Shown here piece by piece: positions 1-44,316 of a DNA stretch of 44,316 nucleotides; position 1 is the stretch's first letter; each line of letters begins with the position of its first letter. A program made the position numbers and the translations under genes. The notes below the pieces were generated by a model. That model saw only the letters and a program-made list of their open reading frames with translations, was not told the origin of the DNA and did no database searches. The stretch comes from Alphaproteobacteria bacterium. Its GTDB lineage: Bacteria; Pseudomonadota; Alphaproteobacteria; Rhodospirillales; UBA2165. The stretch covers positions 1 to 44,316 of the forward strand of contig CAUZTZ010000001.1 in assembly GCA_963582805.1 (NCBI GenBank), given 5' to 3'.

Positions 1-359
1 TCCCATTTTTCGAATGCTTTTCGAAACACATAAAATGGACATCCAGCATCCGGGGCGGTTCCACCGCAGGTGGCGGAAGAATGAACTGCGCCTACGATCA
101 TTTCCGAGGTTTCGTTTTTGTTGAGATCGATGTAGGCCACAGAAACATTCTCGTCGAACTTCAATATTCCGTTTCCCATCCATTCACCAAGGATGGAATG
201 GTTATGAAGGAACTTGGAGATAAAAATTTTGTCGGCTCCGTGGTAAGGTATTGCCCAGTTTAAGGCTGTGCGCTGGGCGAATACTGGTTCCGGCCAAAAT
301 AATAGCAAGACCGGCCAGGCTAATCTAAATAATCGGCTGAGAGGATTGCGACTGGCCAT
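1..359 (-). CDS. Secreted hypothetical protein; C-terminus runs off the window edge (absent from the supplied ORF track, hand-translated)
   Basis: ATG at 359 (complement) stays open to position 1 in my manual translation: MASRNPLSRLFRLAWPVLLLFWPEPVFAQRTALNWAIPYHGADKIFISKF...ATCGGTAPDAGCPFYVFRKAFEKW. The N-terminus is hydrophobic and signal-like. It lies 70 nt downstream of the 429..1586 gene and is co-directional with it. The region is AT-richer than the core genes. Confidence 0.45.
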   Translation of the reverse strand, partial: MASRNPLSRLFRLAWPVLLLFWPEPVFAQRTALNWAIPYHGADKIFISKFLHNHSILGEWMGNGILKFDENVSVAYIDLNKNETSEMIVGAVHSSATCGGTAPDAGCPFYVFRKAFEKW

Positions 360-428
360 GATAGATTGGTTCAAATGTTTCGCGCAAAGATGTTGTGACA
401 ACCACAGGTTATTGTAATTACGATATGA

Positions 429-1586
429 CTACCTTTCATAGGGTACAGCCTGAAACTCCCGCAGTCTCGTCTCAATTTGCTTGAATTGTTTGGCGAGCCT
501 TGGGTCCAATTTTTGATAATTCGCTTTTGAATTACCTCCGTTTTTTGACAACCAATTAAAATATTCATTTACTCGGCTAGCGCCACGACGATGTGCCGCT
601 GCAATTAGGCCGCCCTGTGTAATTGTGATATCACCTTTGATCCCATTTATCTTGCCACCAATCTTGCCGCGCGCGTCGCCCAATTGGCCCCAAAGTTTGC
701 CGGTGAAATCGCCGAGGGCTGCGTTTTGAGCATCGGGGCTGGACAGGAAATCCTTATCGCTTTTAACGCCGCCTTTGCCGGTCCAGGTGCCGTCGGGGTG
801 TTTGTAACCGGCATCGACCAATGCCGAGGTGGTCATCTGATACCGACCGAGCGCTCGGTCGGTTACCCTGCCATCCGGGCCCTTGGTTTCGTTGACCGCG
901 CCCCAGCCCCGATTCGGCTCGCCGCCGGATTCTCGCTTGGCAATGGCGTCCGCAAATTCGGAATTGGGGCCGGGATTTGGCCTCGGAACCTCCGGCTTGC
1001 CGTCTGGTGGTGATTTAGACGCATCCGGCTTGGAAACATCCGGTTTGCGGTTCGGTGAGGGCGGCGTCCAGGGCGGCACTTTGCCGCTTCCGCCGGCAAC
1101 GCCGCTTGGCGGAATGACGGCGCGGCCGATCACGATGGGTTTAACCCCGCGCGATGGGGCTGCGCAGGGCTTGGGCGCGGGTCGTATCAAAGGCGGTATG
1201 GCGACCGGGCGGCGGTTGACCGGGACATGCGCCGGCGCCGATGCGGTCTTGACCAGGAACGGCCAGGGGTTGCCGTCGGCGCGGCCAAAGGGGTTGGACA
1301 CGGTGGCCGCCAGCGCCGGATCATCAAGTCGGGTGCGCATCATGTCGGCAAGCCGTCTTGCGGTGGGTCCGCTCGGGCGCATGACGCCATCAACGGCCAG
1401 ATCGCCGGCCTCCCGTTGCAGCCGTTCCACCCCGCCGATCACGTCCTCGGCGGTGTTGGTGGTCATACCTCGTTTCGGTGTCGGCATCAGGTCCAGGCGG
1501 CGCAGCGCGCGGTCCACAAGGTTCAAATCATCGGGATCATAAATGGCGCCCCGGCCAAAAAGCCGGTTGAGGGGTAGGACTTCCAT
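429..1586 (-). CDS. Peptidoglycan-binding-like domain / Pro-rich linker / lysozyme-like (lytic transglycosylase-like) domain protein with no signal peptide
   Basis: 385-aa ORF with ATG at 1586 preceded by AGGAGG. The N-terminal motif VERLQREAGDLAVDGVMRPSGPTARRL resembles PG_binding_1. A long P/K/S-rich linker follows. The C-terminal motifs AIAKRESGGEPN...ALGRYQM...AAAHRRG resemble the catalytic Glu and G-x-Y-Q of lysozyme-like/SLT/GH104-type folds. No N-terminal hydrophobic segment. Confidence 0.7.
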   Translation of the reverse strand: MEVLPLNRLFGRGAIYDPDDLNLVDRALRRLDLMPTPKRGMTTNTAEDVIGGVERLQREAGDLAVDGVMRPSGPTARRLADMMRTRLDDPALAATVSNPFGRADGNPWPFLVKTASAPAHVPVNRRPVAIPPLIRPAPKPCAAPSRGVKPIVIGRAVIPPSGVAGGSGKVPPWTPPSPNRKPDVSKPDASKSPPDGKPEVPRPNPGPNSEFADAIAKRESGGEPNRGWGAVNETKGPDGRVTDRALGRYQMTTSALVDAGYKHPDGTWTGKGGVKSDKDFLSSPDAQNAALGDFTGKLWGQLGDARGKIGGKINGIKGDITITQGGLIAAAHRRGASRVNEYFNWLSKNGGNSKANYQKLDPRLAKQFKQIETRLREFQAVPYER

Positions 1587-1718
1587 GAGAGCCTCCTTAG
1601 TATTTAAATAGGATTAAATATAATATATATATAATACATCGACATGTCAAGAACAAAATTGCAACAATGTTTTCAATTACTATCCACGCTTTCGGCGCTT
1701 GCCGCCCGAAAACTATGC

Positions 1719-1870
1719 CCGCGCGCAGCGCATTCATTCTTCTCTGTGATCTCTGTGATCTCTGTGATCTCTGTGATCTCTGTGATCTCTGTGAACTCTG
1801 TGTTGGAATCCCTTTTTCTTTCTTCTCTTCTCACTGTCTCAACGTCTCCCGTGGTTCAACTTCTTCTTGC
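1719..1870 (+). repeat. Dispersed repeat element, copy A (CCGCGCGCAGCGC ... CTCTGTG(NN) units ... TTGGAATCCC ... TCTCACTGTCTC ... GTGGTTCAAC TTCTT)
   Basis: Read by eye, it is collinear with the reverse complement of 35578..35716 and with 35704..35872, and partially with 38109..38150. It is intergenic, between the 429..1586 gene and the SRP RNA. Confidence 0.75.
1741..1802 (+). repeat. Perfect tandem array of a 9-bp unit TCTCTGTGA (6 copies plus the partial ACTCTGTG)
   Basis: Direct reading: tctctgtga x6 then actctgtg. Other copies of the element carry only about 3 units. Confidence 0.95.
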
Positions 1871-2041
1871 TGCTGGGGGCGCGCCCCATCGAGGTCGCGC
1901 ACGGGCCGACCATGCCAACCCCCGTGCGCTAGAGTATTGCGGCACCCGGCCTGCGCCATCCCCAGCCGGGCTGGCGTGTACCTCACGCTGTCTCCTATTC
2001 GGACTTGCGCGGCCTCCCCCCGGAACTGCTATAATCCACCC

Positions 2042-2141
2042 GGGAGGCCGGCTGCGGACGGTCGGCTCGCGAACCCGGTCAGGTCCGGAAGGAAGCAGCC
2101 GCAACGAGTTTCGCCCGGGTCGTCGGTCCGGTCTCCCACCC
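2042..2141 (+). ncRNA. ffs: Signal recognition particle RNA (small bacterial 4.5S type)
   Basis: Contains the universally conserved domain IV sequence GGUCAGGUCCGGAAGGAAGCAGCC (about 2076-2100). The 5' GGGAGGCCGG pairs with the 3' CCGGUCUCCC. It sits in the classic position immediately upstream of dnaX-ybaB-recR. Confidence 0.85.
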
Positions 2142-2176
2142 TAAACCGCCCGGCCCGTCCAATAAGGCGCCCCGCC

Positions 2177-3985
2177 ATGAACGAGACGATAGAACCGGCC
2201 TCCTCGCCCAGCGATGATCCGGCGGCCGCCGAGCCGGAATATCAGGTCCTGGCGCGCACCACCCGGCCGCAGACCTTTGCCGATCTGGTCGGCCAGGAGG
2301 CCATGGTGCGCACCCTCACCAATGCCTTCGATTCGGGGCGCCTCGCCCATGCCTTCATCCTCACCGGGGTGCGCGGCGTCGGCAAAACCACCACCGCCCG
2401 CATCATTGCCCGCGCCCTCAATTGCGTCGGGCCGGATGGCAATGGCGCACCGACCATCACACCCTGCGGGATATGCGAATTTTGCGTATCCATCGCCGAG
2501 GACCGGCAGGTCGACGTGCGGGAAATCGATGCCGCAAGCCACACCGGCGTCGAAAATATGAGAGAAATAATCGATGGCGTGCGTTACCGGCCGGTTTCGG
2601 CGCGCTACAAGATCTATATTATCGACGAAGTACACATGTTGTCGGGTCACTCCTTCAACGCATTGCTGAAAACCCTGGAAGAGCCGCCCGAACACGTCAA
2701 GTTTATTTTCGCCACCACCGAAATTCGCAAAGTGCCGGTGACCGTGCTGTCGCGCTGCCAGCGATTCGATCTTCGCCGGGTCGAGGTGGAAACCTTGATC
2801 CGCCATTTCACCGGCATCGCCGAAAAAGAGCAGGCCCGCTTAAGCGCCGAGGCCGTGGCCATGATTGCCCGCGCCGCCGATGGCAGCGTCCGCGACGGTC
2901 TCAGTCTTCTCGACCAAGTGTTGGCGATCGGCGCCGGCGCCGAGACGGAGCTTGGCGAGGACGACGTGCGCGCCATGCTTGGCCTCGCCGACCGGGAAGG
3001 CTCGTTCGATTTGTTGGAGCGCATCATGCAAGGCGACATCTCCGGCGCGCTGGACAAACTGGACGCCGATTATCAGAGCGGCGCCGATCCGTTGATCATC
3101 TTGCAGGACCTGTTGGGCGTGGTCCATTGGCAGACCCGCATCAAGGTCTCGCCGGCGGTTCTCGATGAGCCCGGCGCCGCCGAAATTGACAAAACGCGCG
3201 GCGCCCAATTGAACGACAAGCTAACCATGGCGGTGCTGACCCGCGCCTGGCAGATGCTGCTCAAGGGCGTCGCCGAGGTGCAGTCGGCGCCGGCGCCGAT
3301 CCAGGCCGCCGAAATGCTGCTCATCCGGCTTGCCTATATGGCCGATCTGCCGTCGCCGGCGGACGCGGTCAAGGCGCTGCAATCTTCGCCGGCCACGCCC
3401 GCCGCGCCGGGCCCAGCAACCGCCCCATCTCAAGCGCCACCGCCGCCATCCACCAGCGCCGGCGGCGCCCAATCGGCGATAGCCGTGCAAACGCAGCCCG
3501 CTGCGGAGCCGGAAGCCACGTCCGCACCCGCCCCGCAAAACTTCAACGACATTATTCAGCTTGCCGATGCAGCCAACGAGCGCATCTTGAAGACCGAACT
3601 GGAAGGCCAGGTGCATCTGGTGAGCTTCCAGCCGGGCGCTATCGAAATTCGTCTTGGGGAAGGCGCCGCGTCTGATCTATCCAGCCGCTTATCCAAATTT
3701 TTGGCGGAACAGACCGGCGCGCGCTGGATGGTGACCCTGGCCAAGGAAGGCGGCGCCGAGACCGTCGCCCAGCAATCGGACTCCGCCGCCCGCGACCGGC
3801 TTGGCGAAGTTGAACGCCACCCGGTGGTGCGCTCGATCATGGCAACATTTCCCGGCGCCGAAATCGAAAGCGTGCGCTCCATCGGTGGCGCCGGAGCGCA
3901 GCATTCGGGCGCTGACAATTCCGGCGGCGAAGACCAGGACGACGGAGACACGGACGAAGACACGGAAGGAAACATGGAGCCATGA
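2177..3985 (+). CDS. dnaX: DNA polymerase III subunit gamma/tau
   Basis: Motifs FADLVGQEAMVRTLTNAFDSGRLAHAFILTGVRGVGKTTTARIIA, Zn module C..C..C, IYIIDEVHMLS and SRCQRF. The start is set at MNETIEP because the upstream part of the 1667 ORF runs through the repeat and the SRP RNA. Confidence 0.93.
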   Translation: MNETIEPASSPSDDPAAAEPEYQVLARTTRPQTFADLVGQEAMVRTLTNAFDSGRLAHAFILTGVRGVGKTTTARIIARALNCVGPDGNGAPTITPCGICEFCVSIAEDRQVDVREIDAASHTGVENMREIIDGVRYRPVSARYKIYIIDEVHMLSGHSFNALLKTLEEPPEHVKFIFATTEIRKVPVTVLSRCQRFDLRRVEVETLIRHFTGIAEKEQARLSAEAVAMIARAADGSVRDGLSLLDQVLAIGAGAETELGEDDVRAMLGLADREGSFDLLERIMQGDISGALDKLDADYQSGADPLIILQDLLGVVHWQTRIKVSPAVLDEPGAAEIDKTRGAQLNDKLTMAVLTRAWQMLLKGVAEVQSAPAPIQAAEMLLIRLAYMADLPSPADAVKALQSSPATPAAPGPATAPSQAPPPPSTSAGGAQSAIAVQTQPAAEPEATSAPAPQNFNDIIQLADAANERILKTELEGQVHLVSFQPGAIEIRLGEGAASDLSSRLSKFLAEQTGARWMVTLAKEGGAETVAQQSDSAARDRLGEVERHPVVRSIMATFPGAEIESVRSIGGAGAQHSGADNSGGEDQDDGDTDEDTEGNMEP

Positions 3986-4305
3986 AGAATCTCAGCCAGA
4001 TGATGCAGCAGGCGCAGGAGATGCAGGCCAAGATGGCCGAAATGCAGGAACAGTTGTCGTCCACCGAAGTGACCGGCTCGGCCGGCGGCGGCATGATCCA
4101 GATAACCATGTCCGGCAAGAACGAGGCGCGCCATTTGAAGATCGATCCGGCCCTGATTGACCCGGGCGAGGCCGAGGTTCTGCAAGATTTGATCGTCGCC
4201 GCCATCAACGATGCCCGCGCCAAGGCCGAGACCGCGGCGGCGGAGAAAATGAGCGATCTGACCGGCGGGCTGCAATTGCCGCCGGGCTTCAAGCTGCCCT
4301 TTTGA
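3982..4305 (+). CDS. ybaB: YbaB/EbfC family nucleoid-associated protein
   Basis: 107 aa beginning MKNLSQMMQQAQEMQAKMAEMQEQL... Its ATGA overlaps the dnaX stop. Canonical dnaX-ybaB-recR synteny. Confidence 0.9.
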   Translation: MKNLSQMMQQAQEMQAKMAEMQEQLSSTEVTGSAGGGMIQITMSGKNEARHLKIDPALIDPGEAEVLQDLIVAAINDARAKAETAAAEKMSDLTGGLQLPPGFKLPF

Positions 4306-4334
4306 GCCTTTAGCCATCCCGGCCGAACCCAGCC

Positions 4335-4928
4335 ATGAACATTTCCGACATCGACCGTCTGATCCAAATGCTGGCCAAGCTGCCGGGGCTCGGCCCGCGC
4401 TCGGCGCGGCGCGCGGCGCTGGCCCTGATCAACAATCCCGATGCGGTCATGCGCCCGCTGGCCCAGGCGCTGACATCGGCGGCGGACAACGTCAAAGCCT
4501 GTTCCCGCTGCGGCAATCTGGACACCACCGATATTTGCGCCATCTGCACCGATCCCAGGCGCGACGGAGCGCTGGTTTGCGTTGTCGAGCAGGTCGGCGA
4601 TCTCTGGGCGCTGGAACGGGGCGCCACCTTTGGCGGCCATTATCATGTGCTCGGCGGCGTATTGTCGCCGCTCGACGGTATCGGTCCCGACGATCTGGCC
4701 ATCGACGCGCTGGTGGCGCGCTCGAAAGACGCGGCGGTAACCGAGATTATCCTGGCCACCAGCGCCACCGTCGATGGCCGCACCACCGCCCATTATATCT
4801 CCGAGCGGCTGGAGGGCTCAGGTGCCAAAATCACCGTTCTGGCCCACGGCATCCCGGTGGGCGGCGAGTTGGACTATCTGGACGACGGCACCCTGGCCGC
4901 CGCCCTGCGCGACCGGCACACGGTGTAA
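4335..4928 (+). CDS. recR: Recombination protein RecR
   Basis: [14 protein letters not shown] helix-hairpin-helix, CSRCGNL...CAICTD zinc finger and a Toprim region. Confidence 0.93.
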
Positions 4929-4999
4929 CCGGGACAGAGGGTAACCGGGACACGGTGGAACCGGTACAGAGGGTGACCGGCAAAGGGACGGAGGCGGCT

Positions 5000-5638
5000 A
5001 TGAAACTAGGTTTGGACGAGGTCAGCCCGGCGGTGGTCGCCATCGATCTGCACCGGGGGCATCTTGATATGGCGGTCGCGACCCTGCCGGCGCCGGCCGA
5101 TCTGGCGGCCAAGGTGGTTGCCGCCAATCAGCGCTTTAACGAGCACTGCCGGGCGCGCGGCATTCCGATCATCCATGTTGTCTCCCAATATCGCGACCCA
5201 TCCGAGACCGCCGGCAATCCGTTCTGGCGCACCAAGGTGGATCAGGCCGGCGATACCCGCAAAAACCAGTTCCGCCATAATCTGGCCGGCAGCCCCGGGC
5301 TTGAGATCATGCCCGGCCTTTATGAAGACGGCGATCTGGTGATCGACAGCAAAAAGCGTAAAGACTGTTTCTTCGCCACGGATCTGGATTTTGCCTTGCG
5401 CGCGCGGGCGGTGAACACGCTTTTAATCACCGGCGTCAACACCAATTCCTGCGTGCTGGCGACGGCGGCGACGGCCAATAGCCTCGATTACCTGCCCATC
5501 GTTGTTGAAGATTGCACCGGCTCCATGGATGGCACCGAGGCCCACGCCGCCGCGCTTCTCTGCATCAAAACGGCGCTCGGCTTTACGCTGAATTCAGACG
5601 CCGTGTTCGATACCCTGGACGAAAATAGCGGCGCTTAA
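5000..5638 (+). CDS. Isochorismatase-family cysteine hydrolase
   Basis: ATG at 5000 follows GGAGG. Catalytic-type D (VAIDLH), K (SKKRKDCF) and C (GVNTNSCVLATA) are present. The N-terminal part of the 4535 ORF overlaps recR and was discarded. Confidence 0.72.
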   Translation: MKLGLDEVSPAVVAIDLHRGHLDMAVATLPAPADLAAKVVAANQRFNEHCRARGIPIIHVVSQYRDPSETAGNPFWRTKVDQAGDTRKNQFRHNLAGSPGLEIMPGLYEDGDLVIDSKKRKDCFFATDLDFALRARAVNTLLITGVNTNSCVLATAATANSLDYLPIVVEDCTGSMDGTEAHAAALLCIKTALGFTLNSDAVFDTLDENSGA

Positions 5639-5658
5639 TCGCGCATTATATCCCGGCG

Positions 5659-5922
5659 CTATTCGCGCATGGTCTCTTCGGCGATCTCGCGCATGCGGTC
5701 TTCGGCGCGTTCCTTGTGCACCAGATAGATCGCGTGGACCACGGCGATGATCCAAAGCGGGCTCGAAATGAAGCTGCCGAGGCCAAAGCTGAACACAAAT
5801 ATTACAATGCTTAAGCCCCAGGGGATGGCGTTGAAGATTGCGTGAAATAGACGCCCCGACAGCAGCAATGCCAGCGGTGGTACGATAATCGCCACAAGAT
5901 ACATCATCGGCTCGGCCCCCAT
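5659..5922 (-). CDS. Small integral membrane protein (two predicted TM helices); start uncertain
   Basis: Hydrophobic segments YLVAIIVPPLALLLSG and GLSIVIFVFSFGLGSFI..LWIIAVVHAIYL, with a charged C-tail. Candidate ATGs at 5922, 5907 and 5904. Confidence 0.5.
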   Translation of the reverse strand: MGAEPMMYLVAIIVPPLALLLSGRLFHAIFNAIPWGLSIVIFVFSFGLGSFISSPLWIIAVVHAIYLVHKERAEDRMREIAEETMRE

Positions 5923-6046
5923 TTGATAATTGCCGGCTCCAGGCTGACCCCAGGTGATCCTGGATGCAACACGGAATTTCAAGTGCTTGGAAGCGATGCA
6001 AGGGTTTTATAGACTGGCGCCAGCCCATTGCCTCGGAGCCCGGCCC

Positions 6047-6310
6047 ATGTCCAACTCCATGTCCAACCCGATCGGCACCATCATCAAGCTTTTGGTCGCA
6101 TCGCTGATTGTCGGCTGGATCTTGAAGGCGCTCAATCTGGACGCAAGCGATCTGCTGGATTCCCTGGGCGGTTTTGCCGACACGCTCATGAATATTTTCG
6201 CCGGCTTCGTTGGCTGGGCGGCGGGACCGATCCTGGTCGGCGCCGTAATCGTGGTTCCCATCTGGCTGATCCGCGTCATTTGGAAAAGAGCCGCCGAGCG
6301 CCGCGGATAG
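6047..6310 (+). CDS. Small integral membrane protein (two predicted TM helices)
   Basis: MSNSMSNPIGTIIKLLVASLIVGWILKAL ... AAGPILVGAVIVVPIWLIRVIW followed by a basic tail. It is divergent from the preceding small membrane gene. Confidence 0.5.
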   Translation: MSNSMSNPIGTIIKLLVASLIVGWILKALNLDASDLLDSLGGFADTLMNIFAGFVGWAAGPILVGAVIVVPIWLIRVIWKRAAERRG

Positions 6311-6328
6311 GGCAACAGGGAGGATGCA

Positions 6329-7357
6329 ATGGCTCACAAAAAGGCAATCGTAATCGCGACGGCAGAGGGCCCATTCCTGGGCGTGGTTAATGGCGGCGGC
6401 GGCGAGGCACGGCGCCTTGGCCTCGAAGGCAAAGGCCCGGTGCGCGCCGTCATCCATGATCATAAAGAAGCCGGGCGCCTGTATGCGGCGACATTGCTTG
6501 CAGGTGTCTGGCGCAGCGACGACGGCGGCGCCACCTGGTTCGAGATCAATAACGGCATCTTGTACCGGCACGGCTTCTGCATTGTTCAGCATCCCATGAC
6601 CGGAGAGCTGTATTACGGATCGGAGCCGGCGTCGGTGTTCAAGAGCAATGATTACGGGATGAGCTGGCACCTATGCCAAGGTCTGCAACGGCTTTCGGGG
6701 CGCGACGATTGGACCTTTCCCAACCCGCCCCACGTCGCCCATGTGCGCGGTCTGGGATTGTGCGCGGCGGACCCGCTGGTGATCTTCGGCGCCGTCGAGG
6801 AAGGCTGGGTGGTGCGGTCCACCGACGGCGGCGAAACCTGGGCAAACTGCAAACAGGGCGCCCATTTCGATGGCCACACGGTCACCGTGATGCCCGATGA
6901 TCCGTCCGTGGTTATCGAAACCGCCGGGCGCGGCGCTTATCGCAGCGACGACGGCGGCGACAGCTTTATCGAAGCCAACGACGGGCTCGAACACAGCTAT
7001 CTTGCGCATCTGGCGGTGCACCCGGGGCGGCCGCAAGTCCTGTTCACGGCGGGCGCATCGGTGCCGCCGCCGGGCTGGCGCCGGCCCGAAGGCCCCGGCT
7101 GCGGCTTTTACCGCAGTGACGATCAGGGGCGCAGCTGGTCACGTCGCACAAACGGCTTGCCGGACGCTATCGCCATGGCTGCGCCGCGCGCCGTTGCCAG
7201 CGATCCGGCGGACCCGGACGGCTTCTATTTCGGGCTCAGCGACGGCACCGTATGGGCAACCAGCGATAGCGGCGAGACCTTCTTCCAGGCGTTCGGCGGC
7301 CTGCCCGACGTGTTCGGGATCCAAGTCGCGCCGGACGCTTCGGCGATGGCCGTTTAA
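6329..7357 (+). CDS. BNR/Asp-box repeat (sialidase-like beta-propeller) protein with no signal peptide
   Basis: Repeated S-x-D-x-G-x-(T/S)-(W/F) boxes: RSDDGGATW, KSNDYGMSW, RSTDGGETW, RSDDGGDSF, RSDDQGRSW, TSDSGETF. GGGAGGA lies ahead of the ATG. Confidence 0.75.
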   Translation: MAHKKAIVIATAEGPFLGVVNGGGGEARRLGLEGKGPVRAVIHDHKEAGRLYAATLLAGVWRSDDGGATWFEINNGILYRHGFCIVQHPMTGELYYGSEPASVFKSNDYGMSWHLCQGLQRLSGRDDWTFPNPPHVAHVRGLGLCAADPLVIFGAVEEGWVVRSTDGGETWANCKQGAHFDGHTVTVMPDDPSVVIETAGRGAYRSDDGGDSFIEANDGLEHSYLAHLAVHPGRPQVLFTAGASVPPPGWRRPEGPGCGFYRSDDQGRSWSRRTNGLPDAIAMAAPRAVASDPADPDGFYFGLSDGTVWATSDSGETFFQAFGGLPDVFGIQVAPDASAMAV

Positions 7358-7433
7358 GCAATCTTATTCGCTCATAATTCGGGAAGCGGAATACGAGTAA
7401 TTTGTCATTTTATAAATTCAGAGAGGAGCCATC

Positions 7434-8066
7434 ATGCCAGACGATATTACCGATGCGAAGACACCGTTGATCGGCGCTACAACCGATCCAGACAATTTGG
7501 CCGGCGGCGAGGAAGGGTACGGAAACGCCCGAACCATCTCGGCCGACGAATACTTCCAGCGCATGCGGCACACGCCTGTTCGCCCATGCCGTTGGCGGGC
7601 CGAAGACTGGCAGGCGGAGTTGGCCGAGCTGGGAAAAGACCCGATCCGCCACGCCGAGCGGCGTTTCGTCAGCCTGGTTAACGAGGATCATGGGGAACTG
7701 GCGGGCGCCGCACCGGGAATATTCATTGGCATTCAACTTATCCATCCTGGCGAACTGGTTCCCCATCATCGCCATAACTCGGTGGCCATCTACCACTATC
7801 TTCAAGGCACCGGATTCACCACGGTCGAAGGCGTTCGTTATCCCTTCAAGCAAGGCGATACAATCGTATGCCCGGCCTGGGCCTATCATGAGCACGAGGC
7901 GACGGGCGATGAAGACGTGATCATGTATGTATGCCAGGACATGCCCGATATGGCGGCCAAACGAACTTTGTTTTTCGAAGAACCGGTCGGCGTGGAGAAT
8001 GTCCGTCACATGGTCGAAGGAACGTCGAAATCTTGGAGCGCTACTCGCGATCCGGACGCCGATTAA
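7434..8066 (+). CDS. Monocupin protein, gentisate-1,2-dioxygenase-like metal site
   Basis: PHHRHNSVAIYHYLQGTGFTTVEGVRYPFKQGDTIVCPAWAYHEHE matches the HRH...G.G...GD...P.W.WH.H cupin pattern. Confidence 0.7.
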   Translation: MPDDITDAKTPLIGATTDPDNLAGGEEGYGNARTISADEYFQRMRHTPVRPCRWRAEDWQAELAELGKDPIRHAERRFVSLVNEDHGELAGAAPGIFIGIQLIHPGELVPHHRHNSVAIYHYLQGTGFTTVEGVRYPFKQGDTIVCPAWAYHEHEATGDEDVIMYVCQDMPDMAAKRTLFFEEPVGVENVRHMVEGTSKSWSATRDPDAD

Positions 8067-8090
8067 CCGCAAACCAGAGAGAGGCTTGAT

Positions 8091-8822
8091 ATGGCAGAGA
8101 TACCGGTTGCTTACGAATATGACGGCGCACCGTTCGAAGGCATGGTCGTCTATGACGACAGTATTACCGGCAAGCGCCCTTCGGTTTTTATGCAGCCCGA
8201 TTGGTTCGGCGTCTGCCGCCACACTATCGATATGGCCATGGACGTCGCCGGCCAGGACTATGTGGTCATGGTCGCCGATATGTTCGGCGCCGGCTATGGG
8301 ATAAAGGAAAAGACCTTCGAGGAATTAGGAACCGCAGCCCGCGGCACCCGCGCCGATGTGCCGTTTATCCTCGGGTGCGGCGCCGTGGCCAACGCAGCGC
8401 TGACCGCCGCTGCCAACGAATTGGACCTCATCGATGCCGATAAGGCGGCCGCCATCGGCTATTGCATGGGCGGCGGATTTGCCCTCGAACAGGTGCGCGC
8501 CGGCGCCGATTTCAAGGCAACCGTGGTGTTCCACGTCACCGCCCCCAACCCGGTCGATCCCGAACCCAAAGCCAACTTCAAGGGGCGCGTATTGGCCTTG
8601 CACGGCGGCGCCGATCCGGTGACCCCCGCGGCGCAAATGGAAGCGCTGGCGGCCGAGCTTACCGAAGCCGAAGTTGACTGGCAGGTGACGACGTTCGGCC
8701 ACGCCATGCACTCGTTCTGCGTCGAGGGCACCAACAACCCGGCGGGTGGGTCGCTCTATGACGAGGCGTTGTGCCAGAAATCCTACCGCATGATGCGCGA
8801 CTTTTTCGCCGAGACCTTTTGA
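8091..8822 (+). CDS. Dienelactone hydrolase family protein
   Basis: Alpha/beta-hydrolase pattern IGYCMGGGFAL (nucleophile Cys elbow), LALHGGADPVTP and FGHAMHSF. Confidence 0.75.
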   Translation: MAEIPVAYEYDGAPFEGMVVYDDSITGKRPSVFMQPDWFGVCRHTIDMAMDVAGQDYVVMVADMFGAGYGIKEKTFEELGTAARGTRADVPFILGCGAVANAALTAAANELDLIDADKAAAIGYCMGGGFALEQVRAGADFKATVVFHVTAPNPVDPEPKANFKGRVLALHGGADPVTPAAQMEALAAELTEAEVDWQVTTFGHAMHSFCVEGTNNPAGGSLYDEALCQKSYRMMRDFFAETF

Positions 8823-8837
8823 GCCCGGCGCCGCGAT

Positions 8838-9794
8838 TCAGCCCGCCAGCCCGGCCATCACCTTGCCCCAGCGCCGCTGCTCTTCTTCGGGCGTGAAGTT
8901 GGCGGCCAGGGCTTGGCCCTGTTCGGTCAGGCGCTCTAGAAACGCCGGCTCGGTCTCGCAGCGGAGCAACAACGCCCGCAAGGCGCCCGCGTCTTCCAGC
9001 TTGTACAGCCCGGCGTAATCTTCGCCCAAGAGCCCCACATTGCCGGTGATGTCGGAGGCGATCACCGGCACGCCGGCAGCCAGGGCTTCGGAGACCACGT
9101 TGGCGCCGCCCTCGTTGCGCGACGAGATAACCATCAGTCGGGTTTTGGCGAACTCCCGGCGCACCTGCCATTTGGGCACCTCGCCCTTCCAATGATAGCG
9201 GGCATTGATTGTCATTTCGCCGATCGCCTGTTTGGCCCAGCTTTCATCGTGGGCGCGGCCCAGATGGATCAGGCGAATGCGCGACGCAGCGGGTAAATCC
9301 CGCACCGCCTCGGCGCAGCGGAACGGGTCTTTCTCGCGGCGCAAATGGCCGATGACGCAGATATCAAAATGGCGCTTTGCCGGCGCCCGGGGGCCGGCCA
9401 AAGGCGGCGCCGATTGGTAAATGACGGTCATTTTTTTGCGCTGCGCCTTGGGCACCAATGGGGGCACCAGATCGTGCAGGCAGACCAACGCGTCCGCCGC
9501 TTCGATGGCGGCCAGGGTCGGTTCCGGGTGGGAGTGGATAAAGGTGTTAATGTCGGTGCCGGTGAGCGCCAGGATCAGCGGATTACCGGGCCATCGGGCC
9601 TTGAATTCCATGATCGCCGCGTGACTGCGCCAGGCGTGCAGAGCGATCATCGCATCGGCGCGGCGGCCGTCATAGTCCACGTGGGTCTCTATCTGGTGGC
9701 CGAGATTGCGCAACAGCTGCGCCCAGCGGTCGGCGGTGACCCGGTTTCCCGATTTGGACTGCTTGCCAGCGGGCGTAATTTGAATAATCTTCAT
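8838..9794 (-). CDS. Short GT4-type glycosyltransferase, candidate selenosugar synthase SenB-like (TIGR04348-type)
   Basis: About 318 aa. The N-terminus MKIIQITPAGKQSKSGNRVTADRWAQLLRNLGH and the C-terminal E-x7-E region SRNEGGANVVSEALAAGVPVIASD are present. It is divergent from an EgtB-family gene by 41 bp. The SenB assignment is from memory of the family, not a search. Confidence 0.5.
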   Translation of the reverse strand: MKIIQITPAGKQSKSGNRVTADRWAQLLRNLGHQIETHVDYDGRRADAMIALHAWRSHAAIMEFKARWPGNPLILALTGTDINTFIHSHPEPTLAAIEAADALVCLHDLVPPLVPKAQRKKMTVIYQSAPPLAGPRAPAKRHFDICVIGHLRREKDPFRCAEAVRDLPAASRIRLIHLGRAHDESWAKQAIGEMTINARYHWKGEVPKWQVRREFAKTRLMVISSRNEGGANVVSEALAAGVPVIASDITGNVGLLGEDYAGLYKLEDAGALRALLLRCETEPAFLERLTEQGQALAANFTPEEEQRRWGKVMAGLAG

Positions 9795-9835
9795 AGCCAA
9801 CCCAAGAACCATTCACTTCGGACACCCTATCCGCC

Positions 9836-11185
9836 ATGACCGAAATCGTCAGCAACCAATATTTGATCGACACCTTGAAAGATGCCCGCGCCCGCACAGT
9901 GGAGCTGTTCAATTCCCTCGACGACGAACAGATTATCGGCCCCCGCCTCGGCATCGTAAATCCGCTTTTGTGGGAAGTCGGCCATGTCGCCTGGTTTGCC
10001 GAGCAGTTCATCCTGCGCATGCTCTATGGCGAGCGGCCGATATTGAACAACGGCGACGATCTCTACGATTCCATCGCCGTCATCCACGGCGTCCGCTGGG
10101 ACCTGCCGATGTTGGAGCGGGGGCGCTGCCTGCAATATATGCAGGATGTGGAAGACCGGCTGGCCGCGCGTCTGCCCGGCGGCGCCAATGATCCGGCCTC
10201 CGAGCAAGACAGTTTCATCTATCAGTTCGCCGCCTTCCACGAGGACATGCATACCGAGGCCTATACCCATACCCGCCAGACCCTGGAATATCCCCAGCCC
10301 GATCTGGCCATCGCCAAAGGCTTCGATGCCGCGCGCCTGGACGGCGGGCCCTTGCCGGGCGATGTGGAGATTCCCGGCGGCAGCTTCCGGCTCGGCTCCG
10401 ATGGCTCCGAGCCGTTCCTTTTCGACAATGAAAAATGGTCCCACGAGCAGACCGTCTATCCTTTTCAGATCGCCCGCGCGCCGGTAACCAACGCCGAATT
10501 CGCGGAATTTGTTGCCGACGACGGCTACAATCGCCGCGATCTGTGGCGCGATGTCGGCTGGGGCTGGAAGGTGGAGGCCGAGGCCGCGCATCCGGTCTAT
10601 TGGCTCGCCGACGGGCCGGACAAGTGGAAGCTGCGCCATTTCGACCAGATCATCGGCCTTGCGCCGCACAAGCCGGTGATCCACGTCAATTGGTACGAGG
10701 CGCACGCGTATTGCAAATGGGCGGGGCGGCGGCTGCCGTCCGAGCTGGAATGGGAAGTGGCCGCCGCTGGCGAGCCCGACGGCCATCGCATCGCGCTCAC
10801 CAAGCGCCGCTACCCCTGGGGCGATGCGCCGGAAACTGAAACCCGCGCCAACTTGGACGGGCGCGGATTGGGCACCGCCGATGTGGGCGCCTTCCCGCAA
10901 GGCGACAGCGCCTGGGGCTGCCGCCAAATGCTCGGCAATGTATGGGAATGGACGTCAAGCCAGTTCGATCCCTATCCGGGCTTCAAGGCGGATGCCTACC
11001 AGGAATATTCCGAACCCGTGTTCGGCACCCGCAAAGTGCTGCGCGGCGGCGCCTGGGCGACGCGCGGGCGCACGGTCAACAACATGTACCGCAATTATTT
11101 CACCGACGAGCGGCGCGATGTGTTCGGCGGCTTTCGCACCTGCGCCGAGCAGGACTGGGACGGCATCATCGGCCCCGCCGGCTAA
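9836..11185 (+). CDS. EgtB/SenA-family enzyme (DinB-like N-domain plus FGE-sulfatase/SUMF1 domain); sulfoxide or selenoxide synthase
   Basis: DinB-type His ligands (WEVGHVAWF, FHEDMHTEAY). FGE domain motifs PVTNAEFAEFV, VNWYEAHAYCKWAGRRLPSELEWE, GNVWEWTSS and RGGAW. Confidence 0.8.
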   Translation: MTEIVSNQYLIDTLKDARARTVELFNSLDDEQIIGPRLGIVNPLLWEVGHVAWFAEQFILRMLYGERPILNNGDDLYDSIAVIHGVRWDLPMLERGRCLQYMQDVEDRLAARLPGGANDPASEQDSFIYQFAAFHEDMHTEAYTHTRQTLEYPQPDLAIAKGFDAARLDGGPLPGDVEIPGGSFRLGSDGSEPFLFDNEKWSHEQTVYPFQIARAPVTNAEFAEFVADDGYNRRDLWRDVGWGWKVEAEAAHPVYWLADGPDKWKLRHFDQIIGLAPHKPVIHVNWYEAHAYCKWAGRRLPSELEWEVAAAGEPDGHRIALTKRRYPWGDAPETETRANLDGRGLGTADVGAFPQGDSAWGCRQMLGNVWEWTSSQFDPYPGFKADAYQEYSEPVFGTRKVLRGGAWATRGRTVNNMYRNYFTDERRDVFGGFRTCAEQDWDGIIGPAG

Positions 11186-11196
11186 GGCATTGGCGG

Positions 11197-11259
11197 GCCC
11201 TGGCCGGCGTAGCTTTTAAGCGAAGCGAGCCCTGGCCGGCGTAGCTTTTAAGCGAAGCG
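11197..11259 (+). repeat. Tandem duplication (period 32 bp) GCCCTGGCCGGCGTAGCTTTTAAGCGAAGCG x2 at the core/AT-rich-island junction
   Basis: Two identical 31-bp copies at 11197-11227 and 11229-11259, separated by one base. They start 12 nt after the stop of the EgtB-family gene. Confidence 0.9.
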
Positions 11260-11395
11260 GGCGTGCGGTTTGGCTGTTGCCATTTTGGCACATCGATCAC
11301 ATTTAGAATTTATTTTTCGCTGAACAGTTGCGCTGGGAAAATTTTCGAACAAATAAAGAACTATGAAGTCCGTAAATTTGGCTGGAGAGACGTTC

Positions 11396-12325
11396 ATGCG
11401 TTCAAAATTACCTGTCTTGAAATCGGCATTGCTGGCACTTGGCGTATATCTGCTTGTCATGCCAGCACCGGCTTTGGCGGCGGAAAAACCGGCTGGGAAT
11501 AAAATCTATCCGCCCTACCCCGATGTCTGGGGCCGCGAAATGCCGATCCCGAAAGATGCTACGGGAGTTGTTTTCGCGGACAACGTTTTCGAAGGTCCGG
11601 ACGGACACATACTTGTCGGAGCCTGGTATCGGAACCGGCCAGGCGGCGAGGCCGGCAGTCGATATCTATACGATTTTTTCAAGGGCCGCGTTTTTAAGGA
11701 GTGGCCAGCCCAGAAGGGACCAGATTCCGATATCGACAAGATGTACCGATTTATCGAAGCCAACGGCTATCGGAGATTAGAAAACGTCGTTGGTTACTAT
11801 TCTACGGATAGAATTCCAATCCCGAACGGTGGCCATTTCGGGAGTGCCGACGGTGATACAATATTTCGAAGCAGCCTTCGACGGTTCAAGCCCGACGGGT
11901 CGGAACTTTACCGTTGGACGATCTTTTATCTTTTCGATCATGCATATTATTCCACCGGTCGAGCCGCCTCGGATTTTTTTGGTGGGCGCCGATTTGCCTA
12001 TTTCCGGGCGTCGGCTATCCATCCGAAGCTGTATCCATTGCGCGATGGCACATTTCTGCTGGCCGGCAGCAGGCGGCCCGTATTTATCCGATTCAAGGGT
12101 GATCTCAGCTCTCCCTACATCAGGCGCAGCGGCAATGTCATTCTCATCAATCCGGAAATAGCCAACAAGATGTTTTTGGAATCCTGGAATGAGGCGGAAA
12201 ATATTCTCTCCAGGCTCCGCGATCGAAATCCGAAACAGCCTTGGTTAGCACCAGAAGTCACCGACGAGATCATGTTCAGTAAACTCAAGAATCTTATCAA
12301 CCAGAAAGAAGGAACATCTAAATGA
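11396..12325 (+). CDS. Secreted protein of unknown family, paralog 1
   Basis: The start is chosen by alignment with paralog 2 and by GGAGAG 7 nt upstream. The signal peptide is MRSKLPVLKSALLALGVYLLVMPAPALA|AEKP. Conserved blocks shared with paralog 2: KIYPPYPDVWGR, LYDFF.GR, NGYR.L.NVVG, LRDGTFLLAG, DLSSPYI.RSG, NP.QPWLAPEVTDEIM.SKLKN. Confidence 0.75.
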   Translation: MRSKLPVLKSALLALGVYLLVMPAPALAAEKPAGNKIYPPYPDVWGREMPIPKDATGVVFADNVFEGPDGHILVGAWYRNRPGGEAGSRYLYDFFKGRVFKEWPAQKGPDSDIDKMYRFIEANGYRRLENVVGYYSTDRIPIPNGGHFGSADGDTIFRSSLRRFKPDGSELYRWTIFYLFDHAYYSTGRAASDFFGGRRFAYFRASAIHPKLYPLRDGTFLLAGSRRPVFIRFKGDLSSPYIRRSGNVILINPEIANKMFLESWNEAENILSRLRDRNPKQPWLAPEVTDEIMFSKLKNLINQKEGTSK

Positions 12326-12369
12326 ACGACCACGACATAGAAAATATCATTCGCGGCGCCCATCGTTAA
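12322..12369 (+). pseudogene. 15-codon remnant of the 5' end of the downstream 494-aa gene (MNDHDIENIIRGAHR*)
   Basis: atgaacgaccacgacatagaaaatatcattcg is near-identical to 13313.. atgaacgaccacgacatcgataaaatcatccg. It has the same ATGA overlap with the stop of the preceding paralog. Confidence 0.7.
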
Positions 12370-12386
12370 CGGGCCGGGAGGATGTC

Positions 12387-13316
12387 ATGAAATCAATATC
12401 ACTGATCTTGAATTCGGCATTGCTGGCACTCAGCACAATTCTATTCGCCCCGCTGAACCCGGCATCGGCCGTCGAAAAACCCACCGTTCAAAAAATCTAT
12501 CCCCCTTACCCCAATGTCTGGGGCCGGGCGATGTCCATTCCGAAAGGTGTTTCAGGAGAACTAAGTGCGGGCAATTTAAATTCGGGCGTCTACGAAGGAG
12601 CGGACGGAAGAATTCTCGTCGAATTCAGTTACCAGGACCGCCCTGGCGCCAAATCGCGAGGCAGACAAATTTTGTATGATTTTTTTGCCGGTCGCACGAT
12701 CAAGGATTGGCCAGCCTCCGAATTCAAGAAAAGAAGGCTGTTTTTGGAGACCAACGGATATCGCCAGTTGAAGAATGTCGTGGGCACCCAGTACGGGGAT
12801 AAAATCGGGCTTCCTGACGGTAGCCATTTCAGCGAAACGGACGGAGATGCTGTTTATGTAACTGGTCTTCGCCGGTTCGATGCCTCCGGGCGACAACTAT
12901 ACCACTGGGTGATCTTCTATATTTCCGAGCAGCCCTATTTTTCCCTCGGAAATAAATTCTCAGAATTTTTCAATGGTCGTAGATATGCCCATTTTCGGGC
13001 TCTGGATATTTCGCCGAAGCTATTTCCACTGCGAGACGGAACGTTTCTGTTAGCGGGCGGAACGCGGCCCGTTTTTATGCGCGTCCGGAATGATTTGAGT
13101 AGTCCGTATATTAAGCGAAGCGGCAAGATCGCCCTTATCGATCCGAAATTAGCCGACAAAATGTTTACCGAATCCTGGTTCCAGGCAGAACGCATACTCT
13201 CGCGGCTTCGCAAACAGAATCCAAATCAGCCCTGGCTGGCGCCAGAGGTCACTGACGAGATTATGTTGAGTAAACTCAAGAATATTATCAAACAGCAAAA
13301 TGGAGTGAATAAATGA
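12387..13316 (+). CDS. Secreted protein of unknown family, paralog 2
   Basis: GGGAGGA lies ahead of the ATG. The signal peptide is MKSISLILNSALLALSTILFAPLNPASA|VEKP. By eye it is roughly 55-60 percent identical to paralog 1 along the full length. Confidence 0.8.
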   Translation: MKSISLILNSALLALSTILFAPLNPASAVEKPTVQKIYPPYPNVWGRAMSIPKGVSGELSAGNLNSGVYEGADGRILVEFSYQDRPGAKSRGRQILYDFFAGRTIKDWPASEFKKRRLFLETNGYRQLKNVVGTQYGDKIGLPDGSHFSETDGDAVYVTGLRRFDASGRQLYHWVIFYISEQPYFSLGNKFSEFFNGRRYAHFRALDISPKLFPLRDGTFLLAGGTRPVFMRVRNDLSSPYIKRSGKIALIDPKLADKMFTESWFQAERILSRLRKQNPNQPWLAPEVTDEIMLSKLKNIIKQQNGVNK

Positions 13317-14797
13317 ACGACCACGACATCGATAAAATCATCCGAGAGATCGTCTTCGAAATGGAAGACGAGGGCGGCAAGAAGACTTACACCAGTTCCG
13401 TTTCCACCGGCAATAGCGGGATTTCATTTGGCCGCATGCAGCATGATGTGGGGAAGGAAGGAGGCCGCAATAAATTGATCAAAGTTTTGGACGCTGCGGG
13501 GATCGGGAAAGATAAAAAAGCTGAACTTGTCGGAGCTCTCGGCAAAGATGGTGGCCGTTCGATGACTGCCGGGCAAAGGGATATCATCAATGGGGCTCTG
13601 GCTAGCGATGGAGGAAAGAAAGTGGTGGACCAGTTGGACAAAGATGAGGTGAAGGTAGTCACCAGCCGTTTGAAAAAGGTAATTGAGGCCGCGAAACGCA
13701 ATCCCAACGGCGCCGGCAGTTTCGATCCAAACCATCCCGATTTCCGCAAAACCATCGGCGCCGCTAGCGCCTGGATCAACCGAACAGGTGATCCCAAAAA
13801 ATTAGCCCCTTACGTGGAAGGTAAGCCAGTCACCTTGAACAACGGCCAATCAACCGTAAAATTGCCCAGCGGCAAGGCTCCGTCTCTGGGCGGAATTACC
13901 AAAGAATACCTGCCGGCCACCAAACAGTTTCAACCCAAGGACAAGGGCGGCAACGGCGAGGAAATCGGCACATGGATCGGGCGTCTGAACAACGCCGCTG
14001 GTGGAAACCAAGGCGCTGCGCCCAAGCCCGCCCAGCCGGAAGCCGCCAAACCGCAACCCAAGGCACCGGACGCGCCCGCCGCACCGACAGCGCCAGCGGC
14101 GCCGGAACAGGACATCGATCCGGCTGTCCCACCAAGCAGCGCCGCCCCCAAGGAGCCGGAGGCACCCGAAGACGATCCCGGTCTCGGCGATGAAATCGAT
14201 GGCTTGGGCGGCGCGAGCCGCAACGGAGCCGCCGGCGATAAACCTGAAAGCAAAACCAACCAGAAGGCCGATGCGGAAATAATTAAGGAACAATTCGTAA
14301 ACGCGCTGGTGGCCAAGGGCAGCGAGGCGGATGAGATATTGCTCAAACGCCCCGCCGACTGGACCGAGGACGAGATGGCGGCGATCATGGGGAGCGAAGT
14401 CTATGGCCGCCCCGACGATCAGATCGGCGGATTCTCCAACGATCAGGTGACCCGCTGGCACGAGGCCGCCTATGGCGCTGACGGCAAGCCGCCGAAGGTT
14501 CAGCCAAAATCAGGCCCCAAGCTGGACAAACCCCTGGATGCCATCGCCGATGGCTTGAGCAAACGCTCCGGCGAGCGCGACCGGCGGCACGCGGTGATGG
14601 ATTTGCAGTCATCGATCAATGCGCTGCCGTCTGAGCGGCGCGGCGGTGCGGCGGACGGCGCCGATTTCGTGCCGACGCTCATCGTTAATGGCGAGCTTGG
14701 CCCCAAGACCCACTTTGCCGTCAAGAAAGCCATCGCCGGCTTCGGTGCACCGAAGGTGTTGGCGGCGGTGCAACGGCAGTTTGGGTGGGCGGCGTAG
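13313..14797 (+). CDS. Lysozyme-like N-terminal module / Pro-Ala-rich linker / peptidoglycan-binding-like C-terminal module protein with no signal peptide
   Basis: 494 aa, overlapping paralog 2 by ATGA. N-terminal FEMEDEGGKKTY...GNSGISFGRMQHDVGK (acidic catalytic-type Glu plus a G-x-x-Q motif). The linker is AAPKPAQPEAAKPQPKAPDAPAAPTAPAAPEQ... C-terminal VMDLQSSINAL...LIVNGELGPKTHFAVKKAI resembles a PG_binding domain. Confidence 0.7.
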   Translation: MNDHDIDKIIREIVFEMEDEGGKKTYTSSVSTGNSGISFGRMQHDVGKEGGRNKLIKVLDAAGIGKDKKAELVGALGKDGGRSMTAGQRDIINGALASDGGKKVVDQLDKDEVKVVTSRLKKVIEAAKRNPNGAGSFDPNHPDFRKTIGAASAWINRTGDPKKLAPYVEGKPVTLNNGQSTVKLPSGKAPSLGGITKEYLPATKQFQPKDKGGNGEEIGTWIGRLNNAAGGNQGAAPKPAQPEAAKPQPKAPDAPAAPTAPAAPEQDIDPAVPPSSAAPKEPEAPEDDPGLGDEIDGLGGASRNGAAGDKPESKTNQKADAEIIKEQFVNALVAKGSEADEILLKRPADWTEDEMAAIMGSEVYGRPDDQIGGFSNDQVTRWHEAAYGADGKPPKVQPKSGPKLDKPLDAIADGLSKRSGERDRRHAVMDLQSSINALPSERRGGAADGADFVPTLIVNGELGPKTHFAVKKAIAGFGAPKVLAAVQRQFGWAA

Positions 14798-14973
14798 TCA
14801 CATCGGCCCAGCCCGGCTGGGGGTACAGTATGGTCACGGCGCATTCGCGCGGGCTGGGGATGGCATGGTCGGCCAGCCCGCGCCCCGATGGTTTGCATGG
14901 ATCACGCCCCTGTTGCCACCGACTGAGCGTGGCTCACGCCTGCCTTGTAGCCGGCACCGGTGCACTGATCACG

Positions 14974-15016
14974 CCCGTGTGGCCGACCCATCCAACCCCA
15001 CACGGGCTTTTCTTCT
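14974..15016 (+). terminator. Rho-independent terminator candidate
   Basis: Stem CCCGTGTGG / CCACACGGG with a 14-15 nt loop, followed by CTTTTCTTCTG. Confidence 0.5.
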
Positions 15017-15309
15017 GTCGATTCAGGGAATCGTAACCTTTGCCCGTTAAGGTGCTCTCAGTGACGAACGGTTCCCCAACCGCAAGCACCCCCAGGTTCC
15101 CCCAGGGACCAAGCCCGAAAGGTTTGCGTCAATGACCCAGGCAGTTACGTTTAACTTACAAAAACAAAATAATTTTTCGGCCTGACCCAGGGATCACCGT
15201 CAGAAGAATCCCAAGTTATGTCGATAGTGCGTGAAAAAGCGGACCGGGGTGGAAACAAGTCCGTAAGCGAAATTACCAAAATCGCGACGTAACGCGTCTT
15301 GAGGTAGTT

Positions 15310-15346
15310 ACGCGGTCCGGTTCTCCGCCGGGCCGCGTATTTTTTT
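15310..15346 (+). terminator. Strong rho-independent terminator (plus-strand polarity; abuts the stop of the minus-strand TRAP permease)
   Basis: ACGCGGTCCGG-ttctccg-CCGGGCCGCGT forms an 11-bp stem with one G.U-type mismatch, followed by ATTTTTTT. A U-tract exists only in the plus orientation. Confidence 0.7.
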
Positions 15347-17303
15347 AACTGGCATTAGCCGCCAGCCTCCGTCCAACCACCAAATTGTTGTAGCCGATCA
15401 CCGCCATACCGGCGGCAAAAGCGGTCCAATGGATGAATGGGTCGGGCATCAGAACCAGAAATACCAGCGCAAAACGTATCATCATTTCCAGTATGCCCAA
15501 TTGGGTAGCGTCAAACCGGGCGAAAGCGCTGGTCATCAGCCAGATGGCTACCACCGTGCGCGCCAAAATGGAAATCAACGAGAAGGTCTCAAACCCGCCG
15601 GCCTGCGGAACCAATAGTAATTCCGGGTTATAGGCGAAGATGAAGGGCACCAGAATAATCGCAGCACCGATACGGATGGCCATAAAGCCGGTGCGCATGG
15701 GACCGGCCCCGGCGATCGAGGCGCCGGCGTAGGCGGCGATCGCCACCGGCGGCGTGATCGAAGAGGAGACGCCGAAATAAAACACAAACATATGGGCGAC
15801 CAGAAGATCCAAACCCAGGTTCAGCATGGTGGGCCCAAGGATCAATATTATGGTGAGATACGCCGGCAAGGTGGGCATGCCCATGCCGAAGATGATCGCC
15901 GTCACCGCCGCCACCACCAGCGCGACAAACAGGGAATGTTCCATCAAAACCTCGACCGAGTTGGCCAGGCGCAAGGGCAGTCCAGTTGAGGTCAAGACCG
16001 ACAGGACAATACCGACGACGCCGATGGCCATCAGCAATTCGGAGAACTGGATGCCGCCCTTGGCGAAGCCTTGCAAAATCTTGGCCGGGTTGCGGCGAAT
16101 TTCGGCGGAAAAGACGCTGGCCGGGACCAGATACAGAACCACGAACACGCCTGCGGCGGCGGCCGAAAGCCCGAACAACAAAGTCGCCACGATCACCGTA
16201 ATGGCGCCGGCCAGGATCACCAGATTGACGATATCGTGCTTGTCGAAGTTCAAATCATCGCCGACGCCGTCATCGGTTTTGATATCCAGGCGGCGCGCCT
16301 CGAAAGTCACGGTGAAAAACAGGCTGAGGTAATAAAGCAGCGCCGGGATCAGAGCCGCCGTAATGATCACCAGATATGACATTTGCAGCATGTCGGCCAT
16401 GATCAGGGCGGCGGCGCCCATGATCGGCGGCATAATTTGGCCGCCCGTGGAGGCGGTTGCCTCAATGGCACCGGCGAAGGTGGGCGTGAAGCCGCGCCGC
16501 TTGATCAGCGGGATGGTCATGACCCCGGTGCCGACCACGTTGGCCACCGGCACCCCGGACATGGTGCCGAACAAAGACGAGGCCAGCACCGCCGCATGGG
16601 CCGGGCCGCCGCGCGTGTTGCGGGTCACAATAAAGGCAAAGCGGATCAGCGAGCCGCCGACGCCGGAGGCTTCCAGCATGGCGCCGAAGATGATGAACGG
16701 AAAGACCGTGAACACGACGATCTCGAACACCTGGCCCAAGACGCCTTTGTTCAGATTGAACAAGACATCTTCGGAAAAATTGTCGATGAAGGACATCGGG
16801 ATGACTTTGAATATGGACGGCGTGTATTGGCCGAAGAAATAGTAAATAATCAGGACAACGCCGAACAATGCCAGCGGCGCCCCCCAGACAAGCCAGCAAA
16901 GGGCGATCAGTAGCCCGACGCCGAACATCGTGATCCAGGCGTGGGATTCTTCGAAAAAGAACAGAGAGTCTTGGATTTCGACGGTGACGAATGAGAACTG
17001 CCAGGATACATAATAGATGCCGGCCAGAATTGCGGCATCAACGAGTAGCCAGCGCCGCCAGGCAGTATCGTCTTTTTTAATCGCCAGGCGCGTGAACCCC
17101 CGGGCCAGAATCACAACCGTGACCGCCGCTGACAGCATTCCGCCGCGCAGAAATTCGGCTTTGAACGGACCCAGTTTTGGAATGATCCAGACGCTGGGCA
17201 TGGAATTGGCCATCGCCGTCACGGCCATGCCAAGACCGAGGATCATCGCCAACGAGGCGCCGATCCGAAGAAATTTGGCTGCCGATGCGGATGGTGTGTT
17301 CAT
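15345..17303 (-). CDS. TRAP transporter fused permease (TAXI-associated 4TM/12TM DctQM-type)
   Basis: About 650 aa and highly hydrophobic polytopic. It lies immediately downstream of a TAXI solute receptor gene. ATG at 17303 is preferred over the TTG at 17318. Confidence 0.85.
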   Translation of the reverse strand: MNTPSASAAKFLRIGASLAMILGLGMAVTAMANSMPSVWIIPKLGPFKAEFLRGGMLSAAVTVVILARGFTRLAIKKDDTAWRRWLLVDAAILAGIYYVSWQFSFVTVEIQDSLFFFEESHAWITMFGVGLLIALCWLVWGAPLALFGVVLIIYYFFGQYTPSIFKVIPMSFIDNFSEDVLFNLNKGVLGQVFEIVVFTVFPFIIFGAMLEASGVGGSLIRFAFIVTRNTRGGPAHAAVLASSLFGTMSGVPVANVVGTGVMTIPLIKRRGFTPTFAGAIEATASTGGQIMPPIMGAAALIMADMLQMSYLVIITAALIPALLYYLSLFFTVTFEARRLDIKTDDGVGDDLNFDKHDIVNLVILAGAITVIVATLLFGLSAAAAGVFVVLYLVPASVFSAEIRRNPAKILQGFAKGGIQFSELLMAIGVVGIVLSVLTSTGLPLRLANSVEVLMEHSLFVALVVAAVTAIIFGMGMPTLPAYLTIILILGPTMLNLGLDLLVAHMFVFYFGVSSSITPPVAIAAYAGASIAGAGPMRTGFMAIRIGAAIILVPFIFAYNPELLLVPQAGGFETFSLISILARTVVAIWLMTSAFARFDATQLGILEMMIRFALVFLVLMPDPFIHWTAFAAGMAVIGYNNLVVGRRLAANAS

Positions 17304-17412
17304 GCCAGGGGCCGCCAACGATTATGTGCAAAAGGAAAACCGGCGCCCGCCACGTATTGGCCGCAGCGGACGCCGGTCATTGTATCTGACGCTGTATCTG
17401 ATGCTAGAAAAC

Positions 17413-18432
17413 TTAACTCGGCGGCATCAAATGTTTTGGAACTTTAACGCCGATCTCCTTGTAGTACCTGTACGCGCCGGGATGCAGCGGCACATTGAGA
17501 ACCGACAATGGATCTTTCCTCGTCATATTCACCAACCAAGGATTGGCCTTGTGGATTTCGTCGATATTGTCGAAATAACTCTTGGTGATCTTGTAGATCA
17601 CATCGTCGGACACATGCACCCCGGCGACCTGGGTCAAACCGAAGGACGGCAGAATTAGGTCTGTCCGGTTGTTGACGATGCCTTTATAGGTGTTGGCGGG
17701 CAATTTTCCGAGACCACGGCCGGGTACGCCGATTAATTTTTTGAACCCGCTTGTAGCGATATCGGCCTGCGTAACTTCCAACAGGCGAACGGGCCGGATG
17801 CTAACCAATTCTTCCATCATCGCCGATGGCACGGTCATCGGGCGCACATAGGCGTCCAGCTGACCATCGCGCATGGCTTGCTGGCCGGATCCCCAGTTAA
17901 GGCGGACGGCGGTATATTCTTTGTTGGGCTCGAACCCGGTCATGGCGCGGATGAAGCTTTCGGACATGACCGCGGCGGCGCCCGACGGCGGCCCGGTAAA
18001 TACCTTCTTGCCCCTAAGATCACTCCATTTCTTTACCGGAGATTTGTCCCAAACGATCGGATGGTAAAATCCACATTCATATCCATACATGCCGCGCAGT
18101 TTCGACGCCATCGCCGATGAGCGTTTCTGGCCCAGCTTTTTGTACATGGCCACGCCCTTTTTCATGAACACGTAGGGCGCCGGCACGAAGGACGCAATAT
18201 CGATTTTCTTCTGCGCCACCAGCATCGCCGATTTGGTCAGGGTTTTGCCTTCGTTGACCTGAATATTAACGCCGGCGCGCGATGCGTATTTGGCGCTGAG
18301 GATCATCACCGTGTGCGGGCAGCCGGTCGCGGTTTCGGCTTTGATGCTTTGCGCCAATGTGGGCGACGAATGGCCGGCAATCAGCGCCGCGCCGAGAAGC
18401 GTGCCCGCGAGGGCGATAGATGTTTTAACCAT
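17413..18432 (-). CDS. TAXI-family TRAP transporter solute-binding receptor
   Basis: The signal peptide is MVKTSIALAGTLLGAALIAGHSSPTLA. The size (339 aa) and the C-terminal ...PLHPGAYRYYKEIG motif are typical of the TAXI/immunogenic-protein family. Confidence 0.8.
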   Translation of the reverse strand: MVKTSIALAGTLLGAALIAGHSSPTLAQSIKAETATGCPHTVMILSAKYASRAGVNIQVNEGKTLTKSAMLVAQKKIDIASFVPAPYVFMKKGVAMYKKLGQKRSSAMASKLRGMYGYECGFYHPIVWDKSPVKKWSDLRGKKVFTGPPSGAAAVMSESFIRAMTGFEPNKEYTAVRLNWGSGQQAMRDGQLDAYVRPMTVPSAMMEELVSIRPVRLLEVTQADIATSGFKKLIGVPGRGLGKLPANTYKGIVNNRTDLILPSFGLTQVAGVHVSDDVIYKITKSYFDNIDEIHKANPWLVNMTRKDPLSVLNVPLHPGAYRYYKEIGVKVPKHLMPPS

Positions 18433-18482
18433 AATGAAGCTCCCACGTTGTGAATTGAATTTTTATTGCACCCACTATAGAC

Positions 18483-18498
18483 GAATGCACGCGCATTC
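18483..18498. promoter_or_regulatory. Palindrome GAATGCACGCGCATTC upstream of the TAXI-TRAP operon (candidate operator)
   Basis: Perfect 6-bp arms GAATGC/GCATTC with a 4-bp spacer, about 50-65 bp upstream of the TAXI start codon. Confidence 0.35.
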
Positions 18499-18571
18499 AT
18501 CAAATGCCATATTACCGGCACCCGGGTACGCACCAATCACGACCCATTCAAGGGTGTATTGATTATAGAAT

Positions 18572-19042
18572 CTAAACCAGGCTGTTGGTGGCGCGCAGGC
18601 GCCTGGACAACGTTACCGCGACGGAGCGGTAAAACCGCTGCCCGAATTCCACGTCTTCGGCGATCAGGTTATCCAGACCAACGCCAAGGATTTGAAGCAC
18701 CACCACGTGGCTGTCGGCAATAACGCTGGCGCTGATCCTGGATTTCTCCAGGAATGACATTTCGCCGAAGATGCAGGCGATGCCAATTTCGGCGAGCTGG
18801 ACGATCTCGCCATTATCGGAGCGTTCGATGCGCACCCTTCCATCGGTGATAAAATAGAGGGAATCGTTAATCTGGTCCTGTTTCAGGATCACATCACCCT
18901 GCATAAACTCGAGCCGCTGGCCGAGATCGAACAGGTTGCGCCAATCGTCGCCGGTCAGATTGCCGAGCACCAGCCCGCCCATGGCCTGCTGGCTATCCGG
19001 CATCTTATCGAAGTCTAAACTGACGATATTATCGTCCGACAT
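18572..19042 (-). CDS. Cyclic nucleotide-binding domain protein (stand-alone cNMP domain)
   Basis: FGEMSFL..SRISASVIA and the RRLRATN C-helix are present. ATG at 19042 is preceded by GGGAGGGA. No DNA-binding domain is evident. Confidence 0.7.
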   Translation of the reverse strand: MSDDNIVSLDFDKMPDSQQAMGGLVLGNLTGDDWRNLFDLGQRLEFMQGDVILKQDQINDSLYFITDGRVRIERSDNGEIVQLAEIGIACIFGEMSFLEKSRISASVIADSHVVVLQILGVGLDNLIAEDVEFGQRFYRSVAVTLSRRLRATNSLV

Positions 19043-19242
19043 TGGATCGTCCCTCCCGAGGAGGCGCAATATAGCACCGGCGCATCACGTTTCAATTGTT
19101 TTTGAATTGTTTCGATAAATTTATATGGTAACGGGAATATTGGGCGGGCGACGGCAAAAGCGGGCTACCATCGGGCCCGCCAATTCAATATGCTGGGCTT
19201 TGAGCCTTCCAATCACCGCTGCAAACCAAAGGGATCATCCAC

Positions 19243-20754
19243 ATGGCAGACGCACCTTCAACCCTTTCCAATCACAGTGATCTGGATGCCTGGCTGGAAA
19301 GGGTGGAAGCCCTCGGCCAGTTGAAGCGCATCACCGCCGAGGTGGACCCGGACCTGGAAACCTCGACCCTGACCTATATGGTCGGCCAGGAAGAAGGCGG
19401 CCCGGCATTGTTGTTCGAAAACATCAAGGGCCATCCCGGCCACAAGGCGGTCTACAACATGATCGGCAGCTCTCTCGACCGGTTCTGTCTGGCCATCGGC
19501 GAGGAGCCCATGGACCATGCCCTGGATGCAGTCAAAGTCCTCAAAGAAAAGATGCAACAGAAAGTGCCGCCCAACGAGATCGGCGGCGACGGCCTTTTGG
19601 TCAACCAGAATGTGGAGACCGGCAACGATATCGACATCACCAAATTTCCGGCGCCGCGCATGTGGCCGCTGGACGGCGGCAAATATCTCGGCACCGGCAC
19701 GGCGGTCCTGACCCGCGATCCGGAATCGGGCCGCATCAATGTGGGCGCCTACCGCCAGATGATCAAATCGGCAAACGAGATCGGGCTCTACACCTCGCCC
19801 GGCAAGGACGGCGGTCTGGACCGCGACAAATGGTTTGCCAAGGGCTTACCGATGCCGGTGGCGCTCTGTTACGGCATCGATCCCACCTTGTTCGTGGTCG
19901 CCGCGACCTCGTTTCCGAAGACCGAAAGCGAGCTCGACTATTACGGCGGCATCAACGGCGCGCCCATGGACGTGTTTATCTCGGACGTCACCGGTCTGCC
20001 GCTGCCGGCCGGCGCCGAGATTATTTTGGAAGGCCACTGCTATCCGGAAGACGAATTTGCCGAGGGCCCGTTCGGCGAGTTCACCGGCTATTACGGCCGG
20101 CCGCTGGCAGCGACGCCATTTGTGCGCATCGAAAAAGTGCGCTACCGGGACAACCCGACGCTGACCTGCGCGCTGATGGCCGATGGCCTGGCCAACGAAT
20201 GCGGCCTGTTTTGGGCGTCCGTGCGCGCCTCGAAAATATGGAACGATCTCGACAATATGGGCGTGCCGGGGGTGCAAGGCGTCTGGTCGATCCCGGAAGC
20301 CGCCGGCTGGGGCATCACCGTTGTCTCCATCAAACAGATGTATGCGGGCCACGCGCCGCAGACCATGGCCTTGGCGGCGCAATGCATGGGCGGCGCCTAT
20401 TTCGGCAAGTTCGTGATTGTCGTCGATGACGATATCGACCCCACCGACAACGGCCAGGTTCTATGGGCGATGGCCACCCGCGCCCGGCCCTCGGCCTCCA
20501 TCGATATCCTGCGCGAAACCTGGTCCACCTATCTGGACCCCAGCCTGAACCCGCCGGAAGAACGGCCCTGGGGCTCCAAATGCCTGATCAACGCCTGCAT
20601 GGATTTCAAGCATATCAAGGATTTCTCGCCGCGCACCAAGCTCTCCAAGGCGGCCTACGAAAACGTCGTTGCGCGCTGGGCCGAATATGGCATGGACGGC
20701 GAGCCGCCGCGCATGACCGTATTCGAAGACACCGAGTTCAAGGAGAAGATTTAA
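19243..20754 (+). CDS. UbiD-family (prFMN-dependent) decarboxylase, paralog 1
   Basis: 503 aa with DGGKYLGTG, INVGAYR, EGPFGEFTGYY and KFVIVVDDDIDPTD, all hallmark UbiD blocks. Confidence 0.88.
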   Translation: MADAPSTLSNHSDLDAWLERVEALGQLKRITAEVDPDLETSTLTYMVGQEEGGPALLFENIKGHPGHKAVYNMIGSSLDRFCLAIGEEPMDHALDAVKVLKEKMQQKVPPNEIGGDGLLVNQNVETGNDIDITKFPAPRMWPLDGGKYLGTGTAVLTRDPESGRINVGAYRQMIKSANEIGLYTSPGKDGGLDRDKWFAKGLPMPVALCYGIDPTLFVVAATSFPKTESELDYYGGINGAPMDVFISDVTGLPLPAGAEIILEGHCYPEDEFAEGPFGEFTGYYGRPLAATPFVRIEKVRYRDNPTLTCALMADGLANECGLFWASVRASKIWNDLDNMGVPGVQGVWSIPEAAGWGITVVSIKQMYAGHAPQTMALAAQCMGGAYFGKFVIVVDDDIDPTDNGQVLWAMATRARPSASIDILRETWSTYLDPSLNPPEERPWGSKCLINACMDFKHIKDFSPRTKLSKAAYENVVARWAEYGMDGEPPRMTVFEDTEFKEKI

Positions 20755-20826
20755 AGTCCGGGTGTAATTTACACCAGATTCTTTAAATGAGCGGCCCGAT
20801 TTAACGGTAATTTGCTACCGCGAATT

Positions 20827-21765
20827 TCACGGCCGGGCCGCCAGCGGATGGCTGGTTTCAACCAGCCGCTTGAGCCGGTCTTCGAGCACGTGGGTATAGA
20901 TCTGCGTCGTCGAAATATCGGCGTGACCGAGCATTTGCTGCAATGAGCGCAAATCGGCGCCGTGGGCCAGCAGATGACTGGCGAACGAATGGCGCAACAC
21001 ATGCGGCGAGACCCGCGCCGGATCGATGCCGGCAATCACCGCCAGCGTCTTTAATTTGCGCGCCACGGTCGCCCGCGTGAGGTGCCCGCCAGCCGCCGTG
21101 GACGGAAACAAAAAGGCCGAGCTGCGCCCAGCCCCGATGAAATCGGCGCGCACCTCCAAGTAGCTGGCGATGGCGTCTCTGGCCGGATCGCCCAAGGGCA
21201 CCATGCGCTCCTTGCCGCCCTTGCCGCGCACCATCAGCATCTGGCCATCGCGCGAAATCGCCGACAATGGCAATCCGGCCAATTCCGAAACCCGTAAGCC
21301 AGTGGCATAGAGCGCTTCGATGAGCGCGGTGGCGCGCAGGCCCTCGGCCCCTTCGAGACCACCGGCGGCGGCGATCAGCGCCTCCACCTCCGCCTCGCCA
21401 AGATATTTGGGCAGCGGCTGGCCCAGCTTGGGCGCATCGATGGCTTGCGCCGGATCATCGCCCCTTGTGCCCTCGGCAAACAAAAACGCAAAAAACTGGC
21501 GCAGCACGCTAAGCCGTCTGGCTTGGGTCGCAGCTGAGCGCCCGCGGCCCCGAAGCCCGGCCAGATAGTCGCGGATGTTTTTGGCATCGGCGGCTTCGAT
21601 GGCGCGCCCCCGGCGGCCCGCGAAGGCGGCAAAATCGGCCAGATCGCGGCGGTAGGCGTCCAGGGTATGCACCGACGCGCCGCGTTCGGCGGCCATCATC
21701 TCCAAAAATATCTCCAGATGGCGGGAGATAGGCGGTGCGGGCCGGGCGCGCCGGGCGGAAGTCAC
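20827..21765 (-). CDS. xerD: Site-specific tyrosine recombinase XerD
   Basis: N-terminal SAM-like FLEMMAAERGASVHTLDAYRRDL. C-terminal catalytic ATGLRVSEL ... HVLRHSFASHLL ... LGHADISTTQIYTHV. Probable GTG start. Confidence 0.88.
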   Translation of the reverse strand: MTSARRARPAPPISRHLEIFLEMMAAERGASVHTLDAYRRDLADFAAFAGRRGRAIEAADAKNIRDYLAGLRGRGRSAATQARRLSVLRQFFAFLFAEGTRGDDPAQAIDAPKLGQPLPKYLGEAEVEALIAAAGGLEGAEGLRATALIEALYATGLRVSELAGLPLSAISRDGQMLMVRGKGGKERMVPLGDPARDAIASYLEVRADFIGAGRSSAFLFPSTAAGGHLTRATVARKLKTLAVIAGIDPARVSPHVLRHSFASHLLAHGADLRSLQQMLGHADISTTQIYTHVLEDRLKRLVETSHPLAARP

Positions 21766-21774
21766 TGGCGCAAC

Positions 21775-23802
21775 TTATATGCCCGCGGCGACGGCGGCTT
21801 CGATGGCCAGAGCGCGGGCTTCATCGCCAAGCCCGACGCCGCGCAAACTTTCGATCACCGTGCGCAGCAAGGTTGGATCGGCCTCGGTCGGGCCGGCCTG
21901 GCCGAGAGCGGTCAGGGCCAGCAACACGGTTTCGCCAACCCGTTGTTGCACCGCCGCGTTGCGCAGGTTGCGCCAGAACACCGGGCGCGGCACCACGGTC
22001 GTGCGCTGCGGCGGCCCGCTCAACAGGCCTTCCCATTGCCGGTCCGGCACCTCGTCGCCGAGCGCTTCGAGCAAGTTGTAGAGCAGCGCCGAGCGCGCCA
22101 GAACCTGATCTTCGTTCACCACGGTGCCGTTTTCGGCGCGCCGTTGGCTGTTTTGCCAGGCGCCCAAAACCGCCGGCGCCCAATCGTCGTCGGAGACGGC
22201 GCCGGCCAGCCGCGCCAGGGGAAACAATTCATCGCGCAGCATGGCCGATTTTTCATCGAACACGGCGGACGTGCGCACCACATCCAGCCACGCCGCCGCC
22301 GTTTCCAGATCCCCCGTCGCCAGCAGCGCGCGCACCACATCGGCGGCGAACCAGACCAGGTCGCGGGACGGCTTGAATTCCCGCAAAACGTCCGCATAGA
22401 CCCGGGCGGTGGATTGGAAGCGGCCGCCGTCGCGGGCCAGGGTCAGCGCCTGGGAGACAATGCCGGCCTTCGCCGTCGGGATGCTTTCGACCAAGGCTTT
22501 CCGGTACAGGAGCGCGCGGCTCAACGGGCTGCGTTCGCTTTCCGCCGTGGTCAGCGGGTTTTCCAGAACCTCTTGCGAAAAGGTGACGCTGGTGTAGAGA
22601 TCGCGCAATATGCGGGTTTCCAGGGCGCCCATGGCTTCGGCCCGCTCGGCGGCGTCGATGCGCAGTTCCGGGTGCAGTCCCGGGGTGCGCGCCACGGTCT
22701 TCAGCACCGCCGGATGGTTGGACGAAATCACGTCGCCGGGCAACTTGGCTTTGGCGGCGCGGGCCATGGCGAAATGCAGCGGGCGCGGATTGCCCATGCT
22801 TTCGATCTTCGGCTTTTCCAATCCTGCCAGGGCGTCGATCAGGTTGTAAAATACCGGATCTTCCTCGCCCTGTTCTTCCAAAAGTGTAACGCCGAGCGAG
22901 GCGCGCTCATGTTCGCCGGCCAGCGCCTGGCAGAAGATGAAGGCTTTGCGCCAATAGACCGTCGCCACTTGCCGAATTTGGCTGGCGACCAGCGGGCAGA
23001 CGCGCGCATAGTCGTTGCCGTAGAACAATATATCGGCTTCGTTGCGCAACAATATCTGATCGTTTTCCCGGTCCGGCGCGACTTTCAGCAACGCGTCCAC
23101 GGCGCCGATATCACCCATCGCCGCCAGGCGCTCGATACGCAAATGGATGAGCCCTTTTTGCGGGCTCGGCGGAATGTTTTGCGGCGGTTTTTGCGGCGCG
23201 GCTTGGTCACTGCTGGCTTTGTAAGTACTGGCGGCCTCGCCCGGCACATTTGCCAGCGGCGCCTTGGCGACGCTCAATAAAAGCCGCCGCAGCAGTCCGC
23301 GCATGATCCGCGACGACGATTGCGCCGGCACGCTGGGCAGCAGCGTCTCCACCAAGGAGCGCCGGGTCCCGGCCCACATTTCCAGTCCGAAGCCGCCCTC
23401 ATCATCACCGAGGGTGCCGATCGAATCCCGGTCGGTGGCGTCGAGCGCCTCCACATCGAACTTGACCGGCAGCAATCCGGGGCGGGATTTGGCCGCGTCC
23501 CCTTCTTCGCTTTTCGGCGCCGTCGTCGGCGCCAGCGATGTGGGCCGGGTGGGCGGCTCAAGCGATTGGACCGGCAGCAAAGGCTTGGGCGGAACCACCG
23601 CTTCTGGCGCCGGCGCCGGGGGCTGGAGCGGTTGCGGCGCTATGTTTTGCGGCGCAATGGGCCCTGGCGCGGGCGGGCGCAACGGTTGGGTGGTCACCCC
23701 TTGGCCGAGGGCGGCGGCGCTTAAACCAACCGATAATGCCAGGGACAGAAACAAGGCGCCGGCACGGCCCGGAAATTTCGGCTTATTTGGGGAAACGGTC
23801 AT
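21775..23802 (-). CDS. Large secreted hypothetical protein (signal peptide, Pro-rich N-region, long alpha-helical repeat-like body), co-transcribed with xerD
   Basis: 675 aa starting MTVSPNKPKFPGRAGALFLSLALSVGLSAAALGQG, then a P/A-rich tract. The stop is 9 nt before the xerD start. Confidence 0.7.
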   Translation of the reverse strand: MTVSPNKPKFPGRAGALFLSLALSVGLSAAALGQGVTTQPLRPPAPGPIAPQNIAPQPLQPPAPAPEAVVPPKPLLPVQSLEPPTRPTSLAPTTAPKSEEGDAAKSRPGLLPVKFDVEALDATDRDSIGTLGDDEGGFGLEMWAGTRRSLVETLLPSVPAQSSSRIMRGLLRRLLLSVAKAPLANVPGEAASTYKASSDQAAPQKPPQNIPPSPQKGLIHLRIERLAAMGDIGAVDALLKVAPDRENDQILLRNEADILFYGNDYARVCPLVASQIRQVATVYWRKAFIFCQALAGEHERASLGVTLLEEQGEEDPVFYNLIDALAGLEKPKIESMGNPRPLHFAMARAAKAKLPGDVISSNHPAVLKTVARTPGLHPELRIDAAERAEAMGALETRILRDLYTSVTFSQEVLENPLTTAESERSPLSRALLYRKALVESIPTAKAGIVSQALTLARDGGRFQSTARVYADVLREFKPSRDLVWFAADVVRALLATGDLETAAAWLDVVRTSAVFDEKSAMLRDELFPLARLAGAVSDDDWAPAVLGAWQNSQRRAENGTVVNEDQVLARSALLYNLLEALGDEVPDRQWEGLLSGPPQRTTVVPRPVFWRNLRNAAVQQRVGETVLLALTALGQAGPTEADPTLLRTVIESLRGVGLGDEARALAIEAAVAAGI

Positions 23803-23923
23803 TGGACAGAACTTTCTCGATCGGCGTCACCGGCGCCGGGATATCCCAGGTCGACAGAAACATCACGGCGCCCGCGATAATGGCGAGGACGACAATGACA
23901 GCAAGGCGGGTCAGGCTTTTCAT
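23783..23923 (-). CDS. Small single-TM protein (46 aa), not in the supplied ORF track
   Basis: Hand translation gives MKSLTRLAVIVVLAIIAGAVMFLSTWDIPAPVTPIEKVLSNDRFPK*. It overlaps the start of the 675-aa gene by 20 nt in another frame. Confidence 0.4.
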   Translation of the reverse strand: MKSLTRLAVIVVLAIIAGAVMFLSTWDIPAPVTPIEKVLSNDRFPK

Positions 23924-24148
23924 CAATGCTGAGTTCCAATGGTCCCAAAAAACTGCTTCTTAATTCCGCCGCCGCAACAAAAGCGGGCGGTCTCTCATAT
24001 GCAACCTTAATGGTATCACTCTAAGTCCGTTGGCACCTGTTGAAAAAGATGTGATATCTTCGAATCGTGGCAATATTTCGGCAGTCTATCCTCTCGGGAA
24101 ACCGCTTTCAATGTCGCCAAGTGGCGGACAAGACATTAAAAAACAACA

Positions 24149-24715
24149 ATGATTCAAAACACACCAACTTCCAAGCCCGGCCCGGACAAGCAATTCATCG
24201 TCCTCATCGGGCTGATGGGTTCGGGCAAGACCAGCATCGGACGCCGTATTTCGGACGCCACCGGCTTGGCGTTCATCGATACCGACGAGGAAGTGGTGAA
24301 GGCGGCCGGCTGCCCGATACCGGAAATCTTTGCCCGCTTCGGCGAGGAAGAATTCCGCAGCGGCGAGCGCCGGGTCATCCAGCGAATCTTGGAAGGCGCG
24401 CCCGCCGTCATCGCCACCGGCGGCGGCTCGTTCATGGATTCCGGCACGCGCAACGCGGTCGCCAAGCAAGGCGTCACCATCTGGCTGCGCGCCGGCTTGG
24501 ATACGCTGGTCGAGCGCACCCAGCGCAAGAACACCCGCCCGCTGCTTCGCGGAGGCGATCCAAGGGAAATTCTGGCGCAGCTGATGGAGGAACGCTATCC
24601 CATTTACGGCAAAGCCGATATCATCGTCGAAGTGGGCGCCGAGCATGCGGATCAAACGGCGAGGCGCGCCATGAGCATGCTCGATGCGTTCCGCAAAACA
24701 GGGCCAATACTATGA
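24149..24715 (+). CDS. aroK: Shikimate kinase
   Basis: Walker A GLMGSGKTSIGR, plus DTDEEV and FRSGE motifs. Confidence 0.92.
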   Translation: MIQNTPTSKPGPDKQFIVLIGLMGSGKTSIGRRISDATGLAFIDTDEEVVKAAGCPIPEIFARFGEEEFRSGERRVIQRILEGAPAVIATGGGSFMDSGTRNAVAKQGVTIWLRAGLDTLVERTQRKNTRPLLRGGDPREILAQLMEERYPIYGKADIIVEVGAEHADQTARRAMSMLDAFRKTGPIL

Positions 24716-25821
24716 GCGATAGCGAAATTCTTCATCTGGCGCTGAGGCCGCGCAGCTACGATATTCATGTCGGCGGCGGGCTGCTGGACCAGGCCGGGGC
24801 GCTGGCGGCACCGCTGCTCAAAAGCCCGGGCGCGATCATAATCTCGGACCAAAACGTCGCCCCGCTTTACTTGCAACGGCTGTGCGATAGCCTGACCGGC
24901 GCTGGCATCGAATGCCCTTCCATCGTTATCCCGGCGGGCGAGCAGACCAAGGATTTCCATCATTTCGAAGAGCTGCTCAACACCTTGCTGGACATGAATA
25001 TCGAACGCTCCACCACGCTTATTGCGCTCGGCGGCGGCGTCATCGGTGATCTGACCGGCTTTGCCGCTTCGGTAATCCTGCGCGGCGTCGATTACATCCA
25101 GGTGCCGACCACGCTCCTCGCCCAGGTCGACAGCGCCGTCGGCGGCAAGACCGGCATCGATACGGCGCACGGCAAAAATCTGGTCGGCGCCTTTTATCAG
25201 CCGCGTCTGGTGATCGCCGATCTGGACACCCTCGATACATTGCCGGCGGGCGAGCTGCGCGCCGGCTATGCCGAGACCATAAAATACGGGCTGATCAATG
25301 ATGCGGAATTTTTCGCCTGGCTGGAAGGCGCCGGGGCGGCGCTGCTGGATGGCGACGCCGATGCCCGCCGCCGCGCCGTTGTTCATAGCTGCCGCGCCAA
25401 GGCCGAAATCGTCGCCGAGGATGAGCGCGAAGGCGGCCGCCGCGCCTTGTTGAACTTAGGCCATACCTTCGGCCATGCGCTGGAAGCCCAGGCGGGCTTT
25501 TCGGGCGCGCTTTTGCACGGCGAAGCGGTGGCCATCGGCTGCGTCATGGCGTTCGAACTTTCCGCGCGGCTGGGATTGTGCCCCGCCGAAGACGCGGCGC
25601 GCATCCGCACCCATTATTCGGCTATAGGCCTGCCCACCAGCCCGCCCGCCATCGACGGCGTTGCCTGGGACGCGGACCAGTTGCTCGACCATATGGCCGC
25701 CGACAAAAAGGTCGAGGACGGCGCCATCACGTTCATATTGGCGCGCGCCATCGGCGCGGCGTTTATCGCCAAGGATATCGATCCGGGCGATGTGCGCGCC
25801 GTCCTTGCCGGCTCCGTGTAA
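24712..25821 (+). CDS. aroB: 3-dehydroquinate synthase
   Basis: The ATGA overlaps the aroK stop. Motifs GGGVIGDLTGFAAS, RGVDYIQVPTTLLAQVDSAVGGKTGI and LNLGHTFGHALE. Confidence 0.92.
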   Translation: MSDSEILHLALRPRSYDIHVGGGLLDQAGALAAPLLKSPGAIIISDQNVAPLYLQRLCDSLTGAGIECPSIVIPAGEQTKDFHHFEELLNTLLDMNIERSTTLIALGGGVIGDLTGFAASVILRGVDYIQVPTTLLAQVDSAVGGKTGIDTAHGKNLVGAFYQPRLVIADLDTLDTLPAGELRAGYAETIKYGLINDAEFFAWLEGAGAALLDGDADARRRAVVHSCRAKAEIVAEDEREGGRRALLNLGHTFGHALEAQAGFSGALLHGEAVAIGCVMAFELSARLGLCPAEDAARIRTHYSAIGLPTSPPAIDGVAWDADQLLDHMAADKKVEDGAITFILARAIGAAFIAKDIDPGDVRAVLAGSV

Positions 25822-25901
25822 TGCCCGCCGCCGGCAGGAGCCATTTGCAACCTGACCCAAACCTGACCCAAGCCCATGATGCAATCAAACGGTAGACAAC
25901 C

Positions 25902-27215
25902 ATGTTGATGATTTCAGGCGCTATTCTCCTCCTCCTCATATTATCGGCTTTCTTTTCGGGTTCGGAAACGGCGCTGACCGCCGCGTCGAAGCCGCTGATG
26001 CATCAATTGGATCGGCAAGGCAACCGGCGCGCCGGTCTGGTCAATCGCCTGCACGAAAATAAAGGGCCGCTGCTGGGCGCCATTTTGATCGGCAACAATC
26101 TGGTCAATATCCTGGCCTCGGCGCTGGCCACCAGCGTTCTGATCGGGGCGTTCGGCGAGGCCGGCATCGCCTATGCAACCATCCTCATGACCTTGCTGAT
26201 TGTCATGTTCTCGGAGATTCTGCCGAAGACCTATGCCATGCACAACGCCGACCGGTTCGCCCTCGCCGTGGCGCCGGTCATGCGCCCGGTGGTGCGGCTG
26301 TTCTCGCCGCTGACCTGGGCGACGCAGATCATGGTCCGCAGCGTCCTCGGCCTGTTTGGCATGAGCCTCAACCCGGACGAGCCGTTCGTGCCGGCCACCG
26401 AAGAATTGCGCGGCGCCATCGCCTTGCACGAAGGCGACAACAAGGCGGTGCGACACGAACGCGCGATGTTGCACAGCGTCCTCGATCTCGCCGAGGTCGA
26501 GGTCGAAGAGATCATGGTGCACCGGAAAACCGTAATCTCGGTCAATGCCGACGATCCGGCCGATGTGATCCTCGATCAAATTCTGGCCAGCCCGCACACC
26601 CGCCTGCCGCTGTGGCGGGGCGAGACCGACAACGTTATCGGCGTTGTCCATGTGAAGGAAATCCTGCGCGCCCTCAACAACCGCGAAGGCGATATCGAGG
26701 CCTTGAATATCGAGGCCTTGGCGGCGGCGCCCTGGTTCGTTCCGGAAACCACGCGCTTGCTGGACCAGTTGGACGCCTTTCGCTCCCGGCGCGAGCATTT
26801 CGCCCTGGTGGTGGATGAATATGGCAGCCTCATGGGGGTCGTCACCTTGGAAGATATCTTGGAGGAAATCGTCGGCGATATCTCCGACGAGCACGATATC
26901 GCCGTTCCCGGCCTGCATCCGCAGCCCGACGGCTCCTTGATCGTCGATGGCCAGTTCACCATCCGCGATCTCAACCGGCAGATGGAATGGTCCCTCCCCG
27001 ACGAAGAAGCGGCCACCATCGCCGGCCTGGTGTTGCACGAAAGCCGGCGAATACCCGAGGAAGGTCAGGTGTTTATATTCTACGGCTTCCGCTTCGAAAT
27101 ACTGCGCCGCCAGCGCCATCAGATCACTTCTATCCGCCTGTCTCCGCCTCGTAATATCGAGGGTAATACAACAGAAGCGAGTGAATTACCGGCCCAAGAC
27201 ATTGATTCTAAATAG
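25902..27215 (+). CDS. HlyC/CorC family transporter (DUF21 TM domain, CBS pair, CorC_HlyC)
   Basis: The N-terminal 4-TM DUF21 has SGSETAL. It is followed by a CBS pair and the C-terminal transporter-associated domain. Confidence 0.85.
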   Translation: MLMISGAILLLLILSAFFSGSETALTAASKPLMHQLDRQGNRRAGLVNRLHENKGPLLGAILIGNNLVNILASALATSVLIGAFGEAGIAYATILMTLLIVMFSEILPKTYAMHNADRFALAVAPVMRPVVRLFSPLTWATQIMVRSVLGLFGMSLNPDEPFVPATEELRGAIALHEGDNKAVRHERAMLHSVLDLAEVEVEEIMVHRKTVISVNADDPADVILDQILASPHTRLPLWRGETDNVIGVVHVKEILRALNNREGDIEALNIEALAAAPWFVPETTRLLDQLDAFRSRREHFALVVDEYGSLMGVVTLEDILEEIVGDISDEHDIAVPGLHPQPDGSLIVDGQFTIRDLNRQMEWSLPDEEAATIAGLVLHESRRIPEEGQVFIFYGFRFEILRRQRHQITSIRLSPPRNIEGNTTEASELPAQDIDSK

Positions 27216-27342
27216 TCTTGTCGGGCGGCCCAACCGGCCGGCTGAATATGGCATATTTCTTAAGTTACCCTACCAATTTACACCGGAATTCGCTATTATA
27301 GGGGCAACAACGATCTGGCATTAATTTTCAGGAGCGGAAAGG

Positions 27343-27792
27343 ATGACTGGTAAGATCGTACCCGATATTGTCGAAAATCAGACCCTCTACACGTTAAGTC
27401 CGGCGGCTACCTGCCGCGATGCGGCAAAAATGATGCAGGCCAATAAAATCAGCGCCGTGCTGATCGTCGCCGACGCGTTATTGGTGGGCATCGTCACCGA
27501 GCGTGACTTGACCGCCAAGGTTCTGGCGTCAAGTTTGGATCCGGACGTGACCCGCCTGGAGGCGGTCATGACCCCGGATCCGGAGGTTCTGGCGCCCAAC
27601 GATACGCCGGCCAACGCGCTTGAGCTGATGCGGGTTCGCGGCTTTCGCCATCTACCCATCGTCGATAACGACGATATCATCGGCATTGTTTCGATCCGCG
27701 ATCTTTATGCGGCCACCAAGAAGCAACTGGAAGAAGACATCCGCCAGCGCGAATCCTTCATCTTCGACACCGGTTACGGCACCGGCGCTTAA
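27343..27792 (+). CDS. CBS domain pair protein
   Basis: 149 aa with two CBS motifs (ISAVLIV...GIVTERDL and RHLPIVDNDDIIGIVSIRDL). Confidence 0.8.
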   Translation: MTGKIVPDIVENQTLYTLSPAATCRDAAKMMQANKISAVLIVADALLVGIVTERDLTAKVLASSLDPDVTRLEAVMTPDPEVLAPNDTPANALELMRVRGFRHLPIVDNDDIIGIVSIRDLYAATKKQLEEDIRQRESFIFDTGYGTGA

Positions 27793-27959
27793 ACGCGTTT
27801 GCGTGTCTGCTTCGTTTGACCGCGCTTGCGCGTCTCTGGGGTTTGACGGTTTCGCCAAATTTTCCTATAGGACGGCGCTCTTGTGTCCCGGTCGCGAAAT
27901 TCACGGACAGTGAATTTAGCGTGAATCGGGCCACCCAATTTATGCCAGGAGAATTTGCC

Positions 27960-28517
27960 ATGCCCCTGCCGCCGGCAGCGCCCAGAAAACTGATCCACAC
28001 GCGCGAGATCCGCTGCACCGGATATGAACGCGATGACGGCCTTTGGGATATCGAGGGCCGCATCACCGACGTCAAAACCTACAGCTTCGAAACCGCCGAC
28101 CGGGGCGGCATCAACGCCGGCGAGCCGATGCATGATATGTCGGTGCGCCTGACCCTGGACGATGACCTGGTGGTGCACGAAGCCGAGGCATCCACCGATT
28201 GGGCGCCGCATACCATGTGCGCCGATATCACCGGCGGCGTTGCCAGCCTCAAGGGCGAGCGCATCGCCAACGGCTGGACCAAGACCGTGCATGGCAAAAT
28301 CGGCCGCACCCTTGGCTGCACGCATATTGTCCAGCTTCTGGTCGGGCCGGTGGCGACCACCGCCTTCCAGGCCATTACGCCGATCCGCAACCGGCGCCGG
28401 AACGCGGCAAGCGGTGCCGCCTCGAAGCCCAATTTCCTCGGCACCTGCCACGCCTACGCGCCCGACAGCCCGGTGGTCAAGCGCATGTGGCCGGACCATT
28501 ATACCGGCGACGATTAA
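27960..28517 (+). CDS. DUF2889-like protein
   Basis: ATG at 27960 lies after AGGAG. The blocks W.IEG...D...H.M.V.L and GCTHIVQLL are characteristic of DUF2889, as I recall it. Confidence 0.55.
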   Translation: MPLPPAAPRKLIHTREIRCTGYERDDGLWDIEGRITDVKTYSFETADRGGINAGEPMHDMSVRLTLDDDLVVHEAEASTDWAPHTMCADITGGVASLKGERIANGWTKTVHGKIGRTLGCTHIVQLLVGPVATTAFQAITPIRNRRRNAASGAASKPNFLGTCHAYAPDSPVVKRMWPDHYTGDD

Positions 28518-28580
28518 AGCGGTGCGGCGCGGCGCCCTCGCAACCTTGCATGGCGGCACGGGAATCCCCATAGTGACGGC

Positions 28581-29168
28581 ATGAAATACGCCGATAAGCT
28601 TGCAGACTTTACGGCTGGAATTTCCACCGCCCCAGCGCCGGGGCTGGAGGCGGGCCTCTGCGGCTGGCCGGACTGTGCCGAAGCTGGCGAGCACCGGGCG
28701 CCGGTCTCGCGCGATCATTTGAACGAATTTTATTGGTTCTGCCTGGACCATGTTCGGATTTACAACCGGTCTTGGAACTATTATGTAGGCATGTCCGACG
28801 CCCAGGTGGAAGCCTGCGTTCGTTCGGATACGATCTGGAACCGGCCAAGTTGGCCGTTTGCGGGCGGAAATGAGCCCAAGCCAGGGTTCAGTTTCGACGA
28901 CGTGGACGACCCGCTCGGTGTGTTGAGAACGGATGGAGTTGGCGCCGGCGGTAGCGCTCATCCGCCCCAATTATCGGTTCCGGAACGGCAAGCCTTTACC
29001 GTCCTCGGGCTGGAATTTCCGGTTACCCGCGAGGCGGTCAAGGCGCGCTACAAAGCGTTGGTAAAACGCCACCATCCGGACGCCAATGGCGGCGATAAAG
29101 ATGCAGAGGAACGCAGTAAACGGATCAATCAGGCCTATGAAGTTCTCATGAGCGGCATGTTCTCTTAA
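28581..29168 (+). CDS. J-domain (DnaJ-like) protein
   Basis: The C-terminal J domain reads [20 protein letters not shown]...INQAYEVL (HPD motif). It holds the conserved position upstream of cobS-cobT. Confidence 0.8.
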
Positions 29169-29224
29169 GATATCCTAAGAGCCGTGCCGCGGGGCCAATC
29201 AGAAAATCATCGGAAATAGCCAAT

Positions 29225-30232
29225 ATGAACACCAGTCAGATCGAAGCGTCCGACCGAGACGCCTTTCCCCTGAACGAGCCCGATATCAAGATATCGGTGC
29301 GCCAAGCCTTCGGGTTCGACAGCGATCTCGAAGTGCCCGGATTCTCGGCAACCAACGAGCATGTCCCAGCGATGGATGAAGCCTACCGGTTCGACCGGGA
29401 AACCACGCTCGCCATCCTGGCCGGGTTTGCCTACAACCGCCGGGTCATGATCCAGGGCTATCACGGCACCGGAAAATCGACCCATATCGAACAGGTTGCG
29501 GCGCGCCTCAACTGGTCGTGCATCCGGGTCAATCTGGACAGCCATATCAGCCGCATCGATCTGATCGGCAAGGATGCGATCGTGCTCCGCGATGGCAAGC
29601 AGGTGACTGAATTTCGCGAGGGCATGCTGCCCTGGTGCATACAGAACCCAACCGCGCTGGTGTTCGATGAATATGACGCCGGGCGCCCGGACGTGATGTT
29701 CGTGATCCAGCGCATCTTGGAAGTCGAAGGCAAATTGACGCTGCTCGATCAGTCAAAGGTGATCGATCCGCACCCCTATTTCCGGCTTTTCTCGACCGCC
29801 AACACGGTCGGGCTCGGCGATACCACCGGCCTTTACCACGGCACCCAGCAGATCAACCAGGGCCAGATGGACCGCTGGAACATCGTTTCCACGCTGAATT
29901 ATCTGGAGCATGACGCCGAAGCCGAGATCGTGCTCGCCAAGGTGCCCAGCTACAATACCGAGGAGCGGCGCGGCCTCATCGACAAAATGGTCGAGGTTGC
30001 CGACCTGACCCGCTCGGGCTTCGTCAATGGCGACATATCCACCGTGATGTCGCCGCGTACCGTGATCATCTGGGGCGAGAATGCCGATATCTTCAACGAT
30101 CTCGGATTTGCGTTCCGCCTGACTTTCCTCAACAAGTGCGACGAGATCGAGCGTCCGATCATTGCCGAATATTATCAACGGGTATTCGGCGACGAGCTAC
30201 CGGAATCGGCGGCGCACATCATGCTGAGCTAA
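29225..30232 (+). CDS. cobS: Cobaltochelatase subunit CobS (MoxR-type AAA+ ATPase)
   Basis: Walker [10 protein letters not shown] and Walker B LVFDEYD. The 335-aa size and the adjacent CobT are typical. Confidence 0.88.
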
Positions 30233-30242
30233 GGGTGCGGCA

Positions 30243-32099
30243 ATGGCCATGGATCAGGACGACCAAAACCTGGTCAAACGGGTTACCGAAGCGGCGCTGA
30301 AGGCGGTCTCGGCGCGCGACGATATCGAAGTCGCCTTTTCGCCGGGCGCTCACGGGCTGTCGTTTTCCGAAGACGGCGGCCTGGCCCGCCTGCCGACGCC
30401 GTCGCGCCAATTTGGCCATTCGGACCTGCATGTGCTGCGCGGCGAGGCCGATGCGGTGGCCCTCAAACTGCGCTATCAGAACCGCACCATCTATAACCGC
30501 CAGCGGCCCTCGGGCGGCGCCAGCGCGTCTTTGTTCGATGCCGCCGAGCAAGCCAGGGTCGAGGCGCTGGGCAGCCGCGTGCTGGCCGGCACCGCCAAGA
30601 ACCTGGTCCAGTTCCAGGAAGCCGAAGCCCGCGAAAAGGGCTATCACATGGTGACCGAGCGCGATGAGGCCCATCTCGCCGACGCCGTCGGCTATCTTTT
30701 GCGCGAAAAATTCGAAGGCACCGAAGCGCCGCCGGCGGCGCGCGCCCTGATGGAGACCTGGCGCGGCTGGCTGGACGACAAGGCCGGCAATTTGCTTAAC
30801 GATTTGCAGGCCAAGCTGGGCGATCAGCAGAGCTACGGCGAGGCCATGCACCATATCCTCGAAGAGCTCGAGCTGCCGGCCGATGCCGATGGCGATTCGG
30901 ACGGCGAAAACGACGACGACCAATCCGATCAGGATTCCGACGACGAGCAGAACCAGGACGATCAATCCTCGGAAAGCGATTCCGATTCCGAAGATGCCGA
31001 TTCCGAAGATCAGGACATGGATTCCCTCGATCCCGATTCCGCCGAGGACATGGACGATCAGTTCGACACCGAAGAGTCCGACGAAGACACCGAGGCGACC
31101 ATGCGCGGGCGCCCCATGCAGCCCGATTTTCCGGACGGCGCCGTCGATGCCTACCGCGCCTATTCCTCCGAGTTTGACGAAGTGGTCAAGTCCGAAGATC
31201 TGTGCGAGCCCGAGGAAATGACCCGCCTGCGCGCCCAGCTCGACCAGCAGCTAGCCCATATGCAAGGCGTCGTCGCCAAGCTCGCCAACCGGCTGCAGCG
31301 GCGTCTGATGGCGCAGCAGCAGCGCTGGTGGGAGTTCGATCTGGAAGAAGGTATTTTGGATGCCGGGCGGCTGTCGCGGGTGGTCATCGATCCCCGCCAT
31401 CCTTTGTCCTACAAGGTGGAGAAGGAAAGCAATTTCCGCGACACCGTGGTGACCTTGCTGATCGATAATTCCGGCTCCATGCGCGGGCGGCCCATATCGG
31501 TGGCCGCCATGAGCGCCGATATCATCGCCCGCACGCTGGAGCGGTGCGCCGTCAAGGTCGAGGTGCTCGGCTTCACGACGCGCGCCTGGAAGGGAGGCCA
31601 GGCGCGCGAGAAATGGGTGGCCGAGGGCAAGACGCCCAATCCCGGCCGGCTCAATGATTTGCGCCATATCATCTACAAGTCCGCCGATGCGCCGTGGCGC
31701 CGGGCGCGCAAGAATCTCGGGCTGATGCTGCGCGAGGGATTGTTGAAAGAGAACATCGATGGCGAGGCGCTTTTGTGGGCCTATAACCGGCTCATCGGGC
31801 GGCCCGAGCAGCGCCGCATCCTGATGGTCATATCCGACGGCGCGCCGGTCGATGACGCCACCTTGTCGGTCAACCCCGGCAACTATCTGGAACGCCATTT
31901 GCGCGACGTCATCCAGTTTATCGAGACGCGCACGCCCATCGAAGTGACCGCCATCGGCATCGGCCACGACGTCACCCGCTATTACCGCCGCGCGGTAACC
32001 ATCAACGATGCCGAGGAGCTGGGCGGCGTCATGATGCAACGGCTGACCGAACTGTTCGAACTCGAGACCGGCGGTGCGCGCAACCTCCTGATCCATTGA
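30243..32099 (+). CDS. cobT: Cobaltochelatase subunit CobT (acidic region plus VWA domain)
   Basis: A long D/E/S acidic tract is present. The C-terminal VWA has the MIDAS motif [11 protein letters not shown]. Confidence 0.88.
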
Positions 32100-33100
32100 T
32101 CCGGCTTATACCCCAACTGATTGGCGCCGCAATGGTGGCGGCGCTCGCTATTTCGGGCCCGGCCCAAGGCGAGCCGATCGATGTAACCACGGTGCCGGTG
32201 GCGCTGGACAGCCATGATGCAAACCGGGACAAAACCGGCGGCCTCACCTATCTGGGCGGGCTGCGCCTGCGTTCCGATGCCAAAGGTTTCGGCGGTTTCT
32301 CCGGCCTCGATATTTCCGCCGATGGCTCAGACATGATCGCGGTCAGCGATTTCGGCCGGCGTCTAGATGCGCGCCTTTCCTATGCCAAGGATGGCCGCCT
32401 GACCGGCGTTACGGGCGCCCAACTGGCGCCGCTCACCGGGCTGGATGGCAAGCCGATCACCGGCAAGGGCGAGGGCGACGCCGAAGACATCGCGCGCCTG
32501 GGCGGCACCATGCTGGTGTCATTTGAGCGCCGCCACCGCATTCTTCGCTACAGTGCGGATGCAGCCGAGGTAAGCGCCCTTAGCTCCCCGCCCGGCCTTG
32601 AAAAAGCCCCCGCCAATGGCGGCATCGAGGCGCTGACCCAATTGCCTGGCGGGCGCCTGCTGGCCATATTGGAGGCCGCCACGGCGGTCTCCGGCGGCGC
32701 CAGCTCGGGCAGGTCGCTGGCCTGGATCGGAAACGGCCGGACCTGGACCGAAATGCAATACGCCCGCACCGGCAAATTAAGCCCGGCCGGGGCCGCCACC
32801 GTGCCCGCCGGCAAGGGCGAAGGCGATGTGCTGGTGATCGAGCGGCACTGGTCGCTGCTGGCCGGCACACGGGTGCGTATTGCCCGCCTGAAGGCGAATG
32901 AGCTGGCCAAGGCGGGGCCGGGCGCAAACCTCCGCGCACGGGAAATCGCGCGCCTGGAGGCGCCGTTAACGGTGGATAACTTCGAAGGCATCGCCACCCG
33001 CCGGGGGCCCGGCGGGGCATTGCTTGTCTACCTGATCAGCGACGACAATTTCAATCCGCTGCAGGAAACCTTGTTGCTGTTGTTTCGCCTGGACGGCTAG
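32096..33100 (+). CDS. Secreted esterase-like/phytase-like beta-propeller family protein
   Basis: The TTG start overlaps the cobT stop. A signal-like N-terminus is present. Motifs [21 protein letters not shown] and SDDNFNP resemble the phytase-like family (PF13449-type). Confidence 0.5.
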
Positions 33101-33396
33101 GCGGCTTTCGCGGCGGCCTTTTCCTGGGCCCGTTTGATGCGCCGCTTAAGACGCAAACCCGGAGGCGCCAGCTTGGCATCGGCCTGGCCCAGCAAATACG
33201 CATCGAGGCCGCCATTATGCTCGATTGAGCGCAAGGCGTGGGCCGAAACTTTCAGGCTCACCGTACCCAGCGTGGTTGAAAACAAGGTCATCTTATGCAC
33301 GTTCGGCAGAAAGCGCCGCCGCGTCTTGTTGTGCGCGTGAGAGACATTGTTGCCGGTCTGAACGTCCCTGCCGGTGATATCGCAACGCCGTGCCAT
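33097..33396 (-). CDS. rpmB: 50S ribosomal protein L28
   Basis: MARRCDITGRDVQTGNNVSHAHNKTRRRFLPNV... Confidence 0.93.
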   Translation of the reverse strand: MARRCDITGRDVQTGNNVSHAHNKTRRRFLPNVHKMTLFSTTLGTVSLKVSAHALRSIEHNGGLDAYLLGQADAKLAPPGLRLKRRIKRAQEKAAAKAA

Positions 33397-33490
33397 GATC
33401 TTGTTCCTTCAATTTCGAATATGTGCGCCGGACATCGTTCCCCGGCGCACCTTACCAAGCGCGGTGTTGTACGGTTCCGCCCGGCTTTCG

Positions 33491-33883
33491 TCAAGACCGG
33501 GCATTTGAATTTAACCCGATCCAGCCCGCCAGTTCCTCCTCACCGATTTCGCCTGCGGCCAACTTCGTCACAATGGTCAGCAGATCGGCCCTATCGGGCT
33601 GAAAATCAAAGCCGTTTATCTTTAAGAACATTGCCGCGGCGGAGATGGCGATACGCTTGTTGCCATCAACGAAGGCATGGTTACGCGCCAGGCCGAATGC
33701 ATAGGCCGCCGCCAATTCGGGGATCGTTACACCGGCGTCATAGGCGAATTTGTTAAGTGGCCGCGCCAGCGCTGATTCCAACAATCCGGCGTCGCGCAAA
33801 TCCGGGATTCCGCCATGGTCCGCGATCAGCGTTTGATGAACAGACCGGACCGCTTCGATCAGCAGCCATTCCGGCTCGTTCAT
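33491..33883 (-). CDS. doc: Type II toxin, Doc (death-on-curing) / Fic family
   Basis: Fic motif HAFVDGNKRIA, 130 aa, with a 4-nt overlap onto the upstream antitoxin gene. Confidence 0.85.
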   Translation of the reverse strand: MNEPEWLLIEAVRSVHQTLIADHGGIPDLRDAGLLESALARPLNKFAYDAGVTIPELAAAYAFGLARNHAFVDGNKRIAISAAAMFLKINGFDFQPDRADLLTIVTKLAAGEIGEEELAGWIGLNSNARS

Positions 33884-34107
33884 TTCGCCAATTCATGCAA
33901 CACATCGCGGTAATCGTGCACAAACCCTTCCGCCGCCTCCACCTGACGGGCGAATTTTTCGTCGTAGGGCGTAATCAAATAACCCTCCGGCGTTTCGGTC
34001 AGATAGATCACGTCGCCCCGATTGACCTTAAGGCGCGCCATGACCTCCTTGGACAAAACCACGCCCGATGAATTTCCGATCGACGTAATCTTCAATTCAT
34101 GTCCCAT
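33880..34107 (-). CDS. AbrB/MazE/SpoVT-type antitoxin (Phd-role partner of Doc)
   Basis: 75 aa with the swapped-hairpin motif ITSIGNSSGVVLSKEVMARLKVNRGDVIYL. Confidence 0.8.
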   Translation of the reverse strand: MGHELKITSIGNSSGVVLSKEVMARLKVNRGDVIYLTETPEGYLITPYDEKFARQVEAAEGFVHDYRDVLHELAK

Positions 34108-34125
34108 ATTTGCACCCGATCAACT

Positions 34126-34162
34126 ATATGTTATAACAATAGTAATAACTGTTATAACATAT
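34126..34162. promoter_or_regulatory. Candidate TA operator: ATATGTTATAAC ... GTTATAACATAT (two self-palindromic GTTATAAC boxes 21 bp apart)
   Basis: 12-bp inverted repeat arms at 34126-34137 and 34151-34162, 19-55 bp upstream of the antitoxin ATG. The AT-rich context is promoter-like. Confidence 0.55.
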
Positions 34163-34180
34163 GTATTACGCCGTCAAGCC

Positions 34181-35395
34181 TTAGCCCATGGCCGCCTTGA
34201 CGCCTTGGTCGAGCTTGTCGAGGAATTGCTGGGTGGTCAGCCAGTTTTGGTCGGGGCCGATGAGGATCGCCAGATCCTTGGTCATAAAGCCGTTTTCGAC
34301 CGTATCGATGCAGACTTTTTCCAAGGCTTCGGCGAATTTCACCACGTCCGGGGTGTCATCAAACGTGCCCCGGTAATAAAGCCCCCTTGTCCAGGCGAAG
34401 ATCGAAGCGATGGGATTGGTGGAGGTTTCCTTGCCGTCCTGGTGCTGGCGGAAATGGCGGGTGACGGTGCCGTGGGCGGCCTCGGCTTCCACCGTTTGCC
34501 CGTCCGGCGTCATCAGCACCGACGTCATTAGCCCGAGGCTGCCAAAACCTTGGGCCAGAGTATCGGACTGCACGTCGCCGTCATAGTTTTTGCAGGCCCA
34601 GACAAACCCACCCTCCCACTTGAGCGCGCAAGCCACCATATCGTCGATCAGGCGGTGCTCATAGGTAAGCCCGGCGGCGGCATACTTGTCTTTGAAGTCC
34701 CGCTCGAACACTTCTTGGAAAATATCCTTGAAGCGCCCGTCATAGGCTTTGAGGATGGTGTTCTTGGTGGACAGATAGAGCGGCCAGCCGAGATCGAGGG
34801 CATAGTTCAAACAGGCATGGGCGAAACCTTCGATGGACGCGTCCAAATTAAACATCGACATGGCGACGCCGCCGTCCGGAAAATCAAACACCTCGCGCTC
34901 GATTTTCTCGCCGCCGTCCGCGGGCTCGAACGTGAGGGTCAGCTTTCCCTTGCCGGGGACGACAAAATCGGTGGCCCGGTACTGATCGCCATAGGCGTGG
35001 CGGCCGATGACGATGGGCTTGGTCCAGCCCGGCACCAGGCGCGGCACGTTTTTGCACAGGATGGGCCGGCGAAAGATGGTGCCGCCGATGATGTTGCGCA
35101 AGGTGCCGTTCGGCGAGCGGTACATTTCGTGGAGATCGAACTCGGCGACCCGGTCTTCGTCCGGCGTGATGGTCGCGCATTTGACGCCGACCCGGTGCGC
35201 CTGAATGGCTTCGGCGGCATCGATGGTGATCTGATCGCGGGTTTCGTCCCGCTTCTCCATGCCGAGATCGTAATACAAAAGCTCGATATCAAGATAGGGC
35301 AGGATCAATTTGTCCTTGATGAACTGCCAGATGATGCGGGTCATTTCATCGCCGTCAAGTTCGACAACGGGATTGGCGACTTGGATTTTGCTCAT
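34181..35395 (-). CDS. icd: NADP-dependent isocitrate dehydrogenase (homodimeric, eukaryote-like subfamily II)
   Basis: [36 protein letters not shown]... and TITPDE..V.EF; 404 aa. Confidence 0.95.
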
Positions 35396-35577
35396 GGCCT
35401 AGGACTCCATTTCGGCGCGCACGGCTTTGGGCACGTTGGTTTGCGTCACAATGAACGTCCGTTGGGGTGCGCCCCAAGTGGCCGGATATTCCGTCGCCGG
35501 ACGGGGCGGAATGTAAGCATCGTGGCGGTACAATTCAAGCCCAGCAGACGTATGCTGTTGAATCCCTGCCCCATCGC

Positions 35578-35872
35578 GAAAAAAGAAGGTTGAACCACAG
35601 AGACAGTGAGACATTGAGAAGAATAAAAGAAAAGTAAGAAGGGGATTCAACACAGAGTTCACAGAGGACACAGAGGAGAAAGTAGGAGAAAATAAGAGAG
35701 AAGGCGCTGCGCGCGGAATAACTTTTCTTCTCTGTGTCCTCTGTGTCCTCTGTGTTTCAAAAATTCTTTCTTTAAGCCAGGGGGCGCGGCTGGTGGGAGA
35801 GTATAGGCACTTCGTACAAAAAATATAACTTCTCACCGTCTCACTGTCTCTGTGGTAAATCTTCTTCTTCTC
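35578..35872. repeat. Head-to-head pair of the CTCTGTG-type dispersed element (copies B and C); MITE/BIME-like structure with perfect 18-bp terminal inverted repeats
   Basis: CCACAGAGACAGTGAGAC (35595-35612) is the exact reverse complement of GTCTCACTGTCTCTGTGG (35838-35855). The two arms share the central GCGCTGCGCGCGG (35704-35716). Each arm holds about 3 CTCTGTG(NN) units. Confidence 0.8.
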
Positions 35873-36822
35873 TACCCTTCATGCACACCCATTCCTTGAA
35901 GTGCGGCCTCCACGAACTCGCTGGCGATGACATCGTCCATGACGACGGTTGGCAATTCCGGGTTTAAGCCTTCGAACGAATCCAATTGCGCGGACCAATG
36001 GGCGACCGCCAGGCCGCCATCGACGGCAAAGCTGCCGGCGCTGCGTTCCCGCTCCCAGATTTCCCGCACCGCATCGTCCGGCACCGGGATCGTCACCTGG
36101 TGGCGGAAGGTGTTCAAAAATGCCTCGAATTCCTCATGCAGCGCCCGCGATGCCTTGATCATGCCCCTGGTCAGGCGGTGCAGCTCCTCTTTGTGGCTTT
36201 CCGCGTAGTCTTCGGTGCAGGACAGCACCCCGTGCGGCTGCAACGGCACCAGCCCTTGCAGCGCCTCGAAGCCGAGCAAAGTATGCAGCCCATTGCCGCT
36301 ATCGTTGTTGAGGGACCAGGCTTCCTCGACGCGGATCAGCGACACATCGATGGTCCCGGCGAGCAAACGCTCGATCCGTTCGGGGGGCGGGCCGACCGCC
36401 TGCCAGTCGATCTCGTCTTCCGCCAGCCCGAGGGCGCGCACGCAGAGCCGCGCCATATGATGGCTCAGGGCGCCGAAGCCGTCGATGGCCCAGGATGCGC
36501 CGCGCAGCCGGCTGGGCTCGATAATCGCCTGCTGCGCCATCAGGTTCTGCGCCAATGCCAGGGCCATGGAGACGACGATACGCACGGGCGCCCCCTCGGC
36601 CCGGAATTTCAACACCGGCCCAAGCCCGCCATAGGAGACATCGGTCTCGCTATCCAGCACCGACTGCACGGCGCGAACGCCTCCATGCACGGGCGTCCAG
36701 GAAACGTCGAGCCCTTCGTCGTTCCAAAAGCCAAGATGGGTAGCGGCGGCACAAGCCAGATCATCGACCCCAAACGTCGGCCCCGAGCCGGCGGCGAGGC
36801 GGATGGGGAGCGGAGTGGGCAT
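35872..36822 (-). CDS. NMT1/THI5-like (nitrate/sulfonate/taurine-type) substrate-binding-fold protein with no obvious signal peptide
   Basis: 316 aa. The pattern F..EGLDV......GG......L.SGE.DV and the overall periplasmic-binding-protein type-2 pattern are present. The assignment is tentative. Confidence 0.45.
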   Translation of the reverse strand: MPTPLPIRLAAGSGPTFGVDDLACAAATHLGFWNDEGLDVSWTPVHGGVRAVQSVLDSETDVSYGGLGPVLKFRAEGAPVRIVVSMALALAQNLMAQQAIIEPSRLRGASWAIDGFGALSHHMARLCVRALGLAEDEIDWQAVGPPPERIERLLAGTIDVSLIRVEEAWSLNNDSGNGLHTLLGFEALQGLVPLQPHGVLSCTEDYAESHKEELHRLTRGMIKASRALHEEFEAFLNTFRHQVTIPVPDDAVREIWERERSAGSFAVDGGLAVAHWSAQLDSFEGLNPELPTVVMDDVIASEFVEAALQGMGVHEG

Positions 36823-36943
36823 GGCGGGGCTCCTGAGCGTTGGTTGTTAATGGCGGAGGATGGTTGTGTAGCGGGGCGCGGGAGTCAAGGGACCCGAGCA
36901 GCGCGCGGCGCCCCCCGCCCTCAATAACCGGCACCGCCCAGTC

Positions 36944-37046
36944 CCTTCCCCCCTGGAGGGGGAAGGTTAGGATGGGGGGGAGCGGCTAAATATCGTGGGT
37001 AGTTTCGGCGCCCCCCACCTCGATCCTCCCCCTCGGTGGGGGGAGG
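36944..37046. repeat. Inverted pair of G/C-rich hairpin REP units (CCTTCCCCC-loop-GGGGGAAGG ... CCTCCCCC-loop-GGGGGAGG)
   Basis: The hairpins are at about 36944-36966 and 37025-37046. The second unit is the reverse complement of the first: C(T/C)TCCCCCC..GAGGGGGA(A/G)G..GATGGGGGG. Confidence 0.7.
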
Positions 37047-37217
37047 AGGAAGAGGAGCGCACATTCGGGGCGGCACAAAAGGGACTGGTATTGATTTTGT
37101 TCCATTTTTGTGCTATAAATCTTCAACAAGGTAAATTCAAAATATACGTCTGATATCTGTCCGCAATTTGCCATTATTCTCATTGCGGAAGCGTCGATAA
37201 TTTTGCATAACCAAATT

Positions 37218-37233
37218 GTTGACAAACGTCAAC
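37218..37233. promoter_or_regulatory. Palindrome GTTGACAAACGTCAAC immediately upstream of the 76-aa gene (candidate operator overlapping a TTGACA -35-like hexamer)
   Basis: Perfect 6-bp arms GTTGAC/GTCAAC with a 4-bp spacer, ending 14 nt before the ATG at 37247. Confidence 0.45.
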
Positions 37234-37246
37234 TAACAGGAATATC

Positions 37247-37477
37247 ATGCCCAGACCAAGGCATCCAAGCGCGGCTGTGGAAGCTGCCGTCAAATATGCG
37301 GAAGAACTTGGCTGGCGATACAAGGCGCCGGGCAAATCGGCGCATAGTTGGGGGCGGCTATTATGTGCGGAGCATTCGCGGGATGGCTGCCTGATGTCGG
37401 TTTGGTCGACGCCGCGCAATGCAGAAAACCACGCCAAAAAGATCATCAGGAAAGTGGACAATTGTCCCCATTGCTGA
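37247..37477 (+). CDS. Small Cys/His-rich protein of unknown function (possible HicA-like alpha-beta3-alpha fold; speculative)
   Basis: 76 aa: MPRPRHPSAAVEAAVKYAEELGWRYKAPGKSAHSWGRLLCAEHSRDGCLMSVWSTPRNAENHAKKIIRKVDNCPHC. Lower GC than its surroundings. Confidence 0.55.
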   Translation: MPRPRHPSAAVEAAVKYAEELGWRYKAPGKSAHSWGRLLCAEHSRDGCLMSVWSTPRNAENHAKKIIRKVDNCPHC

Positions 37478-37499
37478 TCTCGGGCGGGAAAGGAAAGTG

Positions 37500-37988
37500 A
37501 TGCCGCAATTTGATTTTTCGCTTGTTGTATCCGGTTTGGATTTGGATGAGGACGGCTTTGAAGACGCCCTGTTTGAGGCCGGCTGTGACGATGCCTTGGT
37601 CTCTATTGTTAAAGGCTTCGTGGTTCTCGATTTCGCCCGCCAGGAAAAAAATCTCGCCCACGCCGTGGCCTCCGCCATCAAGGACGTGGAAAGCACGGGC
37701 GCGCATGTGGTGCGCCTGGAGCCGGACCCGTTCGTGACGCTCAGCGATATTGCAAGCCGGACCAACCTCTCAAAACAATTGGTTTCCCTTTATGTACAAG
37801 GCAAACGCGGGCCCAAGGATTTTCCGTTGCCCAGCTTGAGAGTTTCCTCCGATTCCCCACTTTGGGAGTGGCTGTCGGTGGCAAGATGGCTTCGCAAAAA
37901 TAAAAAGATCGAAAGTAGCAGGGATGTGGTTCATGCCGCCCTGCTGCGCAAGTTCAACAATGATCTGGCGATGCTCCGATCACAGTGA
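37500..37988 (+). CDS. Two-domain protein: N-terminal alpha/beta domain plus C-terminal helix-turn-helix (candidate antitoxin/regulator)
   Basis: ATG at 37500 follows GGAAAGGAAAG. The HTH-like segment is LSDIASRTNLSKQLVSLYVQGKRGP. It lies 22 nt downstream of the 76-aa gene. Confidence 0.6.
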   Translation: MPQFDFSLVVSGLDLDEDGFEDALFEAGCDDALVSIVKGFVVLDFARQEKNLAHAVASAIKDVESTGAHVVRLEPDPFVTLSDIASRTNLSKQLVSLYVQGKRGPKDFPLPSLRVSSDSPLWEWLSVARWLRKNKKIESSRDVVHAALLRKFNNDLAMLRSQ

Positions 37989-38108
37989 AGCGCCAAGTTC
38001 GGCTGGGCCGGCGACGTCATAAACCGACATAACCGTATGGGGGATGCAGACGAAGTCGCGCGAAATTAAACGCATGAGACCCGTTAAAATAGAAAATACC
38101 GATTTCCC

Positions 38109-38170
38109 CTCTGTGAACTCTGTGATCTCTGTGGTGAAAATTCCTTCCTGGATACCCCGGTCAAGCCGGG
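38109..38170 (+). repeat. Partial copy D of the CTCTGTG-type element, followed by hairpin CCCCGG-tcaag-CCGGGG
   Basis: CTCTGTGAACTCTGTGATCTCTGTGGTGAAAATTCCTTCC matches the core of copies A-C. Confidence 0.7.
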
Positions 38171-38272
38171 GCATGACGGCTGGGGGACGGGCGAGTCAAC
38201 CAGCGCGGTGCCAAGACGGGCGCCCGTGTGCTAAAGAATGCTAATAAATGATAATCATGTTAATGCCAAATC

Positions 38273-38372
38273 GCGTGTCGCATGTTGCATTTCGATGTTC
38301 AAAATGTCCCTGGATGTCCACAAATGTCCATAAATGACAAGGATGTCCATGCCGTTTGCGCGTGTCGCATGT
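38273..38372. promoter_or_regulatory. Regulatory array: direct repeats GCGTGTCGCATGT (38273 and 38360, 87 bp apart) bracketing about 10-bp-phased ATGT(C/T)(C/G) boxes
   Basis: ATGTCC starts at 38304, 38314, 38324 and 38343, with degenerate boxes at 38282, 38295, 38334 and 38369. The array ends 35 nt before the aldolase-fold gene ATG (38407). Confidence 0.5.
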
Positions 38373-38406
38373 CGCACACCTACCTTCTAATGCTAGAGTG
38401 AACCCC

Positions 38407-39153
38407 ATGGACCAGATAACCCAATCCACCGACGAAACCCGCCTCCGCAATTCCGTCGCGGTGGCGACCCGCACCCTTAATCATCAGAATATCCTCGGCT
38501 ATTCGGGGCATGTTTCGGCGCGGCTTCCTGGCCGTGAGGGCGCCGGCGAAATCATAATCCAGACCTTCGATCAAAGCCGCGCCGAGGTGACGCCCGATGA
38601 TCTGGTCGTCGTCGATGGCGACGGTAAATTTGTGCGCGGCAACCAGGGCGCGCGGCCGCCGGACGAAGTGGCCATCCATACGGAGATTTTGCGCGTCCGC
38701 GATGACGTCAACGCGGTGTTTCATTTCCATCCCCAGGTGGCCACCCTGTTTACCATGGTCGAGGGCGCGCAATTGGTGCCGGTGGACGCCCACGCGTTTC
38801 GCTGGGCGAGCGGCATTCCGGTGCATCCCGTGCCGGCCAAAATCAATGATGCCGCCATGGGCGCCGCGCTGGCCGCCACCCTTGGGCCGCATAACGCTGC
38901 CCTGATGCGGGCGCATGGGGCCGTCATCGTCGCCGAAAGCGTGGAGGCTTTGATGATCGACGCCATTCATTTTTGCGAAAACGCCGAGGCCAATTACAAG
39001 GCCGCCATGCTGGGGCCTGTGATCGCGCTTAGCCAGGACGATATGACGCTGATCGCATCGAAATTGAACCGGGCCGCGCATACAGCCAAGCTGTGGGATT
39101 ATTATACCGGCCTGGCGGTGAGCGCCGGGGCGGTTCCGCCCGATTGGCTTTGA
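38407..39153 (+). CDS. Class II aldolase/adducin-domain protein (aldolase- or decarboxylase-type)
   Basis: GYSGHVSAR, the His-ligand region EVAIHTEILRVRDDVNAVFHFHP, and AALMRAHGAV. Confidence 0.75.
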   Translation: MDQITQSTDETRLRNSVAVATRTLNHQNILGYSGHVSARLPGREGAGEIIIQTFDQSRAEVTPDDLVVVDGDGKFVRGNQGARPPDEVAIHTEILRVRDDVNAVFHFHPQVATLFTMVEGAQLVPVDAHAFRWASGIPVHPVPAKINDAAMGAALAATLGPHNAALMRAHGAVIVAESVEALMIDAIHFCENAEANYKAAMLGPVIALSQDDMTLIASKLNRAAHTAKLWDYYTGLAVSAGAVPPDWL

Positions 39154-39234
39154 GGGAATTGAGTTTGCCGAAAACTTAAGTATGATAGCCACCAACGTCA
39201 CCAACAGCGATAAGAATTTGAGAAAGGGAAAGCC

Positions 39235-40746
39235 ATGAAATCCAAGAAAACGCGCGCGCCCGATGGCGTTCAGTCCGGGGCCGGAATCGCCGCTGACGTC
39301 AAAGGCGTCAATTTCCGCTTTGAAGACTTGCGCGGCTGGATCGAGGAAGCCGACAAATTGGGCGAGGTACGCCACGTCAAAGGCGCGTCTTGGGAAGAAG
39401 ATATGGGCATGGCCGCCGAGCTGGTGTTGCGCGACGGCAACGCGCCGGCGGTTCTGTTCGACGAAGTGCCCGGCTACCCCAAGGGCTTTCGCGTGCTGAC
39501 CAACTTCTATGGCGGCAAGCGCATGAACATGACCATGGGTTTTCCCGATGATCTGACCAAGCTGGAACTGACCGACGCCCATTTCAAATATCAAATCGAT
39601 GGTCTGCCGACGATCCCTTACGAGGTGGTTGACGATGGTCCGGTCTTCGAGAACGTGCTCGAAGGCGACGATGTGGACATGGAGATGTTCCCGACGCCGC
39701 TCTGGCACGAACATGACGGCGGCCGCTATTTCGGCACCGGCTCGTTCGATGTGACCCTCGATCCCGATAGCGACTGGATCAATGTGGGCTGCTACCGGGT
39801 CATGGTGCAGGGCAAAAAAGAGGTCGGCATCTATATGTCGCCGGGCAAGCATGGCCGCGTGCATCGGGACAAATACGAAGAGCGCGGCGAGCGTATGCCG
39901 GTGGTTGTCGTTGCCGGCGGCGATCCGATGAATTTCCTGGCCGCCTGTTCCGAGTTTCCCCAAGGCATGTGCGAATTTGACATCGTCGGCGGCATGCGCG
40001 GCGCGGCGGTGAAGGTGGTCAAGGGCAAGCATACAGGCATCCCCTTCCCGGCCAATTCCGAGATCGTTATCGAAGGCTTTATCGAGCCCGGCAACCGCAA
40101 GAAGGAAGGCCCGTTCGGCGAATGGACCGGCTATTACGCCTCCGACGTGCGCGAAGAGCCGGTCCTCGATGTGGTCGCCATCTATCACCGCAACGATCCG
40201 ATTATCCTGGGCTGCCCGCCGCAACGCCCGCCGGACGAGTTGGGCCGCTACCGCGCGGTCACCCGCTCGGCGCTCCTGCGCGACAATATCGCCCGCGCCG
40301 GCGTGCCCGACGTCACCGATGTCTGGGCGCACGAAGTGGGCGGCGCGCGCATGTTGTTGGGGGTCGCCATCAAGCAGCGCTATCCCGGCCATGCCCGCCA
40401 GGTGGGCCATGTCGCGGCGCAATGCCATGTGGGCGCCTATGCGGGCAAATATGTGGTGGTCGTTGACGAAGATATCGATGTCTCCAGCCTGGAAGATCTG
40501 ACCTGGGCCTTGCTAACCCGGTCCGATCCGGCCTCGTCCATCGATATTATTCCGGAAGCCTGGTCAACGCCGCTGGATCCGCGCATTTCGCCGGAGGACA
40601 AAGACAAGGGCAATTTCCGCAATTCCCGCGCCATTATCGATGCCTGCCGACCGTTCCATTGGCGCAAGGAATTCCCGCTGGTCAACGCCATGAGCCCGGA
40701 GCTGGCCAAGAAAGCGCGCAAGAAATTCGGCTATTTGCTGGACTAG
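39235..40746 (+). CDS. UbiD-family (prFMN-dependent) decarboxylase, paralog 2
   Basis: 503 aa with DGGRYFGTG, INVGCYR, EGPFGEWTGYY and KYVVVVDEDIDVSS. Confidence 0.88.
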   Translation: MKSKKTRAPDGVQSGAGIAADVKGVNFRFEDLRGWIEEADKLGEVRHVKGASWEEDMGMAAELVLRDGNAPAVLFDEVPGYPKGFRVLTNFYGGKRMNMTMGFPDDLTKLELTDAHFKYQIDGLPTIPYEVVDDGPVFENVLEGDDVDMEMFPTPLWHEHDGGRYFGTGSFDVTLDPDSDWINVGCYRVMVQGKKEVGIYMSPGKHGRVHRDKYEERGERMPVVVVAGGDPMNFLAACSEFPQGMCEFDIVGGMRGAAVKVVKGKHTGIPFPANSEIVIEGFIEPGNRKKEGPFGEWTGYYASDVREEPVLDVVAIYHRNDPIILGCPPQRPPDELGRYRAVTRSALLRDNIARAGVPDVTDVWAHEVGGARMLLGVAIKQRYPGHARQVGHVAAQCHVGAYAGKYVVVVDEDIDVSSLEDLTWALLTRSDPASSIDIIPEAWSTPLDPRISPEDKDKGNFRNSRAIIDACRPFHWRKEFPLVNAMSPELAKKARKKFGYLLD

Positions 40747-40749
40747 CGT

Positions 40750-42258
40750 TTACTCGAACGCATCAGGAAACTTGGCGCGCATTTCCTCGGCCAAAGCGCG
40801 GCTGGTTTGCGCTACCTTGGGAAATGTCTCCAGGCGCTCGAACGGGATGCAGGCGTCGATGATCGCCCGGTTGTTGTGGTACTTGTCGTCGGTGATCATC
40901 GGGTCCAGGCGCGATGACCAGCATTTCTCCAAAATGGTGATATCCACTTTTGGATCGGAGCGGGTGCCCATCGCCCAGATCACCTCGTGGATGTCGCCGG
41001 GATCGATATCGTCATCGACGACCACCACGTAGCGGCCCGCATAGCCGATGGGATTGACCTGGCTGGCGACCACGCCGGCCTGGGTGGAGTGGCCGAAATA
41101 GCGCTGCTTGATGGCGACCACCACGAAAGTGCGGCCCGATCCCGCCTGGTGCACCCAGACGTCGGTCACATCGGGAATGCCGGCGCCTTCGAGGGAATCC
41201 AACAGCGCCGCCGAGCGAATGAAGCAGCGCTCGTACAGATGCGAATGGGGCGGCTTTTGGCTTGCGGCGCAGGTGAGGATGGGATCGTTGCGATGATAGA
41301 CACGTTTGATTTCGATAGCCGGCTCTTCCTTTTCGCCGCCCGCATAGTAGCCGGTCCATTCGCCGAACGGGCCCTCCATCACGGTCTTGTCCGGCAGGCA
41401 CCAGCCTTCGAGGACGATCTCCGAATTGACCGGGATCGGCAGGCCGGTTTCGGCGCCCTCGATACAGTTGATCGGCGCGCCGGCCAGGCCGCCGGCCCAA
41501 TCCAGCTCGGGCACGGTGTCGGACAAGGTATAGCGCGCCGACAAATAGGTGACCGGATCGATGCCGACGATGATCGCCATCGGGCAGGGTTTGCCGGCGG
41601 CCAGGTACTTGTCCCGATGGATGCGCCCCTGCTTGCCGTTGGAGATGTAGGACGCGCAGGTTTTGCCGTCGATCACCTGCACCCGGTAGGTGCCGATATT
41701 GATACGCCCCGTGTCGGGATCGCGGGTGACGACGCCGCAGGCGGTGCCGATGTACCGGCCGCCATCTTCTTCGTGGTGGATCGGAACCGGGAATTTCAAA
41801 ATATCCACATCGTCGCCCTCGTCGATGTTCTCGGTCACCGGCCCGCCATTGACGATATTCGGCGGGATCGGCTCATGTGCGCGAATTTTCTCGCGGAAGG
41901 CATCGAGCATGGAACGCCGCCGCAAAGACAGTTCCGGATCCAGCCCAAGGGCGCTGGCGAGCCGGAAGGGCGAGCCGAGCATGCCGTAGAGGACGCGGAA
42001 ATTCTTCGGGTAACCGGGGATGTCGTCGAACATCAAGAGCGGCGCCCGCTCCACCTTTTCCCGGTAGAGGACCTCGGTGATGGCGCCCACTTCTTTGTCC
42101 CAATGGGCGCCGGAGACCGATTTGATCTGGCTGGCATCATCCGTGGCATCAAGAAATTTGCGGAGATCGGTTTGAATGGCAGTGCGTTGATCGGCGTTCA
42201 TCTCTTCCACCTTGTTGTGATAACCCGGCCCGGCGAATTCGGCTTTCCGCCCAGGCAT
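40750..42258 (-). CDS. UbiD-family (prFMN-dependent) decarboxylase, paralog 3
   Basis: About 500 aa with DGGRYIGTA, INIGTYR, EGPFGEWTGYY and RYVVVVDDDIDPGD. An alternative start is MNADQRT at 42201. Confidence 0.88.
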   Translation of the reverse strand: MPGRKAEFAGPGYHNKVEEMNADQRTAIQTDLRKFLDATDDASQIKSVSGAHWDKEVGAITEVLYREKVERAPLLMFDDIPGYPKNFRVLYGMLGSPFRLASALGLDPELSLRRRSMLDAFREKIRAHEPIPPNIVNGGPVTENIDEGDDVDILKFPVPIHHEEDGGRYIGTACGVVTRDPDTGRINIGTYRVQVIDGKTCASYISNGKQGRIHRDKYLAAGKPCPMAIIVGIDPVTYLSARYTLSDTVPELDWAGGLAGAPINCIEGAETGLPIPVNSEIVLEGWCLPDKTVMEGPFGEWTGYYAGGEKEEPAIEIKRVYHRNDPILTCAASQKPPHSHLYERCFIRSAALLDSLEGAGIPDVTDVWVHQAGSGRTFVVVAIKQRYFGHSTQAGVVASQVNPIGYAGRYVVVVDDDIDPGDIHEVIWAMGTRSDPKVDITILEKCWSSRLDPMITDDKYHNNRAIIDACIPFERLETFPKVAQTSRALAEEMRAKFPDAFE

Positions 42259-42326
42259 AGAAAGACTAGAAATCTTAAACCTATAAGGAAAGGCCGAATT
42301 TCCCGGCCCCGATCAGGACACCGATT

Positions 42327-43316
42327 ATGAGCGACGCACCCTTATGGCTGACCGAGGCGGACGTGACCGCATGCATGGATGTGGGCGCCGCCATCGATGC
42401 GCTGGAACGGGTGCTGGCGGTCACCGGCATGCACGCCGGCGAAAATATGGACAAGACCCATTTGATGGTCGGCGCCAACGATGTCTTGCAGGCGATCGGC
42501 GGCGCGGTGCCGTCGGAGGGTATCTGCGGCACCAAGACCTGGGTCAATGTAGCCGGCAAGTCGCAAACGCTGGTATTGCTGTTTTCGCTCACCGACGGGT
42601 CCTTGAAATGCGTGCTCGAGGCGACCGCGTTGGGGCAGATGCGCACCGCGGCAATGACTGGGTTGGGCACCAAATGGCTGGCCCCAAAGGACGCATCTGA
42701 AATGGCGATCATCGGAACCGGCAAGCAGGCCCTGCCGCAAATCGCCGCCTGCCTGGCCGTGCGTCCCATCAAACGGTTACGTATCTACAGCCGCACCGAA
42801 GCCAGCCGCGAAGCCCTCGTCGAAGCCGCCGCTATCTTCCCCGGCCTGGAGGCGGTGGCCGCCGCGTCATTGGAGGAAGCCACCGACGGCGTGCCTTTGA
42901 TCACCCTTTGCACCAACGCCACCGAGCCGTTCTTCGCATCATCGATGGCGGCAAGGGGCGCCCATATCAACGCCATTGGCGCCATCGTCCCGGGCCGCGT
43001 CGAATTCACCGAAGATATCTTCCCGCGCTGCTCGATGATCGCCGTCGATACCTTGGACGGGATTCGCGCCATGTCCCGGGAATTCATGGATTATTTTGGC
43101 GCCGGCAAGGATAATTGGGATAAAGTGGTTCCAATTTCCGCTGTCATGGGCGAAAGTCGCCGCCGGCCCGAAGATGCCGATCTGACCCTGTTTAAGGCGA
43201 TGGGCATGGGGCTCGCCGATCTTGCGGTGGCGATCGAGGTTTTGAAACGCAACGAAGGCGACGGGGCGGCCCACCAGTTGCCCGAGCGCATAAAAATGCA
43301 ACTACCCTTAGCCTAA
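42327..43316 (+). CDS. Ornithine cyclodeaminase / mu-crystallin family NAD(P)-dependent enzyme
   Basis: 329 aa with MRTAAMTG, the Rossmann segment MAIIGTGKQA, and KAMGMGLADLA. Confidence 0.75.
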   Translation: MSDAPLWLTEADVTACMDVGAAIDALERVLAVTGMHAGENMDKTHLMVGANDVLQAIGGAVPSEGICGTKTWVNVAGKSQTLVLLFSLTDGSLKCVLEATALGQMRTAAMTGLGTKWLAPKDASEMAIIGTGKQALPQIAACLAVRPIKRLRIYSRTEASREALVEAAAIFPGLEAVAAASLEEATDGVPLITLCTNATEPFFASSMAARGAHINAIGAIVPGRVEFTEDIFPRCSMIAVDTLDGIRAMSREFMDYFGAGKDNWDKVVPISAVMGESRRRPEDADLTLFKAMGMGLADLAVAIEVLKRNEGDGAAHQLPERIKMQLPLA

Positions 43317-43338
43317 GGGAAACCGATGGAGAAATCAC

Positions 43339-44316
43339 ATGGCCGATAATCATTTCATGGACCGCAGCGGCTGGACGCCGCCCGAAGCGCTGGATCTGTG
43401 GGAGCCCATTAAAATCACCGGCGAAGAGATCGATGCCGAGGTGGAGCGCCTGGCCAGCCAGCCGCGCCCGGCCAATGGCCGCCGGCAATCGCTCATTGTT
43501 CATCCCCGCTGGCAGGAGCTGGGCGTCGGGCCGGGCCTTAACCCGGGGGTAAGGGTATCGCTGGAAGTGCTGCTGCCCGGCGAGGAAACGACGCCGATCC
43601 GGCACAACTCGACGCAGATCAATTTCTGCATCAAGGGCGCCGGCGCCTCCATCATATCGGGCAAGCGCATCAATTACGGCCTTTATGACACCTGGAATTT
43701 TCCGTCCATGGCCACCTACCGGCACATCAATGATTCAAACGATATCCATGTGCGCCTGTGCTATTCCAACGCGCCCATGCTGGAAAAACTGAACGTCCAC
43801 ATTATCGAGGATGATCCCCAAGACACGCCCTTGAAAGCGGTGGACAGCGCCCCTGAAAAAAAGGCCGAAGCCAAGGCCGAGAAAGAAGCCAAGACAATTC
43901 CCTTGGGCGACGACGGCGCTTACCTGATGCCCTACGAAGTGCTCATCAATCCCGATCCCATCCAGTCCAATATCCTGCATTGGCCCTGGCAAGGTCTGGA
44001 AGCCGAGCTGCAGAATCTGGGCGGACTCGACAAGAACTATAAGGGGCGCCGGCTCTATATGATGTGGAACCCGGCGACCGGACGCCATAACGGCATCACC
44101 CCCAATTTTTTCGCCACCATCACCATCCGCCCCGGCGGCATTATCGATAGGCCGCATCGCCATACCTCGGCGGCGATCAATTACTATTTCGCCGGTTCCG
44201 GCCATTCCATTGTCGAGGGCAAGCGCTACGACTGGAAGGCCGGCGATCTGATGCTGTCGGCGCCGGGCTGGGGCGTTCATAACCACGCCTCCCACGACGA
44301 GACCGTCTATGAGCTC
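43339..44316 (+). CDS. Bicupin, gentisate-1,2-dioxygenase-like; C-terminus beyond window edge (absent from ORF track, hand-translated)
   Basis: Starts MADNHFMDRSGWTPPEALDLWEPIKI... The first cupin has IRHNSTQINFCIKGAG...YRHIN. The second cupin has HRHTSAAINYYFAGSGHSIVEGKRYDWKAGDLMLSAPGWGVHNHAS. The frame is open to the last base. Confidence 0.7.
   Translation, partial: MADNHFMDRSGWTPPEALDLWEPIKITGEEIDAEVERLASQPRPANGRRQSLIVHPRWQELGVGPGLNPGVRVSLEVLLPGEETTPIRHNSTQINFCIKGAGASIISGKRINYGLYDTWNFPSMATYRHINDSNDIHVRLCYSNAPMLEKLNVHIIEDDPQDTPLKAVDSAPEKKAEAKAEKEAKTIPLGDDGAYLMPYEVLINPDPIQSNILHWPWQGLEAELQNLGGLDKNYKGRRLYMMWNPATGRHNGITPNFFATITIRPGGIIDRPHRHTSAAINYYFAGSGHSIVEGKRYDWKAGDLMLSAPGWGVHNHASHDETVYEL

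Follow-up and report, generated by a model that had tools for sequence, protein, structure and literature searches.

What function can be assigned to three co-directional genes, A1, A2 and B, that lie among the core genes of an alphaproteobacterial contig? In the open reading frame listing of the window (the whole 44,316-nt stretch of contig CAUZTZ010000001.1 that was analysed), they form a ~3.6-kb cassette, and the genes around it have housekeeping functions (dnaX-ybaB-recR, GT4 glycosyltransferase, EgtB-like, TRAP transporter, UbiD, XerC/D-type recombinase, AroKB, CorC, CobT and ICDH). The source of the cassette is a marine metagenome. The initial annotation described the three genes as an AT-rich islet between GC-rich genes. 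Indeed, the windowed GC falls to 0.48–0.55 at 11.1–13.8 kb, against 0.60–0.66 in the flanks, and GC3 is 0.55 in A1, 0.54 in A2 and 0.61 in the N-domain of B, against 0.76–0.80 in the neighboring genes. However, the islet covers B only in part: the linker and the C-terminal domain of B are host-like (GC 0.63–0.72; GC3 0.71 and 0.77, respectively), and the low-GC block stops within the gene.

On the left side, a tandem pair of a 32-nt unit (GCGrGCCCTGGCCGGCGTAGCTTTTAAGCGAA; 11,193–11,256, no strand assigned; copies 97% identical) directly follows the stop codon of the EgtB-like gene; the left edge of homology in another locus (L031) carries a single copy related to it, and this unit marks the left boundary of the DNA common to different contexts. 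The motif GAACAAATAAAGAAC (11,347–11,361, + strand), upstream of A1, is the sole upstream stretch kept in 3/3 alleles (window, L031 and L003), and we infer that it may be a promoter or operator of the A1-A2-B operon; note that a sigma-70 consensus was not found in this region. On the right side, a conserved 3′ tail (14,798–14,909, + strand) is the right end of the DNA in common with a second allele, being ~95% identical to positions 3321–3429 of L001, beyond which homology ends; its RNA structure is not unusual (z = 0.5) and it has no Rfam match. A terminator-like hairpin with a 13-bp stem and a T-run (15,309–15,349, no strand assigned), located between B and the convergent TRAP DctM gene and recognised as a pattern match only, is the probable 3′ end of the operon transcript.

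A1 (309 aa; 11,396–12,325) and A2 (309 aa; 12,387–13,316), both on the + strand, are the proposed periplasmic immunity proteins 1 and 2. The A1 start at 11,396 follows a Shine-Dalgarno sequence (GGAGAG, 11,384–11,389) and agrees with the paralog alignment; the alternative, the first ATG at 11,363, would give 320 aa. As initially described, the two are paralogs of ~300 aa (full-length identity 56%, E = 2e-125), and the conserved blocks KIYPPYP[DN]VWGR, LRDGTFLLAG and NPxQPWLAPEVTDEIM are present in their alignments. The Sec signals read at that stage were also found by inspection, both proteins having an n-h-c signal peptide with an AxA site (cleavage at PAPALA/AEKP in A1 and NPASA/VEKP in A2), and both lack a lipobox Cys. 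They match the A-family HMM (A1, E = 7.5e-76; A2, E = 1.4e-67) and had been left outside any family, which agrees with the lack of a match in Pfam, NCBIfam, PHROGs, PADLOC and PDB profiles, so that no known enzyme or transport family could be assigned. The A2 stop overlaps the B ATG as ATGA, in line with the proposed translational coupling. The same ATGA overlap occurs at the A1 stop, where a 15-codon relic of the B 5′ end (MNDHDIENIIRGAHR and a stop codon; 12,322–12,369, + strand) was left by the 991-bp tandem duplication from which A1 and A2 arose (repeat spacing 991). This relic is also kept in a second allele (L003), and conservation is higher in the A1-A2 spacer than in the A genes on either side of it.

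B (13,313–14,797, + strand; 494 aa) has no match to any Pfam, NCBIfam, PHROG or PADLOC model and, as noted before, no export signal: its N-terminus is hydrophilic by inspection, and a Sec or Tat signal is absent. Its N-domain (aa 1–232; 13,313–14,008, + strand), the proposed toxic catalytic domain, had 168 relatives (cluster representatives) in an exhaustive search, with the near-invariant signature E18...S35-G-x-S38-x-G40-x-x-Q43-x-D45...N156. Across 135 sequences of 19–40% identity, conservation reaches at least 90% at each of the eight residues (E18 at 13,364–13,366, S35, G36, S38, G40, Q43, D45 at 13,445–13,447, and N156), and all eight are invariant in 10/10 very divergent members. The motif SGxSxGxxQxD occurs in 119 of 149 family members, starting at residues 26–50 in 102 of those.

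The AF2 model of the N-domain, computed with the 135-sequence alignment (pLDDT 93.5, pTM 0.89), predicts a helix (residues 3–18) ending at E18, then a small beta-sheet, then a helical lobe. All ten top Foldseek matches in the PDB are GH46 chitosanases aligned end to end (best match 6lwu_A, prob 0.99, TM 0.50); these enzymes of ~240 aa include E19A catalytic mutants, and T4-type lysozymes rank next. The nine BFVD matches with prob >0.6 comprised one chitosanase, two glycoside hydrolases (one of them GH46), one putative endolysin, one 'effector/immunity/peptidoglycan' entry and others that are unnamed or named as peptidase or structural protein. The E-values are modest (0.05–0.6, none ≤1e-3) and the TM values 0.4–0.5; the fold call draws its support from the agreement among the hits and from their probability scores, and no sequence-profile link of the family to GH46, GH24, GH108 or SLT was found. 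According to this model, the N-domain is a lysozyme-superfamily domain, closest to GH46 chitosanases, with an invariant Glu at the end of helix 1, and its family is an unannotated lysozyme/chitosanase-like family. Of the lysozyme/lytic-transglycosylase-like motif originally read here, the lysozyme superfamily was retained, but the motif resembles GH46/T4-type glycosidases more than SLT lytic transglycosylases.

The likeness to GH46 chitosanases (Gynuella GsCsn46A, 6lwu; Streptomyces N174 CsnA, 1chk; Bacillus subtilis Csn, 7c6c/7c6d) includes the size of ~240 aa, the two-lobed fold, a catalytic acid at the C-terminal end of helix 1 (E19 in the E19A entries; E18, putatively, in B) and a further conserved acid in the following beta region. 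In contrast, the Pfam Glyco_hydro_46 model matches 0/135 B-family members, the B motif SGxSFGxxQxD differs, and B is without signal peptide, belongs to a family fused to peptidoglycan-binding, peptidoglycan-peptidase or RTX modules, and has a dedicated periplasmic partner; its substrate would be peptidoglycan instead of chitosan.

The remainder of B comprises a linker (aa 233–310; 14,009–14,242, + strand; GC 0.72), Pro/Ala/Glu-rich, of low complexity and predicted to be disordered (pLDDT 24–35 in the full-length model), in agreement with the Pro/Ala linker of the initial annotation, and a C-domain (aa 311–494; 14,243–14,797, + strand), a constant region proposed as a cell-wall anchoring and/or delivery module. 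This domain is common to other B-family proteins and ends in a PG_binding_1/3-like motif, LIVNGELGPKTHFAVKKAI, at aa ~455–475. Homologs match PG_binding_3/1 at the equivalent place (P0129, 31.1 bits with a cutoff of 24.6; L012, 24.3 bits), which supports the peptidoglycan-binding likeness that had been suggested, but the window C-domain has no Pfam match of its own and its assignment is transitive only. Elsewhere, the partners fused to B-type N-domains are almost all peptidoglycan-directed or RTX: Peptidase_M15_4 (4 members), LysM (3), Tlde1 (3), CHAP (2), PG_binding_3 (2), DUF2272 (2), PG_binding_1 (1) and M23 with PG_binding_1 (1), besides one fusion to Phage_Mu_F. RTX repeats were found in L008, L014, L020, P0023, P0028, P0115 and three further members, and T1SS ABC and HlyD/AprE genes are adjacent in L020 and L027. 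Window B itself has neither RTX repeats nor a recognisable secretion signal, and no secretion genes are found nearby among the window ORFs; type I secretion is documented for RTX-bearing relatives only.

These fusions bear on whether B could be a secreted chitosanase-like enzyme that serves to use polysaccharides or to turn over a matrix, with chitosan, partly deacetylated chitin or an exopolysaccharide as substrate and the A proteins as periplasmic oligosaccharide-binding or accessory proteins. A GH46-like fold would also allow substrates of the chitin or chitosan type, as would LysM modules, which can bind chitin as well as peptidoglycan; in structure, the N-domain comes nearest to true GH46 chitosanases, and the marine source would suit such a role. 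We nevertheless regard it as quite unlikely, given that no member matches the GH46 model, that the fused partners are peptidoglycan-peptide enzymes (M15_4, CHAP, Tlde1 and M23) and PG_binding_1/3 and not CBMs or sugar transporters, that A is linked to LprI and GH108/GH24 lysozymes, that no sugar catabolic or transport gene lies beside the cassette in its four contexts, and that B is signal-less.

The partnership of A and B recurs over large evolutionary distances, often with fused RTX modules of type I secretion. Searching with the A family gave 18 genome loci; of the 15 with sequence available, eight (L008, L010, L012, L013, L014, L016, L020 and L022) have a B-like gene directly downstream of the A-family gene, often with a 4-nt overlap, and this adjacency spans several bacterial phyla, distant ones included; starting from B relatives, A genes adjoin in L026, L028 (both sides) and L029. 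A genes also form tandem arrays (4 copies in Insolitispirillum L016; 3–4 in L009; 2 in L018, L019 and L028) or occur as orphans (L006, L011, L015, L017 and L021) and in two cases stand beside type I secretion genes, and GH24 lysozymes are nearby in L018 and L020. In L007, an A-family gene stands with LprI, a lysozyme inhibitor, and a GH108-PG_binding_3-RTX protein of 2502 aa that takes the place of the B-like gene. This giant shares the lysozyme-type N-terminal domain, peptidoglycan-binding and RTX parts of the B-like giants L008, L010, L014 and L020, but it carries a bona fide GH108 catalytic domain (87.5 bits), which shows no similarity to the B type in hhalign. The linkage across phyla, the arrays and orphans, and the LprI and GH108-RTX neighborhood give positive support to the immunity reading, and A1 and A2 are most likely the immunity proteins of B.

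Periplasm-acting muramidase toxins with periplasmic immunity are known from T6SS (Tse3/Tsi3 and Tge/Tgi) and from Yersinia pestis pesticin/Pim; their immunity genes can be duplicated or orphaned, and pesticin joins a C-terminal lysozyme-like killing domain to non-catalytic targeting domains. By analogy, A/B would share with them a signal-less lysozyme-superfamily glycosidase adjoining a Sec-exported immunity gene. Unlike the Tse3/Tge systems, window B has no T6SS markers (PAAR, VgrG, MIX or Rhs) or T6SS genes; unlike pesticin, its catalytic domain is N-terminal; and neither family is related in sequence to Tse3/Tge/pesticin or to Tsi/Tgi/Pim (no Pfam matches), their relatives using RTX/T1SS. 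Of the muramidase effector/periplasmic immunity logic first proposed, the pairing is supported by comparative genomics, whereas the T6SS likeness is an analogy only and the secretion link of relatives is type I. In the X-Tfe/X-Tfi pairs of the Xanthomonadales-type T4SS, a variable N-terminal cell-wall-targeting domain is joined to a conserved C-terminal one, immunity is encoded upstream within a small operon, and the pairs are exchangeable by HGT (PMC6759196). This layout matches A/B, but the B C-domain has no Pfam match beyond the PG_binding-like end in homologs, A1 and A2 are not lipoproteins, the window has no VirB/VirD4 genes, and the A/B lineages are not Xanthomonadales.

The distribution of the cassette argues for an accessory module. 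Among 5.8e9 proteins, B had only 3 close relatives and A only 4, and the 185,579 species genomes searched contained no relative of B; the close cassette sits in four unrelated flank contexts, and the low GC3 of A and of the B N-domain recurs in five hosts. Decay was seen in two contexts: B is frameshifted and A deleted to a 30-aa remnant in L004/L005, and in L031, where A is intact, B is broken across its Glu motif by a duplication of 26 nt, these two broken-B cases being single metagenomic assemblies, with L004 and L005 as independent samples. The locus is therefore neither universally syntenic nor compositionally normal. A housekeeping role, in which B would be an endogenous peptidoglycan glycosidase of growth, division or recycling and A1/A2 periplasmic regulators or scaffolds, is unlikely in our view. 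It would explain an operon amid core genes, the lysozyme-like fold with PG_binding-like/LysM modules as in many autolysins, and a dN/dS of ~0.3 as functional constraint; it fits poorly with the sparse distribution, the unrelated and decaying contexts, the atypical GC3, the lack of a Sec/Tat signal in B, relatives that are RTX/T1SS giants or fusions with toxin-type domains (Tlde1, CHAP and M15), and A genes found as orphans and arrays.

A low-GC, mobile module could also be a prophage or GTA remnant, with B as a signal-less endolysin or virion-associated lysin and A as phage accessory genes, and both the Phage_Mu_F fusion and the phage endolysins and large virion proteins of the same fold in BFVD point that way. 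We hold this to be very improbable: PHROGs gave no match, and neither IMG/VR nor a set of 50,697 phage records contained a relative; genes for holins, spanins, capsids, tails or integrases are absent beside the cassette in the four close contexts and in the distant loci inspected; and the nearest recombinase, of XerC/D type (20,827–21,765), is 6 kb off, beyond core genes. As stated in the initial annotation, the window ORFs scanned include none for a secretion system, a holin or a phage structural protein.

Between alleles, A1/A2 are 55–57% identical and B residues 1–250 46–74% identical (pS 0.47–0.64), against 92–100% amino acid identity for B residues 251–494 (pS 0.08–0.25). A1, A2 and the B N-domain diversify together and the C-terminal half of B stays constant, with a dN/dS of 0.26–0.34 that indicates purifying, not demonstrably diversifying, selection. 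In polymorphic toxin systems (CDI, Rhs and others), the toxin domain varies jointly with the immunity gene next to it, beside a constant region that can serve as recombination anchor, and orphan or arrayed immunity genes occur (PMC3482391). The mosaic divergence resembles such a locus with reversed polarity, the variable toxin part of B being N-terminal, the immunity upstream and the constant part C-terminal, unlike CDI/Rhs; a glycosidase with the B-type fold is not among the toxin domains of that census (PMC3482391).

Altogether, we consider it likely that the cassette is an accessory toxin-immunity module, with B as an exported peptidoglycan glycosidase and A1/A2 as periplasmic immunity proteins; peptidoglycan as substrate, toxicity, inhibition of B by A and the export route are what we infer from these comparisons. 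B would then be an exported antibacterial cell-wall glycosidase with a two-lobed N-domain, in which Glu18 at the first helix end, as putative general acid, and the invariant S-G-x-S-x-G-x-x-Q-x-D45 beta-hairpin, providing a putative water-activating base, would together hydrolyse the glycan strands of peptidoglycan. The disordered Pro/Ala linker would connect the two folded domains, and the PG_binding-like end of the C-domain would hold the enzyme on the sacculus, the domain possibly carrying an export or uptake determinant. A1 and A2, Sec-exported to the periplasm, would bind incoming B-type enzymes of sibling or competitor cells and inhibit them, and two diverged copies may widen the range of toxin alleles that the host neutralises.

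The cassette comprises three reading frames on the forward (+) strand, namely A1 (11363/11396-12325, where 11396 is the better-supported start owing to a GGAGAG Shine-Dalgarno sequence and agreement with the paralog alignment), A2 (12387-13316) and B (13313-14797). The ORF scan recovered all three as the initial annotation had described them, and the paralogy that it had proposed for the two secreted genes is borne out by 56% identity over the full length (E=2e-125). By inspection, A1 and A2 carry at their N-termini a typical Sec signal peptide with an AxA site and no lipobox Cys, while the N-terminus of B (MNDHDIDKIIREIVFEMEDEGG) has no signal peptide, the presence of the signal in A and its absence from B being as previously claimed; the ATGA overlap shared by the A2 stop and the B start, which had been read as translational coupling, is likewise present in the sequence. 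Scans against Pfam, NCBIfam, PHROGs and PADLOC gave no meaningful match for A1, A2 or B, in line with the earlier failure to place the two paralogs in a family, and the window ORFs scanned contained no secretion, holin or phage structural gene, the remainder being housekeeping. The windowed GC plot that the initial annotation had recommended indeed sets the AT-rich islet apart in composition (0.48-0.55 in the cassette block vs 0.60-0.66 in the flanks), as does GC3 (0.55 in A1, 0.54 in A2 and 0.61 in the B N-domain, residues 1-232, vs 0.76-0.80 in neighbouring genes). However, the low-GC block ends in the middle of B and not at its end: the Pro/Ala linker (residues 233-310, GC3 0.71) and the C-domain (residues 311-494, GC3 0.77) are host-like.

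Mobile-element signatures were not found with the cassette: it has no tRNA, no notable flanking direct or inverted repeats, no Rfam family and no adjoining integrase. A XerC/D-type tyrosine recombinase (20827-21765, minus strand, 312 aa, Phage_integrase and SAM_1) lies 6 kb downstream, is separated from the cassette by TRAP and UbiD genes, and most likely represents a housekeeping dimer-resolution recombinase outside the cassette. The left edge of the cassette, directly past the EgtB-like stop, is formed by two tandem copies of a 32-nt unit (11193-11256), of which the metagenomic locus L031 keeps a single related copy, likewise at the left edge; the repeat may be a scar of insertion or serve in regulation. 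Behind A1, again in an ATGA overlap, we found a 15-codon relic of the B 5′ end (MNDHDIENIIRGAHR and a stop; 12322-12369), and because of this position the 991-bp duplication from which A1 and A2 arose must have spanned the A/B junction. Note that the relic and the A1-A2 spacer are better conserved in the second allele of the cassette (locus L003) than the A genes themselves, which may reflect either a part in translational coupling or gene conversion.

An exhaustive search of 1.84 billion representatives with a profile of the N-domain only identified a B N-domain family of 168 proteins at E<=1e-3 (42 at E<=1e-10), in which the domain is almost always N-terminal. The motif SGxSxGxxQxD was present in 119 of 149 members, starting at residues 26-50 in 102 of them, and E18, S35, G36, S38, G40, Q43, D45 and N156 were at least 90% conserved in an alignment of 135 sequences with 19-40% identity to the window protein. 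On this alignment, AlphaFold2 gave a confident model (pLDDT 93.5, pTM 0.89) with a helix (residues 3-18) ending in Glu18, a three-stranded sheet bearing the motif and then a helical lobe; the full-length model of B, built on three sequences, was too poor for use (pLDDT 45). With Foldseek against the PDB, the top ten matches were all GH46 chitosanases aligned end to end (230-247 of 239 columns; probability 0.23-0.99, TM 0.35-0.50, with E-values of only 0.05-0.6), T4-type lysozymes coming next. The best was 6lwu_A (probability 0.99, TM 0.50), ranks 2-8 had probabilities of 0.66-0.94, and several of the matched entries are E19A catalytic mutants of ~240-residue enzymes. In BFVD, nine matches exceeded a probability of 0.6, including a chitosanase, a GH46 glycoside hydrolase, another glycoside hydrolase, a putative endolysin and an 'effector/immunity/peptidoglycan' entry, the others being unnamed or named as a peptidase or structural protein; the GH46 entries had a TM of about 0.5 to our model.

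Members of the lysozyme superfamily, including GH46 and GH24, share a beta-sheet floor, two core helices and a general-acid Glu after the first helix, with a second acid on the sheet in inverting members (PMC7511926). The modelled B N-domain appears to fit this description, with an invariant E18 at the end of helix 3-18 and an invariant D45 in the beta-hairpin, both positions being read from the alignment and the model. While GH46 chitosanases thus have a two-lobed fold superposable over the whole N-domain model, no significant sequence match to them was found for B: Pfam GH46 matched neither window B at E<=1 nor any of the 135 family members, and a PDB profile search with the B family found no chitosanase. 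No significant match came from PDB sequence and profile searches with B, its N-domain, the B family or the A family; the top scores (Slt35 at E=0.24 and T4 lysozyme at 0.41) are suggestive only, and hhalign of the N-domain profile against the GH108 and GH24 proteins of loci L007 and L020, a weak test with single-sequence templates, stayed below 1% probability. Because of the Foldseek E-values and the lack of any sequence-profile link to GH46, GH24, GH108 or SLT in these searches, we file the B N-domain as a new family inside the lysozyme superfamily and not as a GH46 member. We set aside an SLT-type lytic transglycosylase reading of E...GRMQ...WINRTG, as the fold matches and the second invariant carboxylate speak for a GH46/T4-like hydrolase.

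The partner domains of the family point to the cell wall. Indeed, B-type N-domains are fused to the peptidoglycan-directed Peptidase_M15_4, CHAP, Tlde1, M23, LysM, PG_binding_1/3 and DUF2272 domains, to RTX repeats and, once, to Phage_Mu_F. The B C-domain recurs in about ten family members, and its homologs match PG_binding_3/1 where B carries LIVNGELGPKTHFAVKKAI (31.1 bits vs a Pfam threshold of 24.6 in the member protein P0129, several others falling just under threshold). From these fusions and matches, peptidoglycan is therefore the most likely substrate as judged from sequence, and the C-terminus of window B, by a transitive assignment through its homologs, is most likely a wall-binding module. 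The fold matches could also suggest a nutritional chitosanase, a reading that we disfavour given the peptidoglycan-peptidase and PG_binding partners, the LprI, GH108 and GH24 company of A, and the absence of sugar-utilisation genes from the four contexts of the cassette. Several relatives (L008, L010, L014, L020, P0023, P0028 and P0115) are RTX proteins of 900-3300 residues, and in L020 and L027 a T1SS ABC transporter and an HlyD/AprE-type adaptor adjoin the B-like gene. In contrast to such RTX/T1SS substrates, window B had no HemolysinCabind (RTX) match and the window has no ABC/HlyD pair, so that the RTX/exporter feature belongs only to relatives (L008, L014, L020, P0023, P0028, P0115 and L027). 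Short repeats also end the 482-aa protein of L016 (...LRALYPTMYP...LRMLYPTMYP) and the member P0014 (...RVAAIFxxLYP, twice), and these may relate to export.

A genome scan with the A alignment yielded 18 loci with distant relatives (22-31% identity) in Nitrospira, Thermodesulfobacteriota, deltaproteobacterial MAGs, Rhodospirillales, Coxiellaceae, Holosporaceae, Rickettsiales and Jidaibacter, which share the motifs YPPYPDVWG (at the mature N-terminus), DG[DE], FFxG, PLxDxTFL and RFD...S. No Pfam or NCBIfam model, including those for lysozyme inhibitors, matched A1, A2 or nine divergent family members, and a PDB profile search gave nothing significant; no sequence match linked the A proteins to LprI/DUF1311, PliC/MliC, PliG, PliI or Ivy. 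The gene neighbourhoods say most about the likely role of A. Of the 15 loci whose sequence continues past A, eight have a gene for a B-type N-domain directly behind it, frequently overlapping by 4 nt, and from the B side the adjacency is found in three of five B-anchored loci (L026, L028 and L029); together, these adjacencies span Alphaproteobacteria, Gammaproteobacteria and Thermodesulfobacteriota. In L028 (Alkalidesulfovibrio alkalitolerans dsat_2095/2096), A genes lie on both sides of the B relative. In L007, A is followed by a gene for the lysozyme inhibitor LprI (73 bits) and by one for a GH108-PG_binding_3-RTX protein of 2502 residues, and GH24 lysozymes occur near A in L018 and L020. 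A genes form arrays (four in Insolitispirillum peregrinum, 3-4 in a Rickettsiales endosymbiont, two in L018, L019 and L028), stand alone in five loci and are kept beside a broken B in L031, a behaviour expected of immunity genes and not of a cofactor.

Further sets of this kind were seen around the A loci. In L018 (10836-13479), three secreted paralogs (170-197 aa) lie on the flanks of a GH24 'Phage_lysozyme' protein, and in L020 (1962-4339) a 274-aa secreted protein precedes a 518-aa GH24 protein; both loci look like islands of cell-wall effectors with further toxin-immunity-like sets. In an Oleiphilus MAG (L027, 2810-3643), a 277-aa secreted protein that is not A-family by HMM stands ahead of the B-like RTX-type gene and may represent a different immunity family that serves the same toxin domain.

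Close relatives of the cassette are rare. Among 5.8 billion clustered proteins we found three for B and four for A2, all from marine metagenomes; B had none in 185,579 species-representative genomes or in IMG/VR, and neither A2 nor B had any in the plasmid and phage collections. With these uniformly negative phage searches and neighbourhoods (no holin, spanin or phage genes nearby), a phage lysis remnant, in which B would be an endolysin left from a lysis cassette, is disfavoured. The close cassette occupies four unrelated genomic contexts: between an EgtB-like gene and a TRAP transporter (window and L002); between a CoA-transferase and a fumarase, as the second allele A1′-A2′-B′ (L001/L003/L024/L025); in L004/L005, where a frameshift after residue 71 breaks B in two and A is reduced to a 30-residue C-terminal remnant; and in L031, where a single A gene precedes a B disrupted by a 26-nt tandem duplication. 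The DNA common to these contexts runs from about 11225, in the 32-nt unit duplicated in the window, to 14909. The duplication in L031 (1888-1939) covers the B codons for E-M-E-D-E-G-G-K-K and causes a frameshift, and without one of the copies B becomes intact again and nearly identical to that of the window; it should be noticed that it is known from a single metagenomic contig and may be an assembly artefact. A 77-nt intergenic element (window 38301-38377, L004 2251-2326, L005 1982-2057), 90% identical between the window and the decayed-cassette contigs and located ~170 nt downstream of B in the latter, is probably a short repeat dispersed in this lineage. The alternative that B is a housekeeping autolysin and the A proteins its regulators is disfavoured by the sparse distribution, the changing contexts and decay of the cassette, its atypical composition and the toxin-type fusions in relatives.

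Comparison of the cassette in the window with the L001/L024 allele revealed a mosaic. A1 and A2 share 55-57% amino-acid identity between alleles and B residues 1-250 share 46-74% (pS 0.47-0.64), whereas B residues 251-494 are 92-100% identical (pS 0.08-0.25). Conservation continues for about 112 nt downstream of B (14798-14909, ~95% identical to the second allele), where the constant segment ends; this 3′ tail was rejected as a structured RNA, being not unusually structured (z=0.5) and without an Rfam match. The variable part is the low-GC3 part in both alleles, and low GC3 of the A genes against their host background is seen in Insolitispirillum, L012 and L028 too. Thus, the immunity-like genes and the N-domain vary together against a conserved 3′ half of B, which could serve as a recombination anchor for exchanging the immunity/toxin-head module.

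Effectors that degrade the cell wall and are paired with periplasmic immunity proteins are well known, and B resembles the effectors of Tse3/Tsi3, Tge/Tgi and pesticin/Pim in having a lysozyme-superfamily domain without a Sec signal and an adjacent, probably co-transcribed Sec-exported partner (ATGA overlap), with a linkage kept across taxa. No T6SS linkage (VgrG, PAAR, Hcp or adaptor domains) was detected by Pfam in B or in the window ORFs scanned, and the Tlde1 fusion in three distant B-family members has no bearing on the window locus. X-Tfe features were also missing: no T4SS gene turned up in the window, neither A protein carries a lipobox Cys by inspection, and the B C-domain had no match in Pfam, which we take to include an XVIPCD model. 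Where X-T4SS effectors would be expected to end in XVIPCD, the C-domain homologs match PG_binding_3/1 instead, although the layout of the cassette formally recalls theirs, in which immunity genes stand upstream and the C-terminal domain is conserved (PMC6759196). Compared with classical polymorphic toxins (PMC3482391), the cassette would be a mirror image. Public annotations name the A and B relatives only as 'hypothetical protein' or 'LysM domain protein', and in the literature on GH46- or chitosanase-like toxins and on T1SS peptidoglycan hydrolases with immunity proteins, we did not find these families described.

In the mechanism that we infer, B would be exported and, in the target periplasm, would bind peptidoglycan through its C-terminus and hydrolyse the glycan strands, to toxic effect, with Glu18 as acid and D45 of the hairpin as base. 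A1 and A2, resident in the periplasm, would occlude the cleft of B-type enzymes that enter it, and having two diverged copies would broaden the protection. We tentatively propose, at somewhat less than even chances, that A and B belong to an unrecognised, phylogenetically wide antibacterial class that combines GH46-like peptidoglycan glycosidases, a new periplasmic immunity family and polymorphic loci of reversed polarity. In this class, B-type toxins would occur as small PG-binding proteins (0.2-0.7-kDa-per-residue) or as N-terminal warheads of multi-thousand-residue RTX/T1SS proteins, a dedicated immunity family would be marked by the YPPYPDVW motif, and the immunity array and N-terminal toxin would be exchanged while a C-terminal anchor or delivery domain stays constant. 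In the literature searched, we met no description of either protein family, of a GH46-like fold in such a role, of RTX-lysozyme giants that have cognate immunity or of a polymorphic layout turned round in this way, and all of these would be new here.

If correct, this would add to the lysozyme superfamily a new glycosidase family with a sharp and easily mutated active-site signature, and would show that type I secretion RTX giants can bear warheads of lysozyme type together with their cognate immunity. Should the constant C-domain of window B also act as an export or uptake signal, it would point to a delivery route undescribed for non-RTX proteins. In addition, the A family would provide a new immunity/inhibitor family for annotating orphan immunity genes in MAGs, including those of protist endosymbionts (Rickettsiales, Holosporaceae and Coxiellaceae), and the cassette as a whole would illustrate how toxin and immunity can diversify with a constant C-terminal region as their anchor.
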